Notes: generated by a model not told the origin, from the sequence alone. A stretch of DNA of 64,000 bases from a virus (IMGVR_UViG_3300009774_000008:553-64552); one strand, 5' to 3'; shown: positions 1 to 64,000, numbered from the stretch's first letter. A program made the numbers and translations.

Positions 1-501
1 ACCTTGGTAAATATAGCTTGTTCCTTCGTAATATCCATCGCAAAATTCCCCATACGAGAGGGCACTGTCTCTTAAAACGTATCTATCTTTATTCATGTTT
101 CTCCTTTCTTTACTATTTCATTTAAACACCAACGGGTATACCCATCTGCTACACAATCAACAGGGCTTATGTATGGGCTTAATAAACACCGCGGCGCACT
201 TTTGTATTTACAATTATCACAAGTTTTAACTTCGTTCATCATTTATTCTCCTATTACTACGCACAATAATGATACTATTATCATATTGCGTATTAAATAT
301 CTTTTTTAAAACTATCAATTGCTCCACATCTACACCAAGTCCTAAAGCCTATTGACCATGTACAACCATTGCAAGATAACTCTTTAATAGCATCTATCAT
401 TTCTTTATGCTCAGTAGTTTTTAGTCCACATTTCTTACATTCTAATTTCATAAACACCTCCTTACATTCTCATTATAATGATAATACGTTCCAGTGGTAA
501 A

Positions 502-1053
502 TTATTTTTGAAGCCTACCTGAGTCTGAATTGTTGAGGTCGTACTCCGCAATTCTTCGGCTCATTACTTTTTTCACTGAATTTAGCATCTCATAAGCAGC
601 TTCAACTCTTAGCTTAACTTTCTTATAGGCTCTGTTGTAAGCTATTAATACGATTGTTTCTGATTGTGTTTGAAGCTCTGCAGCGGTATCTTTATCAGCT
701 ACTGTACCTTGGGCTTTTTCTCTAACTCTATTATATATTTCATTTCTAATTGCTCTTGACACATCTTCTTTTATTCCTAAGGATTCTTGTGATGATGAGG
801 TAAAATAAAGCAGTGAGGGTAAATTAAGTGTAAATTCATCTAATTGAGAGTCAGAAACAGGGTCTACTTGAGTAGTTAAAATATCATCGATTTGTCTCAT
901 ATAATCGTCCAAGTCCGCACAATATTCAATTACTATCGCATCAACTAAAGAGTCAACCTCTCGACTATTTATATCTACATGAGTTGAAACTTGCTTAAAC
1001 TTTTTCATATCTAAATCGCTAGATAGACTATTAACTGTTTCCCTCATTTTCAA
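502..1053 (-). CDS. hypothetical coiled-coil protein, possibly UvsY-like recombination mediator
   Basis: 183 aa helical protein next to a resolvase and a Cas4-like nuclease; the UvsY-like call is inference only. Confidence 0.4.
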   Translation of the reverse strand: MKMRETVNSLSSDLDMKKFKQVSTHVDINSREVDSLVDAIVIEYCADLDDYMRQIDDILTTQVDPVSDSQLDEFTLNLPSLLYFTSSSQESLGIKEDVSRAIRNEIYNRVREKAQGTVADKDTAAELQTQSETIVLIAYNRAYKKVKLRVEAAYEMLNSVKKVMSRRIAEYDLNNSDSGRLQK

Positions 1054-1387
1054 GACCCCCCTCTACATCCTTCTGATATGCTTTATATATTAGTATAAAA
1101 TCAGCTAAGCTCAAAGTAACTTTCCAAGATTGTCTGTTCTTTCGGTGCATCACCACTGGTATAAGTCCTTCTAAAGAATCGCTACACGCCTGTTCATATG
1201 CTTTGTCTACATTTAGAGATTCTACTCGCTTACACTCTATATGCAATCCAGGTATTCCTACCACATCCGCATCACCAGCTGCACCGCAGAACTGCTGGCT
1301 ACGACGAGTATCGTAACCTGCAGTTCTAAGTTTGTGAGATAGTTCTAGCTCTCCATCCTTACCCTTCTGTTTGCTGTTTATTGGCAT
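1031..1387 (-). CDS. Holliday junction resolvase (Hjc-like PD-(D/E)XK)
   Basis: NSKQKGKDGELE...DADVVGIPGLHIECKRVE motif. Confidence 0.8.
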   Translation of the reverse strand: MPINSKQKGKDGELELSHKLRTAGYDTRRSQQFCGAAGDADVVGIPGLHIECKRVESLNVDKAYEQACSDSLEGLIPVVMHRKNRQSWKVTLSLADFILIYKAYQKDVEGGLENEGNS

Positions 1388-1706
1388 TTTTCTCTATCCC
1401 CTCCCAAGTTAACATTCCTTTACGAGCTAACTGAGCAACTTGTATTAATTCACAAGCACCCAATATAGCTCTTCTCTGAATTGTCTCTAAATTAGTATGG
1501 CCGTAACCCGTATCTCGAGAAATGTGATTCCAAAATTCATTTAGTTCTTTTTGTACCCCGTCCATTTCTATAGCTGACTCTTGTACTTCTTCTAGAATGT
1601 AAGCAAATGTTTCGTGGTTACTATTCATAGTATAACCCGATACAATGTCACATCTCCTAGTTTCATCTTCTATCAACTTCTTAACGCTTTCAATTAACTC
1701 TTTCAT
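1359..1706 (-). CDS. hypothetical protein, MazG-like helical fold possible
   Basis: HETFAYILEEVQE...ELIQVAQLA resembles EExxE / ELxQVA of MazG-like NTP pyrophosphatases; start moved to MKELIES. Confidence 0.4.
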   Translation of the reverse strand: MKELIESVKKLIEDETRRCDIVSGYTMNSNHETFAYILEEVQESAIEMDGVQKELNEFWNHISRDTGYGHTNLETIQRRAILGACELIQVAQLARKGMLTWEGIEKNANKQQTEG

Positions 1707-2512
1707 TTTCCCGCTTTCCTGCAAGCTGTTGCGTAATCACACCACCTACATGGTTTTGTATCCGGATATTTAGGTGGTGGTATCATCCTCTCAACATAGC
1801 TCTCGCATTCGTATATTTTCTCTGCACTTAGTTGTTTCATTTCTTTTGTAACTTCAAACAGTTCTGGGCACTCGAGACTACACACATCCCTATTCTCATA
1901 CAATACAAATACCCTATCTAAATTCAATGCCATGCAGTAGCATGACACTTGGTGCTTGTGCTCATCATCTACATGCTCTTTATTGTTATACTTAAAAGAT
2001 ACTTGATTCTTAAACTCGAACAAAAAGTACTCGCCAGTTGATATTCTTTGTAGAATACCATCGCACATAAACGATAGACACATAACTGAGTCGAATAGTT
2101 TTGTTTCCGCTCCTCTCTTACCATTTACCTTTAAGCTAAGACATTTACCCTTATCTTGTTGTTGGTTAACATACTCCTCAACATCTATAAATCTCCAATC
2201 AAAGCCTAGTTTTTCCATGTCTATTAATACTTCTTGAATAGCTTCATGTCTACGAGAACCAGTATCCGCCATTCCAATTCCATTGTACTCGCTTCTTCTA
2301 CCATCTGTGTCTTCCCCCACTCGCATAAAGTACATCTGACGAAGACACACAAAGGAAGAGGGCTTGTACCACTTTGATGGTTTACGTCTGCCTATTAAGT
2401 CTCTTTGCTCAATAGCCGACATGACGTCGGTAAGGAAAGCCTTGTTTAAGGGCTGTTCGCTCACCGCCATGTCTATTAATTTAGATAATCTTCTTCTACT
2501 CGTTGTCTGCAC
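1703..2512 (-). CDS. Cas4-like PD-(D/E)XK exonuclease
   Basis: PSSFVCLRQ, GxxxHE, D-G...EFK, QVSCY and C-terminal CRWCDYATAC Fe-S cysteines. Confidence 0.8.
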   Translation of the reverse strand: MQTTSRRRLSKLIDMAVSEQPLNKAFLTDVMSAIEQRDLIGRRKPSKWYKPSSFVCLRQMYFMRVGEDTDGRRSEYNGIGMADTGSRRHEAIQEVLIDMEKLGFDWRFIDVEEYVNQQQDKGKCLSLKVNGKRGAETKLFDSVMCLSFMCDGILQRISTGEYFLFEFKNQVSFKYNNKEHVDDEHKHQVSCYCMALNLDRVFVLYENRDVCSLECPELFEVTKEMKQLSAEKIYECESYVERMIPPPKYPDTKPCRWCDYATACRKAGK

Positions 2513-3596
2513 TGTTAGCCTCCAAGTTTTCGTCCTCGAGCAATGCTACTACCTGAGTTACTTTTCCACTTGTGATTTTTATAGCAGATGAATGACCGTA
2601 CCATAATTCAATTGACTCACCTGGTGTAGCATCTATCTGAGCCTTGAACATTGGAATATCTACGCAACACAGAAAAGGAGAAAAGTCTTTACTTTCCTGG
2701 TAAGCTATAACTTCAACACTCGATGATTTCTTACTGGTAACTCTAACTCCTTCTTTTGTAAATGTGAAGTAAGCTCCGTTCTTATCGTAAGGCTCGATAA
2801 ACAATGATAATCTATCTATAACATTCTGCATGAATAATTTAGGCAGTTTGCACATTGATTTGAAGTTTTCCTCAAGGTAATCATTTACATCCCCAATTGG
2901 GAATAGTTTCTTTCCCTCATGCTCTACACCATACAGTACCATATCGGGGGTTTCAAACAAGAACTTATTACCATCACGGTAGCAGTTAATCTTCTCGTGC
3001 GTATTAAGTGACAACAAATTCATCATTTCTGTTGAAATTAATGCGTCCTCTGCTAATAATTTCATGTCATTGAAGCAGATAACATTTTCATCTGTAGTAA
3101 CTACTTTTGCCCCTACATAGTACCCGCATAAGCAAGGAGTATCAATTGTCTTAGCAACTGCTGCCTTATTTATAGCGAGTATGTTTTTGATGGAAGTAAG
3201 GTTAATTACTTCGGGCTCACCTTTTTTCTTAAACTTGTATTCAGGAAATTTAATTACACCATCTTCGTCTACTACTATTGCAATGTTGTAAACGCCGTTA
3301 CCCTTTACCTCAACGCTATTGTCCTTCAGTGCCAACTGAATGGTTTCTGAGGTGGTTTTAGCTACTAGCTTGCTAACTACATCAACTGGAATAACTGCGT
3401 AGAAGTCGTCGCCCTCAACCTTGTCTGCTATTACTTTGAGCGTGTTAGCAGTATCAGTTGTGGTTAACGTAAGTACATTGGTCTTGAGCTCGATTGCCAT
3501 CAAACTTGTGATTGGCAGTAACTTGTTCTCGGAAGCCCCTTTTGCTGCTCTGGACATCATATCTTGGAACTTAATAGTGCTGATTGCGAGTTTCAT
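2496..3596 (-). CDS. dnaN: DNA polymerase III beta-subunit-like sliding clamp
   Basis: 366 aa, three-domain size; N-terminus LPITSLMAIELKTNVLTLTTTD typical of beta clamps; clamp-loader genes elsewhere in the window. Confidence 0.75.
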   Translation of the reverse strand: MKLAISTIKFQDMMSRAAKGASENKLLPITSLMAIELKTNVLTLTTTDTANTLKVIADKVEGDDFYAVIPVDVVSKLVAKTTSETIQLALKDNSVEVKGNGVYNIAIVVDEDGVIKFPEYKFKKKGEPEVINLTSIKNILAINKAAVAKTIDTPCLCGYYVGAKVVTTDENVICFNDMKLLAEDALISTEMMNLLSLNTHEKINCYRDGNKFLFETPDMVLYGVEHEGKKLFPIGDVNDYLEENFKSMCKLPKLFMQNVIDRLSLFIEPYDKNGAYFTFTKEGVRVTSKKSSSVEVIAYQESKDFSPFLCCVDIPMFKAQIDATPGESIELWYGHSSAIKITSGKVTQVVALLEDENLEANSADNE

Positions 3597-3609
3597 ATTA
3601 TTTATCCCC

Positions 3610-4185
3610 CTATTTAATTAGACTATAGAATTCTTGGCGTAATGCAACATCAGTAGCAAACACACCCCTCAAAGCACTTGTTCTAGTTGATACACCTTGC
3701 TTTTTAATTCCTCTTGCGGTCATACAAGAATGCTCACCCTCTATTACTACAATTACATTTTCCGTGTCAACTACTTTGCACATTATTTCTGCTATATCAG
3801 TGCCTATTCTTTCTTGCAGTTGAAGCCTTTTACCCACCATGTCAGCTATTCTGGCTACTTTACTGAGGCCAATAACTTTATTCTTGGGTATGTAGCCCAC
3901 AGATACCTTCATGTTGTACATTAGAGCCAAGTGGTGTTCGCAGTAACTAAATATTGGAATATCTTTCACGACGACCAAATCACCTGTTTCTACATCGCCA
4001 AAACATTTACTGAACATATGAGCAATCTCATCATTGGTGTACAACATACCCTCAAATACTTCGGCATACATTTTAGCTACTCTTCTAGGGGTATCTCGTA
4101 AACCCTCTCGGGTAACATCATCACCTAATGCAGCAATGATGTCTTTTATAGCATTTTCAATCTTTTCTGTGTTTATATATTTCAT
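3610..4185 (-). CDS. folE: GTP cyclohydrolase I
   Basis: [38 protein letters not shown] motifs. Confidence 0.95.
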
Positions 4186-4187
4186 AA

Positions 4188-4841
4188 TTATACACCTCTT
4201 TTGTCTACAGGCCATATAATTTTATGAAGTTGAACTTGAATCTTACATTCAGTTAATTTGTTTACTTTCATAAACTCTACAATTTCAACCATTGTTATTT
4301 TTCCCCATACAGGACTGAAATAAATCTGTGCTTTTGGTTTGAGGCTTGTAATTACACCATAAGCCGCCATCAAATCCTCTCTACTACCAACTACAAATTT
4401 TAACACATCTTTTTCAGTAAAATGGCAGAAGTTTATTAGTAGCATTGAACTTCCCATCCCACTTGATGGACACTTATAATCAACAGTGAAAAAAGAATTG
4501 GGATATTCAAATCGTTCAATCATGTTATTAATATTAACTGAACCATTAGTCTCTATATTAACTTCAAATCCAGCTCTATTCAATTCATGAATCAATCTCT
4601 CAACATCGTCGTGAATAAGTGGCTCACCTCCAGTTAAAGTGATAGCTTTGACTCCAAACTCCGTACAAGCCTTCACTACTTCGGATACAGTCATTGTCAC
4701 ACCATCGGAATAGTGCTGACTATATACAGTATCACAATAAGAACATCTTAAATTACAACCAGCTAATCTAACAAATGTGCATAAAATTCCAGCTCTCTTA
4801 CCTTCTCCTTCAATACTTGAAAATATCTCAACTACTTGCAT
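4188..4841 (-). CDS. queE: 7-carboxy-7-deazaguanine synthase (radical SAM)
   Basis: [34 protein letters not shown]; SD GGAGG before MQVVEI. Confidence 0.95.
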
Positions 4842-4843
4842 AA

Positions 4844-5176
4844 TTAGTCCTCCTCGTATACTGCTATATTTCCTTCGCTTTCTTGTACCTCTACCTTGTA
4901 GCAATGCGGAACATTATCGCAAATCCACTTAGCTATATTCTCAGCTGTTGGATTGAAGTCCACAACATCATTGAGAAAAGCATGGTCCAACTTCTCGGAA
5001 ACCGCATTCTTAATGTGTTTAAAATCCACTACCATTCCGTTCTTGTCAAGAATTTCGGACTTGCAGTGAACGGTGATTATCCAGTTATGACCGTGAATAT
5101 TCTCACATTTACTAGCGTAATCCAAAGTTAGTTTGTGAGCTCCGGCTATTTCCATTCTTTTAGATATTCTATACAT
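4844..5176 (-). CDS. queD: 6-carboxy-5,6,7,8-tetrahydropterin synthase
   Basis: AHKL, CENIHGHN, LDHAFLN, PTAENIA motifs. Confidence 0.95.
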   Translation of the reverse strand: MYRISKRMEIAGAHKLTLDYASKCENIHGHNWIITVHCKSEILDKNGMVVDFKHIKNAVSEKLDHAFLNDVVDFNPTAENIAKWICDNVPHCYKVEVQESEGNIAVYEED

Positions 5177-5876
5177 TAGTTTTTACCTCGTACCCAACAG
5201 GGTCTTTCATACCATTGGCTGCAAAAGCTGCATTTCTATCAATGCAAGTTCCGCAAGTTCCGCATTGCTTTTCTTTCCCCTCATAACAGCTCCAAGTAAG
5301 ATGGTAAGGTGCACCGAGTGTTAATCCTGTCTTAACGACAGATGCTTTATTCATGCTAATTAGAGGAGCTACCATTGAGAGAACTCTTCCTGAACCCTCA
5401 TATATTGCATCATTCATTGCCTTTTGGAACTCAGGTGTGCAGTCCGGATAGGCTCTTCCTGCGGCGTCGTCGGCGTGTGCACCGTAGTATACTGCACTAG
5501 CACCAAAACTAATTGCTACTGCCGTTGCGTACGATAACATTAAACCATTTCTAAATGGAACATAAGTAGCAACCGTACCCTCTCCTCCTATATCATTTAA
5601 CTGATTAGCATAACTCTTATGCTCTATATCATCTCTTCCTATAAGAAGTGTACAATCACTAAATTTAAACACTTCAGCCAAACTCTCACTTATGTGCATA
5701 ACCCCATAATACCTAGCCACATTGGACGCACTTGTAAGCTCTTTTGTGTGCTTCTGGCCATATGATACTGATAGTGCGAGAACATTGTCACTACCATATT
5801 TCTCAATTGCTAAGGCCAGACAAGTTGTGCTGTCTATACCCCCACTCAATAAAACAACTGCCTTATAATTTTTCAT
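5169..5876 (-). CDS. queC: 7-cyano-7-deazaguanine (preQ0) synthase
   Basis: [35 protein letters not shown]. Confidence 0.95.
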
Positions 5877-6373
5877 ATTCTTACTCTCCTTGTAGGCCCA
5901 TCAGCCGCAAATTTGAACATTCTTTCTGTAGCATAATAACTATAGCTAGACCCAGGCTTAGAATAATTAGTGAACGGATATATAGATATTCCGCCCCTAG
6001 GAGTAAATATTCCAAATACCTCTATATACTCCGGATTCATAAGCTTAATGAGGTCCTTTTTTATGATATTCATACAATCTTCATGAAAGTCTCCATGATT
6101 CCTAAAACTAAATAAATACAATTTCAATGACTTACTCTCAACCATCTTCTCGCTTGGTATGTAGTTAATAAACACATTAGCGAAATCGGGTTGGCCTGTT
6201 TTAGGGCATAGACTGGTAAACTCGTAACAATCGAAAGATACCATATAGTCGTTGTCCAAATGCTTGTTAGCAAATGTCTCCAATACTTCTGGAGTGTAAT
6301 CGTATTGATATTTTGTGTTCTGGTTACCCAACAGACTTACTCCGTCGAGTTCTTTCTCATTTCTACCTGGCAT
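5873..6373 (-). CDS. queF: NADPH-dependent preQ0 reductase (unimodular QueF)
   Basis: [15 protein letters not shown], QueF motif [22 protein letters not shown]. Confidence 0.95.
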
Positions 6374-6382
6374 AATACATTT

Positions 6383-6439
6383 CCCCTTTTTATTTTTATT
6401 TTAAGAGAGGGATTTCAAAGGATTACAAAACTCTCTTAA
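6383..6439 (-). promoter_or_regulatory. candidate preQ1-I-like riboswitch / SD-sequestering pseudoknot upstream of queF
   Basis: Minus-strand RNA: UUAAGAGAG-UUUUGUAAUCCUUUGAAAUCC-CUCUCUUAA, then an A-rich tail and AAAAGGGG (SD); loop CCUUU can pair with AAAGG; location ahead of queF fits. Confidence 0.35.
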
Positions 6440-6696
6440 TTAGCAGTTTAATGAGGAGACAACCTTTTACTCCTCTTGCTAGGGTTTGAGTAGAAACGTA
6501 AGATTGTGCGAACAACCATGTTCTTTAAACCAATCGCCCCAACTTTTGTCTATTTTCAATATTTTTCAGCTCCTCATCGCATTAGCCGACAGGTTTCATT
6601 TAATAACTTCTATTTATTAATTAACGGAAGCGGACCAGCAACCACACGACCCGCCGTTACCCCGCATACAAATACCCCCTCTCTACATTCATTATT

Positions 6697-6867
6697 TTAC
6701 TTCTTTTTTGGTAGTCCCAGAGCTAACAATTTGGCTTTATCTCGTTTATTTAATTTATTGAAATTTGCTTGTGTTATTACTACATAACCCGTGTCATACT
6801 GAAATGCTAAATAGGGTTGGTCTAATCTTGTGATTACTTCGGCCATTTCTTTGTCAAATTTACCCAT
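6697..6867 (-). CDS. small hypothetical protein (56 aa, MGKFDKEMAEV...)
   Basis: Read by hand; GGAGAG SD directly after the dpdA stop. Confidence 0.6.
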   Translation of the reverse strand: MGKFDKEMAEVITRLDQPYLAFQYDTGYVVITQANFNKLNKRDKAKLLALGLPKKK

Positions 6868-6876
6868 ACTCTCTCC

Positions 6877-7872
6877 TTAAAACAATGGTTTTCTTACAAC
6901 TGATGATGGAGTATACTTGTAATCACGAGCCCAATTTTGCAAGAACTGAACATTGAAAATAACTCTCTGCTTGTAATCGTCAGCTAACCTTTCCATCGAG
7001 TACCCGTGACTTTCAACATACTTTTGAATTTCCTGCTGTGCATCTTTTGGCATTTTCCTAATATGGTCCGGTGCATGTAACCTACTTGAGCTAACTGTAA
7101 CCGACCCGTACTTTGTCATTATGCTACCATTAGCACCGTTCATAATCCAGCTCGTTGAATCCGCACTTGTAAATGGATATCTCTCTAATATATGCAAAGA
7201 GGTCATTCCAAAAGCATGCGTTTGAACATTTGGGTTTGAACTCTTTTTGATAATTTTAAAGCACTTGTCAATGAACTTTTCCTTTTCTTTAACTACTTGG
7301 TCATTGGCAGGAGATATTCCAATATAAGGTATATGCTTACCATCAAATTTAGTTTCTAAAATATTAATGAGCCATTTATAGTCCTCACCTTGATGGAATA
7401 TTGGTAATAACTTATCTGGACTTGTTAATCTTTCTCTCATATACAAGTAGTTGTCCCAACTTAGTTCTGGCGCCTCATTAAGTTGTTGCGGTGTTTTAGG
7501 TTCACGGAACACACCAGGAATCTTATCTACTTGAGCACATATATGAATCTGAGAATCAATTAAATTTAAAAACTCTATATATGCATCTACGTCTACTTCG
7601 GCTCCTCTAGTATGAGCTGAGAAAGCTCCAGAGTCAATAAATAAGTTACCCTTACAGTATCCTTCATCTCTTCCCGCTATCCAACCCCTTATAACTATTT
7701 TATCGAGTAGCTGACTAGCGAGTCTGTTAGCACCACGAGTCCTTAAGAATTCTTCAGCTAACTTGTTCTGGCTTCCTGCAAAGTATAGCTGAAAACCTCC
7801 AGCAGACTTTACTTCCTCGAGAGGAGCGGAATTAACTACTTTCTCTATGTGCAATAAACTCATTCTTGACAT
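6877..7872 (-). CDS. dpdA: DpdA-like 7-deazaguanine DNA transglycosylase (TGT fold)
   Basis: FIDSGAFS, PIFHQGE, HAFG, SADSTSW motifs; lies between the DNA polymerase and the que cluster. Confidence 0.85.
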   Translation of the reverse strand: MSRMSLLHIEKVVNSAPLEEVKSAGGFQLYFAGSQNKLAEEFLRTRGANRLASQLLDKIVIRGWIAGRDEGYCKGNLFIDSGAFSAHTRGAEVDVDAYIEFLNLIDSQIHICAQVDKIPGVFREPKTPQQLNEAPELSWDNYLYMRERLTSPDKLLPIFHQGEDYKWLINILETKFDGKHIPYIGISPANDQVVKEKEKFIDKCFKIIKKSSNPNVQTHAFGMTSLHILERYPFTSADSTSWIMNGANGSIMTKYGSVTVSSSRLHAPDHIRKMPKDAQQEIQKYVESHGYSMERLADDYKQRVIFNVQFLQNWARDYKYTPSSVVRKPLF

Positions 7873-7983
7873 TTACTTAACCCCCTTACCATAACACTTA
7901 GGACAAGGTACTTTTATGCTACCCAACCAAACCATCTTAAATATAAAGCCCATTCCATTACAGAATTTACAATTCTTCCTCAT
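7873..7983 (-). CDS. 36 aa zinc-finger microprotein (two CxxCxGxG)
   Basis: MRKNCKFCNGMG...CPKCYGKGVK; GGGGAG SD; abuts the dpdA start. Confidence 0.6.
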   Translation of the reverse strand: MRKNCKFCNGMGFIFKMVWLGSIKVPCPKCYGKGVK

Positions 7984-7996
7984 GTTGACTCCCCTT

Positions 7997-10267
7997 TTAA
8001 GCTACTTCTTCACCGTACCAAACTTTAGTTATTTCAGCATCAGATTTCATTGGTACTGTTATCTTAGATTTAGCTGCCTGAACCATAAGTAGTGACAATC
8101 TATCTGCACATTGTTTTGCAAACTGTTCTGGACACTCCGCTATTAATTCATCATGAACTTGCAATACAATTTGACATTTCCATTCCCTAAGTTGAGAATC
8201 ATTGTGAATAAGAATCATTGCTAGTTTCGTCATATCAGCACTCGTACCTTGAATAATACTGTTAACGCACTGACGTTCTGCTTCCGCAATAATTCCACCA
8301 TTGTCTCTAATTAATATTCCTCTTAGCTTAGCTTCTGCTCGAATGGCACCTCTGTCTTTATTGGACCACGTACCCTTAAGACGTTTAATATATTCGACTT
8401 TAGTTTTTTCATCTACTTCCATTGAAAATTGTTCTTGTTCATCAAACGAAAGTGGGTCGAAGTCTACTGGCGTAGTACCCATTAATATAAACTCAAATTC
8501 TGGTAATAGTAAGTCTGGTAATCTTCTCTTTCTACCCCAAGCTGTTTCGACGTAACCATTAATCTTAGCATCTTCAATAGTCTTGTCAATGAATTTCTTA
8601 ACCTGTGGATATTCAGTGAAAAACTTATCAATTATCTTTTGAGCTTCTTTTGTGGATACACCAAGTTGCTCTGCAATCGATTTAGTTCCTCTTCCATACA
8701 TTATACCTAATATGATGCTCTTAACACTATCTCGACGTTTCTTTCCTGCTGGGTTTTTAGTTCCATCTAAGCTAGTCTCTTTACATTCGTCATAAGGTAC
8801 TTTATAAATTGAAGATGCTATCCAAGCGTAAATATCTTTTCCGTCTAAATATGCTTGAATAAGTGCAGGGTCTTTGCTCATGTGAGCAAGTGTTCTAGGT
8901 TCTTGTTGCGAGAAGTCACAAGATACTAACAAATAACCTTCTGCCGCACTAAACATTCGCCTAATCTCTTTATTGTGTGACGGTATGTTCTGCATATTAG
9001 GGTCTGATGAAGAAAACCTACCAGTTGCAGCACCATATTGATTAAACGAACAGTGAATACGCCCTGTATGAGGGTCTACAATCAACGGCATTTTATCAAC
9101 GTAGGTACTTAATAACTTAGCTGTTTCTCTATAGTCTAATATGGCTTGTGATAGCGGAACATTTAGTGCTAATAATATTTCCTCCCCTGTACCTCTAGGC
9201 TTATCTTTGTCTGGAGACCTTAAACCTAAAATATCGTACAGTATAATTGCTATTTGTACTGAACTCCCAATACCCACAGGGTCAGATAACTTATGGCCTG
9301 GAGTTTTAACTTTGTATGCCTCAATTTCTTTGGAATACATACTTAATACTTGATAGAATTTTACTTCTCTCTCAACTAGAAGTGCTGTATATTTAGTTGA
9401 CAGGGCTGATGCAAATTTCATATCCAGTGTAATTCCTGTATCTTCCATTTTAGCAACTGCTGGGATTAATGGCATTTCTATATTCCGGAAAACATAGAAG
9501 CAACCAGGTAGCTTAGTTCTAGTTAGGTGATGTCGTTGGAATTCATATAACTCGAATGTTTTTACCCCATCACCTGCAGCGTAAAGATAGCCCGTAGTAA
9601 TTGGAATTTGAGTAAATGGTATACCCTCAAACAATTTTCCATATGACAGCGCTTCTTTATCCTGTGTCACGCAATATTTTAAATGCAACTCCTTCAATGC
9701 TGCGGGTTCATTCTCATTTAAGCACTTTGCTGCTAGCATAGTATCCCAATAACAAGTAATCACACAACCCACTTGATGAAGAATTACTCTAATATCAAAT
9801 TTGCCATTGTGCATAATCCACTTGACACCAGATGAATCGCATTTCAATAAACATTCTTTAACTACATCGACATCTACTTGATTTGAAGCCTTAACACCCG
9901 TAATATAACTGATATGGTTTAGCGGTATGTATGCGGGTTTGAGGCCGGGAGAGTAGAGACAAACTCCGGCTATGCTACATGACATAGGATTTAAAGAGTT
10001 TGTCTCTGTATCTATTGCTCCGATACCACTATTAATAATGGCATCAAAGTATTCCCGTACTTCTTGTTCTCCTCTAAGTAGCGTGTACTGTTCTGCATAC
10101 TTTCCTAGCTTCGTAGCCACTACCGCCACAGCAGTTGAAATTCTACTATGAATACCCTGTCCGCCTTTTACAGTAACAGACGTAGCTTGCGTCCTCGAAG
10201 CTTTGGAAAGTGCGGCCGAATCAGACTGCCTGGTAGCCCTTGGTGGCATACTTTTAAGCAGTCCCAT
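7997..10267 (-). CDS. polA: DNA polymerase, family A (3'-5' exonuclease + polymerase)
   Basis: ExoI DTET, HNGKFD; TGRFSSSDPNMQNIP; motif A DFSQQEPR; motif B KSIILGIMYG; motif C QVHDE. Confidence 0.95.
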   Translation of the reverse strand: MGLLKSMPPRATRQSDSAALSKASRTQATSVTVKGGQGIHSRISTAVAVVATKLGKYAEQYTLLRGEQEVREYFDAIINSGIGAIDTETNSLNPMSCSIAGVCLYSPGLKPAYIPLNHISYITGVKASNQVDVDVVKECLLKCDSSGVKWIMHNGKFDIRVILHQVGCVITCYWDTMLAAKCLNENEPAALKELHLKYCVTQDKEALSYGKLFEGIPFTQIPITTGYLYAAGDGVKTFELYEFQRHHLTRTKLPGCFYVFRNIEMPLIPAVAKMEDTGITLDMKFASALSTKYTALLVEREVKFYQVLSMYSKEIEAYKVKTPGHKLSDPVGIGSSVQIAIILYDILGLRSPDKDKPRGTGEEILLALNVPLSQAILDYRETAKLLSTYVDKMPLIVDPHTGRIHCSFNQYGAATGRFSSSDPNMQNIPSHNKEIRRMFSAAEGYLLVSCDFSQQEPRTLAHMSKDPALIQAYLDGKDIYAWIASSIYKVPYDECKETSLDGTKNPAGKKRRDSVKSIILGIMYGRGTKSIAEQLGVSTKEAQKIIDKFFTEYPQVKKFIDKTIEDAKINGYVETAWGRKRRLPDLLLPEFEFILMGTTPVDFDPLSFDEQEQFSMEVDEKTKVEYIKRLKGTWSNKDRGAIRAEAKLRGILIRDNGGIIAEAERQCVNSIIQGTSADMTKLAMILIHNDSQLREWKCQIVLQVHDELIAECPEQFAKQCADRLSLLMVQAAKSKITVPMKSDAEITKVWYGEEVA

Positions 10268-11050
10268 TTAGAACACCTCGCCTTTAGTTCCTCTTGCTGA
10301 CCTGGAAGTTGCTCTCGAACTAGGTTGTTGAGAAGGCTCAGGAGTTGGTGTTCCTCGTCTAGTTGCTACACCAGAAGTTCCGGTTGTATTTGTACCTCTT
10401 GAAGTTCTCTGGTTGGCTGCAGGCGCAGCGGCGGCAACAGGTGCTCGCCTACCAGTAGTTTGACGAGTTTGTGGTGCTTGTTCTTCCTCATTTACAACTG
10501 GAAAATTACCAGTTTGTAGGAAAACTTCCATCTCCTCGAAAGATTTATCTAATATAAGGCCACCTAATAATTCTGGATATTCTACTTCATTTAGGTCTAC
10601 TGGTGCTATCCTATCCATTGGAAATGTCTCATATTTAGTTTCCTTGTCTCCAGCTACTCCATGCCTTTCAATTTCAAAAACATAATTAGATAGAGGAGAA
10701 TATCTATTGAACAAGCCTTGCAACTTGGACATAAAGTTCTTCCCTCTTTCCCATATCTTAACTTTACCATCATCATGCTGATACATAATGATAAATCTAA
10801 CTGGCTTAACTGGACTCCCTTGAGCACATAAAGGACAATCATCTATTGCTTGGTCGTAAGTTCTAAGACAGCTAACATATCTTTCCTTGTCACCTATCTT
10901 TTCTTTGTGGCAAGCATATACTTCTATGTCTTCGTACTTGTCGTGCATAAACTGGACACGAGCGATGTCACCATCATTCTTAAGCTGAAACCATTCACCA
11001 TTCAAACTGTTTTGATACTTGTCTGCGTCATTCGGGTCAATTCTTCCCAT
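10268..11050 (-). CDS. single-stranded DNA-binding protein (phage type)
   Basis: WFQLKNDGD, C..CPLC Zn site, KIWERG, disordered C-terminal tail; adjacent to the polymerase. Confidence 0.65.
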   Translation of the reverse strand: MGRIDPNDADKYQNSLNGEWFQLKNDGDIARVQFMHDKYEDIEVYACHKEKIGDKERYVSCLRTYDQAIDDCPLCAQGSPVKPVRFIIMYQHDDGKVKIWERGKNFMSKLQGLFNRYSPLSNYVFEIERHGVAGDKETKYETFPMDRIAPVDLNEVEYPELLGGLILDKSFEEMEVFLQTGNFPVVNEEEQAPQTRQTTGRRAPVAAAAPAANQRTSRGTNTTGTSGVATRRGTPTPEPSQQPSSRATSRSARGTKGEVF

Positions 11051-11087
11051 CTTTTAAGTCCTCCTAATTAATAGTATTTAATAGTTT

Positions 11088-11789
11088 TTACTTGCAGCCA
11101 TCTGCCCCACAGTGGCTAACTTGCTCATGCTTGGTACGACAAACTGCACTTCTCTTGGATATGTTTTGCCTGTCAATAACTGCCTTCTTCATTAGTCTCT
11201 TAACGAACGAGGTTGAACCACATAACTTTTTGAGCAAAGCAGCGGAAAATCCATCGTACTCATCAAACTGTTCGTTGTCTGAGCACTTTACAACTGTTTT
11301 AGTTTTATCATCCCATATTACTATAGTGGTTCTCCCATTGTAAATTACAGTTACAGGGTTAGGCATAATAAAATTATTTGCTTGGTTGGATGACGCCAAC
11401 TGCTTGTACAATTTTTGAGTAAGTAAATCATCTTCGTTAGTATACGACGCTATAAACTGCTTGTGCAAGTTTTGGGCGTATTCAACATCCTCTGTACGAC
11501 GACTAACAAACTGCTTGTACATTTCCGAGCCACAACCTAATGGCGAACAATTCAGCATTAAAGTCTTACCATTAGCTCTACCATTATTTAATGCTATTTG
11601 CTGTTCATATGGAGAACTCTGCTTATCCATGTTAGGTCTATATCTTCCTGCCACAAGCTGGTTATGAACATTATCTGATATTCTATCTCCTAACTTTTCT
11701 GCAGGATAACCTAAGTTACGAGCAGAAGTTACTATAGCATCTGTGATGCCCTCAATAACAGAATTAAGTGGGTATCCTCTAAATGACAT
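11088..11789 (-). CDS. hypothetical phage protein
   Basis: C-terminal VIYNGRTTIVIWDDKTKTVVKC domain recurrent in Firmicute phages. Confidence 0.55.
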   Translation of the reverse strand: MSFRGYPLNSVIEGITDAIVTSARNLGYPAEKLGDRISDNVHNQLVAGRYRPNMDKQSSPYEQQIALNNGRANGKTLMLNCSPLGCGSEMYKQFVSRRTEDVEYAQNLHKQFIASYTNEDDLLTQKLYKQLASSNQANNFIMPNPVTVIYNGRTTIVIWDDKTKTVVKCSDNEQFDEYDGFSAALLKKLCGSTSFVKRLMKKAVIDRQNISKRSAVCRTKHEQVSHCGADGCK

Positions 11790-12382
11790 TACACTACCTC
11801 CCTATAAAATAGTCCATCAGTGATAATTGTTTTCATTAAAGGCCATTGAGCTAATTCTGTGAATACAAATTTTGCTCGTAAGGCCCATCCCCACTCTTTT
11901 GGAAACATTTGAACGGCTCTTTTTAAATTAAGAGAGGTGAGTGAACTCGGATGGCACAAAACATTAAATCTCTTATTAGCATACGTGCATTCAAACACAT
12001 TTCTGCCATTGTATTTAATTACGTCGGAACGGTGTGCACCATCTACTGTGATATCCAAAGTACCTACTGACGTTTCTTTGACGAGTTCTATAAACTTATT
12101 TCTAAGAATTAACCCAATTCCAGCTTCTCCTGATAAACCACTGTCACTCTCAGGATTGACTGTCTTTTCAATAGATGGTTCTTCTTTTTTCTCGTCCTCT
12201 TCAATTTTAGGTTGCAATTGTTCTTGTGGCACAGATGTGTACCAACGCTGAAATGTGGATTGTGTTACTGTCTTAGCAACTCCGCTAGATTCAATAACAA
12301 CTGTTAATTCATCTTCTGAAATTACGATGCCAAGGGCTCCGTTACGCTTACAATATACTTCTTGGTTAATTACTGGTTTCAT
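11789..12382 (-). CDS. hypothetical protein
   Basis: 197 aa ORF with GGAAGGGG SD, downstream of a promoter motif. Confidence 0.6.
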   Translation of the reverse strand: MKPVINQEVYCKRNGALGIVISEDELTVVIESSGVAKTVTQSTFQRWYTSVPQEQLQPKIEEDEKKEEPSIEKTVNPESDSGLSGEAGIGLILRNKFIELVKETSVGTLDITVDGAHRSDVIKYNGRNVFECTYANKRFNVLCHPSSLTSLNLKRAVQMFPKEWGWALRAKFVFTELAQWPLMKTIITDGLFYREVV

Positions 12383-12437
12383 ACGTTTTCCCCTTCCATA
12401 GTTTTTAATAGTGACGCTACTGAGTACCGTCTATTAT

Positions 12438-12466
12438 ATTGTACTACATAATATAATAATTGTAAA
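12438..12466 (-). promoter_or_regulatory. sigmaA-type promoter with phage motif TATGTAGTACAAT
   Basis: TTTACA-17 nt-TACAAT on the minus strand; same 13-mer at 20509, 50649 and 62229. Confidence 0.7.
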
Positions 12467-12475
12467 GTAACTTCT

Positions 12476-13420
12476 TTAAAAATATTGTGGTAATTCTAAT
12501 ATTCTTGAATCCAAACTATTTAGGTCCTGACCTTCCGGAATGAGGTACTGAGTTACTATCTTGCAACTGCATAATTCTTTTCTTAGTTTCTCAGCTGCTC
12601 GTTGTCCGGCGGGGTCAGGGTCAGTTGCTATGATATACTTTCGAATTGGTAAACTTCTTAGTATCCTATATTGCTCTTCCGTTCCTGTTCCTATTAATGC
12701 TATGCCGGGCTTGTTAAACTTCCACCCAGTGAGGCAGTTTAGTATTGACTCCGATATTACAGCTTCGGAAAACTCACCGCTTGTAAATCTTTCACCACCG
12801 TAAACAGGCTTATGAGCTCCTTCTGGATAATGAAAAAACTTACTTTTAACACTCCTGCGAGCAATAAAAACGGGAGCCTTATTAACATCATACACAGGAA
12901 AAGTAATACACTCGCTCCCACTATCATATCCAACATCAAACATTTCAATAATTTCATTTGTTAACCCCCTCTTATACATATATGGATGATAATACCTGTA
13001 ACTGGCTAATTCAACTTCCGTGAAACCAGCTACAGGTTTAGCTACCCGTTTTGCACCACGCACAAGGTTGAGCTGCAGTGCTTTTCGTGTTTCAATACTA
13101 ACGGTAAGGAATGTTTTTGCAAGCCACTGACGGCCATATGCACCCTCATCGTCGTACCCAAAGATATTAGATATCATTTGGTCTAGTGTTCCGGCCCAAC
13201 CGCATGAAAAACAATGGCACTTCATATCTGTTTTAGAGATACCAAATGAGGGTTTTCTTTCTAATCCCTCGTGATGAAATGGGCAGGTTGTCATTATGTT
13301 GTGACCTGTAGGCCTAAATACTCTCATTATATTTAAGCCCGCTAAGTCACTCTGTCTTTTTAGTTCATACAATACAGTTTGTTCGTCCTCTATAATAGGA
13401 TTGCCGTTTACTGTAAACAC
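12476..13420 (-). CDS. dnaG: DNA primase (CHC2 zinc finger + TOPRIM)
   Basis: CPFHHE...CHCFSC; TOPRIM ATDPDPAG. Confidence 0.9.
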   Translation of the reverse strand: MFTVNGNPIIEDEQTVLYELKRQSDLAGLNIMRVFRPTGHNIMTTCPFHHEGLERKPSFGISKTDMKCHCFSCGWAGTLDQMISNIFGYDDEGAYGRQWLAKTFLTVSIETRKALQLNLVRGAKRVAKPVAGFTEVELASYRYYHPYMYKRGLTNEIIEMFDVGYDSGSECITFPVYDVNKAPVFIARRSVKSKFFHYPEGAHKPVYGGERFTSGEFSEAVISESILNCLTGWKFNKPGIALIGTGTEEQYRILRSLPIRKYIIATDPDPAGQRAAEKLRKELCSCKIVTQYLIPEGQDLNSLDSRILELPQYF

Positions 13421-13423
13421 AGT

Positions 13424-14695
13424 TTAAAACACCTCCCTACCATTTGTAAATTCTTTCTTCACATTCTTAATATCTTGGGTTGTGTCTCTGTTATCCTCTT
13501 CATTTGGTATGTATTTAAACACACCGAAGTCAATATCCCATAAATATAGAATACTATCTCCACTCTTACCATTTCTGTTTTTCCTAACGATAAGTTCAAT
13601 ACCAGGACCCTTTTGCTTAGCAGCAATTACAGTTGAAGCGTTATAAGCAATACCATCGGAGTCTCTAATATTCTCTAACTCGGGTGCTCCGCCATCTTCT
13701 TTTGCTCCTTCTCTGTTTGACTGGCACACCACTATAATAGGTATCTTCAATTCAATGCTAAGCTCCATCAAATCCTCTGATATATTAGTAAGAGCGGTTG
13801 TTCTGTTATCTCCTCTTTCTTTTCGTTCATCCTTAAGATAACTTATTCCGTCTACCCCTAAAATATCTATCTTGTTACACTCCACAAAAGCTCTCAGTTT
13901 AGATACTGTTATCTTTCTCTTGAAGTCTTTAGGACTAGCTACAAAGAAAGGAACTTCACTCTTTGTTAGAGATTGAATATAGTCTGAGTAGTCCTCAATT
14001 TCCTCACCCCTAGTTAAACCAGAGTTCTTAATGTTAGCGTGCAGAGTATCAAATCTATACCCTGTTTTATTAGCCGACATTTCAGGTTCAACTAATCCAA
14101 CTCTCTTATTGCACTTCCAAGCATGTTCCAGTGTCTTAATTAACAACCAGGATTTTCCTTGACCCGTACGAGCAAAGATTACCCCAAATTCTTCTCCCAT
14201 TTGCCACCCACCTGTCATTTCATCAATTTCCTTGAAACCAGTAGGTATGGAAAACTTTTCGGGGTTCTTCTTTCTAGCATTCCATTCATCTAATCTTTCA
14301 GGAGCACCAGAAATGATGTCTTTACCTGTAAGAGAACTCTTTTGGGTTAACATTGCTAGTTGAGATTGTAAATACTCCACAGCAGCTCCCGCATCTGTTT
14401 GTATTATTTCAGCTAACTTATTAATTACCGGAACAGTTAGAGAATACAAATGCTCCTCGTTAAAAGTATCTATTAAGTATTTATCCGACTCAGCTACCTC
14501 AACCATCGTAAAATTCGGAAACTTAGATATAAAGGTTTCTTTATCTGGGATGTTACCGTACTCCTTTAAGTGGTTCGAAATGAATGTATACTCATCTTGG
14601 TATGTAATAAAGTATTCCTCTGTAATTCCATTCAAAGTGAGTAAGCTAATATTCCTTTGTTTGAGTACTCGAGATAAAATTTGAAGCTCAACCAT
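13424..14695 (-). CDS. dnaB: DnaB-like replicative helicase
   Basis: IPTGFKEID, ARTGQGKS, EM, QSNRE, DSDGIAYNA, KNRNG. Confidence 0.9.
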   Translation of the reverse strand: MVELQILSRVLKQRNISLLTLNGITEEYFITYQDEYTFISNHLKEYGNIPDKETFISKFPNFTMVEVAESDKYLIDTFNEEHLYSLTVPVINKLAEIIQTDAGAAVEYLQSQLAMLTQKSSLTGKDIISGAPERLDEWNARKKNPEKFSIPTGFKEIDEMTGGWQMGEEFGVIFARTGQGKSWLLIKTLEHAWKCNKRVGLVEPEMSANKTGYRFDTLHANIKNSGLTRGEEIEDYSDYIQSLTKSEVPFFVASPKDFKRKITVSKLRAFVECNKIDILGVDGISYLKDERKERGDNRTTALTNISEDLMELSIELKIPIIVVCQSNREGAKEDGGAPELENIRDSDGIAYNASTVIAAKQKGPGIELIVRKNRNGKSGDSILYLWDIDFGVFKYIPNEEDNRDTTQDIKNVKKEFTNGREVF

Positions 14696-15359
14696 TTCTC
14701 AACCCCCTCTTGTCATTGTCAGAAAACTGAATTACTTCACTTGTATTCCAAATCCTACTAGCTAGCCTACCGCCTAAATATTCTGCCATTAGCTCATATT
14801 CAGTGTTTCCTGTGAATATATTTGATTTGTTAGCGAGCATTCTAGCGTCTATATAATTAAGTAGCATGGAGTAATTGAAGTCCGTCAATTTGGTTGATGT
14901 AATATCATCCCATATAACTACATCACAAGTAATTAAATCTTCCCTGAGTGTTATGAATTCACTGTCGCGGTTGTTGATAACTGCACGATTTCTGTCCAGG
15001 AATTCAGGAACTGACAAGAATATACCTCTTCTACGAAAACCATTACCCGCCCATATTTCGTTGAAGTATGCCAGCATTAGCTTTATAGCCCAGCTTGTCT
15101 TCCCGTTTCCAAAATTAGAGGAATACAAGTATAAGTTCTGGCCCTCCTTTACCCAAGTTTCTATATCCGTCTTAATATCCTTCAACTGCCTAAATTGATT
15201 AAGGTCAGCTCCAGGAACAAGAACCTGAGGGTACCATTTAGATTTAGGAATGTTAGACGATTCCAATAAATATTTCATCTCTACAAATCTAATACAAGAG
15301 CTGCTACAAACATTGGTGCATTGCTCATGATACCAACACTCATCAATTTGTAATTCCAT
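14688..15359 (-). CDS. DnaC/IstB-like helicase loader ATPase
   Basis: GNGKT Walker A, VIWDDI Walker B, RLASRI. Confidence 0.85.
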   Translation of the reverse strand: MELQIDECWYHEQCTNVCSSSCIRFVEMKYLLESSNIPKSKWYPQVLVPGADLNQFRQLKDIKTDIETWVKEGQNLYLYSSNFGNGKTSWAIKLMLAYFNEIWAGNGFRRRGIFLSVPEFLDRNRAVINNRDSEFITLREDLITCDVVIWDDITSTKLTDFNYSMLLNYIDARMLANKSNIFTGNTEYELMAEYLGGRLASRIWNTSEVIQFSDNDKRGLRNG

Positions 15360-16208
15360 CTAAAACACCTCTTGTCTTTCGTAGTTTTTGTATCTTGTAT
15401 CTTTACTTGGGTCTTTAAATTGGTTTGAACTAGACTTAGCTGTGTCAAATGACTGGTTACCCTTTTTACCCGAATCATCAGCTGCGTAATCAAGTGACTT
15501 CCAACCTCTGGTAATTGTATTTTTAATTACTTCCTTCTTTTTACTATCTGACGATATTTTGCTTATCTTTTCTAACTGTGACCTAATTGAAATATCTTGT
15601 AGGAATGAATTCATATCTGCCAGCATGTTGAGAAATTGCATGAGTAATTCGTAAACATCTTTATCGAAACTAAATTCTTCTAAAACAGTTATCTTTTCAG
15701 TTAGCCATTTGTCTCTTTTCTTTTGTCCAGCTATATCTTTTCTCGGAGTACTAAATAATTTAGAATCTTGTTTAGACTCGGACGAACTTGTTTTACCCTG
15801 TTTTTGTGTATTATTAGTTGTATTATTAACTGTATTATTATACTTGAAGTTTTCTTCTAGAGGGTCTTGAAGTTTTCTTCTAGAGGGTATAGAAGTTTTC
15901 TTCAAGGGGGGTGTAGAACCGATTTCCGGGTAAACACCGTATTTTAGTCTCGAAGAAAGTACCCGAGTAACACCATCAAAGCTGACTTGTTCAACATACC
16001 CTAACTTTTTCAGAGTAGCAATTAAGTCACTTATTCGTGTAGTTGACACACCCATAAATTGTGCAAAATATCCATTGGAGGCAAAACACTGTCCATTCCT
16101 ACTTAACGAATCAATTTCTACTAATAAAATCTTTTCATTTAGGCTTAGATTTTCAGCTAACCATATTTCTTTTGGTATCCAAATACCCTTAAAATCTCTA
16201 TTTTCCAT
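15360..16208 (-). CDS. replication initiator (N-terminal winged HTH)
   Basis: FKGIWIPKEIW...CFASNGYFA...LKKLGY; internal iterons; precedes loader, helicase and primase. Confidence 0.8.
   Translation of the reverse strand: MENRDFKGIWIPKEIWLAENLSLNEKILLVEIDSLSRNGQCFASNGYFAQFMGVSTTRISDLIATLKKLGYVEQVSFDGVTRVLSSRLKYGVYPEIGSTPPLKKTSIPSRRKLQDPLEENFKYNNTVNNTTNNTQKQGKTSSSESKQDSKLFSTPRKDIAGQKKRDKWLTEKITVLEEFSFDKDVYELLMQFLNMLADMNSFLQDISIRSQLEKISKISSDSKKKEVIKNTITRGWKSLDYAADDSGKKGNQSFDTAKSSSNQFKDPSKDTRYKNYERQEVF
15843..15910. repeat. iterons (3 x 23 bp period), probable replication origin
   Basis: CTTGAAGTTTTCTTCTAGAGGGT twice exactly (15843, 15866) plus a degenerate third copy, next to an AT-rich tract inside the initiator gene. 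Confidence 0.7.
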
Positions 16209-16268
16209 ATCTAATATTCCCCCACAAACTAAAAATAACCCATTACCATTATCTTGTTTTTAGTAAAA

Positions 16269-16317
16269 ACTTGCCGGAAAATTGAACGGTTAACCCATTA
16301 AAAACTTTCCAGCAAGT
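16269..16317 (-). terminator. hairpin with U tract upstream of the initiator (terminator/attenuator)
   Basis: ACUUGCUGGAAA...UUUCCGGCAAGU followed by Us on the minus strand. Confidence 0.45.
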
Positions 16318-16353
16318 GTAGCTTACTATATTATTTAGTTATATACAATAGGT

Positions 16354-16941
16354 TTACTTCGTCTGTAAATAGTCCATCGTAGCTTCAACTTGGTCATCAA
16401 CTGTTTCATTTACATCGGCCCACAATTGCTTCTTCTCAAGTTCAATATTACAATCAGGTGTAACTGTTCTTTCCTCTGCATAAGCAAACTTGTACCAGTG
16501 TGTCAACCCTTTCTTGTCCTTGAGTTCAACACTAACACCGGAGTCCGCCCTAATTAAGGTTGTAACTGCTTTGGGTATGTAGTTACCCTCATCTTGTGGT
16601 TCGGCATCAGCTGCAGTATTCTGCGTGGTTTCCGGCGTAGTCTCAACAGGTTTACTTGCTGCTGGTTTACTAGCAACTGGTTTACTTGCTGCAGGCTTTG
16701 CTTTCTCTACTATTTTTTCAATCACTTCTGGTTTTTCAATTTCTTTCTCTTCAATTACTTCTTCAGTAGCGGCATACCCGCCACATTCAGTAGCTTCAAA
16801 CTTCTTACCGTCTACCTCTATTTGAGTGCCGTTGCAAACCACACAAAATTCATCTGCTTCGTCTCCTGCAAACTGGCATACTCTTACTTGAGGTTTAACT
16901 TTGGCTGCAACTTCTGGTGCTGTTTCTCTCTTGATTCTCAT
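16354..16941 (-). CDS. hypothetical protein with low-complexity KPxAS linker
   Basis: 195 aa; 15-bp tandem coding repeat. Confidence 0.65.
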   Translation of the reverse strand: MRIKRETAPEVAAKVKPQVRVCQFAGDEADEFCVVCNGTQIEVDGKKFEATECGGYAATEEVIEEKEIEKPEVIEKIVEKAKPAASKPVASKPAASKPVETTPETTQNTAADAEPQDEGNYIPKAVTTLIRADSGVSVELKDKKGLTHWYKFAYAEERTVTPDCNIELEKKQLWADVNETVDDQVEATMDYLQTK

Positions 16942-17270
16942 GGTATTTTAATCCCCTTTAGTTTTATTATGGCATACGCCATTATCATTGAATAATTTGC
17001 TAAGTCAAACAGAGTGTCCTCTAACTTTTCCTCCGGTACTGTGTTCTCGGTACCATATATTAAGGATTCAACCCTGTTAAACTTATCAGCTAGGCGCCAT
17101 ACGGCGGACTCTAGCCCATATCTTTGAACACCCTTTATAGCACTATTACCGTATGGTGGATTCTTTGCTACAAACAAGGCTATAGACTGTTCTAAACGTG
17201 TTCGCATAAATTCTGCACATTCTGTAGTGTCAACAATTGATTCATCTAAATCATCTTTAACCGTAGCCAC
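16938..17270 (-). CDS. DUF1599 / nucleotide modification associated domain 1 protein
   Basis: KNPPYGNS, RLADKFNR, EDTLFDLANYSMI. Confidence 0.75.
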   Translation of the reverse strand: MATVKDDLDESIVDTTECAEFMRTRLEQSIALFVAKNPPYGNSAIKGVQRYGLESAVWRLADKFNRVESLIYGTENTVPEEKLEDTLFDLANYSMIMAYAIIKLKGIKIP

Positions 17271-17293
17271 TATTTTGACCCCCTAAAAATCAT

Positions 17294-17713
17294 TTATTTC
17301 TTTGTAGCTATTCGTAAAGTAATAGTAGGTTCTTTTTGAACTCTACAAGGGCTAAGAACAGCCGCGTCCAATTCTTTATTGAATACTGCTTTCTCTAGAG
17401 CATCTGAATCTAAATATTCACGAGTCTTTACGATGCTTCCAAATTTAGCTCGTGGCATTGTTTTCCTTAGTATCTCGATTGCCTGCTCTTCATTAAAGTC
17501 CTCACGAGCAGTCTCAGTGCAAGTGGCTTTAATATTACCCACTATAAACTCTGTCAACTTGCCCGAAAGCATCTCGGTCTTAATTCTCTTGTTATAGTCA
17601 TCTACAACCTTTTTAATATCATCTCCAACTTTTTTCTGTTCTACATAACTTGTAATCATAGAACCTAATGTTTCTGTAGGTGCTTGGTCAATGCTTCTTC
17701 TTGTTCCTTTCAT
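17294..17713 (-). CDS. hypothetical protein
   Basis: 139 aa ORF in operon with SD. Confidence 0.6.
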   Translation of the reverse strand: MKGTRRSIDQAPTETLGSMITSYVEQKKVGDDIKKVVDDYNKRIKTEMLSGKLTEFIVGNIKATCTETAREDFNEEQAIEILRKTMPRAKFGSIVKTREYLDSDALEKAVFNKELDAAVLSPCRVQKEPTITLRIATKK

Positions 17714-17727
17714 AATTAACGCCCCCC

Positions 17728-18084
17728 TTATCTTATTTTTCCTTTAACTTCGTCTGAAGATATACCTTTCCTGCTTAGTACTGCCTCACCTCTTTTCCCC
17801 CACTGATATGCAGCGTTAAATTCTGCCATACTTCCTTTGTGAGTAGTTTGTAAATTATTTTTAAACTCCTTCAAATAAGGTATATCTTTCTTTTTAAAGA
17901 ATTTCGTACGCCTTCTGTCCTTAAAATAGTACTCCGGCAGGAAGAGGTCTTTCGGTTTTTCAAACTCCGGACTATCCCACCATTTATACCATCTAGCTAT
18001 GGTGTGGTCTGATACATCAATTGACATTGCAACTTTATTGATGCTCAAATACTCTGGATTTAATTCTTTACTGTTAGCTTTCAC
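17728..18084 (-). CDS. HTH DNA-binding protein (MerR/excisionase-like)
   Basis: LSINKVAMSIDVSDHTIARWY helix-turn-helix pattern. Confidence 0.55.
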   Translation of the reverse strand: MKANSKELNPEYLSINKVAMSIDVSDHTIARWYKWWDSPEFEKPKDLFLPEYYFKDRRRTKFFKKKDIPYLKEFKNNLQTTHKGSMAEFNAAYQWGKRGEAVLSRKGISSDEVKGKIR

Positions 18085-18740
18085 TCTATCACCTCATCTA
18101 TTTTAGTAATTTTTCCCTCTAAATCTGAATATGAAACGTCGCCTGCTTTGCGACTTAAAGAGCTAATTTTAATTCCATCCACTATGAACTCAACTATATT
18201 TCCGTTTTTGTTCATATACCTATGCGTTGAGTCTGTATGCCGGTCTGATTTTATATCACCGACAACTGCATTAATAGACTTTCCTGAATCTAATGTAATT
18301 AGTAGATTCTTTCCACACTCTTTCGCATAGTATGTACCCACGGCTACCATATACTTATCTTCATACACTCGGAATCCTTCAGTATTGGTATGGGCTAACA
18401 GTTGCATTCTATATTGTTTTGAGCCCTTATTGGTAATTTTACGGTAGTCCATCCAAGTTTTAAATTTTCCCGATATACCTTTGGGAATAGTAAGACCGAC
18501 TAATTTGGGCTCGACCTCAATTAATTTAGCAACCGGCACAACTTTTTCCTCCTCGATTTTAATTCCTCTACTTACTTCAACTTTTTTAGGTTTTGGTATA
18601 ACAATTACTATTGGTTTTACTGCTTGTACAACTTTAAAAGTTTCTATTGGTTCTTTCCTCGGTGTAACTAGCACTATTGAAAGCAGTAATAAGCTACACA
18701 ATGCTACTTTCAATTGACTGGAATAATCCATGTATTTCAA
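18081..18740 (-). CDS. membrane-anchored cell-wall-associated protein (3D/transglycosylase-like)
   Basis: N-terminal hydrophobic anchor, VSRG motif, FKTWMDY...VGDIK...IVEFIVD. Confidence 0.5.
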   Translation of the reverse strand: MKYMDYSSQLKVALCSLLLLSIVLVTPRKEPIETFKVVQAVKPIVIVIPKPKKVEVSRGIKIEEEKVVPVAKLIEVEPKLVGLTIPKGISGKFKTWMDYRKITNKGSKQYRMQLLAHTNTEGFRVYEDKYMVAVGTYYAKECGKNLLITLDSGKSINAVVGDIKSDRHTDSTHRYMNKNGNIVEFIVDGIKISSLSRKAGDVSYSDLEGKITKIDEVIE

Positions 18741-18756
18741 ATCTAATCCTCCTGTA

Positions 18757-20478
18757 TTAACTTAATAGGTAGTCTACAAAAGCAGACCTATTAGTTACTT
18801 CAAATTTACCATCTATAATTCTATCGGCCATTTCTCCTTTCTTGTAAACAAGGTCTAGTATTCTTTCATCTATAGTGTCCTTGCATACTATCGTAATTAC
18901 TCGAACAGTACCTTTAGTACCGATACGATGTGCTCTATCCTCTGCTTGGTCTTTAAGAGCTCTATTCCAAGGGTCGTCTAAAAATATTACATTCGATGCT
19001 GCTGTTAATGTTAATCCAGTACCCATAGCACCGATAGTTCCGATTATTACTTTACAAGTAGAGTCGTTCTGAAATTTAGACACCTCGCCCATTCTGCTTG
19101 CGGACTCAACATCGCCAGTAATATATGCAGGATTGTATTTCTTTAATCTCTCTTTTACAACCGATGTTATTTGTTCCCATTGGCTATATACTAAACATTT
19201 TTGATTCTGTTCAACCATTTCTTCAACCAATTCTTCCATCCTATCAAGTTTGGCTGACTCTGATACTTTAGAGCTTAGAATACTCGGGCAACCCGTTGCT
19301 TGTCTAAGTCTAATCATCTGAGCTAATGGGTTGCTACTAATTTTTAATTTGTCGATGCTGGACTTAATCACTGCTTTTACTTCATCATATACAGTTGCTT
19401 GACCTTTTGCCATGTCCACATATTCCACAGTGTGAACCTTAGGAGGTAAATCCAAAACTTCTGATTTAACTCGTCTAAGCATTACCTTGGTAAGTATATC
19501 TCTAATTTCATCTAAGTTTTTGTAGCCTATAATTTCTTGGTTATTAAATCCACCCATTTTGCAATAATGTTGTTTGTATTCGTAAAAACTATGTGTTTCA
19601 TAACCGGACCACTTTAGCGGAACATATAAATCTAACGGATTATTCATCATAAATGTGCCAGACATTGGAATCATGTATTCGCATTGAATCGAAAGTAAAG
19701 CCTTTCCTTGCTGTGATGTAGGATTCTTTGCTTTGTGGGCTTCGTCGAAAGCTATCATTCCTATCTGCTTACGGTCGCATAATTCTTTTATCTTATCAGC
19801 TATTGGGTATATTGTTTTATTGCCCTTCTTAGTGGGCATTGCTCTTAGCGTCTCTATATTAGTTATTATGAAAAACGAGTCCGGCAAGTTGTTAAGGTCG
19901 TCTAATTTATCTTTCGAGTTTCCTTCTACTACTTTTATAGGATGTCTTTTTGTGAATCGAGTTCCAAGTACCCAAGAACTTTCGTTGCTATGAATCTTTA
20001 TTTCTTCTTGCCAGTTGTACTTTACACTATTAACTCCACAAATGATAAGACAATGCTTCATACCAAGTGTGCCTTTTCTAGTTACAGCTAAGTCAATTAT
20101 CTGTTTTGTTTTCCCGAGACCTTGGTCGTCTCCAAGTAGAAATGTTGGATTATTTAGTCCGTATAGTACACCCTCAATTTGGTGGTTATATGGGGTTGTC
20201 TTAAACTTAAAATTTGAAGGTAACTGTGTGTTAACTTCTACCTTAGGAACCATTTCGCCTGTAAGCTCAATGTCGTACCCCGTGAGTTTGTTACACAATG
20301 TAGCAATAGATGTAATGGGTATTTCCCACATCTTCTTTTCCGGAATATAAGTCCTAGTAGCTAACGACTGAATGTAACTCACTATCAATGAGTCATAATC
20401 AAAAGACACAAAACCCGACTGGGGTGCTAACACACTTGGTTTCAGTTTTACGGGCTTTCCAATTAAAATCTTAATCAT
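18757..20478 (-). CDS. SNF2-family (DEAH) helicase
   Basis: GDDQGLGKT, DEAH, SGT, GTGLTLT, QAEDRAHRIG. Confidence 0.92.
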   Translation of the reverse strand: MIKILIGKPVKLKPSVLAPQSGFVSFDYDSLIVSYIQSLATRTYIPEKKMWEIPITSIATLCNKLTGYDIELTGEMVPKVEVNTQLPSNFKFKTTPYNHQIEGVLYGLNNPTFLLGDDQGLGKTKQIIDLAVTRKGTLGMKHCLIICGVNSVKYNWQEEIKIHSNESSWVLGTRFTKRHPIKVVEGNSKDKLDDLNNLPDSFFIITNIETLRAMPTKKGNKTIYPIADKIKELCDRKQIGMIAFDEAHKAKNPTSQQGKALLSIQCEYMIPMSGTFMMNNPLDLYVPLKWSGYETHSFYEYKQHYCKMGGFNNQEIIGYKNLDEIRDILTKVMLRRVKSEVLDLPPKVHTVEYVDMAKGQATVYDEVKAVIKSSIDKLKISSNPLAQMIRLRQATGCPSILSSKVSESAKLDRMEELVEEMVEQNQKCLVYSQWEQITSVVKERLKKYNPAYITGDVESASRMGEVSKFQNDSTCKVIIGTIGAMGTGLTLTAASNVIFLDDPWNRALKDQAEDRAHRIGTKGTVRVITIVCKDTIDERILDLVYKKGEMADRIIDGKFEVTNRSAFVDYLLS

Positions 20479-20508
20479 TTGCTTTGTCCCCTTCCTTGCA
20501 TTATTTAT

Positions 20509-20537
20509 ATTGTACTACATAAGAATTTATTTTACAA
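20509..20537 (-). promoter_or_regulatory. sigmaA-type promoter with TATGTAGTACAAT
   Basis: TTGTAA-17 nt-TACAAT upstream of the helicase. Confidence 0.65.
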
Positions 20538-20560
20538 GTACTAGATTAAATTTTTTAAAG

Positions 20561-20604
20561 AAAAAAAATACTGCTCTGCGTGACCAAACGCAAAACAGTA
20601 TTTT
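20561..20604 (-). terminator. intrinsic terminator ending the late/lysis operon
   Basis: Imperfect AAAATACTG..GCG/CGC..CAGTATTTT hairpin with poly-U on the minus strand after the endolysin. Confidence 0.6.
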
Positions 20605-20625
20605 ATATAATAAGGAAGGAACAAG

Positions 20626-21273
20626 CTATTTATTATAATTGTATGCGTGCTCCAAGAGCAAAGGTAGATATTTTAATATGCCAGCTACCTTTCCATTATC
20701 TGAATCCTCTACTAATTTAAGTAATTCTTTTTTCCAGTCCGCGGCATTCTCAGCAGAAGCACATATATCATTTAGTATTTTAGTAAGCATAATGTTTTCT
20801 TCTTCCTCAAGGTTAAGTTTTAATCTACCATATACATTAAATCTTCTTGAATCACCCTCAACTACTCCTCGTTTAGTATTAATAGCTTCTATTGTTTTGT
20901 AGTTACCTGCGTAAATACCTACATGATTTATTACATTATTACCATCTCTAATAAATAGTAGGTCACCGGGTTCAATCTCTTTCACCTTAACTGGAGTACA
21001 CATCTTAGAATATAAAGTAGCCGCAGTATAATCTGCGTTTGTCGGTATTAAACCGAGTTGCTGCAAGCACCACACGATTAATCCGCTACAATCAAAACAT
21101 CTTTGACCTATCCATTTTTTGGCATTAGTACCATCGGATAAAGAATAATGCGATATACCGAAAGTCTTAATGAGAAAAGTTAATAATATCTGAGTCATCT
21201 TCTGGCCTTGGCTTCCATAAACATAACCGCAACCCTTTTGTTTGGAAGCTAAGGTTAACAAAATATTAGACAA
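20626..21273 (-). CDS. endolysin, NlpC/P60 peptidase
   Basis: YVYGSQG, FDCSGLI, PGDLLF, HVGIY. Confidence 0.85.
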   Translation of the reverse strand: MSNILLTLASKQKGCGYVYGSQGQKMTQILLTFLIKTFGISHYSLSDGTNAKKWIGQRCFDCSGLIVWCLQQLGLIPTNADYTAATLYSKMCTPVKVKEIEPGDLLFIRDGNNVINHVGIYAGNYKTIEAINTKRGVVEGDSRRFNVYGRLKLNLEEEENIMLTKILNDICASAENAADWKKELLKLVEDSDNGKVAGILKYLPLLLEHAYNYNK

Positions 21274-21678
21274 CTAGACCACCTCCTTGGAAGTGAATAG
21301 AGTACTAATTGGCACGTTTTCTAAAGATTCAACAACCGGTACTAGAGATTCGATGACAATTGATTTAGCTTTAGTTTCTCGGTTTATTTCTTCTACTATA
21401 GCATCGATAACCAAGCTTACTTCAGTTGGGCTGGCCCACTTTAATTTATTAGCTATAAGTAATGTAACTTCCCTCTTTTTATTAGCACCACCCCCAGCTC
21501 CCATTCGAGCTTCTATGGCATTAATAGCCACTTTAATATTCTGCATCAAGCTAGTATAGCGCTCATTCCCTAGCTTAGCCTTAAGCCACCTAAATCCTGC
21601 TGCAATCAGAAAAGGTGCAGCAAAAGCAATCAACGCTAAAATTAAAGTTACCAAGCATTGCATTAAAAAATTTACCAT
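21274..21678 (-). CDS. holin (LL-H-like)
   Basis: N-terminal TM helix, AINAIE..G.G..KK..V, IDAIVEEIN; adjacent to the endolysin. Confidence 0.75.
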   Translation of the reverse strand: MVNFLMQCLVTLILALIAFAAPFLIAAGFRWLKAKLGNERYTSLMQNIKVAINAIEARMGAGGGANKKREVTLLIANKLKWASPTEVSLVIDAIVEEINRETKAKSIVIESLVPVVESLENVPISTLFTSKEVV

Positions 21679-21696
21679 TTTGTGTATTCCTCCTTA

Positions 21697-22257
21697 TTAA
21701 ATTTTTCCAGCAAACATATCTATGAGGGTAGACGCAATAACTGCGCCGAGAACAGCAAAAAACAATGCAATTATTGGAGTAAATGCTCCACTCTTTCCCT
21801 CCGCTTTATACTTTGTATTTACCAAATCTGTAACTAACTTTTGTAGGTCAGGACTTGCAATACTTTTCCCTTGACTCTCCCACTGCGCTTGCTCTAATTT
21901 CTGAAACCTAGTATCTTGCTGACCTGTAATATCTTTTAAAGAGTTAGATACAGCAAGTGCCGTGGCTTCTACAGCTTTTCTTAAAACCTCTGCATTTTCT
22001 AGCATGGTAGCATTCAATAGTTCCGCTGATTTTACTGCTTGAATATTAGCAATCTTAACAGCTTCAAGATCTCCTGCTCTCAACTCATTAATTCGAGTAG
22101 ACTCAAAAGCTCTTTCCCTTCGTGAACTCTCAATAAATGCATTTAATATCTTCTCAAAATTTTGTTCGGCTGTTTTTTGTAGACACTCTAAGTATTTTAC
22201 GGCATTACCCACAAACATTTGGACGTTAGCAGATGGGTCACAGTTATTATCTATCAT
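21697..22257 (-). CDS. lysis-region membrane protein (coiled coil + C-terminal TM)
   Basis: GGAGG SD before MIDNN; C-terminal hydrophobic helix. Confidence 0.6.
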   Translation of the reverse strand: MIDNNCDPSANVQMFVGNAVKYLECLQKTAEQNFEKILNAFIESSRRERAFESTRINELRAGDLEAVKIANIQAVKSAELLNATMLENAEVLRKAVEATALAVSNSLKDITGQQDTRFQKLEQAQWESQGKSIASPDLQKLVTDLVNTKYKAEGKSGAFTPIIALFFAVLGAVIASTLIDMFAGKI

Positions 22258-22329
22258 TTTGTACCTCCTTTTGTTATAGTTATTTACAATTAGTATAACA
22301 TAAAGGGTCGGGTTTTCCAATAGAAGATT

Positions 22330-22358
22330 TATAAGAGAGCCCGTAAGACTCTCTTATA
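22330..22358 (-). terminator. hairpin after the tail genes
   Basis: TATAAGAGAG-loop-CTCTCTTATA. Confidence 0.5.
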
Positions 22359-22365
22359 TTTAATA

Positions 22366-22563
22366 CTAGATAGCTACAATACATGCTCCATATCCTGTTG
22401 GGTATTGCGTCGATTCTGTTGTCTGCAAAATAGAATCTACACTTGCTTTGTAACTGGCATACATTATAGTATTTACAAAATATACTCTGTACTTTGTCTG
22501 GCCTGCTGTTAGCGAAATCTCTGCTGCTGCTATAATCTTACTTGCTATAAATGTTGGCATCAT
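22366..22563 (-). CDS. small tail-associated protein
   Basis: 65 aa, strong SD, typical position after the fibre chaperone. Confidence 0.55.
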   Translation of the reverse strand: MMPTFIASKIIAAAEISLTAGQTKYRVYFVNTIMYASYKASVDSILQTTESTQYPTGYGACIVAI

Positions 22564-22577
22564 GTGACACCTCCTTT

Positions 22578-22922
22578 CTATGGTAACCTTCCGAATATTG
22601 ATGGAAGGATATTCTCCATTAACTCAGTCATTACTAAGTCTTGCATTACTACCTTTTCCTGCAATACTTCCATTTCTGTAGGCATAGGCGCTACTGGTAT
22701 TACTATTGGCACTGGCTTAATACCTCCAGTGTCTTTGTAGAACTCATGGTAAGCACTAAATACTTCTCTTTCACCCTGTGTGCTATCTTCCTCTGGAATG
22801 AACATTACTTCCCCATTTGTGAGGGTAATGCTGATTCCCTCTCCTACAAATTTTACATCTTGTATTAGTCCTAAGTTCTCTGAGTTGTTGTATATTACTT
22901 CATTGCCTTGTAGTCTAATCAT
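22578..22922 (-). CDS. tail fibre assembly / XkdW-like protein
   Basis: C-terminal PTEMEVLQEKV coiled coil; directly follows the fibre gene. Confidence 0.5.
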   Translation of the reverse strand: MIRLQGNEVIYNNSENLGLIQDVKFVGEGISITLTNGEVMFIPEEDSTQGEREVFSAYHEFYKDTGGIKPVPIVIPVAPMPTEMEVLQEKVVMQDLVMTELMENILPSIFGRLP

Positions 22923-25630
22923 TATATTCGCCCCCCACAATCCGCTTTTATACTCATATTACCAAACGCCCCATTTGCTTTTATGGCTGCTATAGTTGCT
23001 GCATCATAAGTATAGTATATTGCTTGCATCTTATCTTGGGTTACCGTTATGCCATAGGGTATCATTAACTGGGTACAATTAACCCCTGCAACATTTGCTC
23101 CCGAAGCGTATATTTCTAATTTGGTTATAGTTACTCTTGGTATACATTTTTTATACGCACTAAATTTAATATTAAAAGTTACGTATATTCTCCCGTCTGT
23201 ATGATGGTTGGGTAAACATGGGAAACCACTTATTGCTTGGGTTTCATACATACTCAAATCAACTAATGTATCCAGTGCACTATCCTGCATCTGCTTTTGC
23301 TCAAGACTCTTGCTATGGTCTTCCAGTGTTGCTAATATACTTTGAGCATATGACATTGCTAGACTTCCAAAACTTTGAGCGTGTAGTGTCTTTAGTATTT
23401 GATAGTCTACTGTGTAGGTGGCAGTAGGGTCAAATAAAGCATTAGACACAAAGGCATCTGCTTTTGTTAATGGTGAACCTGCATCATAATTGCTTCTTAA
23501 TATCCACGCATTATCATATATACTGTTTTTATAGACTGCATAGAAACTGTCAGGCTTATTTTTAGTAGCAGAAGAAGCGTAAACATTAGCATAATTTATT
23601 GCGTAAACATTGGTATTAACATAATAAGTCGCTGAACCAACTTCCCCCAACACAATGCCACTATCTACATACACATAATTATCACCTTTTACTAAATCCC
23701 ATATTTCACCATGCACATGAGTATTAATATCTGTAATAGGTTCGGGATTAGCTAATCTATAATGTAGTCGGTAGCCTTCATAGTTTGGTGCTACATTGTT
23801 TTTGCACCATGTAAGTAGCGGTACACTAGCGTAACCATTGTCTCCCCTTACTAAAATGTCACCACTAATTATATTTATTGCGGCTGCTACTGGTATGTTG
23901 GTCGCCGTAGGCACGCCTGTAACACTACCAGAGGAACGTGCGAGACCCGTTATCGGATTTACTGTATAAACACTATCCCCGCTTACAAAATTAGTTCCTC
24001 CACTTGACACAGTTATTGTAGTTGTATTTGTTGTTGCAGCTGTGGTGGCTTGTATTGCACCATTGGGTACTGTGCCATCCGTTATGCTTAACCACCCTGT
24101 TTGCCTAATTCCATTATTATACACAGCTTTCCATCCATTCATAAATGCTTTTATTTCATCATTACTAGGGTTTATTGTTTCTGCCCATCCTGTGTCACTG
24201 TCTGCTACAGAGATATAAATATTACCATTTGAATGATATTTTATTACATCTGCTGCTGAGGAATTTAAACCATCCCCAAGTGTCTTTAATACTTTACCCT
24301 CATATTTAATTCCTATTTCGGACACTTCAATTTGTGGAATAGGAGATATAGTGCAAGCTATCTCTTTATACCCTATATAATCACTATCAGACCCCCATTC
24401 ATAATCCTTACCAAACAGTGTCTTATGTTTCCAGTTAAGTAATCCACTTACTCTCCCATTTTCTACTACTAGCTTATCATCACTTGTGAATTGTCCTTCT
24501 ACTACAAATCTTTGTATGTCTTGTGATAGATAAGCTGTAGGTGCTACTGTTCCTTCTACTAGCATTATAGAATCAACGTATATATAGCCAACAGTATTGA
24601 AATAGCAAGCAATATCTATCTCAGTTCTGTTACCAGTATTAAATGTTCCTATACCATTTCTAAGTGTCACTGCAATACTATCTTTCTCAAATACGAATAT
24701 ATTTCCTGTTGCTGTTCCAGCTGCTATATTTGCACTTATATAATAATTAGTATTTGGTTTTACCTTTACAGTTTGCCATACGGCTTTTGTGTCCCCACTT
24801 GTACTTGTTTTAAATTTACCATTTTCAATAGTTATAGTGCCTACTGTTGCACATTTCCAATACCCAATCCCTTCCTCACCATTACCATTCCTTACTAAAT
24901 TATATCTGCGGTTTTCAAAGTAAGGATTGGTCAGTGCTGCGTATGAGTCCACATAAGGGTATTTAGCTAATAGTTGTGCATCAGTTAGTGCATAATCTGT
25001 TGCTGATATTTCATTAAGCATGATGCCATCCACATAACCGTACTGTCCTACTGTCCCATTACATGTTATAGCAAATAAATTATTAATATTAAGGGTTGAA
25101 GGTGACGCCTTACACATAGCTCTTACAAATTTTGTGTTATCCGTTATACCAACACTACCTACAAAAGTTCCACCGCCAGTAGTATCTTTATAAACTGCAA
25201 TACTAGTACAATTTCCTACTTTAAAAAATGCAGAAAGCATATAATACTTTGAAACATCTATCTTAGGTAAATACCACATGTATGACGATGTGTTAGTTAA
25301 TGTATGCTTTATTCCATTTACACCAAAAACCTTATTAGCACTATCAAGAGCTAATGTTACATTTGAAAAGAACCACTTACTAACATCCTCACAGTTACCA
25401 TCCTTACCCAGTAAATTAGTATATGCCATTCCTGTTAATGCTATCTTAGGTGATACTGGTACTTCAGTTATCTGTATTCTGTTTAAGCCGAGACCTATTG
25501 CAGGGTTCTGTATCGCTCCGGTCCCAGCTGCTGCATTTAATGCATCATATACTCCTTGCTCTATCTTATTAAAGTCGTCTGCTAATACTATATCACTATC
25601 TATCCAGTCGGTCTTTTTTATATATGCCAC
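22922..25630 (-). CDS. tail fibre / receptor-binding protein with carbohydrate-binding-like modules
   Basis: 902 aa after the baseplate genes; N-terminal DW...DFNKIEQG anchor; repeated NL(L/V)..GN.E beta-rich modules. Confidence 0.75.
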   Translation of the reverse strand: MAYIKKTDWIDSDIVLADDFNKIEQGVYDALNAAAGTGAIQNPAIGLGLNRIQITEVPVSPKIALTGMAYTNLLGKDGNCEDVSKWFFSNVTLALDSANKVFGVNGIKHTLTNTSSYMWYLPKIDVSKYYMLSAFFKVGNCTSIAVYKDTTGGGTFVGSVGITDNTKFVRAMCKASPSTLNINNLFAITCNGTVGQYGYVDGIMLNEISATDYALTDAQLLAKYPYVDSYAALTNPYFENRRYNLVRNGNGEEGIGYWKCATVGTITIENGKFKTSTSGDTKAVWQTVKVKPNTNYYISANIAAGTATGNIFVFEKDSIAVTLRNGIGTFNTGNRTEIDIACYFNTVGYIYVDSIMLVEGTVAPTAYLSQDIQRFVVEGQFTSDDKLVVENGRVSGLLNWKHKTLFGKDYEWGSDSDYIGYKEIACTISPIPQIEVSEIGIKYEGKVLKTLGDGLNSSAADVIKYHSNGNIYISVADSDTGWAETINPSNDEIKAFMNGWKAVYNNGIRQTGWLSITDGTVPNGAIQATTAATTNTTTITVSSGGTNFVSGDSVYTVNPITGLARSSGSVTGVPTATNIPVAAAINIISGDILVRGDNGYASVPLLTWCKNNVAPNYEGYRLHYRLANPEPITDINTHVHGEIWDLVKGDNYVYVDSGIVLGEVGSATYYVNTNVYAINYANVYASSATKNKPDSFYAVYKNSIYDNAWILRSNYDAGSPLTKADAFVSNALFDPTATYTVDYQILKTLHAQSFGSLAMSYAQSILATLEDHSKSLEQKQMQDSALDTLVDLSMYETQAISGFPCLPNHHTDGRIYVTFNIKFSAYKKCIPRVTITKLEIYASGANVAGVNCTQLMIPYGITVTQDKMQAIYYTYDAATIAAIKANGAFGNMSIKADCGGRI

Positions 25631-25633
25631 CTT

Positions 25634-26518
25634 CTATACCCCCTCTATAACCTTAATTGTGTGTTTTAAACTTACATCCGCTAGTACTGGTATATAAACT
25701 ATAGAACTAGATAAAATATTGCTAGCGGCATCAAGTAATTTTATGTTGGTAATATTTACAACTGAAGCCGCAATGACCACATACTCTATAGTTACCATAT
25801 TGCCTATCGCCGATTTGGTTAGAAAAACACTAATTGCAACCGAATCATTTATTAGCACTGACGTTATGTCAGACGCTGAAAAAGAAGCAACAGCATTTAG
25901 ATAACTAGATTGCAACGAAGTTACATCTGCCAATTTAATCAACCCCTTATCTGTGTAGTCTACGAATGGTTTTGAACCTAATATCCAAGAAATCCCTAAT
26001 TTATAATTGTAGTTGACACTTGAATATCCAATCTCCTCGTTTACCTTAACTGTGTGAGATAGTAATGGTTTATTTGTAAATATCATGTTTGCAGGCTTAA
26101 TTTTAGTTATAGTAACTAAAATTTCGTGAAACCAGTACTGGTCAACTGCTGAGCTCTCAACATATAAAATATAATTATTGAAATCCAAATACGCTTTGTA
26201 TTTGTCTTTACCTATTATTACATCTAGCCTTTGCTTTAACAGCGGAAGAGTAAAGGGCGGCATGGCTGAAAATCTATTGATTACACGTTCTCTTCTAAAT
26301 TCAAGTGACTCTAAACTTGCATTAGCTGTAATATTTAGCAGTACTTCGTAATATTCAATACCAATTAAATCTGCGGTAATTATAAATTGATTGTTTCTGA
26401 GTCCCATAAATTTATCATCAGCAGAGTTAAAAAGTATATCTTCTACTTTTATCAATTCTTCTATTTCTATTACCTCAGTATAAACTGAAGGAAAATAAGG
26501 ACCAATTGAATTACTCAA
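25634..26518 (-). CDS. baseplate protein (XkdU/DUF2313-like)
   Basis: ESLEFRRERVI, PPFT, IKPANM; follows baseplate J. Confidence 0.75.
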   Translation of the reverse strand: MSNSIGPYFPSVYTEVIEIEELIKVEDILFNSADDKFMGLRNNQFIITADLIGIEYYEVLLNITANASLESLEFRRERVINRFSAMPPFTLPLLKQRLDVIIGKDKYKAYLDFNNYILYVESSAVDQYWFHEILVTITKIKPANMIFTNKPLLSHTVKVNEEIGYSSVNYNYKLGISWILGSKPFVDYTDKGLIKLADVTSLQSSYLNAVASFSASDITSVLINDSVAISVFLTKSAIGNMVTIEYVVIAASVVNITNIKLLDAASNILSSSIVYIPVLADVSLKHTIKVIEGV

Positions 26519-27660
26519 CTAAGAATCACCGTCCCTAATATTGGAATTTGCTGCGTAATACTACTTTGCGTGAGCACCAAATCATTGGCAACTGAGTTTA
26601 ATTTTGTAAGAGTAACATTAGCTATACCAGCTACATTTAAAATAGAGGAATTAACTCTAGATAAATATATAGCAGTGCTATAATTGTTAAGGTCATCTGA
26701 TTTATCCCATATTTTTCTTTGAGATAAAAAGTATTCTTGAATAGCGTTTCTCACCGAAGTCTGCACTTGAGCAATAGTATAACCAGAAACTAAAGTTAGA
26801 GTTGCAGTTACATTGATTATTAGCTGAGAAGGTGTAACTATTGTAACTTGGTGACCAATAGGTGCAGTTCCTAATCCAATACCACTTCGAATAGAAGGGT
26901 CAATTAAATCTTGTACAATACCTAAAAAGTCTACAGTTACTGCATTGTATGACGCGTCTAGTATACTGCATTTTACTGTCCCTCCCCCATTCCATATCGG
27001 ATATATTTGAACTCCTCCTATACCGCTCATACCTTTTAGTGTAGTTCTATAATCCGCTATATTTCCCCCAAAAGGTTTTTGGTTTACTCTCTCAAAATAT
27101 CTTAACCGCAGTTCATCATTAGTCTCCCTATCTCGAGCCGGGTTGAGTAGTTCTGACATAATAGCACTAGAAAGACCTTGTATAAAGGTTATATTCAGAA
27201 GTTCACCCGTATACTCATTACCTGCAGTTCCTGCTGTCTCACATTGCAATACGTACGAACCAGCGACTACTATAGAATTTAAAGTGTATGGTTCTTTTAC
27301 AAAATAAATGATAGGGTGCGTCTCAGACATAGTAGCAAATCTAGAACCAACAGCTATGGCTACAGGAGAACCTAAAGAATTTTGAAACACTCCCTTCTTA
27401 GTAGCATATGTGGCAGAATACCTAGAAATTCCCTGCTCGGTTACTCTAGAATCCAACTCAGCATCAGTCGCTGTGGTTGCGAAAGTATCGGTATAAATAT
27501 TTCGCATCTCCATATATAAATCAGCTAGTCTGTAGCATGCCGGAGCTAATGCATCATAAATTACGCTACCCTGACGTTTATCCAAATTAGGAGAAACATT
27601 ATTCAAAGCTTGTAGCATAAGGTAATCGAAAGTATAAATTTGTAAACTATCCCCTATCAT
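26515..27660 (-). CDS. baseplate J-like protein (XkdT)
   Basis: DKRQGSVIYDALAP, ETNDELRLR, GGNIADY, WNGGGTVK, APIGH. Confidence 0.92.
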   Translation of the reverse strand: MIGDSLQIYTFDYLMLQALNNVSPNLDKRQGSVIYDALAPACYRLADLYMEMRNIYTDTFATTATDAELDSRVTEQGISRYSATYATKKGVFQNSLGSPVAIAVGSRFATMSETHPIIYFVKEPYTLNSIVVAGSYVLQCETAGTAGNEYTGELLNITFIQGLSSAIMSELLNPARDRETNDELRLRYFERVNQKPFGGNIADYRTTLKGMSGIGGVQIYPIWNGGGTVKCSILDASYNAVTVDFLGIVQDLIDPSIRSGIGLGTAPIGHQVTIVTPSQLIINVTATLTLVSGYTIAQVQTSVRNAIQEYFLSQRKIWDKSDDLNNYSTAIYLSRVNSSILNVAGIANVTLTKLNSVANDLVLTQSSITQQIPILGTVILS

Positions 27661-28064
27661 ATATTAACCTCCATACCGTACAAAATATTTCCAAATATGG
27701 TAATAACGGTAAAAGACACCTCAATAGAGTCAAGTGTTTTAGGAGTTATTACTATATCTGCTATACCTAATATTCTATCATCTTGAATTAAGGCTTCTTC
27801 TACTATTCTCGGTAATTCAGATGTTACATATGAAAATGACTGACCAATAAGAAGATTGATTTCATTTCCGTGATACCAGTCATATATTACATATGCATAT
27901 TTATCTATTAATAAAATCTTTTTTATTGCTTGTAATAATGCGGCGCTATTATCTACCTTTCCCATTATACGCTTATTTGCAAAATCTAATTTATACGTAA
28001 GTGAGGGTTCAATAATAGAATCATCCGAAATAATTAAATTAGTGGCTACTGATTCTGGAATCAT
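27657..28064 (-). CDS. baseplate wedge protein (XkdS/DUF2634-like)
   Basis: PSLTYKLD, QAIKKIL, IYDWYHG, EALIQDDRI, TIFG. Confidence 0.85.
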   Translation of the reverse strand: MIPESVATNLIISDDSIIEPSLTYKLDFANKRIMGKVDNSAALLQAIKKILLIDKYAYVIYDWYHGNEINLLIGQSFSYVTSELPRIVEEALIQDDRILGIADIVITPKTLDSIEVSFTVITIFGNILYGMEVNI

Positions 28065-28405
28065 TAAGTAACCCCCTCCTGTCTTTGGAGTATAAAATAC
28101 TTCTGACCTTTGGCACATTTTAGCATATGAACTACATCCCCAATTCTAAGTCCTCTCCATAAAACTACTTCAATGTCAATCTTTAGAGGATGGTCAGGGG
28201 GTATGGCGGGTATAGTAACTATTGTTTTCTTCTCAATTGCAAGTGCTCCTAGCATAAGAAATGTTTCCGTTAGGATTAGCTTATCAACCCTAATTTTTAG
28301 GGGCGATATTGAAGTTACTTGGCCTGAAATTATGTCCGTTATTTGGCTACTAGGAATGCTGGCTATTTTTTGAATTGATTTAACTAATCTAGCTCCTTCA
28401 CTCAA
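28064..28405 (-). CDS. baseplate spike-region protein (XkdR/DUF2577-like)
   Basis: GQVTSISPLKI, LRIGDVV, GQKYFIL. Confidence 0.8.
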   Translation of the reverse strand: MSEGARLVKSIQKIASIPSSQITDIISGQVTSISPLKIRVDKLILTETFLMLGALAIEKKTIVTIPAIPPDHPLKIDIEVVLWRGLRIGDVVHMLKCAKGQKYFILQRQEGVT

Positions 28406-29391
28406 CTTGTAACCACCTCCGTTGTTAGCGTCATTGTGTGCTTATTATTCTCCAGACTATGTGTACACTCAGTTACCAGTAAGTAACTATCAAGCGACAA
28501 GTCCCCTAAATCTTCAATCTTACATCTTATAATTGAACCTGATGTTATTTTAAAACTACCAATTGATTCCAAATTAAGCGTTCTTCGAGTACTATTATAA
28601 AATTTTAGAAATCCGCGTGCTTTGCTTTCTATCTGAGCTATGTTGAGTTCTTCTCCAACCTTTTCGTACAATTGTAAAATTCCCCATTTTTTAAGATTAT
28701 TACCACCATTGACAGTATCATTGACTATAAATATTTCTCTCTTTTTTGTGGTCTTATTGTCTCTATACAATTTAATTTGATTATACACATCTTTATCAAT
28801 TGAAGTTTCGTAATCGAAATCGGTTATGCCGCTACCATCTCCGAGTACTAAATTTGAGACTAAAGATAATATATTTATGTGTTCAAGTGTTCCAAAATTA
28901 TCTCTAATAATATACCATTTTCCAGTGTTTATTAGCGTGTCATACAAACTGTCTTTAATTATGTCATACAATGCTACCCCATCATTACTTCTAGGGGAGC
29001 ATATAAAATTACTCGTATCTACTACTTTATATTGTAACACAAAGTCTTTACAAATCCTAGAGAAAATTTCAGAACTTGTTAAATTCTCTAAAACATAAGT
29101 ATCTTTATTCTTGAGATACCGCAACTGGTCATAACAAGTTACTGAGATGAGGTTAACATTCTTGTTTCGCTTCTTTGTAAACACATATCCTTTAAAAGCA
29201 TTAAAAGAATCTACTTGTAAAGTGACAGTAGCACCCTCACTAAATGACACTGTGTCAGCTTTAAGAAGACAGAAAGTTAATTTACCCGGTTGGTCCTCTA
29301 TATAGGTGCTCAATTTTATATCAGAAACAACTTGAGAGATGTCATACAACTTTTTAGTCCCATTATTATATACTGACATACATATGTTCAT
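28402..29391 (-). CDS. baseplate hub protein (XkdQ-like)
   Basis: PGKLTF, YDQLRYLKNKDT, SIDKDVYNQIKL, KWGILQ. Confidence 0.85.
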   Translation of the reverse strand: MNICMSVYNNGTKKLYDISQVVSDIKLSTYIEDQPGKLTFCLLKADTVSFSEGATVTLQVDSFNAFKGYVFTKKRNKNVNLISVTCYDQLRYLKNKDTYVLENLTSSEIFSRICKDFVLQYKVVDTSNFICSPRSNDGVALYDIIKDSLYDTLINTGKWYIIRDNFGTLEHINILSLVSNLVLGDGSGITDFDYETSIDKDVYNQIKLYRDNKTTKKREIFIVNDTVNGGNNLKKWGILQLYEKVGEELNIAQIESKARGFLKFYNSTRRTLNLESIGSFKITSGSIIRCKIEDLGDLSLDSYLLVTECTHSLENNKHTMTLTTEVVTS

Positions 29392-30110
29392 ATTAGCTTC
29401 ACACTCCCTTTATTCACCCAACCCAACCAACCTCCGTCGAGAGTGGTCACATGATAGGGGTAAGAACCAGCTTTATTTATTAAATTAATTTTACCTTTGT
29501 AATTCTTAAATGTTTTTCCTGGTTTACTGCCTGCACTATTAACATGGACAGTACCGTTGAGGATAACACTACACCCTATGGTAATTTTACTAGGTGCTGG
29601 TGATGTAGTTGCTGATGTTGATGTTTTCTTGTCACCTGCTTTAGCTTTATTGCTAGTTGTTTTATTATTTGAAAAATCCATTACTCCGATAGAATAAGGC
29701 TTATATTCTTTTAGCTCTATGTCGTAGTAAGCATCCTCATGCTCACCCGCTTTGTGCTTGTACTTAAAAGACTCTATACTAACCAGCATATTAATATCGA
29801 TGCCCGTTACAATGAATCTGCACTCTTTCTTGTCTTTTTGAATACCCTCAAAAAAGTCTTTATAAAATTGCTGACTTTTAAATTCACCCTTAGTTCTAAC
29901 TGCTGGAAACCAATCTAGATAAGGGAACCAACAACTGAAGGATATAACACCTAATTTTCTATCTTTTAGTATGTTTATATCCCCCAATTGAATAATTTCC
30001 ACAGTATCATTATTTCCTTGGTAATCAACAGAAATTTCCTCGGGGTTAACAGGAAGCTGAACAACCTGACTTCCATATTTAAAAAAGAATCCAATATCAC
30101 CCATTTCCAT
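29388..30110 (-). CDS. tail tube initiator (XkdP-like) with C-terminal SH3-like domain
   Basis: LPVNPEEI, ELKEYK; C-terminal YPYHV...LGWV. Confidence 0.75.
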   Translation of the reverse strand: MEMGDIGFFFKYGSQVVQLPVNPEEISVDYQGNNDTVEIIQLGDINILKDRKLGVISFSCWFPYLDWFPAVRTKGEFKSQQFYKDFFEGIQKDKKECRFIVTGIDINMLVSIESFKYKHKAGEHEDAYYDIELKEYKPYSIGVMDFSNNKTTSNKAKAGDKKTSTSATTSPAPSKITIGCSVILNGTVHVNSAGSKPGKTFKNYKGKINLINKAGSYPYHVTTLDGGWLGWVNKGSVKLI

Positions 30111-30125
30111 AATTAACCCTCCAAT

Positions 30126-32309
30126 TTAATCTGCTACGAGAGAAGTTGCAAGTGCATTCTCTACCATAGTTTCTAATACTGCCATTATTTTACCTACATC
30201 TGCAGTTTCCCTTACATCACCAAAAGTTATATTAGCTTGAGGAGTAATTGATTTAAGATTAAGCAAGAATTCTCTAGCTGCCATATCTTTCAGTAGTTTT
30301 AAGTCCTCGTCAGCAATATTTACATCACTCTTGATTTTTCCAATGGAGTCTAAATTACCGCCATTTATTGTAGTTGACGCTGGGTCCCAGTTTTTGAGTA
30401 TATTCGCAAATCCTTCTAACTTATTAGCATCCATCGAAAAATCTCTGTTACCTATTTTGTCAGCTAATCCTTTTCCACCATCATAGCCTGATTTGTATGC
30501 ATCCATAGGGTTAACTATTAGATTTTGCTCAGCTAAGAATTTACTACTAGCAGTTGGGTCTACCAACGCCCAATCATAACTAGCCCAAGGTGCATCTTTC
30601 CAAGTGTCAGATTGAAAAATCGGCATCTTACGAGGATCTAATGCTGAGTACATATTAGCGGCAGTTTGATTTACAGTAGACATCCAACCCGCCACGGAGC
30701 CCGCTAGATTAGAACCAAAAACTAAATCAATTGCTTTTGCTATTCCCCATATAACACCCAAAACAGCATCAGATAATCCTTGAAATAACCCAACTATGAT
30801 AATTAAACAGCTCTCAATAGCTCCAACCAATACCCCAAGCACACCACCAATGGACATAACTACACCTACGATAGTATTCCACACTAGAGCAAGTAGAGCT
30901 TGAATAACATCCCAAATCGATGCGCACACTATATAAATTCCAGACAGTAAAAATAAAATACCATCCCATATAACAGCTACTAACCAAGCAACGCCGCCTG
31001 CAATATAACCTACAATTTCTCCTGAGGTTACTCCCATGTTTATAAGACCAGCCACAACTATTCCAATAACTAGAGCGAGTAATATAAAAGGCCAAGCAAC
31101 TGAAATCCAACCAGCAAACGCGGTTACAGCCACTGCGACAAGAACTCCACCTAGACCCCATATTATACCGTACAGAACAGACGTGTTATCGCTAAGCCAT
31201 CTGATACCACTAGCTATTAAGTCTATACCCCATAATGCTATGTCCACCACTACTGATATTGCATAAGCCAACTGCGTTAACATCTTTGAACCTGCAGGTG
31301 ATGATAAGAAATCCGATAATTCCCATGCCTTCTTATTTATTTTAGCGAGAGCTCCATCACCCATCGATAACATGAATAAAAAGTACTTCCAAACTGTTCC
31401 CATCTGAGTCATAGCTTGACCAAAAGTTTTCGGCATCTTTTCAAAATTTTCATCTATTTTACCACTCATGAGATTAAATGCTTTTATAATTCTATCGGAG
31501 GTTAACTCTCCGTCAGCACCCAATTGTTTTAATTGACCCACAGTGACTCCTGCAAACTTACCTGGGTCTACTTTCGCTAAACCTTCAGCCATAACTTTCA
31601 TTAGATAAGGAGTTTGTTCTCTAATTGACCGTAATTCATCTCCTTGTAATTTGCCCGAAGCTAGTGCTTGAGATAACTGAATCAAGGAGCGTTTGTTCTC
31701 TTCTGAAGTACCACCACCGGCCACTAAGGCTTTGTTTATGATTCCTGTAGTGTTTATCGCACCAATAGCTGCACCTGGTCCTGTCATAGCACCGGAAACT
31801 AGAATACGAGAAGCTAAGTCACCTGTTTCTTGCAATCCAGTTCTAGTATTAAGAGCAGTTTGGTATATCCCGCTATATAATTGCTCGCTAGAATACTCTG
31901 ACTCGTTAAATAAACCCAATCTAGCCTGCGTTGAGCGAGCCATATCAGGTGCATCCATAATGCCTGACACTGTTGAAGATATATTCTTTAACAAGTATAA
32001 AGCAGCTGATAAGTTTACGAGATTAAATGCACCTTTGTTCCAGCTTGACATGGCTTTGGACGACGCTGTTCCGAACTTATTTGCACTCGTTGTAGCATTA
32101 GCTAAATTGTTTTTCATTTGAATAAGAGCATTGTTAGCTTTCTTAATATCCTTCTCAGCTTGAATATACGCTTTACTCATCTTACCATTATTAGCTTGAC
32201 TATCCAAATTCCTCATCACTTTCAAAGTGCTATTCATCGAAGTAATAATGGACTTAAAAACAGGGGACATACGGTCTTGCAAATTAATAGAATTTCTAAT
32301 TGATGCCAT
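30126..32309 (-). CDS. tape measure protein
   Basis: QLSQALASGKLQGDELRSIRE tape-measure domain; hydrophobic repeats. Confidence 0.92.
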   Translation of the reverse strand: MASIRNSINLQDRMSPVFKSIITSMNSTLKVMRNLDSQANNGKMSKAYIQAEKDIKKANNALIQMKNNLANATTSANKFGTASSKAMSSWNKGAFNLVNLSAALYLLKNISSTVSGIMDAPDMARSTQARLGLFNESEYSSEQLYSGIYQTALNTRTGLQETGDLASRILVSGAMTGPGAAIGAINTTGIINKALVAGGGTSEENKRSLIQLSQALASGKLQGDELRSIREQTPYLMKVMAEGLAKVDPGKFAGVTVGQLKQLGADGELTSDRIIKAFNLMSGKIDENFEKMPKTFGQAMTQMGTVWKYFLFMLSMGDGALAKINKKAWELSDFLSSPAGSKMLTQLAYAISVVVDIALWGIDLIASGIRWLSDNTSVLYGIIWGLGGVLVAVAVTAFAGWISVAWPFILLALVIGIVVAGLINMGVTSGEIVGYIAGGVAWLVAVIWDGILFLLSGIYIVCASIWDVIQALLALVWNTIVGVVMSIGGVLGVLVGAIESCLIIIVGLFQGLSDAVLGVIWGIAKAIDLVFGSNLAGSVAGWMSTVNQTAANMYSALDPRKMPIFQSDTWKDAPWASYDWALVDPTASSKFLAEQNLIVNPMDAYKSGYDGGKGLADKIGNRDFSMDANKLEGFANILKNWDPASTTINGGNLDSIGKIKSDVNIADEDLKLLKDMAAREFLLNLKSITPQANITFGDVRETADVGKIMAVLETMVENALATSLVAD

Positions 32310-32503
32310 TACCGTCTACCCCCTCTATTTGTTTTGGATGCTAATTTTTTGTTTTCTTTAGATTCTTGCTGCAGACGTTCCTCAATAAACGCATACATAA
32401 CAGCCCTTTCTGACGGAGGTAAAAAAGCGAATTCACTTGGTTTCCAATGCAGCTTCATCACCGCATAATAACAAAACCAAGTGTCTCCATCTCCCTCCGC
32501 CAT
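32309..32503 (-). CDS. tail assembly chaperone, -1 frameshift extension
   Basis: LHWKPSEF..L...ERA; in the -1 frame relative to the upstream chaperone. Confidence 0.75.
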   Translation of the reverse strand: MAEGDGDTWFCYYAVMKLHWKPSEFAFLPPSERAVMYAFIEERLQQESKENKKLASKTNRGGRR

Positions 32504-32901
32504 TAGTTTTTTATTTCTTCTACATCATCCTCGGTTTCTCTATTGAATCCTGAAAGAGTAAGAACCTTTTCAGCTAATTCAGATATTTCACCAGCTACTA
32601 ATGTTTTGTATACTAGAGATATTGAATCAGATACTTTGTTCTCTTTAATCCAATCAGCATCTTTAAAGTTTGGCTCTATAACATGATTAACAACAATTAG
32701 CTCATTGAACTTCTTGGTGTTAAATCTACGCTTTTTAGGACTATTGGGATTCTCAATACAAAGTGACTGATATGAATTGTACTGGTCACCTGTTAATGCT
32801 TTTATCTTAAACTGGAATCCTTTTAACCTACCACCTAGACTTAATTCCTCTGTCAAATCCTCCACTGAGTTTTTGGTCAAAAACTGTTGAAGTGCATTCA
32901 T
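32503..32901 (-). CDS. tail assembly chaperone (XkdN-like)
   Basis: Position after the tube gene; EPNFKD, GEI..L...LSGF; ends in slippery A AAA AAC. Confidence 0.85.
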   Translation of the reverse strand: MNALQQFLTKNSVEDLTEELSLGGRLKGFQFKIKALTGDQYNSYQSLCIENPNSPKKRRFNTKKFNELIVVNHVIEPNFKDADWIKENKVSDSISLVYKTLVAGEISELAEKVLTLSGFNRETEDDVEEIKN

Positions 32902-32934
32902 TTACTTGTTCCTCCTATTATAATATTTAGGGCC

Positions 32935-33417
32935 TTATATCCCCAATGATGGTGCAACGAACTCTTCTAATATTTCAGCATCATCGAACGTGAAGTCCAT
33001 GCTCTCGTCCATTATTTCTGACTCTACATCAAACTTAGCGAGAATAACAGAATCAAGAGAGCAGTTCTTCAGCATGGTGCTTTGAGTACCAATTGAACTT
33101 GCAGGGTCTGTGTTCATTACCAGCACATCGAAGTATACCGGAATACCAGTCTTGATGTACTGAGCAGCCATTTTGCGGAAGATTGAAGTGGTATAGAATA
33201 TTGACAAAGATCCAGTACCTGTCCATCCGTTTGGCTTATGCTGTTCGCCTCTTCTTCCTAGAGTCTTAACTGCGGTTTTATTGATTTGGCACTTAGCTTC
33301 CAAATTCTTACCGTAGAACATATCCTCTACTGTGGAGTTTCCAGCACTGTCTTTGATTGTAATCTTGGCCGTAGCTTCCTGACCTGAAATTGTATCTCCA
33401 GCTTTAAGATAACCCAT
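32935..33417 (-). CDS. tail tube protein (XkdM-like)
   Basis: DTISGQE, GWTGTGSL, DPASSIGTQ, MDFTFDD. Confidence 0.9.
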   Translation of the reverse strand: MGYLKAGDTISGQEATAKITIKDSAGNSTVEDMFYGKNLEAKCQINKTAVKTLGRRGEQHKPNGWTGTGSLSIFYTTSIFRKMAAQYIKTGIPVYFDVLVMNTDPASSIGTQSTMLKNCSLDSVILAKFDVESEIMDESMDFTFDDAEILEEFVAPSLGI

Positions 33418-33434
33418 CTATTTTTCCTCCTCTC

Positions 33435-34799
33435 TTATGCGTCCACATTTACAGTCATGTATAATTTTTCCATGCTGTCAACAGGCTGAATAACTAAATC
33501 AACAACTACACCTTCTACCGTCGCTCCTGGTAATACTATAATATCAGCAGCTCCGTCAAAGTTCTGAACAGCGCCGATAGTTACTAAAGAATCAATAAAA
33601 GTTATTAGCTCTGACTTATAAACACTTCTACCAATATTGTTATTATCGACCTTGCCTGCATAATTTCTGTTGAAAACTAATGCAGTTGTGTTACCAATTT
33701 CATCCAAGCAACGAATTACTCTATTCTTACAAAAAGCGTAATTCTTGTCAACTGTGAACGTGTGCAAGCAATTGATATCCTGTTCCACGACCACAGCACC
33801 ATCTTGACGATAGCTTAATAGGAACCAACCCAATTTAAGTTGGTCTGAGATTAAGTTTTCTGCTATATAACCAATTATCTCAGTTGCACTCGGAACTTCA
33901 TATGCTGTGCGACTTTGATTGATATTTGAACCAGCTGTCATACTAGCTACCCAAAGTGGGAATAGTTCTAAGGTAACTATATCATTCAAGGTTTTAAATC
34001 CCTGCTTAACTGAAATAATACCTTCAAAGTCGGCTGATACATCGTTGTATACAACGGCCTGTACTTTCTTACCCAAATCATTTCTAAGAGATTTAATTTT
34101 GGCAATTACTAATGGAGGAATCAAAGCATCTACTGTCTGTATCGCCATACACTGCCATTGAGCTGTGGTTACAAGATTGAAATAGTCTGTGTAGGTAGCA
34201 CTAACAACCAAGCCATTAGTTCCAGCTAGTAGTGGTGCTCCTGACGTTGCAGTAATTACTGCAGCTTCTTGTCCAACCGCTACTGTAAAATTTATCCACT
34301 CTGACTCGATACTTTTAAAATCACCCATTATAATAACATTGAATGTTTCTTTAAGTATAGAATTAAAGTATACATTTACTTCATACTGACCAACTTGTGG
34401 TCTTCCTGCAATTATAGCCACTTCCAGCTTATTACCAGTAGTACCTGCATGCTTGGCAATAGCTGTAAGATTAGCGTTAATAACTGCACTAGCTTTAACA
34501 CCTCCAGTATCAGCTCTGAATAACAGTGCTTTGTAACAACCTGACAATGCCAATCGATAAGAAAGACTTTCTACATTATCAGCTGCAGTACAACCTATCT
34601 TAGCTAGACTCGACCCATCCAACAAATCAGTTCCATAAAGCTCTATTAGAACTCCATTAGGACCCCATGTCATTGGAAGTGCTGCGGTCATTATTCCTCT
34701 AGTACCAATTGCACCGATTGCTTTAGGAACAGATTTAAAATTAATATATGCTCCCGGTCTTTGTTTATTTTGAACGGTCCAAGTACCTCCTGCTGGCAT
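33435..34799 (-). CDS. contractile tail sheath protein (XkdK-like)
   Basis: GGTW..QNKQRPGAYINF, EQDIN, KNRVIR, PVDSMEKLY. Confidence 0.93.
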   Translation of the reverse strand: MPAGGTWTVQNKQRPGAYINFKSVPKAIGAIGTRGIMTAALPMTWGPNGVLIELYGTDLLDGSSLAKIGCTAADNVESLSYRLALSGCYKALLFRADTGGVKASAVINANLTAIAKHAGTTGNKLEVAIIAGRPQVGQYEVNVYFNSILKETFNVIIMGDFKSIESEWINFTVAVGQEAAVITATSGAPLLAGTNGLVVSATYTDYFNLVTTAQWQCMAIQTVDALIPPLVIAKIKSLRNDLGKKVQAVVYNDVSADFEGIISVKQGFKTLNDIVTLELFPLWVASMTAGSNINQSRTAYEVPSATEIIGYIAENLISDQLKLGWFLLSYRQDGAVVVEQDINCLHTFTVDKNYAFCKNRVIRCLDEIGNTTALVFNRNYAGKVDNNNIGRSVYKSELITFIDSLVTIGAVQNFDGAADIIVLPGATVEGVVVDLVIQPVDSMEKLYMTVNVDA

Positions 34800-34800
34800 A

Positions 34801-35244
34801 TTACTTCACCCCTTCTCTATGAATTAGTGTTCCCATATCAGGATTGCTAGTAATAACTTCCTTCACTTTAAATGCATACCCTACTATAATATGTAGGACT
34901 CCATCTTGTGTTTTCCACTCAAGTGAACGAGACTTAACTTTCTGATTGGAAACGGTTATTATATTTAGTGTATCAATCATTTTTTCAGCTACTTTTCTAG
35001 CCCATACCTCTATATCTGTAGCTTCATCTTTAGGATGTACTCGTATATCTAATAAGTAATCCCTTTGTGCCCTTCCTCTTAACTCGTTGGTGTGAACAGC
35101 ATTAAGCTGTTGAATGAAGGCATATGGCTTAGCCACATTTTGAAGTGGTTTATTCTTATATACCCTTAAAATTTCAATGGATGTAAAATAAGATACAATA
35201 TTAACTGCTACTGCACTCACTATTTCCTCACCAGTTAACGCCAA
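34801..35244 (-). CDS. tail terminator / neck protein
   Basis: Synteny upstream of the sheath; PYAFI, DGVLH. Confidence 0.65.
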   Translation of the reverse strand: MALTGEEIVSAVAVNIVSYFTSIEILRVYKNKPLQNVAKPYAFIQQLNAVHTNELRGRAQRDYLLDIRVHPKDEATDIEVWARKVAEKMIDTLNIITVSNQKVKSRSLEWKTQDGVLHIIVGYAFKVKEVITSNPDMGTLIHREGVK

Positions 35245-35658
35245 TTACAACACCCCCAACTTAGCTAAAAAAGCTGTAAACTCAACATCAAATCTTTGTG
35301 GAATATTTCTATCTACTTCGTCTAGTGCTACTGTCATCATAAAGTATCCATTAACCCAATCTCCACTACCTTCAGTTGCTCCTGACTTATATGGTTTGGC
35401 GTGACCGTATTCTACAAAAGTAGCATAAACCATAGGATTCACAAACCATACTTTTAAGTTTTCACCTTGTTTAGTTATTCCATCTAATTTCCAATGATTA
35501 CGCAAATCACCTGTATCTACAGGAGTTCTAGGTTTTACACTTGCAAGGAACCGCATCCCTTGATTTAATAAAAATGTGTTCATCCAAGCATCAAACTGAC
35601 TCGCCATATTCGTAAAGTTATTCACATACCTCTGAAAATCACTGCTATCAAATCCCAT
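35245..35658 (-). CDS. HK97 gp10-like neck protein
   Basis: TPVDTGDLR..W, YATFVEYGH, WVNGYFM. Confidence 0.85.
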   Translation of the reverse strand: MGFDSSDFQRYVNNFTNMASQFDAWMNTFLLNQGMRFLASVKPRTPVDTGDLRNHWKLDGITKQGENLKVWFVNPMVYATFVEYGHAKPYKSGATEGSGDWVNGYFMMTVALDEVDRNIPQRFDVEFTAFLAKLGVL

Positions 35659-36047
35659 TATGCACTTTCCTTTATATAAAATAAGGCTTCTTTGTGAGTG
35701 ACATAAATACTAGGTAAACCAATCTGTCCTAAATACGTCGATAATATGACGGCGTCCTCGCGCAATTTATTGACAGATATATAATCTCCTGGTTTAATGT
35801 CAACTGAAACACTACAAAATATTTTAGGTGATAATACAATGGGTACTTGGTCATCCGCAGAATCGTTCGGTCTTTCCATTCCTGTAAAGGATAACCTACA
35901 TGGAATATTGGTGTATAACCATTGAGTAGGAAGAATAGAATCTGTAGTACCATCAGCATTTGTTTGTTCAATATATCTTTTAATACTCATCACATCGGTA
36001 AAAGTGGAGGCTATGATTTTTCCAAAAGATGCTAATCTCATCACCAT
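35658..36047 (-). CDS. head closure protein
   Basis: IPCRLS, DIKPGD; synteny. Confidence 0.65.
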   Translation of the reverse strand: MVMRLASFGKIIASTFTDVMSIKRYIEQTNADGTTDSILPTQWLYTNIPCRLSFTGMERPNDSADDQVPIVLSPKIFCSVSVDIKPGDYISVNKLREDAVILSTYLGQIGLPSIYVTHKEALFYIKESA

Positions 36048-36421
36048 AACCTCCTAAACATATTCAGTTGCTGATTGTAATTCATCAATAATCCATCTAA
36101 ATTAGCTTTATGACCCTTTAGAATTGACGAACTACCTCCGAGCTGGACTGAAGTGTCACCAATTTTTATGTTGGTTACTTCTCTGATGTCAATAGTATCA
36201 ATTGAAGCTAGTACATTTTTGTTTATTTCCAAGTTATAGTTTAGAAGGTCAATTGACAGATTACACCAAGTAAATTTAAGAGCATCCGGAATTATTGAGA
36301 TGTCACAATAGTTGAGGATTGCTTGTTCCACTTCTTGGAGTGCTAAAGTCATCTGTGGTTCTGTAAAAGAGTTGCCTGTAACTTTAGCACTAATTATCAC
36401 CATTAAATCTGAATATACCAT
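36041..36421 (-). CDS. head-tail connector protein
   Basis: ILNYC...IPDAL, IKIGDTSV, LNMFRRL. Confidence 0.75.
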   Translation of the reverse strand: MVYSDLMVIISAKVTGNSFTEPQMTLALQEVEQAILNYCDISIIPDALKFTWCNLSIDLLNYNLEINKNVLASIDTIDIREVTNIKIGDTSVQLGGSSSILKGHKANLDGLLMNYNQQLNMFRRLW

Positions 36422-36438
36422 TGACGTCCTCCACTAAA

Positions 36439-36687
36439 CTATTTTGTATTCTGAGCCCTAGATGTTTTCTTCTCTATTTCTTTTTCAGGCTCTTTTTCAG
36501 GGTCAATACCTGGTTCAAGATCTGGTTCTTTGTCAGGAACTTTAGGTATCTCTACTGAAGTTTCTATAATAGAGGCCCCATCTTTTTCTAATGATTCTAA
36601 ATCTGCATCTGTTACATCAATTGATGTATTAGCTGCATATAATACTCCATTATATTTTACCTCTGTCTTAAACTGAACCTTTGCCAT
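36439..36687 (-). CDS. small head-associated protein
   Basis: VKYNGVLY; follows the major capsid gene. Confidence 0.55.
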   Translation of the reverse strand: MAKVQFKTEVKYNGVLYAANTSIDVTDADLESLEKDGASIIETSVEIPKVPDKEPDLEPGIDPEKEPEKEIEKKTSRAQNTK

Positions 36688-36705
36688 TAAATTATCCTCT
36701 CTCTC

Positions 36706-37779
36706 TTAGTACTTGATATTGAATACATTCCCCATGTTTTCGAATGAAGGAAGAACAATTTCAGATACCCAATTGATGATGTTTACAGGAAGAGCAATCT
36801 TCTCTGTGGAAACAGCAACGCCTAAGTTAACAATAGACACATTCGCCAAAGTGTTTCCTGACATAAGGTCTGCTTCTTCTGGAGTTGTACCATACCAAGT
36901 TTTTCCAAGTGCCCCCTCTGGAAGGAATGTCATCTGTCCAGCTGCGGGATAGAAATATTGGTCAGTCTTGTTGACATCTTTGTACATTTTGTCATATATC
37001 TGGAAACGAATCTTTGTCTTATTTTCAATATAAGTTTTCATCATTTCATCAGTTAAGATGACATTCTGACCTGCTGTTGGATTGAGGTCCAATCTGATCT
37101 TTTCATTCAACATAATATCTAACCAAGTGTCGTATCCTAATATAGCTCTTGTGAGCGTAATTCCCTTTTGAGAAGCTTTACGTTTCATTGCTATAATGTC
37201 GAGGACTGGATTACTAACAACATGGTCAGACCATTTAGCGGTGGTTAGCAACGTAGTTACATTAGAACCCGCCCAAGTACCTGATGGGTCGTAGTTGTAG
37301 CTATAATTTACAACAACACCTGAGTCAGCTGGGGAAGCAATTGAAAATGCGCCGTTAGCTAACAATTTCATACGCATAATTTCTGGAGTTATCATTGCTC
37401 CGTCGATTAAGCCTTTTGTATCATCAAAGATTCTAGTGATTGCTTGCTGAGCATAAGCACTATTATTCGCTTCCGCAAACATTAGTAATTGCTGCCTATC
37501 TTCCTCACCGAGCCTCATCGCTTCTCTGAAAAATGGCATTTTAGTGCTTTCGGTACTAACTCCACCTCTATCTCTGAGTGTAGGTTTAGTATCGAATGCT
37601 GATGGCATTAATGCGATTGGCAGTGAATCATATCCTTTAATCCATTCTAACTTGAGGCCCATTTTCTTATCTGCTGGAAATAAAGCTTCGCCTAGGAATG
37701 GGATACGGTTTGATTCTATTGTCTCGTAGTACGAGGCAACTGATTTTGATGTTACTAAGTCAAAAATACTTTTAGGCAT
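36706..37779 (-). CDS. major capsid protein (gpE-like)
   Basis: LFP..K, MPFFRE, LGKTWYGTTPEE, VSEIVLPSF. Confidence 0.9.
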   Translation of the reverse strand: MPKSIFDLVTSKSVASYYETIESNRIPFLGEALFPADKKMGLKLEWIKGYDSLPIALMPSAFDTKPTLRDRGGVSTESTKMPFFREAMRLGEEDRQQLLMFAEANNSAYAQQAITRIFDDTKGLIDGAMITPEIMRMKLLANGAFSIASPADSGVVVNYSYNYDPSGTWAGSNVTTLLTTAKWSDHVVSNPVLDIIAMKRKASQKGITLTRAILGYDTWLDIMLNEKIRLDLNPTAGQNVILTDEMMKTYIENKTKIRFQIYDKMYKDVNKTDQYFYPAAGQMTFLPEGALGKTWYGTTPEEADLMSGNTLANVSIVNLGVAVSTEKIALPVNIINWVSEIVLPSFENMGNVFNIKY

Positions 37780-37804
37780 TATTTTTTACCCTCCTCTTCT
37801 AATA

Positions 37805-38125
37805 TTATAAGAAATAAACTCCAACCATTGCAGTCTTTGCAAGCGCAACAGGTGCTACTGGGAGTGCAGTGGTTTTAATGAAACCGTGAATAACTACAGC
37901 TCCATTTTGGTCTCCGTCAGTTACATCCATATCACTAAGAACAACCCCAACTGCGGTGGCGTCGTTTAGAGGATAAATAGTACCGGCTTTGACAATCTTT
38001 CTACCGTCGACAACTACGGAAAGAGTACTGTCTTTTGCAAACAATCTACCTACTGCTACATAGTGGTCCGGAAATGCCAAAATTCCTTTAGCTGAACCGT
38101 ACGTGTTTACTTTGTGTTCAATCAT
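37805..38125 (-). CDS. head decoration protein
   Basis: GRKIVKAGT, DVTDGD, HGFI; lies between scaffold and capsid genes. Confidence 0.75.
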   Translation of the reverse strand: MIEHKVNTYGSAKGILAFPDHYVAVGRLFAKDSTLSVVVDGRKIVKAGTIYPLNDATAVGVVLSDMDVTDGDQNGAVVIHGFIKTTALPVAPVALAKTAMVGVYFL

Positions 38126-38141
38126 TTCGTATTATACCTCC

Positions 38142-38777
38142 CTATTTAAAATAAGTTTCCGCTGCTTTTGCAGCAATTGCGTCTGAACCTGTTTTTAATT
38201 TTGCTAGGTTTTGTCCGAATAGTAAACCCTCATCCTTACTCGCATCACCTTTTTCACCGCTTGCTGCCGGAGCAGTACCAAACAACCAACCTGATGGTTT
38301 AGTATCTTTATTATCTTCAGCTTTGAAGTAGTGTGGTTTAGCTTTCTGTAGAGTGTCTAATTGTTCGGTTAAGCCTGATTCAATCTTGCCGTCTTTAAAC
38401 ACAATTTTATTTGCATCTAATCTAGGCAGTACATCATCGACGTCAACAACCCTACTCTGAATCTCGAATTTAATAGCTGCGTCCATTTGAGCTTTAAGCA
38501 AATCCCCATCAAACTTATCTTTGGCTTCCTTATTATCTTTCTGTAAAGAGTCCACTTTAATTTGAAGTTGTTCGGCTGTTCCTTTGAATGCTCCGAGATC
38601 TTTAATTTGTTTGTCCCTGTCATCTACTTGACTTTTTAAAGTCTTGCCAGTTTCTCTCTCAGCATCAAAAGTTGCTTTTGGGATATACTCTCCATCGATT
38701 GATTTCTTATGGATGGCCAATACTGCTGTTGCTTGCGCCTCTGTTAAACCAGCTGCAATTAAATCTTCCTTCTTCAT
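38142..38777 (-). CDS. capsid scaffolding protein (gp20-like)
   Basis: MKKEDL..GLTE.Q, YIPK..F, RDKQ..DL, GLTEQL..L...KPHYF. Confidence 0.85.
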   Translation of the reverse strand: MKKEDLIAAGLTEAQATAVLAIHKKSIDGEYIPKATFDAERETGKTLKSQVDDRDKQIKDLGAFKGTAEQLQIKVDSLQKDNKEAKDKFDGDLLKAQMDAAIKFEIQSRVVDVDDVLPRLDANKIVFKDGKIESGLTEQLDTLQKAKPHYFKAEDNKDTKPSGWLFGTAPAASGEKGDASKDEGLLFGQNLAKLKTGSDAIAAKAAETYFK

Positions 38778-38906
38778 ATAGTTGGTTCCCCCTTAAAATT
38801 ATAACCCTCGACTTTTTTCGGTGGTCGTCTCCACCTGAGATTATATATTGCTTAGTTCTATTATAGTACAAATTACTCTATTTGTAAATGGGTTATCTTA
38901 AATATA

Positions 38907-39980
38907 TTACTTCGGTCGATATTTCTTTGTGAACCCCAATAGTCTATCCTTTTGGTCGTCTGGGGCGTATTGTTTAATCCATTCTTCCTGTGTCATCTTA
39001 CGAGGAACTTTAATGTTCTTTCCATTCTCATCTTTAGCAATACGTTCTGTTGCCGCATCATCCTCGAAATAAGGAATAGTGGTGGACCTACAATTTACAT
39101 GCATCGGAGGATAATTAACATTAACAGAAGCCTGCGAAACCTTTCCGATGAACCCATCCAGTCCTCTACATATTTCAGATGTTCTCATATCCAAGGTAGC
39201 TAAAAATTGATACTTCTCAACTCCGCAGGATTTGTAGGCATCCAAGGCGGACTGATTGCATAAGTTATTAATCTCAGTTCTAGCAAGAGCCCTACCTTTG
39301 GACTTGGACACATTCAACTGTTTGGCAATTATATCTCCGAGAGTGTTAGCATTAAGACCCATCGAGAAAGAACGAGGTAAAACTGTTTGTATAGTTTTAA
39401 CGAGGAGGTCTTTATCAGCCCATATCCTATCGCTATAATTTTTACCGTCCCACCTAGTTTTTACTGCTTTCTCTACTCCCCTAGCATCGATAGCATCAAA
39501 CTTAACAGCAACCTCGATACCCTGTGCTATATTAAAGTAATTAGTATAGTAGGAAGCCAAATAATTAGTTTCCATTAATGCTTGCGTAGAGCTGTGCTGC
39601 TCAGCCTTAACTCTTTCTATTTGATACCTAATACTAGACTCGAGAGATTCAAGTCTAGTAATGTAAACCTTCTTGCCCAATGCTTGTAAATACGCAGAAA
39701 ACTCCTTGGATAGACCCATTTGCTGTGCCATAGCGTACCATTCACGTAGTAACACCTGATATGATTTTAGCTCTTGGCTATTTAGCCTTCTTCTTGCCTC
39801 TTCATAAGGAATTTTATTCTCTTTGGCGTACTTTTGAAAAAATGATTCTATTTCCTTCCTTATTGAAATCAAAGCTAAGTCATACGCTTGAATGAGTCGG
39901 GTCTCATAATCCACCACAGATAGTTCTCCCGCTAATATCATATATTCGAATCTTTGGTCCCAATAATCTTTTGCTCTCAT
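38907..39980 (-). CDS. minor head protein (SPP1 gp7 / Mu F-like)
   Basis: YWDQR, YSDRIW, LARTE, ATLDMRTSEIC, PPMHVNCRST. Confidence 0.9.
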   Translation of the reverse strand: MRAKDYWDQRFEYMILAGELSVVDYETRLIQAYDLALISIRKEIESFFQKYAKENKIPYEEARRRLNSQELKSYQVLLREWYAMAQQMGLSKEFSAYLQALGKKVYITRLESLESSIRYQIERVKAEQHSSTQALMETNYLASYYTNYFNIAQGIEVAVKFDAIDARGVEKAVKTRWDGKNYSDRIWADKDLLVKTIQTVLPRSFSMGLNANTLGDIIAKQLNVSKSKGRALARTEINNLCNQSALDAYKSCGVEKYQFLATLDMRTSEICRGLDGFIGKVSQASVNVNYPPMHVNCRSTTIPYFEDDAATERIAKDENGKNIKVPRKMTQEEWIKQYAPDDQKDRLLGFTKKYRPK

Positions 39981-40219
39981 TTAAGTTCACCTCCATGCTT
40001 CAATCCTTGTTCGTACCCCGTAACAAAAGAACTGACTTCCTCACAACCACATTCTATGCAAGTATACTTACAACCCAGCTTGTGTGGTATTTTAGTGAAA
40101 ATGTGCATCGGACAGTTCTCTTGCTTCGAACGATTTAATCTAACCTCTGCTAATATAGCTTTGAATTTATCTTCTCCGCCAGCTAAGTCTATCATTGCCT
40201 GCCTCACACTCTTCTCCAT
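39977..40219 (-). CDS. hypothetical protein with Cys/His motif
   Basis: 80 aa, translationally coupled between the portal and minor head genes. Confidence 0.55.
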   Translation of the reverse strand: MEKSVRQAMIDLAGGEDKFKAILAEVRLNRSKQENCPMHIFTKIPHKLGCKYTCIECGCEEVSSFVTGYEQGLKHGGELK

Positions 40220-41751
40220 TATTTAGCCGTCCTTTGACCTGTGGTAGCTTTTGTCGCAGATGCCGACACAGCATACTCAGCTTCTAGGTCTAATGTTACT
40301 CCTGTTTCTGCTAACAAGGATTCCATTTCCTTACTAGCATCCATAACCCAAGGATGATTAGCAGCTATTGTCTTTCCGGAGATAATACCCGCACTGGTAA
40401 AGCAATTTTGGATTGTCTCGGACTCATTAATAATAACATCTGTATTGAAAATGACATTATATTTAACTCGAGTATAATCTTTATTAAACTTTGCTAATAT
40501 ATCCTGCTGGATAAACCAAATGAGTTGCATAAGAGCCCACTCTACTTCAGTACTCCAATCAACACAATCTGAATCTAAATCTCCATACATAAATCTAAGA
40601 GCTACACCCGATGTGTCGTTAATATCTTTATCAGCTGTATTTATTCCTTGACCAAATTCATATATGTCTTTTCTAATTCTATCGAGATGTTTATCTACCT
40701 GCTCTATATTTAATGGCTGCTCGAGAGCTTTAGCATCACCATCACCCTGTACAAAAATAGAACGATACTGATTCTTATTGTGTACAAATTCTTCTTTAGA
40801 AGCTCCGTCATAGTTTTTAATTACAATCATTGAGTTCGGGAAGTCATCTATATTATTAGCAACTCCGCTTGTCTTCTTGTCGTACTCATCAACTAGACTT
40901 TTAATTCTAATCAAAAGACTCTGTTCGTCTGGGTCATACTTAAATGGGATAAAAGGAATGTTCACCCAGTTAACTCCGACATCTTTGAGTTCTTTTTCGT
41001 CATTAGGCATTCTAACCGTAAAGTTATGTGACAAGGCCTGCTTAGTTTCATCAATCTTTAGTACACCGTCCGCATTGTATGCATAATGGTATACACCTTC
41101 ATGAGTATAGTAGTCTACGAATTTAAGCTCCTTCTTGATTCCTCCGATATACTGTTCTACCATATATTTACGAACAACAGCATCTAAAACAGTATGGTCG
41201 CTGTCAGCCCACAATGGAATAACCTCTTCTGGTGCAATACGCTTAAATTTCAAGCTTCCTACTTCGTCATAATAAACTAACAACCAACCGAGACCCTTCA
41301 TGATGGAATCCCTACCAGTATTTTTAATTAGCTTGAAAAAACCTTTGTCGAAATACTCGCCCACAGCTAGGAACATTTTATCCGCTTCTACATCAGCTGC
41401 TTTCTGAGGAGAAAGGATAAATGGTTTCCCCAACATATACCCAATTTTTTGCCTAGTTAACTTCTTGAAAAAATTGTGAGTTAACTTGTTATTAGCGAGA
41501 ACTTTAGACTCCATTAGAATAGCTTGAAGTGATTGTGGGTCTCTTCCAATTACCATTCTCTTTGCTTCTGTTATGTCGTTCTCATTATTATAATACATCT
41601 CCGCAACATCCATATACTTTCTAAATTTACTATTCTCAAATTCCGCAATTATAGTAGTTAGAAAAGCAGTCTGTTCCGAACCGATATTTGAAGACTCTGC
41701 TATCTGCTGTGATACTACCTGAGTCTGACGACCTTCAATAAATGTGTACAA
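40219..41751 (-). CDS. portal protein (SPP1 gp6-like)
   Basis: YYNNENDI, NNKLTHNF, IPFIPF, SGVALRFMY, HPWV. Confidence 0.92.
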   Translation of the reverse strand: MYTFIEGRQTQVVSQQIAESSNIGSEQTAFLTTIIAEFENSKFRKYMDVAEMYYNNENDITEAKRMVIGRDPQSLQAILMESKVLANNKLTHNFFKKLTRQKIGYMLGKPFILSPQKAADVEADKMFLAVGEYFDKGFFKLIKNTGRDSIMKGLGWLLVYYDEVGSLKFKRIAPEEVIPLWADSDHTVLDAVVRKYMVEQYIGGIKKELKFVDYYTHEGVYHYAYNADGVLKIDETKQALSHNFTVRMPNDEKELKDVGVNWVNIPFIPFKYDPDEQSLLIRIKSLVDEYDKKTSGVANNIDDFPNSMIVIKNYDGASKEEFVHNKNQYRSIFVQGDGDAKALEQPLNIEQVDKHLDRIRKDIYEFGQGINTADKDINDTSGVALRFMYGDLDSDCVDWSTEVEWALMQLIWFIQQDILAKFNKDYTRVKYNVIFNTDVIINESETIQNCFTSAGIISGKTIAANHPWVMDASKEMESLLAETGVTLDLEAEYAVSASATKATTGQRTAK

Positions 41752-41821
41752 ATTATCACCCCTCCTTAAAATTTTTAATTATCACCCTTAATTATATAGT
41801 AGTAACCGAGTAAAGTAAAGA

Positions 41822-43087
41822 TTAAAAAGAGAAATTGTTCTGTCCTATTTTTTCGCAAGCATACCTAAACGCATCCATTAGATGGTTGTAATCCTCTATA
41901 GGAACATTTAATACTCTGCCATCTTTATCTTTATCCCATATATAGTTGTTCAGTTCCACTAGCACATTAACACAAGCGGGGTGAACAAATATCTTATAAT
42001 CCTGTAATTTAAGTATACCAGCCCTAACTGAATCTGGACCTTTTTTAGCTGGTCTGATTCTTTGTATGCCAAAAGTTCTAACCTCCTCAATTGATTTTGG
42101 CTCGGAACTATCAGCCACAATCAAATTCTTGTGATGTTGATGCTCTTTTATTCTCTCAGCTATCATTATATTAGTTAGTTTATATTCATAAAATTCATCA
42201 AAAATAAAGATTTGTTTTTCCTTTTCGTTTACCATACATGCAATAAATCCAGTTGGGTCATTTGTGAACCCCCAATCCAGTCCATAAACCTCTTGATATA
42301 TAGGTTTACTGTGTCTGTCTGTGGAATTCCTTAACTCTTGTATATTGAAATCAAGCTCTTGCCAATTTGTAAATACTAGACCCTCTGCAACACCCCAACC
42401 GCCTAATCCTTCTATTTGATATCGACGAGAATTCTTTTTCTTCATTTCTTCGAACACAGCTAAATCCGCTGCATCTAAAAACTCGTTGCACATATAGTTG
42501 GTGGTCAGGCAAAGCAAATTAGTAGTATTACCTTTATCATATTCATCGAAGAATCTTTTCTTCAACCATATGTTCTCTGACCAAGGGTTAAAAGTGAAAG
42601 TAATTTGTTTGAAATAACCTTCAGGTACTTTACCTCTAATAGATAAATCCAGTTTGTTGAATTCTTCTTCATTAGATATTTGGAATGCTTCTTCTATCCA
42701 TACCCAGCAGAGGAAACCGATTTCAACTGTAATAGATGTTATAGACTGAGGGTCATCAAATCCTCTAAATAATACTTTCTGTCCAGTAGGTAAGTAAGTA
42801 AGCTCAAGAGGATTCATAGTAGCTTTCCACGAGCCGCCAACACCTAACTGATTGATAGCCCATTTTAATTGGGCATAAGTACTGTCACGGTGAGTATTAA
42901 AGTATCGTCTAATGACGACTGCGTTTGCTAGTGGGTATTTCATTATATTAGTAATAAGCCAAAAAGCCATAGTACAACTCTTCTTCGACCCTCTACCACC
43001 TTTAAGTACTCGGTATCGACCTTTAAAGTTCCAGAAAGCACCGTACCCATTACCTATCTTATCCGGCAAATATATTTTAGATTTCAT
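41822..43087 (-). CDS. terL: terminase large subunit (PBSX/SPP1-like)
   Basis: KGGRGSKKS Walker A, WIEEA Walker [32 protein letters not shown]. Confidence 0.95.
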
Positions 43088-43088
43088 A

Positions 43089-43265
43089 TTATCCCTCTTG
43101 CTGTAATTTTTTTATATTCCCTAATATAGTATTCCAATCAGTCTTTGGCGCTAGCATCATTAGATACCCTCTAAATAAATCCAGGTCGTTATAACCATCA
43201 CATGACCTACCCATAACAGGACACAATATTCTATTAATACAGGAAACACATTTTATTTCTGACAT
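43089..43265 (-). CDS. small Cys-rich hypothetical protein (58 aa)
   Basis: Read by hand: [16 protein letters not shown]...; GAGGGGTG SD; ends just before the terL start. Confidence 0.55.
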
Positions 43266-43852
43266 ACTCTCTCACCCCTCTCGTCCTTACCCCTAAATAT
43301 ACAATAAGTAACCGCAATTTTTTTGTACTCTTGTTGTACTCTTGTTGTACTCATAATCTTTTATTTCTCGGGGATAGGCGACGCCTATAGTTATATATTA
43401 TATTGAAACGATTACTTTGTAAAGACAACTTCGAGCATAGTCGTATAATTCTTTACTATTTTGTATATACTAATATAGTAATAACACACTATCGAGTCGA
43501 TTGCTTTTGTGAGGCCTAGTGTGGTTTTGAACCCGGTTTCCTTCAACTATTATAAATAACTCTCTACTCTCGGTATTAGTAATTATGAATAATTTCTCTA
43601 ATAATATACTTTCACTTTATCTTGTAATTCCCGTATAGCCATGGTCTTTAGGTCTTTTCCTCTCAGTTTACTATCAAATAACCGAGACCATCTTTATATT
43701 ATGATAAAAAAATAATGACTCGGCCTTTATGGTACAGAATTCGTAATAAACGGTCATCGACAAGTACACCATCGAGTATGGGGACCACCCCCGGGGTACG
43801 AGATCTAGTGGTACTTCGGACACACCATGTAGTGGTGGGTTGAGAGCAAGGA

Positions 43853-44636
43853 TACTATATATAGTACCGAGTAATAACTATACTATATACAGTATATCCA
43901 GCTGTGACACACCACTATATATAGTATATAATAGAGGTACTTCGTATCTGCTACATACGTTTCCCCTATATTTAGTGTTTTTGAAGCTGTTTCTGGTACT
44001 GCTACTCACATCAGTTACCCTTTCTCGCCCGCACAACGGTGAATCACGTATTTATACCCCTTAGCGTGGTTAGTATTGGTTTTCTACTATAAAAATAAGT
44101 AAACGTAGGTATACAGGTGTACAATAGTATAGTAATAGAGACATACAACATATAGTGCTCTACTATGCTGTATCTACTACATCTCGTATAGTAGAGTCGT
44201 ATATGCCACACAGGTACTATATACAGTATGTTTATAGTTTATTCTAGTACTATATATAGTATATATTTATATCTGCTCTTCTGCTCCCCGATTTCTTTGA
44301 TTTCCGGTATTTTATTGTACTGTTTTGGCAGTACTGTAAATCTGTTATTAACAGGGTAGTAACGTACACTGCGCTCCTGCCGTGTTTTGTGTGTAGTTTG
44401 TACTGTATTAGTAGTTATTTCCTTATTACGCCTTTTTGCGGGTAGTTTAGTGTATTGTAGTTATTTAATGTTTTTTTTACTATGTAGTAGTAGTTATACA
44501 GTACACTTTCTCGCCCGCAAAATGGTTTCTGCGCACTTTTCGCGCCTAATCAATATAAACATACCGGGGTAGTAATATAAATTGCTTTTACAACATCTCG
44601 TACCTGAGGTGTCAACAATACCACTATATATAGTGG
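43853..44636. repeat. dispersed palindrome ACTATATATAGT (4 copies) plus variants
   Basis: Copies at about 43853, 43914, 44248 and 44621; variant TACTATATACAGTA at 43881 and 44215. Confidence 0.7.
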
Positions 44637-44672
44637 ATGTAAAAATACTTTGTAATTCTCGGATTATTTTAA

Positions 44673-44703
44673 GAGATATGGCGAGATATGGCGAGATATG
44701 GCG
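44673..44703. repeat. tandem repeat (GAGATATGGC)x3
   Basis: Seen directly. Confidence 0.85.
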
Positions 44704-45353
44704 TAAAATTTAGTTGATAAGTAGGTAGTTTATTGTAAACGTGTTATTTAGTGTTATTTGCATAAATTCTCGGTTATTTGTGGTTGTATTGTAGTACATA
44801 TTAGTCTATCATTAGTAGTGTACTAAGTAGTTAATTAGTACACAGTAATGCTTAGTTAGTACCATCCCTTGTACATTGTCAATTTCATAGTTCGTCCTTA
44901 TGCTCCGTTTATAGTGTGCTTTTCGTAAATACTATAAATCTTGTAAACTAACTTACCAGTTAGTAGGAATTGGGCGGATTATGGTATACTGTGTACTCGT
45001 AGTTAGTTGCCCCTTGTTAGTTGCTGAAGTATTTTTTCAGTACAACAACTCGGAAGCATTGTACATTGAAAACTTAATATTGTAGTCGCCGTTATATAAG
45101 GTGTCATTTTCGCCTGTATAAACTGCCGTTTGTGAAGTTTTTGCTCGTACTACCTCAGATTTTTTCTCGTCCTTCCTTTAGTTGCCGAAGTTTGGCACAA
45201 CATTGGAAGTATTTGTTAAAATACCCGGTAGCAGGGGGCAATTACTACTATCCCAGGCCTATACAGTAGAGATTGGCAAATATGTGTAAAACACAACCTT
45301 AATACCTCAGAAAAACTGAGAGGAAATGGGCGAAGTGGTGTTAGTAACCACTA

Positions 45354-46022
45354 TGAAGTTTTAGGCGTAGCTGAATGTCCATAATTCTTTTCCGAAGCAT
45401 TTTATCAAAATAAAAATTAAAATTTAAAAGGAGACCGATTATTATGACAAACTCAACTATGAACCTTAAGGACATTATTGCAAAGCAGGTAATTACAAGC
45501 AGGACTGGAAGTTTTATAGAATATAACAGTAAGAAGAAATTATCCGCTTCCGGCGTGCTCACCAAAGAACAAGAAGAAGTAATTGCACAGCTTAAAGGTA
45601 CGTTTACTTTCAATATGCATTCTGAAAATCGTTATTTAATTGTAACCATGTACTATAGTGCTACGAAGACTTACGGATTTTTAGTAATAGATTTGACTAC
45701 TTTGGCAGTAGCTGAATCCGAAAGTATAAAAATTGCCAAGAAATTTGTACTAGACCAGATAGAAGAAGACAAAAAAGTAGTTGTACCAGTTATAGAGCAA
45801 GCACTTGAAGAAATTGTAGCAGAAATAAATGCTCAAATTGAAGCAGAACATAATTCCGAAGTACATGAGCAAGAAATAGTAGAAGAAAAGATTGAAGAAA
45901 AAGTAGAAGATGTAGTTGTTGAAAATGTAGTAGCAGAAGTAGTTGTTGAAACAAAGAAAGACAAGAAATCAAAAAAGTAAGACCTTAAGGATTATGGACA
46001 ATCACATACGCCTAAAACTTCA
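45354..46022 (+). repeat. gene-enclosing stem 1 (arms 45354-45389 / 45987-46022)
   Basis: TGAAGTTTTAGGCGTA..TGTCCATAATTCTT pairs with AAGGATTATGGACA..TACGCCTAAAACTTCA. Confidence 0.85.
45444..45980 (+). CDS. hypothetical early protein with acidic C-terminus
   Basis: AGGAG SD; loop of stem 1. Confidence 0.75.
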   Translation: MTNSTMNLKDIIAKQVITSRTGSFIEYNSKKKLSASGVLTKEQEEVIAQLKGTFTFNMHSENRYLIVTMYYSATKTYGFLVIDLTTLAVAESESIKIAKKFVLDQIEEDKKVVVPVIEQALEEIVAEINAQIEAEHNSEVHEQEIVEEKIEEKVEDVVVENVVAEVVVETKKDKKSKK

Positions 46023-46368
46023 AATCTGTCGTCAGTTGTAAACACGCAATCTCCTAATAAGAGAGAGGGCGTGCTTAATAATGAGAGAAGAAACTAATAA
46101 GATGACTATATTACTTGCCGACGAATACATTGATGTGAACGACGTTCAGCATTTGCTGACTGTATTTTCGGGGAATGACCTGAAGAAGTTGAAGTATGGA
46201 ATAACCTTTGAAGTTGACGGAGAACCTAAAGAATGTATAGCCTTGGATAATGGTACTTTTGTATATCAATCCGAAGGTGATAATGTTCGTACGAAGAATT
46301 TTGTAGAAGTATTGAATTATTTATTGTAAGAAGAAGAAGAATTGCGTGTTTACACATGACGACAGATT
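46023..46368 (+). repeat. gene-enclosing stem 2 (46023-46050 / 46341-46368)
   Basis: AATCTGTCGTCA-gt-TGTAAACACGCAAT pairs with ATTGCGTGTTTACA-ca-TGACGACAGATT. Confidence 0.88.
46081..46329 (+). CDS. hypothetical early protein
   Basis: ORF with SD; loop of stem 2. Confidence 0.65.
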   Translation: MREETNKMTILLADEYIDVNDVQHLLTVFSGNDLKKLKYGITFEVDGEPKECIALDNGTFVYQSEGDNVRTKNFVEVLNYLL

Positions 46369-46820
46369 ATTATGCGCAATTGTAATGCTCTCGCTAAAAA
46401 GGAGAAAGAAACTTATGAAATTATTTAAAGTTGAAATTGCCATTTTAGCCCCAGCACAGGACGCCGAAGGGGCCAAAAACCGGTTCATAGACCAATATGA
46501 TTCAACAGAATCCATTGTAGAATCCCTAACTGTACACGAAATTGTACCACATGAGGATTTCATTAAGCTCTTCAGGTTGGGAAGAATTTTAGATAAAATT
46601 GACCAGTTCAGTACTTTTGAGACAATTTCATTGGTAACTGAATATGCTAAATTGTTGGGATATATATTAACGGTGGATGAAGTGTCAGAAGGTATTATAG
46701 CTTGGTGTGAAAGATTAGAGGATATTCCGGACGAAGAATTGGAAGACTGGTTGAATTAGTACAGAAGACAAAACATAGTCAAAATATACATGAGCGAGGG
46801 CATTACACATGCGCATAATA
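46368..46820 (+). repeat. gene-enclosing stem 3 (46368-46395 / 46793-46820)
   Basis: TATTATGCGCA-at-TGTAATGCTCTCGCT pairs with AGCGAGGGCATTACA-ca-TGCGCATAATA (one U.G). Confidence 0.88.
46415..46759 (+). CDS. acidic hypothetical early protein
   Basis: AGGAG SD before MKLFKVE; loop of stem 3. Confidence 0.7.
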   Translation: MKLFKVEIAILAPAQDAEGAKNRFIDQYDSTESIVESLTVHEIVPHEDFIKLFRLGRILDKIDQFSTFETISLVTEYAKLLGYILTVDEVSEGIIAWCERLEDIPDEELEDWLN

Positions 46821-46975
46821 CGAAGAAGTGAAGATTCTATGTATAGCAATGTACCGAGAAGAATTACCTCTTTTAGTGGCGAAAACATTTCTATCTTTGG
46901 TGGGTCATATAAGGGTGAATTGTCTTAAGGAAAAATGCTCTCGGAATGTACGAGAATTAATTAGGAGGATTCACC

Positions 46976-47689
46976 ATGGAATCGAAAAAATACATTGTAA
47001 GAGGCACGTTGAAGGGCCACAAATGGGTAGATAGTGAAACAGAATACATGAATTCCGCAGAATTAGTGGATGATGTAGATGAGATAAAAGAACTGTTTAC
47101 CCAAGACTCGGACGATGAATTGGCACAATATATAGGTGAAAGAGAAACCATTTATGGTTTATTCGACTCTATATATGTAAATGTTGAAATTATCGGCGGT
47201 AAGTTGTATAGCAGAACAGAAATTCTATCCAAGAGAGAATTAACCGAAGAAGACAAAGTTTCTCTATTGTCTTACTTAACTGGTCAGTTTTCAGATGGAT
47301 ACGGCGAAGGATTGGAACAGCATGCTTACAGTAAATTCCGAGAAACAATAGAGTCAGAAGAATGGGACGAAGAAGAACAGGAGTCCTTTACAGAGGAGAA
47401 TGAGATAGATGTTGAATCTTTCCTGCACTTATGGCAACGAGGTGATGAATTTAAGTTGGAATTTATTTCTCCGGAATTAGAAGGAGTAACACCAACTGAA
47501 GTTACTAAACCTAGATGCAAGTTAATTGGTGAGGATGGAAACATATTTAATCTAATTAGTATTGCTAGACGTAAATTAGTGAAAGCAGGTCAGGCAGATA
47601 TAGCAAAAGAGATGGAAGCGAAAGTAAAAAGTAGCAAAAGCTATTCAGAAGCTCTTGGCATTATTTGCGATTATGTAGAAGTATACTAG
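46976..47689 (+). CDS. very acidic hypothetical protein
   Basis: AGGAGG SD; GQFSDGYGEG and C-terminal LIGEDGNIFNLI domains. Confidence 0.75.
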   Translation: MESKKYIVRGTLKGHKWVDSETEYMNSAELVDDVDEIKELFTQDSDDELAQYIGERETIYGLFDSIYVNVEIIGGKLYSRTEILSKRELTEEDKVSLLSYLTGQFSDGYGEGLEQHAYSKFRETIESEEWDEEEQESFTEENEIDVESFLHLWQRGDEFKLEFISPELEGVTPTEVTKPRCKLIGEDGNIFNLISIARRKLVKAGQADIAKEMEAKVKSSKSYSEALGIICDYVEVY

Positions 47690-47702
47690 AGAGGAGAATA
47701 AT

Positions 47703-47888
47703 ATGAAGAAACTAACTGGAAAGCAAAAAGAAATATTACTTAGTTTCGTAATAGAAAAATTAGTGGATGAATTAAATGCTCAAATGGGTGAAACTAATGG
47801 ACCATTGGTTTTGTACGATTCAGAAGTAGAAGAGATTAATGATGCTATAAAACAACTCGGCATCAATACTAAGTTGGAAATAATCTAA
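47703..47888 (+). CDS. small hypothetical protein
   Basis: GAGGAG SD; loop of stem 4. Confidence 0.65.
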   Translation: MKKLTGKQKEILLSFVIEKLVDELNAQMGETNGPLVLYDSEVEEINDAIKQLGINTKLEII

Positions 47889-47976
47889 AGTACATGATAC
47901 AGACAATTCACCTTTATACGACCCACCAAGGATGTTCGACCGCAGACTACAGCACAACCAGAATGAGAGGTTACTT

Positions 47977-48303
47977 ATGAAAAATAAAGATGAAAGACAA
48001 ATCACTCTTGGGGACTGCAGAGACGACATTTTATATGAACTGGGTTATGCTCAATACTTGGAAGAGTCTTTTCCAGATAGCCCTGATACGAAACTAAATC
48101 TATGGCAAAGATTACTAAATAGACATAAGTTTTGCGTATTTGTAAATGCCTGTTATGATTTAATTAGGTGGAAGTTCAACCATCTAATATGTAAGGTTTT
48201 TGGACATAAATGGATAGATGAAAGTTATGGCGGCCCTGAAGGTGGAGGAGAGTTTTTCTGCTGTGATAGATGTGGAAAATCTTTTGGAAACACGCTTTAT
48301 TAA
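47977..48303 (+). CDS. hypothetical protein with C-terminal Zn ribbon
   Basis: GAGAGG SD before MKNKDE; ICKVFGHKW...CDRCG. Confidence 0.7.
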   Translation: MKNKDERQITLGDCRDDILYELGYAQYLEESFPDSPDTKLNLWQRLLNRHKFCVFVNACYDLIRWKFNHLICKVFGHKWIDESYGGPEGGGEFFCCDRCGKSFGNTLY

Positions 48304-48326
48304 ATAATAGGTGGGGGGTCACTATA

Positions 48327-48482
48327 ATGCGTAAACTATTAAAAGGAATTGAGCTTATTTGGATAGTCATTTCAATCTTAATTCTATCTTGGTTCTTTGT
48401 TTCTTGGATTGGTGTTATCAGTTCTAATACAGTTCCTGGTAATTCTATTCCGGCATGGAATGCTTTTAACATATTCCAATAA
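48327..48482 (+). CDS. small membrane protein
   Basis: GGGGG SD before MRKLLK; one TM helix. Confidence 0.6.
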   Translation: MRKLLKGIELIWIVISILILSWFFVSWIGVISSNTVPGNSIPAWNAFNIFQ

Positions 48483-48568
48483 ATTTAGATTGGTTGTGCT
48501 GTAGTATGCGGTCGAACTTGTTCTGATATAATGACACGACAACATAAGATGAAAGGTTGGGTCATTAC

Positions 48569-48817
48569 ATGAAAAAATTAACAAAAGAGAGTTATGAAAA
48601 ATTCCTTGAGGGCTATGGTAGCGACATTAATTCCGAAGGCTATGAAGGCGAGCAGATATACGATTTAGCTCGTTGTGTTATAGACGCAAGAGATTCTGAG
48701 ACAAAAGCTGTCACACAATACCTAAATAGTATTGGAGTTTCAGATGTTCTTGGGAGACTTGCAGATGATATGTCATGTGCTGCTAATAAGTCAAGGAGGA
48801 ATAAAAATGGAAGATAA
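48569..48817 (+). CDS. hypothetical early protein
   Basis: GAAAGG SD before MKKLTK; loop of stem 6. Confidence 0.65.
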   Translation: MKKLTKESYEKFLEGYGSDINSEGYEGEQIYDLARCVIDARDSETKAVTQYLNSIGVSDVLGRLADDMSCAANKSRRNKNGR

Positions 48818-49445
48818 CAGAATGATGGATAAAATTAGAAAGTTGCTTAAACTTTCTGAGAATAATGAAAATGAATCCGAAGCATCTTCTGCTTTGCTTA
48901 AAGCACAGAAGTTGATGTCTGAAAATAATATTTCAATGGATATGTCTAATCCTGAAAAGATTGAGTATGCTTCTCTAGTATGTGAGCATAAATGGGATAT
49001 GGGTTTTAGAAAGCCTTTAGGTACTGTGATTGCGAGGAATTTCCGTTGCAAGATGTATTTGCAATCAAATTCAGTTGTATTTATGGGCCATGCTTTTGAT
49101 GCTCAAGTAGCAAAAGAAGCTTTCGAGTATGCTTATGAGTTTGCATTAAAAGAAGGAAACAAGCATTATAATAAAGCATATTCAATGGGAATTGAAACTA
49201 GGGGTGTATTTAACTCTTATGTACTAGGCTTTATTAAAGGAATAGACCATAAGTTCTCAGAACAGTCAGTAGCTTTAATGATTATTATCCCTCCCGATGT
49301 AGAATCAACATTTACAACGATGACGGAAAAATGGAAAACGTCAAAGGGTGGGATGCGACAAGGAAATTTTAATATCAATGCTTATACAGAAGGAATGCAA
49401 GACGGCAAGACCATAATGAACGGAAGAAGAATAGCTAGCAAATAA
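48807..49445 (+). CDS. DUF2786-family protein
   Basis: DKIRKLLKLSE.NENESEASSALLKAQKLM N-terminal motif; NSYVLGF; GGAGG SD. Confidence 0.8.
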   Translation: MEDNRMMDKIRKLLKLSENNENESEASSALLKAQKLMSENNISMDMSNPEKIEYASLVCEHKWDMGFRKPLGTVIARNFRCKMYLQSNSVVFMGHAFDAQVAKEAFEYAYEFALKEGNKHYNKAYSMGIETRGVFNSYVLGFIKGIDHKFSEQSVALMIIIPPDVESTFTTMTEKWKTSKGGMRQGNFNINAYTEGMQDGKTIMNGRRIASK

Positions 49446-49557
49446 TAAAAATAGGTCGTGTCATTATATCAGAACAAGATAAGAGATGAAACTAACACCA
49501 CTAATTATCTAGGTGCTTATTAGAACATGGTGTGCCTTACATTAGGAGGAAATTAGT

Positions 49558-49764
49558 ATGGAAAAACAATTTAATCTGACCGATTTCTATAACACATATG
49601 CCCAAAGATGGGACTATATATGGGATAATGTAGAATTGGGTTTATGCTACTATGCCGATGACAAGATGTTTTATGTTTTCGACAAAACAAAAGATGATAA
49701 CATATGTGAAACCAATGATTTCAACCACGCAATTAAAATATTAAATGGAGGATTAACACTATGA
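49558..49764 (+). CDS. small hypothetical protein
   Basis: AGGAGG SD; loop of stem 7. Confidence 0.7.
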   Translation: MEKQFNLTDFYNTYAQRWDYIWDNVELGLCYYADDKMFYVFDKTKDDNICETNDFNHAIKILNGGLTL

Positions 49765-50027
49765 GCGAAAAGTACACTGAAACAGAGAGAGAACTAATAA
49801 TGCTAATATTAGATGCATCCGAGAATTGCAGTCCTACGAAACTAAGTATTAACCATACCACAGAAACCGGTCAAGTTAGAAAAGGTATTGTTATTACTGA
49901 AGCCTGTGGTGCAATTATCGATAAGATAGTAAAAAGTCCTTTGGTTATGACTACTTATCTAACTCCTAAGGGGCTTCACGTAACTTGCCACCAGAAAGGT
50001 GAAAGAAAGTCTGTGGGTTGCATATGA
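49761..50027 (+). CDS. hypothetical protein
   Basis: GGAGG SD; ATGA overlap with the upstream gene. Confidence 0.7.
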   Translation: MSEKYTETERELIMLILDASENCSPTKLSINHTTETGQVRKGIVITEACGAIIDKIVKSPLVMTTYLTPKGLHVTCHQKGERKSVGCI

Positions 50028-50245
50028 TTAAGAGTGTGTTTAGTATGAATGCAAATGAGTGCTTTGCTATAATGGCAATACAAGAAGCGATGGGAACAGT
50101 TCCTACCCAAGTAAATGGGTTAGACATGCTCACACCAGAAGAAATTAAAGAGATTAAAGAAATAGCTTATAAATTCTGTGTAAAGATGATGAATGAATCA
50201 TTTAGAGTACAAGAGTCAGCCATTAGTCAGTTCTGGGGAATATAA
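50018..50245 (+). CDS. hypothetical protein
   Basis: Overlap-coupled ORF ending just before the 3' arm of stem 7. Confidence 0.6.
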   Translation: MHMIKSVFSMNANECFAIMAIQEAMGTVPTQVNGLDMLTPEEIKEIKEIAYKFCVKMMNESFRVQESAISQFWGI

Positions 50246-50286
50246 CATAATCAGCACACCATGTTGCAATAAGCATCTAGATAATA

Positions 50287-50574
50287 TATCACAGGTCCTA
50301 ATATAGGTGCTTCATTGAGAGGAGTACATTATGAAAAGGTATAAAGATAAAGAGATTGTAACTTGTCATGTTTGTAATGGTACTGGATTTGTACCAGAAG
50401 ACTATGAAGGTGATTTATTCTTAGCTGAATGTCCTGTTTGTGAAGGAGATTGTATTATAGAAATTGAGCATATTCAATATCAAGGAGAGAATTTAAGAGT
50501 ACTGAGAGATTCATATCGAGTAAAATAATAAACATAAGAAATGGTATGAAGCATCTATATTAGGGCCTGTGATA
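50287..50574 (+). repeat. gene-enclosing stem 8 (50287-50315 / 50546-50574)
   Basis: TATCACAGGTCCTAATATAGGTGCTTCAT pairs with ATGAAGCATCTATATTAGGGCCTGTGATA; 29 bp fully paired as RNA (2 G.U). Confidence 0.9.
50331..50528 (+). CDS. small zinc-finger protein (CxxCxG x2)
   Basis: CHVCNGTG...CPVCEG; GAGGAG SD. Confidence 0.7.
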   Translation: MKRYKDKEIVTCHVCNGTGFVPEDYEGDLFLAECPVCEGDCIIEIEHIQYQGENLRVLRDSYRVK

Positions 50575-50632
50575 CAATCATATGCTCAGTTATATGGTGC
50601 TCCTCCTAATACATTTTATCTAAGAAGAAACA

Positions 50633-50661
50633 TTTACATTTTCCTTAGTATGTAGTACAAT
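50633..50661 (+). promoter_or_regulatory. sigmaA-type promoter with TATGTAGTACAAT inside the loop of stem 9
   Basis: TTTACA-17 nt-TACAAT. Confidence 0.7.
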
Positions 50662-50705
50662 AGTAATTACCGCAAGACAAAATAAAATTTAGGAGGACAC
50701 ACACG

Positions 50706-51638
50706 ATGGCAGCAAATGTAGAAAATATGTTTTCAGTAAGAGAAACACCTTGGCACGGATTAGGTACAGTTATTCAAGAGGCCCTAACAAGTAAAGAGGC
50801 AATTGGTATAGCGGGTTTGGATTGGACAGTAGAGCAAATTCCACTAATTCACAAAGAGCAAGATTCGGGATACTTTATGAATGTTAGAAGTTCAGATGAA
50901 AAGGTTCTTGGTGTAGTTGGTGGCAGGTACAAACCCGTACAGAATGTTGAAGCATTTGATTTCACAGATGATTTAATAGGACAGGGTGTAAAGTATGAAA
51001 CTGCTGGAAGTCTAAGCAATGGTAAGAGAATATGGATGCTAGCTAAAATGCCTGAAACAGATATATTAGGCGATAAAGTAGAGCCGTTCATGTGCTTAAC
51101 CAATTGTCATGATGGATTTGGTAGTTTGAAAGTGTGCATGACACCGGTAAGAGTTGTTTGTCAGAACACTTTAAATCTCGCTCTTGATTCAGCTAAAAGA
51201 ATGTGGTCAGTTAGACACACTGGAAGTATTGGTGCTAAATTAAGTGAAGCTCGTAGAACCTTTGATCTTGCTGGAACTTATGTAGACTCATTGAAAGAAC
51301 AAGCAGAGAAATTGGCCGCAATAAAAGTAGCTCCAAAAGACTTTGATATGTTAGCAGAAACTATGTTTCCAGTAACAGGCGAGATGACATCAAGAAAAGA
51401 AGACTCACAGCTCTTGTTGCAAGAACAACTTCGTCAGGCTTGGAACATGGATGATTTGGGTAACATAAAAGGAACTGCTTGGGGATTTATCAACGCTGTT
51501 TCGGATATGGCAACTCATAAGAAACCAGGAAGAAAGACAGACAATTCACAGGAGAATTCATTTATGTATACCATAGATGCTCCCGTAATATTAGATGCGG
51601 CGTTGAAATTAATACTTCAATCAAGAATGTCAGTATAA
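50706..51638 (+). CDS. DUF932 / phage-plasmid TIGR03299-like protein
   Basis: MAANVENMFSVRETPWHGLG, AGLDW, QNVEAFDF, YETAGSL, TPVRVVCQNTL. Confidence 0.88.
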   Translation: MAANVENMFSVRETPWHGLGTVIQEALTSKEAIGIAGLDWTVEQIPLIHKEQDSGYFMNVRSSDEKVLGVVGGRYKPVQNVEAFDFTDDLIGQGVKYETAGSLSNGKRIWMLAKMPETDILGDKVEPFMCLTNCHDGFGSLKVCMTPVRVVCQNTLNLALDSAKRMWSVRHTGSIGAKLSEARRTFDLAGTYVDSLKEQAEKLAAIKVAPKDFDMLAETMFPVTGEMTSRKEDSQLLLQEQLRQAWNMDDLGNIKGTAWGFINAVSDMATHKKPGRKTDNSQENSFMYTIDAPVILDAALKLILQSRMSV

Positions 51639-51716
51639 CATACAAAAGAGGAGCATCATATAAATGAGCATATGAGTAAGTACATCACTTCATTATAAAC
51701 TAAGGAGGCCACTATA

Positions 51717-52007
51717 ATGGCTAAAAGATTACAGAAAATAGAGATTTCAGTATTAGTAGCGAGAGCAAATAATACGTTAGCTAATCCTAAGATAAGTCAA
51801 GGTGAGAAAAAAGGTGTATGTTGTTTGCTAGAAGAAGTGCTGATGGCTACTAAAACATACCGAGGTTTCAATTATGTTCACTGGTTAGCTGGGGGTTGTA
51901 AAGAATGGTTAGCGTGTGTGGAGTTAGGGACTGTTAAAGAAGATGATTTTAACACAAAACAGAAGTATTTAGGCGAAGAATATTCAAGGATGTACTACAG
52001 TAGGTAA
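51717..52007 (+). CDS. hypothetical protein
   Basis: AAGGAGG SD; LEEVLMATKTYRGFNY. Confidence 0.7.
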   Translation: MAKRLQKIEISVLVARANNTLANPKISQGEKKGVCCLLEEVLMATKTYRGFNYVHWLAGGCKEWLACVELGTVKEDDFNTKQKYLGEEYSRMYYSR

Positions 52008-52043
52008 CACAAATAGAGAGGAGTTAAAAGAGGTGACCCGAAA

Positions 52044-52463
52044 ATGAGAGTCCTTAAGGTAGCAACTGCGAGCAAAGCTTGCATTGTGCCCCTAAAGATA
52101 ATATTTATATTGCCGCTCAAATTAATTCTTTGGGTGTTGGGGTTAATTTTATATCCCTTCACCCGAAAGCACAAAAAACAAGAACGGATTGAAATTGTAG
52201 AGGAAGATGAACCAATACCACAAATACAAGAAATTCCGGAGTTTCAAGAAATATTCAATGTTACCAGAGACACTATAATTGGAATAGAATATATCGAAAG
52301 AATTCCGGATGAGACTGCATTTATTAGAGTAATTGGAGAGTTCGGTTTCACTAAGCAATTCAAGAAGAAAGTTTGCAAGGATGCAGGTTACAATGGAAAT
52401 AGATACATCAAGGTAGACAATATTAAGTACTACCTAGAAAAATCAACAGCTAGAAATTTATAA
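52044..52463 (+). CDS. membrane-anchored hypothetical protein
   Basis: N-terminal TM helix; GAGGTG SD. Confidence 0.65.
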   Translation: MRVLKVATASKACIVPLKIIFILPLKLILWVLGLILYPFTRKHKKQERIEIVEEDEPIPQIQEIPEFQEIFNVTRDTIIGIEYIERIPDETAFIRVIGEFGFTKQFKKKVCKDAGYNGNRYIKVDNIKYYLEKSTARNL

Positions 52464-52479
52464 CTCGGAGGAAAATTAT

Positions 52480-52758
52480 ATGAAATGTACAGGAATAGTT
52501 AGAAGAATAGACGATTTAGGAAGAGTTGTAATACCAAAAGAAATAAGAAGAACTTTCAACATCTGTGAAGGTGACCCGCTTGAAGTGTATACTTCGGCGG
52601 AGGGTATCACGTTTAAAAAGTATGTGTTTGAAAATCAATGTATCATGTGCGGTGAGGCTACTGATGATTTAGTAGGTGAAAAGCATCTCTGTAATGGTTG
52701 TCAATCTAAAATTGTAAGGAACTTCGATTCTAAAAAATTTAGCAATAGAGAGGAGTAA
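52480..52758 (+). CDS. AbrB-family transition-state regulator with C-terminal Zn motif
   Basis: MKCTGIVRRIDDLGRVVIPKEIRRT; CIMCG...CNGC. Confidence 0.88.
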   Translation: MKCTGIVRRIDDLGRVVIPKEIRRTFNICEGDPLEVYTSAEGITFKKYVFENQCIMCGEATDDLVGEKHLCNGCQSKIVRNFDSKKFSNREE

Positions 52759-52759
52759 A

Positions 52760-53008
52760 ATGCGTGAATTTCAATTCAGGTGTGCCAAATGTGATGCTGT
52801 TTGGTACGCCACCAAAAAGGATTTAAAAGAGAGTCGTAAGAACAGAAAAAATATTCTAATCACTAAATTAGGTTTGTTCGGACTTCATACTAATAAGACA
52901 TATCGTAGACTTAATGAGCAAGTTGCTCAAATGCAAGTAGCTTCCAAAGACTACGAGAGATGCTCTGCTTGCGGCTCTCGTGATGTATCTAAAAATGTTA
53001 ATAATTAA
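52760..53008 (+). CDS. small Zn-ribbon protein
   Basis: CAKC...CSACGS; GAGGAG SD. Confidence 0.65.
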   Translation: MREFQFRCAKCDAVWYATKKDLKESRKNRKNILITKLGLFGLHTNKTYRRLNEQVAQMQVASKDYERCSACGSRDVSKNVNN

Positions 53009-53010
53009 AT

Positions 53011-53043
53011 AAAAAAGGAGCCCGTTATGGGTTCCTTTTTTTT
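53011..53043. terminator. bidirectional intrinsic terminator
   Basis: AAAAAAGGAGCCC-gttat-GGGTTCCTTTTTTTT between convergent blocks. Confidence 0.85.
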
Positions 53044-53069
53044 ATGGTTATTTTTAGGGGGTTACATAG

Positions 53070-53546
53070 TTAGTCTGGAATTTTATCTTCTCCGTAAATT
53101 TGCACGATACAACCATCTACATTGATATTTGTCTGATTAAAACCATTCATAGTATTAAGCTCTTTAACAGGCAATACAATAGCGTTGAGTCTGCTCATGG
53201 TTAATTGTTTAGCAACTAAACCTAATTCTTCGTCTCCATATATGTCTTGCTCTGCTTTCTCAATAAGACGTACTAACTTCTGAGTTGAAACCTCTTTAGT
53301 CCATACACCCTTCTTTACTTCTTTTTCTCTAACCTCTTCCATTACCGCTTGATAGTAATTATTCACATGAGGTTTATAGAAAAGACGATTTGACTTCTCC
53401 CTAATATTTTGTCTATTATAAGAAGTAAGTTCCTGACCAAAAGCTACAGAATATGCTTCTATCTTATCCATGCCTTCATACGCCATATTACCAATAAACT
53501 TTCTTTGTGGTTCTGTTAGTGGTTTTAACTCTGGGTCAACAATCAT
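53070..53546 (-). CDS. terS: probable terminase small subunit
   Basis: LTEPQRKF...EAYSVAF...SNRLFYKPHVNNY N-terminal HTH, helical middle, KELNTMNG, C-terminal IYGEDKIPD. Confidence 0.65.
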   Translation of the reverse strand: MIVDPELKPLTEPQRKFIGNMAYEGMDKIEAYSVAFGQELTSYNRQNIREKSNRLFYKPHVNNYYQAVMEEVREKEVKKGVWTKEVSTQKLVRLIEKAEQDIYGDEELGLVAKQLTMSRLNAIVLPVKELNTMNGFNQTNINVDGCIVQIYGEDKIPD

Positions 53547-53587
53547 TCACCCACCCCCTTAGATTTAATATTTCGGACACAATCTTA

Positions 53588-53869
53588 TTATATATTATCT
53601 TCTCTACTTTGTAAAGAGGGGAACAACTTTTTATGATTGTCCTTTTCATACCATTTATGGTAGCAAGTGTTCCCCATACCTCTTTCTTTCGATTTATCGC
53701 TCCTCAACTTACGACCACATCTTCTACATAAATATGTAGGTTTGGTTGAATCAAGGATTACTTCTTTTGCCACTATCCCCACCTCCCTTTCGGTAACAAG
53801 TATAAGTACATTGCCATTTCCTCCCAATCTTATAGGTGTGAAACGGTGCGGGGAGGAACATATGACCAC
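53588..53869 (-). CDS. DUF6011-like Zn-finger protein
   Basis: CRRCGRKL...S.ERGMG.TC; start uncertain. Confidence 0.65.
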   Translation of the reverse strand: MVICSSPHRFTPIRLGGNGNVLILVTEREVGIVAKEVILDSTKPTYLCRRCGRKLRSDKSKERGMGNTCYHKWYEKDNHKKLFPSLQSREDNI

Positions 53870-53890
53870 ACACCGAACACTTAATTAGAA

Positions 53891-54133
53891 CTAAGATAAT
53901 ATCCTCTGAAACTTATCACAGTTAGCGCTTATAGCTCTAGAACAATCACATCTTCTAGCCGTGCATGTTAAAACATTATTACCACCATATCCAGTATAAC
54001 TTTCTACGCACACTATGCAATTCTTAGCCTCAGGGTTATTTAAGCAGGACCTCTCATGTCTTGTAGCTATAGTCTCTGATTTCTTAATAACACCGCAATA
54101 CCTACATTTCCAAGCTAATACTTGTTTTGCCAT
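53891..54133 (-). CDS. Cys-rich hypothetical protein
   Basis: CRYC...HERSC..NP...CIVC; GGAGGAG SD. Confidence 0.65.
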   Translation of the reverse strand: MAKQVLAWKCRYCGVIKKSETIATRHERSCLNNPEAKNCIVCVESYTGYGGNNVLTCTARRCDCSRAISANCDKFQRILS

Positions 54134-54136
54134 TAT

Positions 54137-54433
54137 TTACTCTCCTCCATTCCTAATAATTATATCCGCCTCTTCATTTAAGGCTTTCTCCAAATCTCCT
54201 ATCGATACATATTTCTTTTGTATCGAGTCAAATAATTCATCTATTTGTTTTATTGTCATTTGTACTTTTTTCTTTCCGAAGTGAAGCTTACCAAAAAGAG
54301 TATAAGCTATAGCTACAGAGTACGAACGAACAGCGTTTATAGTAGCATCCATTCTTTCTGCTTCAATGAGCTTGTATATGTCTAAGTGGTCCACTCCTTT
54401 TTTAACTGTCCCTCTTCTAGCTTTCCTATTCAT
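54137..54433 (-). CDS. hypothetical protein
   Basis: MNRKARR start; LHFGKKK; in operon. Confidence 0.6.
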   Translation of the reverse strand: MNRKARRGTVKKGVDHLDIYKLIEAERMDATINAVRSYSVAIAYTLFGKLHFGKKKVQMTIKQIDELFDSIQKKYVSIGDLEKALNEEADIIIRNGGE

Positions 54434-54443
54434 CTTAATCCTC

Positions 54444-55385
54444 TCACATTATATTTACTATTACATATTCTAGAGCAACATCTGCATCTAGTTGGCCAAT
54501 TTTTATGGATTTTTCGGCAAATCTAATAACTTTTATAGCACTAATTAGCTCCGATAGAGTGTAATGCCCTTTCTTCTCGTTAGCTAGTTTAACCTGCCAT
54601 GGTGTTAAACCCGTTCTCTTGGCGGCATCAGTAGCATTAGGCCCTAGCCCCTGTACCAGTAACATTTGCTTGAAGGAGTTGTACAGTACCGACAATACCA
54701 TTATCTCAGGCTCCTGTTTTTGCTTTGCCTGCATTAAATAACGAGCTGTAGCTTTATAATCTCTAAGTGCAATGGCGTCAGTAAATTTGAATGTGATGTC
54801 ACCAATTGGCTGATATATTGCACCCTCGCTCTTTAGAAGTTCGTAAGAAGCATCGTGAGTATTATCAGTACCAATGGAGAATTGATTTATCTTATCACAT
54901 TCTAATAATACTCTACTATAATCACACTCACAAATTACAGCTAATTCAGTTGCATTCTTAGCTGATAGTCGTATTTCTTTTTGTATATATTTAACTAAAA
55001 TAGCCTCAGTTAATTTAGCAAACTCCGTCAGCTTATCTGTTTGGGATTTGTAAAACTTGCTTCGCTTATCCATAGTGGAGTATATTAGAATAATGTAGTC
55101 AGGACTGCTATTTATACCTAAGAAGAACTTGTCCCATAACTTTTCTTGTTTGAGAAATTCCTTGTCATCTCTTACAATAAAGCATCTACTTCCCCCCGAT
55201 ATTCTACGCTGACTCATCTTATTGTAGGCTTCTAAAACAGAGTCAGGTCTAACGGTAGTTCCACCAATAATATCGAGTAGCTTTTTAAGATAAATATCCA
55301 TTATGCCTACTTCCTGTCCGGTGAAAATATATAGTTTATCCAATTGCTTAGCAACTATTTGCTTCTGCAGTTCGTGTAATACCAT
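54444..55385 (-). CDS. holA: clamp loader delta subunit
   Basis: LYIFTGQE, DKRSKFYK, ECDK, PWQVK, IKIGQ. Confidence 0.75.
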   Translation of the reverse strand: MVLHELQKQIVAKQLDKLYIFTGQEVGIMDIYLKKLLDIIGGTTVRPDSVLEAYNKMSQRRISGGSRCFIVRDDKEFLKQEKLWDKFFLGINSSPDYIILIYSTMDKRSKFYKSQTDKLTEFAKLTEAILVKYIQKEIRLSAKNATELAVICECDYSRVLLECDKINQFSIGTDNTHDASYELLKSEGAIYQPIGDITFKFTDAIALRDYKATARYLMQAKQKQEPEIMVLSVLYNSFKQMLLVQGLGPNATDAAKRTGLTPWQVKLANEKKGHYTLSELISAIKVIRFAEKSIKIGQLDADVALEYVIVNIM

Positions 55386-56213
55386 TTAATCCTCCTCCTT
55401 CCATATGTCTCTCATTTCCAGTACAAACATATCAAAAGTAGAGTCCTTCTTAACACCAGTTATTTGAAGCTCATTCTTATATTTTATGCAAGCCATTGAA
55501 CTCAACGCATAGTTTACAAATAATGATGTCCTAAGACTATCTCTCTCCCTAATCTGCATATCCGAGCATATTGTCATTAGGCAGTTTAAAAATAGAACTG
55601 GGTTATACCCCTCTCCTTCTTCTTTGAATTTAAAAGCATTACCTATCTTAAGTGCATTGACACCAGTAACTGTACCAATATTATCTAATACACTTCGGCA
55701 ATACTTGTAGAATGCATCGAAGTCAATTGATTCTAATTCCAATGCTTGACCAGGGTTATTAGCTACCTCTAATATCTTTTCATTTTTAGTGAAACTCATT
55801 AGTTCTTCTCTGGTATAACTCTCTACCTTAAGTTCTGTTCCCCTGCTCTTTAATGTTGCAAGAGTGTTATCCATACTCTCTACAGTCATTACGAAGTATG
55901 CTTTTTGAGGTGGTTCCTCAGTTACTTTCAATAAAGCATTCTTAGCTTGAGCAGACATTCTATCTGTATTGCAGAAGATATAAGTAGTTGGTGCTACACA
56001 CTTATATGCAGTTTCTATAATATCTCGAACAGAATCGACACTATTTTCAGCTAATACTATGTGGCCTTTTACTCCGTGTAATGCAATATACCTAGCTAGG
56101 GTAGCTTTTCCGCTACCCTTTTCACCAGTTATAATTATAAAACTAGGAGTTGATTTGTCTTGTCTCCAAATATCGATTAATTTCTTGTTATTAATTTGAC
56201 CTATTATTTCCAT
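55386..56213 (-). CDS. holB: clamp loader delta' subunit
   Basis: IIGQ, GEKGSGK, AKNALLKVTEEPP, TLKSR. Confidence 0.8.
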   Translation of the reverse strand: MEIIGQINNKKLIDIWRQDKSTPSFIIITGEKGSGKATLARYIALHGVKGHIVLAENSVDSVRDIIETAYKCVAPTTYIFCNTDRMSAQAKNALLKVTEEPPQKAYFVMTVESMDNTLATLKSRGTELKVESYTREELMSFTKNEKILEVANNPGQALELESIDFDAFYKYCRSVLDNIGTVTGVNALKIGNAFKFKEEGEGYNPVLFLNCLMTICSDMQIRERDSLRTSLFVNYALSSMACIKYKNELQITGVKKDSTFDMFVLEMRDIWKEED

Positions 56214-56214
56214 T

Positions 56215-57312
56215 CTACACCAACCCTTTACAGAATAAGATGGTAGAAGATTCAATGTATGCCTTTGCATTGGACTCCCACTTTATATCCGCATTCAATT
56301 GACGGCACCAGTCTAATATCTTAATACAAGATTCCTCATCCTCATCGGCCATTTTATCTTCGTACTCTTTAATCTGAGGAATACGAGTATACTCAAATGA
56401 TTCGAACAATTTGTATTTGCATACATCCAATACAAAATACTGAAACTGCTTAACAAACTGCTTAATATCCTTACCTGCGTTATACACGCCTTCCACCACT
56501 TGTATACAACCACTAGCAGAGCCTGTCGCTAGGTTGTACAACAATTCAAAGTAAGTAGTATAATCTACCGTACCCAATGCTTTAATTACGTTCTCAATGG
56601 TTATTTCAAAGGACAATGAAAGGCACTTGTCCATCATTGTTATAGCATCACGCATTCCACCGTCCGCTAATTTAGCGATATAATCAAGAGCAGTTTCATC
56701 CTCTTCAATTACATTTATTCCTTCTTTAATTGCCCATTCAATATCCGCCCTAGCATCTTGGCTTCCGCCTTGTATGTCCACAATCTCTTTATTCTCTTCA
56801 TCTATAATATACTTTAGCCTATCCACAATACCTGCTAGTGATATTTTACTGAAATCGTACCTCTGAACACGAGATAATATAGTAGCTGGAATCTTTTGTG
56901 GGTCAGTTGTACACATGATGAATATAGTACAGGTTGGAGGCTCTTCTAATAACTTTAGCATTGCATTCCAAGCTCCTGTGCTTAACATATGACACTCATC
57001 AATAATATATATTTTGTACTCGCTATCCAGTGGTTTCCTTTTTGCATTATCTATTATCTCTCTAATATTATCAACACCATTGTTAGATGCGGCATCTATT
57101 TCAATCGGATTACCTTTGCCTTTATTCAACTCATTAGCAAATATTCTAGCATCAGTAGTCTTACCACAACCAGCAGGCCCGCAGAACAAATAAGCATGCT
57201 TAAATGAATTAGTTTTAATTTGCTCTGTTAATATTATTTTTATTGATTCTTGCTCTACTACATCATCGAATGTTCTGGGTCTATACTTAACTGCTAAAGT
57301 AATTTGTGACAT
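56215..57312 (-). CDS. dnaX: clamp loader gamma/tau ATPase (gamma-length)
   Basis: KYRPRTFDDVV, GPAGCGKTT, EIDAASNNGVDNIR, IIDECHML, TILSR, GGMRDA. Confidence 0.93.
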   Translation of the reverse strand: MSQITLAVKYRPRTFDDVVEQESIKIILTEQIKTNSFKHAYLFCGPAGCGKTTDARIFANELNKGKGNPIEIDAASNNGVDNIREIIDNAKRKPLDSEYKIYIIDECHMLSTGAWNAMLKLLEEPPTCTIFIMCTTDPQKIPATILSRVQRYDFSKISLAGIVDRLKYIIDEENKEIVDIQGGSQDARADIEWAIKEGINVIEEDETALDYIAKLADGGMRDAITMMDKCLSLSFEITIENVIKALGTVDYTTYFELLYNLATGSASGCIQVVEGVYNAGKDIKQFVKQFQYFVLDVCKYKLFESFEYTRIPQIKEYEDKMADEDEESCIKILDWCRQLNADIKWESNAKAYIESSTILFCKGLV

Positions 57313-57577
57313 TTATTTTATGCCCTCCTTTGTAATTTGTACTTCCTTGCCTTTAAAGTTGCCTTTATTCTCTCCACATTGGCAGGATACTTGACCTTTA
57401 CGGTGGTCCAGACAAAGTGGACAATTAATGGTTTTGAGCATTGTATATCACTCCTCAATTTGTATTCTTAACACAAGTAATTCTGCCGTTATTACAAATT
57501 ATCTCGAAACCTTCTAAATAAGCTTTAATGGCATCTTCTATAGTCCAATCTATTAACCTTGCTGGGCACATTTTTAA

Positions 57578-57913
57578 TCACTCCTTTATAATTAATACTT
57601 CCCTTCCTTTAACCTTGCTTAGTTCGGCTTGTGCTTCGGCTATGCTCATTGTTAAGGGTTCGATGCGTTCGTACAATAACTGACCGACTTCTCTAACATT
57701 TATTAGGCTTGCTGGATTAAAAGGTGCGGCAAAAACCTTGACAATATCAAAAACCCTAGAATCACAGTTGTCTTTCAAATCTTCATCGAATTCTTTGAGC
57801 TGAAGCCAATTCTCACCGTTAGATAACTGGTAGCGTTCTACAAAAACCACATATCTTGTACCATCCCTTGTTTCCACTCTCATTCCAGTTTTCAAATCGC
57901 TTTTACTAAACAT
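57578..57913 (-). CDS. hypothetical phage protein
   Basis: KSDLKTGMRVETRDG motif. Confidence 0.65.
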   Translation of the reverse strand: MFSKSDLKTGMRVETRDGTRYVVFVERYQLSNGENWLQLKEFDEDLKDNCDSRVFDIVKVFAAPFNPASLINVREVGQLLYERIEPLTMSIAEAQAELSKVKGREVLIIKE

Positions 57914-58286
57914 TTATGCCCTCATCTTCGCATATATTGGAAACAACCATACCAACATTCACACCTCTGTCACAAAGCTCCTCAAGCATTCCAATATACA
58001 AAGGAGTAGTTGCTACATAGGCTCTTGTCTCAGCTAATGTCATTGAAGTTATTCTAAATCTAGATGTATTGGCCACATTACCTGGTTTAGTACCCCAAGC
58101 TATTTTGTTATCATTTCTTGGTGTCTTTTCCTCTACATCCCGTATAAGCATACTCTGTACAAGAAGAGGTTTCTTTACTAACATCCCCACAGTATTTATA
58201 ATGTGGCTAGTTTCCATGTCCTTTATAGAAATCTTTTCTCCATGAGCAATAGTCCAGGTTTTCTTTTGGTCAAATCTAGTAATCAT
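57906..58286 (-). CDS. hypothetical protein
   Basis: W...GE...IKDMETSHIIN, ELCDRG. Confidence 0.6.
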   Translation of the reverse strand: MITRFDQKKTWTIAHGEKISIKDMETSHIINTVGMLVKKPLLVQSMLIRDVEEKTPRNDNKIAWGTKPGNVANTSRFRITSMTLAETRAYVATTPLYIGMLEELCDRGVNVGMVVSNICEDEGINV

Positions 58287-58305
58287 ATTATCTCCTTCGT
58301 GTTTA

Positions 58306-58497
58306 TTATTTTATTTCTATATTAGTATTTTGAAGCTTATCCATCTCACTTCTTTGTTTCGATAGGTCGTCATTCAATAGTGTTTCCGAATAGTTTACGT
58401 CTCTGTTACATGAAGATAGCTCATCCAAAGCTACTACCAGATCTATAATACGAGTTTTTAACTCATTGAATTTTCTTATCTGTTCCGCTAGTTTCAT
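58306..58497 (-). CDS. small coiled-coil protein
   Basis: GGAGG SD. Confidence 0.55.
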   Translation of the reverse strand: MKLAEQIRKFNELKTRIIDLVVALDELSSCNRDVNYSETLLNDDLSKQRSEMDKLQNTNIEIK

Positions 58498-59110
58498 TTG
58501 ATTTCAGCCTCCTTGTAATGTGTTTTCTTCCTTTGTCTCTAGTTGCTACTACTAGCTTACTGTACTTCCTAACTGCCTCCTGTTCTGCTGGTGTTAACAT
58601 CTTAATGACGCTTGCCGAAGGTGATTCTTTTCTATTTAATAGATTATAAGAATGTTGAAGCTTATCCATCGACTTATAATCTATATGAACATCGTAGTTT
58701 AAGCTTAACAAGTCCACATCACAATCGGGTATATGAAAATTAGGCTTATTAAGCATTGAAGACATAATAACCTGAGCCGCATTTCTTGAATACATATCCA
58801 GCTTATTATGCTTTAGAGTACAAGAATTAATAAGCCCCTTAGCTATTAGCAAATAAATAAAAGAGCGATTGTCATCAAGTGTCTCATTTAGTACTTGAAC
58901 ATAATCTGACCTAGTTATACCTAAATTTCTAGCCACGATAGGGTTGGCCACAATTAGTTCTATGCAGTGATTACAAACCGAGCCTGAATGCCTGCCCCCC
59001 TTAGGGTCAACTCTAATACTAGCTCCGTACTGATTAGCATAGTTTTCAATCTCACGAGCAAAAGTAAACATTCCTAATTTAGGAAGTCCAATAAATGTTA
59101 TTGTATGCAT
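58463..59110 (-). CDS. hypothetical protein
   Basis: 215 aa ORF in operon. Confidence 0.55.
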   Translation of the reverse strand: MHTITFIGLPKLGMFTFAREIENYANQYGASIRVDPKGGRHSGSVCNHCIELIVANPIVARNLGITRSDYVQVLNETLDDNRSFIYLLIAKGLINSCTLKHNKLDMYSRNAAQVIMSSMLNKPNFHIPDCDVDLLSLNYDVHIDYKSMDKLQHSYNLLNRKESPSASVIKMLTPAEQEAVRKYSKLVVATRDKGRKHITRRLKSNETSGTDKKIQ

Positions 59111-59112
59111 TA

Positions 59113-59679
59113 TTATACCCCCTTAATCTTGCTGGCAATCATATCAGCTGTGTGAGTGTATAGAACATTAGGATACTTTCTAATAGCTCTATCGTAATAC
59201 TCCCAATTGGATTTGTCGTCGTAAGCTCCCATATGCCACCTAATACACAATAATTCTTCCTCTGTTAACTCCATAACCTGAGACATAATTATAACTGACT
59301 TATCTCCATGGCCGGGCATTAATGTGTTTGGGTTGTATGCATATGAATGGGCCCATTTCTGTGTAGCTTCATCGAAGTGGTCTACCTTTTCTGATGGTAT
59401 GTATGATTCTATTTTGCAAGCATCATGAAACATACCAATAACATAAGGCGAACGGTAATTCAGCCAGTTCAAATTCATGGCCTCAGTTAGTTCAACTAAG
59501 GATGAAACTACTGCAAGAGAGTGGTCAAATAATCCGCCCTTATATGCTCCGTGATACTTAGTTGATGCCGGAGCTGTTAAAAATCCGCTGTTTACCATAA
59601 AAGATAAAACTCTTTTGTCCACTTTATCTCCCATAACTTTCATAAACTTTTCTTCTCTGTCGGTATTAATAGTACTCAT
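59113..59679 (-). CDS. HD-domain phosphohydrolase
   Basis: APASTKYHG...GGLFDHS, HDACK, GHGDKS, IRWHMG, HTADM. Confidence 0.9.
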   Translation of the reverse strand: MSTINTDREEKFMKVMGDKVDKRVLSFMVNSGFLTAPASTKYHGAYKGGLFDHSLAVVSSLVELTEAMNLNWLNYRSPYVIGMFHDACKIESYIPSEKVDHFDEATQKWAHSYAYNPNTLMPGHGDKSVIIMSQVMELTEEELLCIRWHMGAYDDKSNWEYYDRAIRKYPNVLYTHTADMIASKIKGV

Positions 59680-60032
59680 TTGTTTTCCTCCTCGATATAT
59701 TGTGTTAGCAATAAGAATGTTCTAGCGTCTATAACATATAAATCTTTGCTGTCGTCTGGGTCGAATCTAAATGCTAAAGCTGAGTACGGTTTGTTCTGCT
59801 CAAATGCTTGCTCTCTTAGCTTGTCCATCCACTCTTTCTTTATGGTGAACCCTGTTTGGAGTTTGGTAGGTGTTTTAGCTTCAATAAAGAATGACTGTGT
59901 GTGAACATCACCTCCCCCAAAAATAGTTCCACCGCTATTACTTTGAACTCTGCCGCCTAAAAATTTAGCTATTTGTTCTTCTTGAAGTTTTGAATAATCC
60001 CTTGTGCTTTTTGTTTTCTGGTTGTTTGTCAC
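59676..60032 (-). CDS. PD-(D/E)XK nuclease / Holliday junction resolvase
   Basis: S..QEEQIAK.LGG...NSG...GDV....IEAKT; GTG start after a GGGGG SD. Confidence 0.75.
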   Translation of the reverse strand: MTNNQKTKSTRDYSKLQEEQIAKFLGGRVQSNSGGTIFGGGDVHTQSFFIEAKTPTKLQTGFTIKKEWMDKLREQAFEQNKPYSALAFRFDPDDSKDLYVIDARTFLLLTQYIEEENK

Positions 60033-60369
60033 TTTTAATATCCCCCATCTTGTGGTTGAGCCATAATAGCCTTTGAGCCCGCCTAACTGTATCTTCGTCC
60101 AAATAAGGTAAATCGAATCCAGTTGCTCCATTGAATCCTTTAAACGCATCTGCATATAATACAGTGCTAGCTATTTCTGGATATTTGTTTTGCAGGTCTG
60201 CTAGTTCATTTGCCCACTCTTGCCACTTCATATCCGATACTATATTAGTATCCATTGCGTAGTATATACAAGAGTGAACCAGAATTTGAAGCCTTCGTTG
60301 CTGTATCTTTTCAAATATCAGAAGATTATCATCCTCCTTTAATTTAGTCCTAGCCTTGACTAACGCCAT
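59965..60369 (-). CDS. stand-alone NAD-dependent DNA ligase N-terminal (domain Ia)-like protein
   Basis: RRLQILVHSCIYY...IVSD..W...ELADLQNKYPE; no adenylation domain. Confidence 0.7.
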   Translation of the reverse strand: MALVKARTKLKEDDNLLIFEKIQQRRLQILVHSCIYYAMDTNIVSDMKWQEWANELADLQNKYPEIASTVLYADAFKGFNGATGFDLPYLDEDTVRRAQRLLWLNHKMGDIKSDKQPENKKHKGLFKTSRRTNS

Positions 60370-60769
60370 GAACCTTAGCCTCCTGTATTGGGGTAACATT
60401 ATTTTGATACCATTGTCTAGACGGTGTGGGCTTTAAACCAAAGGATACCTTAAGTGCCTCATCAACCTGTTCCATTATGTAAGGCTCTAAAAAGTAGATG
60501 CAATTTTCAAGCTCTCCTACGGAAACAGGACCAGCTTGTTCCGTCATCGCAGTATTGATTTCTCCATTTAGAGTAAACAGAACGTGAGTAGGCATATTTC
60601 TCTTGACGGCTGTGGTACAGGGTACTACAAGCAAAACAGATGAAGTATCGTTGCATACATTATTGCTGACGATAACTACTGGTCTAGAACCCGCCTGAAT
60701 GTGACCAGCTGCACGTGTTTTAGGATTACGATACCAAATTTGACCTCTTTTAAATTCAACTCCACTCAT
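60350..60769 (-). CDS. MazF/PemK-family endoribonuclease
   Basis: KRGQIWY, GHIQAGSRPVVIVSNN..N, VVPCTT, PTHV, EQ, VDEALKVSFGL. Confidence 0.85.
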   Translation of the reverse strand: MSGVEFKRGQIWYRNPKTRAAGHIQAGSRPVVIVSNNVCNDTSSVLLVVPCTTAVKRNMPTHVLFTLNGEINTAMTEQAGPVSVGELENCIYFLEPYIMEQVDEALKVSFGLKPTPSRQWYQNNVTPIQEAKVHGVSQG

Positions 60770-60770
60770 T

Positions 60771-61373
60771 TTATAAAACCCCCTTGTATTCTTCGATTGC
60801 ACTTTTTACTATCCACCCACTCCATGTAATTTCTGACAATTGAGCCTTTAAACTATCTAATGCTATATTTAGCTCTTTCTCAGAATCAAATGGATTAATG
60901 TGAGCATGGCCTCCGCATTCGGGACCGATGCCGTATAACCTGCTTACGGGATGAGTTAATCTTCTCCCACATCGCATACACGTGGTGGTTGCCATTGGAA
61001 CTACGTGACAATCCATGTATACCATTCCTCGTGTTTCTTTGACTACTTTTCCGAGCATAGTTCTAAAAGGCATTGGTACATTGTTATTCCACTTTTCCTG
61101 AAAATCAAAATCTGGTGATGAAGGCTTTGTCATGTATTGTCTTACGTGAACGATGTATTTATGATTAAGCTGCATACCTGTTTGTGATCCCATATGTTGT
61201 TCGACTGAATTATTCTCCTCTCTTATTCTTTCAGCTAATACTGCTTGTACTACTTTTAAGTTTACACTAACCCGTTCTCCTGCGTGTAGTTTTTTAATTG
61301 CTTCTTCTAAATTAGTAACTTGTTCGCCGTTTAATTCCATTGGCCTTTTTATCTCCCGTAATACCATTTCCAT
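60771..61373 (-). CDS. DUF6011-like Zn-finger protein
   Basis: CMRCGRRLTHPVSRLYGIGPECG. Confidence 0.7.
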   Translation of the reverse strand: MEMVLREIKRPMELNGEQVTNLEEAIKKLHAGERVSVNLKVVQAVLAERIREENNSVEQHMGSQTGMQLNHKYIVHVRQYMTKPSSPDFDFQEKWNNNVPMPFRTMLGKVVKETRGMVYMDCHVVPMATTTCMRCGRRLTHPVSRLYGIGPECGGHAHINPFDSEKELNIALDSLKAQLSEITWSGWIVKSAIEEYKGVL

Positions 61374-61535
61374 GACATACCCTCCTCTTATTTAGCGTAA
61401 TCGCTGCAAAAACTATTTTCTTTTCTGAATATGCAAGTTCTATGCTTGCACGTAGCACAGGACTTTGCTGCTACTACTTCAAATTTCCTTCTTTGAAGTT
61501 CCTCCAAAAGCTGTGTTACTGTATATTGTTTTAAA

Positions 61536-61883
61536 CTATCCACAATGTATCTCCCCTCCTATAACGGATTTAATTTTTCTTAACTGGTCTAAGGACAAGT
61601 TTATTTTACCGTACTCTCGGATTATCTTTCTTATGTCATTAGATAATATATCATGTTCTTGTTTATCTTCGATTTCTTGTCGGCTAAAATATAAATAATA
61701 ATCAGCTGCGTAATCTGTTATTTGGTCAAAATCCACTTTATTAAATTTATAAGTTAGGCTACCGTCCAATGTTACTGTTATACATTTTGAGCCTAATGAT
61801 GTTATTACACCTTCTCTAATTTCTGTATTGTATCTCGAGGTATTAACCCCAGGAGATAAATATACTGTTTGGCCTTTATTCAT
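61536..61883 (-). CDS. hypothetical protein
   Basis: GAGGGG SD before MNKGQTVY. Confidence 0.6.
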   Translation of the reverse strand: MNKGQTVYLSPGVNTSRYNTEIREGVITSLGSKCITVTLDGSLTYKFNKVDFDQITDYAADYYLYFSRQEIEDKQEHDILSNDIRKIIREYGKINLSLDQLRKIKSVIGGEIHCG

Positions 61884-62082
61884 CTTTTTTCCCCTCTCCC
61901 GCATACCATTTGGACATTTTATCGAACTTGTCAGCAAATTCGTTAAATCCCATTTCTTTTAACATTTCTATTATTAAATCGTCCGCATCTTTATGGGAAT
62001 ATTCTTCGTCATAAAAATTAGTATCTAATTTTAATAATATTTCGTCTAGTTTTTTAATGTACTTTTGCTTTATATCTTCCAT
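61876..62082 (-). CDS. small hypothetical phage protein
   Basis: DEEYSHKDADDL...KWYA. Confidence 0.65.
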   Translation of the reverse strand: MEDIKQKYIKKLDEILLKLDTNFYDEEYSHKDADDLIIEMLKEMGFNEFADKFDKMSKWYAGEGKKDE

Positions 62083-62228
62083 TTTTTTTGTCTCCTACTC
62101 ACTATTTATCCAGAGCTCCTAGTCAATCATTTATTTTGGAATGACTAGGAATTACCCTAGAATTATGAATTCACACGACACACCCTCCATTCTAAAAAAT
62201 AATACTGTAAGAAGTAACTCACAGTATT

Positions 62229-62257
62229 ATTGTACTACATACGATTCATATTGTAAA
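62229..62257 (-). promoter_or_regulatory. sigmaA-type promoter with TATGTAGTACAAT
   Basis: TTTACA-17 nt-TACAAT. Confidence 0.7.
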
Positions 62258-62275
62258 GGAATTACTTTACAAAAG

Positions 62276-63310
62276 TCAAGAAATTTTAGTAAGTACTTGC
62301 TCGGTTATGTCCGCAAGCCATTCTTCATTTTCTCTTAAAAAATCCCTTAGTTTGGATTTACCTTGAAACTTAAGGTCCTTACCAGATTCGTCTTGGTATA
62401 CTTCGCCAGTTTCCATATCCATGAGAGTATACCAAGAACCACCTAACTTAATTACTTCCTCTTTTACAGCAACGTCTATAGTGTCTGTAATGTAATCCAT
62501 ACCCGACAAGTAAAGCAAGGTGTAGAAACCAATCTTACGGTCCATCTTATTAACCTTTGACTTAACTAGAGCAACTTTAACAAAGTGACCAGCTGGATTT
62601 TCGCATCCTCTAGTTAAAGGAGTTCCATTAAGGTCTATATAATCGCTTTTGGTGAAAGCTAACCTTACGGAACAATTATGTCTCCATGCTCTTCCGCCAG
62701 TAGTAATAGTTCCACCATATGTGCTATTCATGTCTTCCCTAAGCTGATTAATACCAATTAGCAAACACTTAGTCCGAGCACATATTGGAATCATTTCCCT
62801 GCTAAATAAAGTGAGTGACATACTTATTCCGCCGTATGTTTTATCCTCTAATGTCTTGGAATACGCTTGAGCCGATACCATTGCAGCAAGTGAGTCAATA
62901 ACGCACACGGATACTTCTCCGGTTTGAATTAAGCTCTTTGCCATTTCAAATATCTGCTCAGCTGTTTGTGCATCGGGTGTTATTAAAACCAATGCTTGTA
63001 CGTCAACACCTAAATTAGTTGCCCATTCAGCATCGAAAGTACGCTCTACATCAATGTATACACATTTCTTATCTGGAAACATTTTCTGAGCACTTCCTAC
63101 AATATCAAGAGCAGTGGTAGTTTTACCCCCACCCTCTTCTCCTGCAAACTCAACGAGACGACCCTGGGGTAATCCACCATAAGTCATATAGTTGAGTCGA
63201 GGGGACCGAAAGTTAACTCTCGGAACCTTTTCAAAAACTACACCTGAATTAGCTATACTAGATTTGAATTTCTTATTTATATCCTTCATTACTTCATCTA
63301 AATTTGCCAT
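62276..63310 (-). CDS. recA: RecA recombinase
   Basis: GGLPQGR, GEEGGGKTT, VIDSLAAM, INQLRE, TTGGRA, GGSWY. Confidence 0.93.
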   Translation of the reverse strand: MANLDEVMKDINKKFKSSIANSGVVFEKVPRVNFRSPRLNYMTYGGLPQGRLVEFAGEEGGGKTTTALDIVGSAQKMFPDKKCVYIDVERTFDAEWATNLGVDVQALVLITPDAQTAEQIFEMAKSLIQTGEVSVCVIDSLAAMVSAQAYSKTLEDKTYGGISMSLTLFSREMIPICARTKCLLIGINQLREDMNSTYGGTITTGGRAWRHNCSVRLAFTKSDYIDLNGTPLTRGCENPAGHFVKVALVKSKVNKMDRKIGFYTLLYLSGMDYITDTIDVAVKEEVIKLGGSWYTLMDMETGEVYQDESGKDLKFQGKSKLRDFLRENEEWLADITEQVLTKIS

Positions 63311-63465
63311 AGACCCTACCCCCTATTCTTTGGAAAGAATATTTTGAGATTATTGTAGCAAGTATCACATATTGTAACTATAATACCCTCCTCGTTAATC
63401 GCATAATGTTCAACATTATCTATCGGATTGGTGCAAACTAAACACTGATTCTCTTTTGGCATAAA

Positions 63466-63801
63466 TTAAACCTCCTCTAAATTATTTTGGAGTCTACTTT
63501 TATCGTAATTGCTGTAAATCTTTAATACAAAAACATGAAATACTATAGAACCATCTTGCAGCTTAACCGTGCTAATAAAATTATAGCCTTTAACATCATC
63601 CGAACAGTGACCAGTTCCATGAATTATTATTGAATAATTTTCTACTGCCCGCTCTTCATCGTCGACTAATGCATATAAAGCGACATTTCCCCTTACCTCC
63701 TCCACTGATAATAGCCTGCTGTTTAATGGTAATTGTAAAAATTGTTTATCCTCACCTTTTAGTTCATACTTAAAAATTCTTTTCATAAATTTACCCTCCA
63801 T
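63466..63801 (-). CDS. hypothetical phage protein
   Basis: IFKYEL, GTGH, ISTV....VFHVF. Confidence 0.65.
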   Translation of the reverse strand: MEGKFMKRIFKYELKGEDKQFLQLPLNSRLLSVEEVRGNVALYALVDDEERAVENYSIIIHGTGHCSDDVKGYNFISTVKLQDGSIVFHVFVLKIYSNYDKSRLQNNLEEV

Positions 63802-64000
63802 CTATTGCGCATTTTACTGATCAGTTGTTCTTTCTTTCAATTTTCATCCTTTTTCTCCTTCCCTCACTTTAAACGGTGGGGGGGGGGGGGTTTTTTTTTT
63901 TTTTAAAATTTCAACAAATTTAATTTTTTTTTTTTTTAAACAAAATGGAAAAATATATTTTTAAATTTTAAACCAAAAAGGAAAAGATTTAAAAAATTTA

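What the first reader, a model, noticed from the sequence alone, without database searches (positions are those of the whole stretch)
45354..51675. Chain of nine long-range stems, each looping out whole genes of the early transcript
Seen: nine different 24-36 bp inverted-repeat pairs, all with intergenic arms, bracket complete ORFs plus their SD sites. Pairs: 45354-45389/45987-46022 (1 gene), 46023-46050/46341-46368 (1), 46368-46395/46793-46820 (1), 46893-46925/47901-47933 (2), 47934-47960/48491-48517 (2), 48517-48540/49455-49478 (2), 49504-49535/50254-50285 (3), 50287-50315/50546-50574 (1), 50578-50605/51648-51675 (1). At six of the eight junctions the next 5' arm starts within 0-3 nt of the previous 3' arm. 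The stems share no primary sequence. Isolated mismatches are 8 G.U wobbles on the plus strand versus 1 A.C, which indicates selection on plus-strand (RNA) pairing. Established: RNase III stems bracket 16S/23S rRNA this way, whereas T7 and SP82 early RNase III sites are local hairpins between genes. Inference: the ~6.3 kb transcript folds into a rosette with genes as petals. These could be released as end-protected or circularised mRNAs, or serve as swappable cassette slots. I do not recognise this architecture from any described phage.
Basis: partly seen in the sequence, partly recalled or inferred. Interest (0 to 1): 0.93.

Follow-up and report, generated by a model that had tools for sequence, protein, structure and literature searches.

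The report
Phage early genes looped out by RNA stems
In the early operon of an uncultured phage, each gene or small group of genes lies between two flanking sequences that pair only with each other. The long message therefore probably folds into nine stems like those that bracket ribosomal RNAs for cutting, and related phages keep these stems through compensating mutations.

Summary
All nine inverted-repeat pairs lie exactly where reported. They are the only such pairs in the 64-kb window, against 0-1 in shuffles. Fourteen related IMG/VR contigs carry the same back-to-back stems around the same genes. 207 control loci from other phages and from bacterial genomes (about 3.1 Mb) show no chain at all.

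The pairing is selected in the sense RNA:
- Arms match 96% within a genome but only 69% across orthologues.
- In three stem families, 17 of 28, 22 of 33 and 25 of 36 pairs changed on both sides. 0 of 500 shuffles reached these values.
- G.U outnumbers A.C 47 to 18.

The minimum-energy fold keeps 247 of 265 pairs and adds short helices that close groups of stems.

My best reading is that these are rRNA-like processing or insulating stalks, probably cut by host RNase III into end-clamped messages. The cutting is inferred, not shown. The phage encodes no RNase III, RNA ligase or recombinase, and no RNA data exist. Seven literature searches found no description. This scan had already noted the same layout in at least eight other, unrelated phage genomes.

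The parts
45354..46022 (+). Cassette 1. Arms 45354-45389 / 45987-46022 (36 nt, 89%). The loop holds one ORF, 45444-45980 (178 aa, family F2, no Pfam hit). There is a tandem mismatch in the centre of the stem.
   Evidence: Duplex -46.3 kcal/mol. Orthologous stems show 25 of 36 pairs changed on both sides.
46023..46368 (+). Cassette 2. Arms 46023-46050 / 46341-46368 (28 nt, 93%). One ORF, 46081-46329 (82 aa). The cassette is unique to this genome among the relatives fetched. The centre has the tandem mismatch GU opposite CA.
   Evidence: Duplex -39.1 kcal/mol.
46368..46820 (+). Cassette 3. Arms 46368-46395 / 46793-46820 (28 nt, 89%). One ORF, 46415-46759 (114 aa, family F4). The imperfect core is conserved.
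   Evidence: Of 28 pairs, 17 changed on both sides. The two central columns are unpaired in 6 of 6 genomes.
46893..47933 (+). Cassette 4. Arms 46893-46925 / 47901-47933 (33 nt, 91%). ORFs 46976-47689 (237 aa, family F1) and 47703-47888 (61 aa). The leader holds a local hairpin at about 46938-46956.
   Evidence: Of 33 pairs, 22 changed on both sides. Duplex -50.7 kcal/mol.
47934..48517 (+). Cassette 5. Arms 47934-47960 / 48491-48517 (27 nt, 96%). ORFs 47977-48303 (108 aa) and 48327-48482 (51 aa).
   Evidence: Duplex -47.5 kcal/mol.
48517..49478 (+). Cassette 6. Arms 48517-48540 / 49455-49478 (24 nt, 100%). ORFs 48569-48817 (82 aa) and 48807-49445 (212 aa, DUF2786 + DUF7168, family F3).
   Evidence: Duplex -37.9 kcal/mol.
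49504..50285 (+). Cassette 7. Arms 49504-49535 / 50254-50285 (32 nt, 91%). Three small ORFs: 49558-49764, 49761-50027 and 50018-50245. No counterpart in the relatives fetched.
   Evidence: Duplex -44.9 kcal/mol.
50287..50574 (+). Cassette 8. Arms 50287-50315 / 50546-50574 (29 nt, 93%; both mismatches are G.U). One ORF, 50331-50528 (65 aa). No counterpart in the relatives fetched.
   Evidence: Duplex -47.0 kcal/mol.
50578..51675 (+). Cassette 9. Arms 50578-50605 / 51648-51675 (28 nt, 93%). One ORF, 50706-51638 (310 aa, DUF932, family F5). A promoter-like site lies at 50633-50661 inside the loop.
   Evidence: Duplex -42.1 kcal/mol.
45334..45345 (+). 5' strand of a 12-bp second-order helix. Its partner is 49491-49502. 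The helix closes stems 1-6.
   Evidence: It is in the minimum-energy fold and is the only 12-bp match between linkers. A homologous 11-bp helix occurs in L090.
49482..49502 (+). Linker after stem 6. Bases 49482-49488 pair with 46886-46892 (7 bp, closes stems 4-6). Bases 49491-49502 pair with 45334-45345.
   Evidence: Analogous 7-bp helices occur in L092 and L094.
46874..46892 (+). Linker before stem 4. Bases 46874-46879 pair with 45348-45353 (6 bp, closes stems 1-3). Bases 46886-46892 pair with 49482-49488.
   Evidence: The 6-bp helix rests on the fold prediction alone.
53011..53041 (+). The only strong intrinsic terminator on the plus strand of the block (14-pair stem plus a T run). It marks the end of the operon. 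The ORFs between 51717 and 53008 carry no bracketing stems.

Best explanation
The nine arm pairs are RNA elements of one plus-strand early transcript. That transcript starts in the 2.2-kb non-coding region upstream and ends at the terminator at 53011-53041. Once a cassette has been transcribed, its 3' arm pairs with its 5' arm. The result is a 24-36 bp helix (-38 to -51 kcal/mol) that loops out one to three complete genes together with their ribosome-binding sites.

Successive helices abut with 0-3 nt between them. Short second-order helices made from the remaining linkers close groups of stems, so the message folds into a hierarchical rosette.

I read the helices as messenger-RNA counterparts of the leader-trailer stalks of rRNA operons. 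They are most likely substrates of the host's double-strand-specific RNase III, because the phage encodes no RNase III of its own. Cutting would split the polycistronic message into separate messages. The 5' and 3' ends of each would stay clamped in the inner half of the stem, shielded from 5' and 3' exonucleases and independent of neighbouring cassettes.

This would make each accessory early gene a self-contained unit that can be gained, lost or exchanged without disturbing the rest.

What is shown: the pairs exist; they are specific to this clade; they covary; and selection acts on the sense strand. What is inferred: a single transcript, folding in vivo, cutting by RNase III, and stabilisation or insulation.
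For: Existence:
- There are exactly nine pairs in 64 kb, against 0-1 in shuffles.

Clade specificity:
- Loci from related contigs carry chains of up to 7 stems with up to 6 abutting junctions.
- Of 70 other DUF932-bearing phage loci, 69 have none and 1 has a single pair.
- Of 57 more distant TerL loci (0.82 Mb), 3 have one isolated pair each. Of 80 loci from bacterial genomes (1.23 Mb), 4 have one isolated pair each. None of these has a chain.

Covariation:
- Complementarity is 0.96 within a genome (36 stems) and 0.69 between orthologous arms of different genomes (186 pairs, of which 5 reach the lowest within-genome value).
- On MAFFT alignments of whole cassettes, 88.0%, 89.5% and 87.8% of cells pair, against 70%, 74% and 64% in shuffles.
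- In the same alignments 17 of 28, 22 of 33 and 25 of 36 pairs changed on both sides. 0 of 500 shuffles reached these values, and slid controls pair at 30-57%.
- Over six orthologue groups, 122 of 168 paired columns changed on both sides and 34 of 1102 cells are non-canonical. That alignment was fitted to the stems.

Strand:
- G.U outnumbers A.C 62 to 25 in 59 distinct stems and 47 to 18 in 47 representative stems.
- Cargo ORF cover is greater on the sense strand in 52 of 54 loops.

Fold:
- 247 of 265 pairs are kept in the minimum-energy structure of 6421 nt, which also contains the closing helices.
- Linker helices recur in relatives.

One transcription unit:
- There is no strong internal plus-strand terminator and no excess of promoter-like sites (36 found against 41 expected).

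Plausibility:
- A 5'-3' UTR duplex of S. aureus icaR is an RNase III substrate (PMC3868564, passages read).
- The stems are 24-42 bp long, enough for RNase III, which needs about two helical turns (recalled).
- The nearest TerL relatives in bacterial genomes are in Clostridia MAGs. This suggests a Bacillota host.
Against: - No RNA data exist for this phage, so co-transcription of both arms, folding and cutting are all untested.
- A good promoter-like site (TTTACA-17-TACAAT) lies inside loop 9. Transcripts starting there would carry only the 3' arm.
- The second-order helices are 6-12 bp, too short for RNase III. They point instead to a structural role for the uncut fold.
- In icaR, RNase III cutting of a 5'-3' duplex destabilises the message. 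Cutting therefore need not stabilise.
- Stems of families F2 and F4 keep an invariant imperfect core in 6 of 6 genomes. This hints at a sequence-specific partner other than, or in addition to, RNase III.
- The G.U excess could partly reflect strand-biased C-to-T mutation, and the counts are not phylogenetically independent.
- All relatives form one clade, so conservation of the layout may be a single evolutionary event. The covariation inside the stems, however, is many events.
Confidence: 0.55

Rival explanations
1. The helices are not cut. They act as structural clamps or insulators in an intact polycistronic RNA. Each cistron is held as a closed loop, so its stop codon lies close to its own ribosome-binding site. 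This would allow ribosome recycling and make folding independent of neighbouring cassettes. All untranslated spacer would be hidden in duplex, away from single-strand-specific nucleases.
For: Arms abut with 0-3 nt at 6 of 8 junctions in the window and at 38 of 65 junctions in the clade (sources are redundant). Trailers are short: 6-12 nt in 7 of 9 cassettes. The phage has no RNase III or dsRNA-binding domain.
Against: Perfect helices of 24-36 bp are standard RNase III substrates, and nearly all bacteria have that enzyme (established knowledge). It is hard to see how such helices would escape cutting. Tight gene overlap, as used elsewhere in this phage, would remove naked spacer RNA at lower cost.
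Confidence: 0.25
2. The 5' arm is part of a translational licence. Before the 3' arm is made, the pyrimidine-rich inner end of the 5' arm pairs with the ribosome-binding site of its own cassette. The longer 3' arm then displaces it and switches translation on only when the cassette is complete. This could coexist with either reading above.
For: Inner ends of many 5' arms resemble an anti-Shine-Dalgarno sequence, and the matching 3' arms begin with GGAGG-like runs. In 4 of 9 window cassettes the Shine-Dalgarno sequence is predicted to pair with the 5' arm at P = 0.80-1.00, against 0.22-0.61 with shuffled arms. Over 45 cassettes the cognate arm-RBS duplex averages -10.35 kcal/mol against -8.54 for non-cognate arms. 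Twelve of 45 fall in the best tenth.
Against: This is not general. In 5 of 9 window cassettes there is no such pairing. Only 27 of 45 cassettes are better than the median non-cognate arm. Any C/U-rich arm pairs with any Shine-Dalgarno sequence.
Confidence: 0.1
3. The repeats act in DNA. They would be terminal inverted repeats of mobile gene cassettes, or sites for inversion or excision by a recombinase.
For: Cargo varies between genomes. A second gene is present or absent inside an otherwise identical stem. Cassettes 2, 7 and 8 are unique to the window and sit exactly at junctions. Stems are nested in L009.
Against: - The arms of different cassettes share no sequence that a common enzyme could recognise (non-cognate complementarity 0.58).
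- The genome has no tyrosine or serine recombinase.
- No cassette is inverted in any relative: sense-strand ORF cover is greater in 52 of 54 loops, and the other two are open on both strands.
- Abutting arms leave no room for target-site duplications.
- The G.U over A.C asymmetry has no meaning in duplex DNA.
- Many compensatory point changes keep the pairing.
Confidence: 0.04
4. The stems guide cutting by a sequence-specific single-strand nuclease, such as the phage's conserved MazF/PemK-like enzyme. It would cut at the unpaired ACA-containing core or at UACAU sites beside the stems. The ends might then be joined by a host ligase into circular messages.
For: A PemK/MazF-like gene (60350-60802, minus strand; E = 7e-16) is present here and in 5 of 5 near-complete relatives. 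The invariant unpaired core of F2 and F4 stems lies in ...ACACAU... on the 3' arm. TACAT is the most enriched 5-mer in the unpaired flanks of the window stems: 7 seen against 0.5 expected from loop interiors, and 0 of 500 dinucleotide shuffles reach 7.
Against: - Most stems are perfect duplexes with no unpaired core.
- In relatives TACAT is only weakly enriched (7 against 3.4; 31 of 500 shuffles reach it). The stronger ACATA signal comes mostly from a recurrent GGAG-CACAU-AUG start context.
- ACA-type words are not depleted in the phage's own messages.
- The phage has no RtcB or Rnl ligase.
- The specificity of this MazF is unknown.
Confidence: 0.05

Closest known systems
Leader-trailer processing stalks around 16S and 23S rRNA in bacterial rrn operons, cut by RNase III (abstract of PMC6582327 seen in the listing; otherwise established knowledge)
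   Same: Sequences on the two sides of a functional RNA unit pair over hundreds to thousands of nt into a long helix that loops the unit out. Several such helices follow one another in a single transcript. The pairing is kept by covariation.
   Different: The cargo here is protein-coding genes with their ribosome-binding sites, not rRNA. There are nine units rather than two or three. The arms abut with 0-3 nt, and linker helices close groups of stems. No boxA-like antitermination signal occurs above chance. Cutting has not been shown.
RNase III sites between early genes of T7/T3 and of Bacillus phage SP82 (recalled; no paper read here)
   Same: Double-stranded RNA signals in the spacers of a polycistronic early phage message, processed by the host enzyme. 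Some have an internal loop. Processed ends stabilise the messages.
   Different: Those are local hairpins between genes. Here each helix is made from the two ends of a cassette, 230-1042 nt apart, so the gene itself is the loop.
[quoted passage not shown]
   Same: Helices within mRNA formed by segments hundreds of nt apart, in a Bacillota cell, and cleaved by RNase III at paired positions.
   Different: Those are scattered single sites in cellular mRNAs. They are not a tiled series that brackets every cistron, and they have not been reported in phages.
icaR 5'-3' UTR pairing in Staphylococcus aureus (PMC3868564, passages read), and the fbi-tac closure of hok mRNA (recalled)
   Same: The two ends of one message pair with each other. 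An SD/anti-SD-like sequence takes part. The duplex controls translation and is an RNase III substrate (icaR), or keeps the RNA stable and inert (hok).
   Different: Those are single genes, the duplex is short, and in icaR it covers the ribosome-binding site itself and lowers expression. Here the ribosome-binding site lies inside the loop, and the helices are 24-36 bp.
Gene-cassette systems: integron attC sites, and PeSL promoter-stem-loop cassettes of T4-type phages
   Same: Accessory genes are organised as exchangeable units bounded by imperfect inverted repeats. For attC, structure matters more than sequence.
   Different: attC and PeSL are local hairpins at one cassette boundary and act in DNA or as promoters. 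Here there is no integrase, the arms lie on both sides of the gene, and selection is on the RNA strand.

Membership tests
rRNA-type leader-trailer processing stalk (RNase III substrate) | A helix formed by the two flanks of a complete functional RNA unit within one transcript | tested here: met
   Nine arm pairs flank whole ORF sets. 247 of 265 pairs are kept in the minimum-energy fold. That both arms lie on one transcript is inferred from the absence of internal terminators.
rRNA-type leader-trailer processing stalk (RNase III substrate) | A helix long enough for RNase III (about two turns or more) | tested here: met
   Stems are 24-36 bp in the window and 24-42 bp in 47 representative stems. 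Duplex energies are -37.9 to -50.7 kcal/mol.
rRNA-type leader-trailer processing stalk (RNase III substrate) | Pairing maintained by compensatory change | tested here: met
   17 of 28, 22 of 33 and 25 of 36 pairs changed on both sides. 0 of 500 shuffles reached these values.
rRNA-type leader-trailer processing stalk (RNase III substrate) | Staggered cleavage by RNase III inside the helix | not testable with these tools
   No RNA run holds the sequence. This needs end mapping in wild-type and rnc strains.
rRNA-type leader-trailer processing stalk (RNase III substrate) | Cargo is rRNA, with boxA-type antitermination upstream | tested here: not met
   The cargo is ORFs. The boxA-like pattern matched 22 times against 25.9 expected, and no exact copy lies upstream of stem 1. 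There is no Rfam match in 43000-53300.
T7/SP82-type early-mRNA RNase III site | Lies in the spacers of a polycistronic early phage transcript | tested here: met
   All arms are intergenic in the plus-strand block, which diverges from the packaging genes. The label 'early' is inferred from position.
T7/SP82-type early-mRNA RNase III site | A local hairpin, with both arms in one spacer | tested here: not met
   The arms are 230-1042 nt apart and enclose genes.
Integron-like or invertible DNA cassette | A site-specific recombinase in the element | tested here: not met
   No Phage_integrase or Resolvase match in the 64.5-kb genome, and both controls were positive.
Integron-like or invertible DNA cassette | Cassettes found in both orientations, or excised | tested here: not met
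   Sense-strand ORF cover is greater in 52 of 54 loops, and the other two are open on both strands. The three DNA runs that I laid gave no informative joint (told under Tried and rejected).
Transposon or MITE with terminal inverted repeats | The same terminal repeat on every copy, plus target-site duplications | tested here: not met
   Non-cognate arms have mean complementarity 0.58 and maximum 0.75. Arms abut with 0-3 nt, which leaves no room for duplications.
Circular RNA made by cleavage and ligation (archaeal BHB/RtcB type) | A ligase, and a bulge-helix-bulge or equivalent cleavage motif | tested here: not met
   No RtcB or RNA_ligase family match in the phage. Most stems are perfect. A host ligase cannot be excluded.

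The most novel reading that the evidence does not exclude
Gene-bracketing RNA stalks may be a general, so far undescribed way for phages to organise accessory early genes. Each cassette would carry its own private pair of arms, making it a plug-and-play expression unit. The whole operon would fold into a hierarchical rosette whose stems are read by host RNase III, and in stems with the invariant imperfect core perhaps by a dedicated partner such as the clade's conserved MazF-like nuclease. The products would be messages with clamped ends, or even joined ends. The same layout in at least eight unrelated phage genomes noted by this scan would then reflect convergent or very ancient design.
Probability: 0.3. 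Interest if true: 0.9.

Novelty: new variant of a known kind. Interest (0 to 1): 0.8.

Why it matters
If the stems work as inferred, phages have extended the logic of rRNA processing stalks to messenger RNAs. They would use it to make rapidly exchanged early genes, often counter-defence genes, independent of their neighbours in stability and translation.

That would be a natural counterpart of the RNA-processing insulators built by synthetic biologists. It would also explain how mosaic early regions stay expressible. It would provide many compact, mutually orthogonal helix pairs for engineering operons in Gram-positive hosts.

The question is directly testable with end mapping in RNase III mutants and with compensatory-mutation reporters.

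Tried and rejected
- Megablast of the region against 50,697 phage records gave no match. The best TerL hit among cultured or deposited phages is 52% identical. No cultured relative, and therefore no published transcriptome, could be used.

- Sequencing runs: no RNA holder is listed; there are only three DNA runs. Laying them showed the same sequence in contigs and two joints with sides of 21-24 nt, which I regard as uninformative. Nothing there bears on expression or rearrangement.

- Single-protein searches of viral contigs with the 237-aa cassette-4 protein and the DUF2786 protein found nothing new. The TerL search and the DUF932 alignment search gave the relatives.

- Rfam gave no match at E up to 1 in 43000-53300. 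No tRNAs were found.

- The boxA lead from earlier notes gave a pattern at chance level.

- Promoters inside the arms: the 5' arm of stem 6 holds TGATATAAT, but its orthologues do not keep it. The region has no excess of promoter-like sites. I rejected this as a general reading.

- RBS sequestration by the 5' arm holds for only a subset of cassettes. I kept it as a minor rival.

- Avoidance of MazF sites in phage messages: there is no depletion of ACA-type words.

- Literature: seven searches returned no paper describing gene-bracketing stems in phage messages. The library lacks most subscription journals and supplements were closed, so an older description, for example of Bacillus phages, cannot be excluded.

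- The structure-prediction, protein-homology, atlas and complex tools were not used. The cargo proteins are not the question here.

Full report
**What the window is.** The window is bases 553-64552 of a 64,552-bp IMG/VR virus record that CheckV rates as complete. It encodes the following:
- A contractile-tail virion module and large terminase on the minus strand: TerL 41822-43087, plus portal, major head, sheath and tape measure.
- Replication genes: DNA polymerase, clamp loader, DnaB-like helicase, primase and a UvsX-like recombinase.
- A holin and an NlpC/P60 lysin.

A 2.2-kb repeat-rich non-coding region (43.1-45.35 kb) separates TerL from a plus-strand block. That block runs from 45.4 kb to the only strong plus-strand terminator at 53011-53041. 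The finding lies in the first 6.3 kb of the block. The closest TerL genes in deposited phages are 52% identical or less. In bacterial genomes they are 60% or less and lie in Clostridia MAGs. I infer a Bacillota host, but this is only a hint.

**Checking the observation.**
- All nine pairs are at the stated coordinates.
- They are the only pairs in the window above 82% complementarity within 3 kb.
- They are the only ones my own scanner finds. Block shuffles gave 0 or 1.
- Junction gaps are 0, -1, 72, 0, -1, 25, 1 and 3 nt.
- 5' arms end 15-100 nt before the first start codon, and 3' arms begin 6-33 nt after the last stop.
- Arms of different cassettes do not pair (mean 0.58, maximum 0.75).
- The nine stems contain 8 G.U and 2 A.C mismatches on the plus strand. 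One of the A.C is part of a tandem mismatch.

**Relatives.** I fetched relatives with TerL and with an alignment of the DUF932 cargo protein. Together these gave loci from 14 related contigs. Where the early region is present, these loci carry chains of up to 7 long-range stems with up to 6 abutting junctions.

The stems bracket the same gene families in the same order: F2, F4, F1, F6/F8 or F13, F3, a variable slot, then F5 (DUF932).

Three sets of control loci show no such chain:

| Control set | Loci | Result |
|---|---|---|
| Other phages carrying a DUF932 gene | 70 | 69 with none, 1 with a single pair |
| More distant TerL loci | 57 (0.82 Mb) | 3 with one isolated pair |
| Loci from bacterial genomes | 80 (1.23 Mb) | 4 with one isolated pair |

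The architecture is thus a property of this phage clade, not of the gene families or of A+T-rich phage DNA.

**Selection on pairing.**
- Orthologous arms have diverged, yet each genome keeps its own arms complementary. Complementarity is 0.96 within genomes (36 stems) and 0.69 across genomes (186 ordered pairs, of which 5 reach the lowest within-genome value). Unrelated arms give 0.58.
- I aligned whole cassettes with MAFFT, so the alignment is not fitted to the structure. Taking the window's stem as the structure, the three families tested gave the figures below. No shuffle of 500 reached any of the observed values.

| Family | Cells paired | Shuffled | Slid partners | Pairs changed on both sides |
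|---|---|---|---|---|
| F4 | 88.0% | 69.9% | 30-57% (range over all three families) | 17 of 28 |
| F1 | 89.5% | 73.8% | 30-57% (range over all three families) | 22 of 33 |
| F2 | 87.8% | 63.8% | 30-57% (range over all three families) | 25 of 36 |

- A stem-fitted alignment of six families gives 122 of 168 columns with changes on both sides and 34 of 1102 non-canonical cells.
- G.U pairs on the sense strand outnumber A.C (which would be G.U on the antisense strand). The counts are 62 to 25 in 59 distinct stems and 47 to 18 in 47 representatives (binomial p = 4e-4, not phylogenetically independent).
- The cargo is coded on the same strand in 52 of 54 loops. The other two are open on both strands.

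Together this places the selected pairing in the plus-strand RNA.

**Predicted architecture.** The minimum-energy fold of 45300-51720 (6421 nt, -1628.5 kcal/mol) keeps 247 of the 265 proposed pairs. It adds three helices:
- A 12-bp helix, 45334-45345/49491-49502, closing stems 1-6.
- A 7-bp helix, 46886-46892/49482-49488, closing stems 4-6.
- A 6-bp helix, 45348-45353/46874-46879, closing stems 1-3.

The 25-nt linker after stem 6 is thus almost entirely used for pairing. Linker helices of 7-11 bp recur in relatives at equivalent places. One example is an 11-bp helix in L090 that shares its first eight bases with the window's helix and differs compensatorily beyond them. Shuffled linkers give 0.01-0.9 such helices per genome. 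L009 has fully nested long stems.

**Fine structure.**
- Mismatches other than G.U cluster in the middle of the stems. They lie 10-16 nt from the outer end and peak at 16-17 nt from the inner end.
- In F2 and F4 stems, two central columns are unpaired in 6 of 6 genomes. Invariant pairs flank them, while the rest of the stem covaries. On the 3' arm this core reads ...ACACAU....
- Many 5' arms end in C/U-rich, anti-Shine-Dalgarno-like runs, and their 3' arms begin with GGAGG-like runs.
- In a subset of cassettes the 5' arm is predicted to pair with its own ribosome-binding site. This holds for 4 of 9 in the window, and 12 of 45 cassettes fall in the best tenth against non-cognate arms.
- One stem (the F9 slot) keeps almost identical arms in five genomes while the gene inside diverges and a second gene is present or absent.

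**Mechanism.** The phage has no gene for any of the following: RNase III, a dsRNA-binding domain, RtcB, an Rnl-type ligase, a tyrosine recombinase or a serine recombinase. Positive controls worked in each search. Any double-strand cutting must therefore be done by the host.

Passages of PMC11780869 show that B. subtilis RNase III cleaves paired positions in long-range intramolecular mRNA helices. Passages of PMC3868564 show that a 5'-3' UTR duplex in S. aureus is an RNase III substrate. Perfect helices of 24-36 bp would be expected to be cut.

I therefore favour, at about 0.55, the reading that these are processing stalks. Host RNase III would cut the early message into units, and the ends of each unit would remain clamped by the inner half of its stem. 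Stabilisation and insulation from neighbours would be the benefit.

Three points weigh against this:
- The short second-order helices cannot be RNase III sites and suggest a function for the uncut fold.
- A promoter-like site lies inside loop 9.
- In icaR, the cut destabilises the message.

The main rival (0.25) is an uncut structural clamp. Minor rivals are a translational licence through arm-RBS pairing (0.1), cutting by the MazF-like nuclease with possible circularisation (0.05), and a DNA-level role (0.04). The DNA-level role fails every test applied here.

**The MazF lead.**
- The gene is real (PemK_toxin, E = 7e-16). It is conserved in 5 of 5 near-complete relatives at 32-38% identity.
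- In the window, TACAT is the most enriched 5-mer in the unpaired flanks of the stems: 7 seen against 0.5 expected from loop interiors, and 0 of 500 dinucleotide shuffles reach 7.
- In relatives the enrichment is weak (7 against 3.4; 31 of 500 shuffles reach it).
- The stronger ACATA signal in relatives comes largely from a recurrent GGAG-CACAU-AUG start context.
- ACA-type words are not depleted in the phage's messages.

One possibility is that this nuclease cuts early leaders between the Shine-Dalgarno sequence and the start codon, to shut early genes off, by analogy with T4 RegB (recalled). I have not tested this, and it is separate from the stems.

**Comparison and novelty.** The elements work like rRNA leader-trailer stalks. 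They meet that family's structural criteria: a flanking helix, sufficient length and covariation. They fail on cargo and on boxA, and their cleavage cannot be tested here. They are not T7- or SP82-type sites, which are local hairpins. They are not integron-like, invertible or transposon-like DNA elements.

Seven full-text searches found no description of gene-bracketing stems in phage messages. The library lacks most subscription journals and supplements were closed. This scan had already recorded the same layout in at least eight other phage genomes. None of them is a look-alike of this stretch.

I class the finding as a new variant of a known kind, and I rate its interest as high. The evidence for selected RNA pairing is strong, the layout seems widespread yet unpublished, and it can be tested directly.

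Noticed in passing
window 43100-45350: A 2.2-kb non-coding region lies between TerL and the early operon. It holds six copies of a 13-17 nt palindromic word (ACTATATATAGTA-like) and many other direct repeats. Relatives have similar arrays built from different palindromes. It is probably the early promoter/operator, origin or packaging region.
   Followed up: partly
window 60350-60802 (-): A PemK/MazF-like endoribonuclease gene (E = 7e-16) lies among the replication genes. It is conserved in 5 of 5 near-complete relatives. No antitoxin was recognised. UACAU words are enriched in the unpaired leaders and trailers of the early cassettes of this genome, several of them between the Shine-Dalgarno sequence and AUG. 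This could be a RegB-like shut-off of early messages.
   Followed up: partly
window 61536-61937 (-): A protein with a phage ProQ C-terminal-like domain (PF24203, E = 1.4e-12). It is a possible RNA-binding protein in a phage whose early message is rich in long helices.
   Followed up: no
window 50633-50661 (+): The promoter-like site TTTACA-17-TACAAT lies inside loop 9, upstream of the DUF932 gene. L090 has a TTGACA-containing insert at the same place, while four other relatives lack the insert (alignment). The last cassette may also be transcribed on its own.
   Followed up: partly
window 46938-46956 (+): A small local hairpin lies in the leader of cassette 4, between the 5' arm and the ribosome-binding site. 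The orthologous leaders show a hairpin at the same place with a different stem sequence. I saw this by eye in the alignment and did not count it. One search also flags the site as a minus-strand terminator-like feature.
   Followed up: no
L091 5230-6079, L093 7104-7945, L098 7447-7946, L097 7444-7941, L092 3197-3737: One stem keeps nearly identical arms, including the same G.U pair, in five genomes. Meanwhile the enclosed gene diverges strongly, and a second, non-homologous gene is present in two of them next to the 3' arm.
   Followed up: partly
window 51717-53008 (+): The last four ORFs of the plus-strand block carry no bracketing stems. One of them (52480-52758) has an AbrB/SpoVT-like N-terminus by eye; this is recalled, not tested. 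Many unrelated contigs in the DNA runs matched only bases 52476-52553. So the stems cover only the first nine units of the operon.
   Followed up: no
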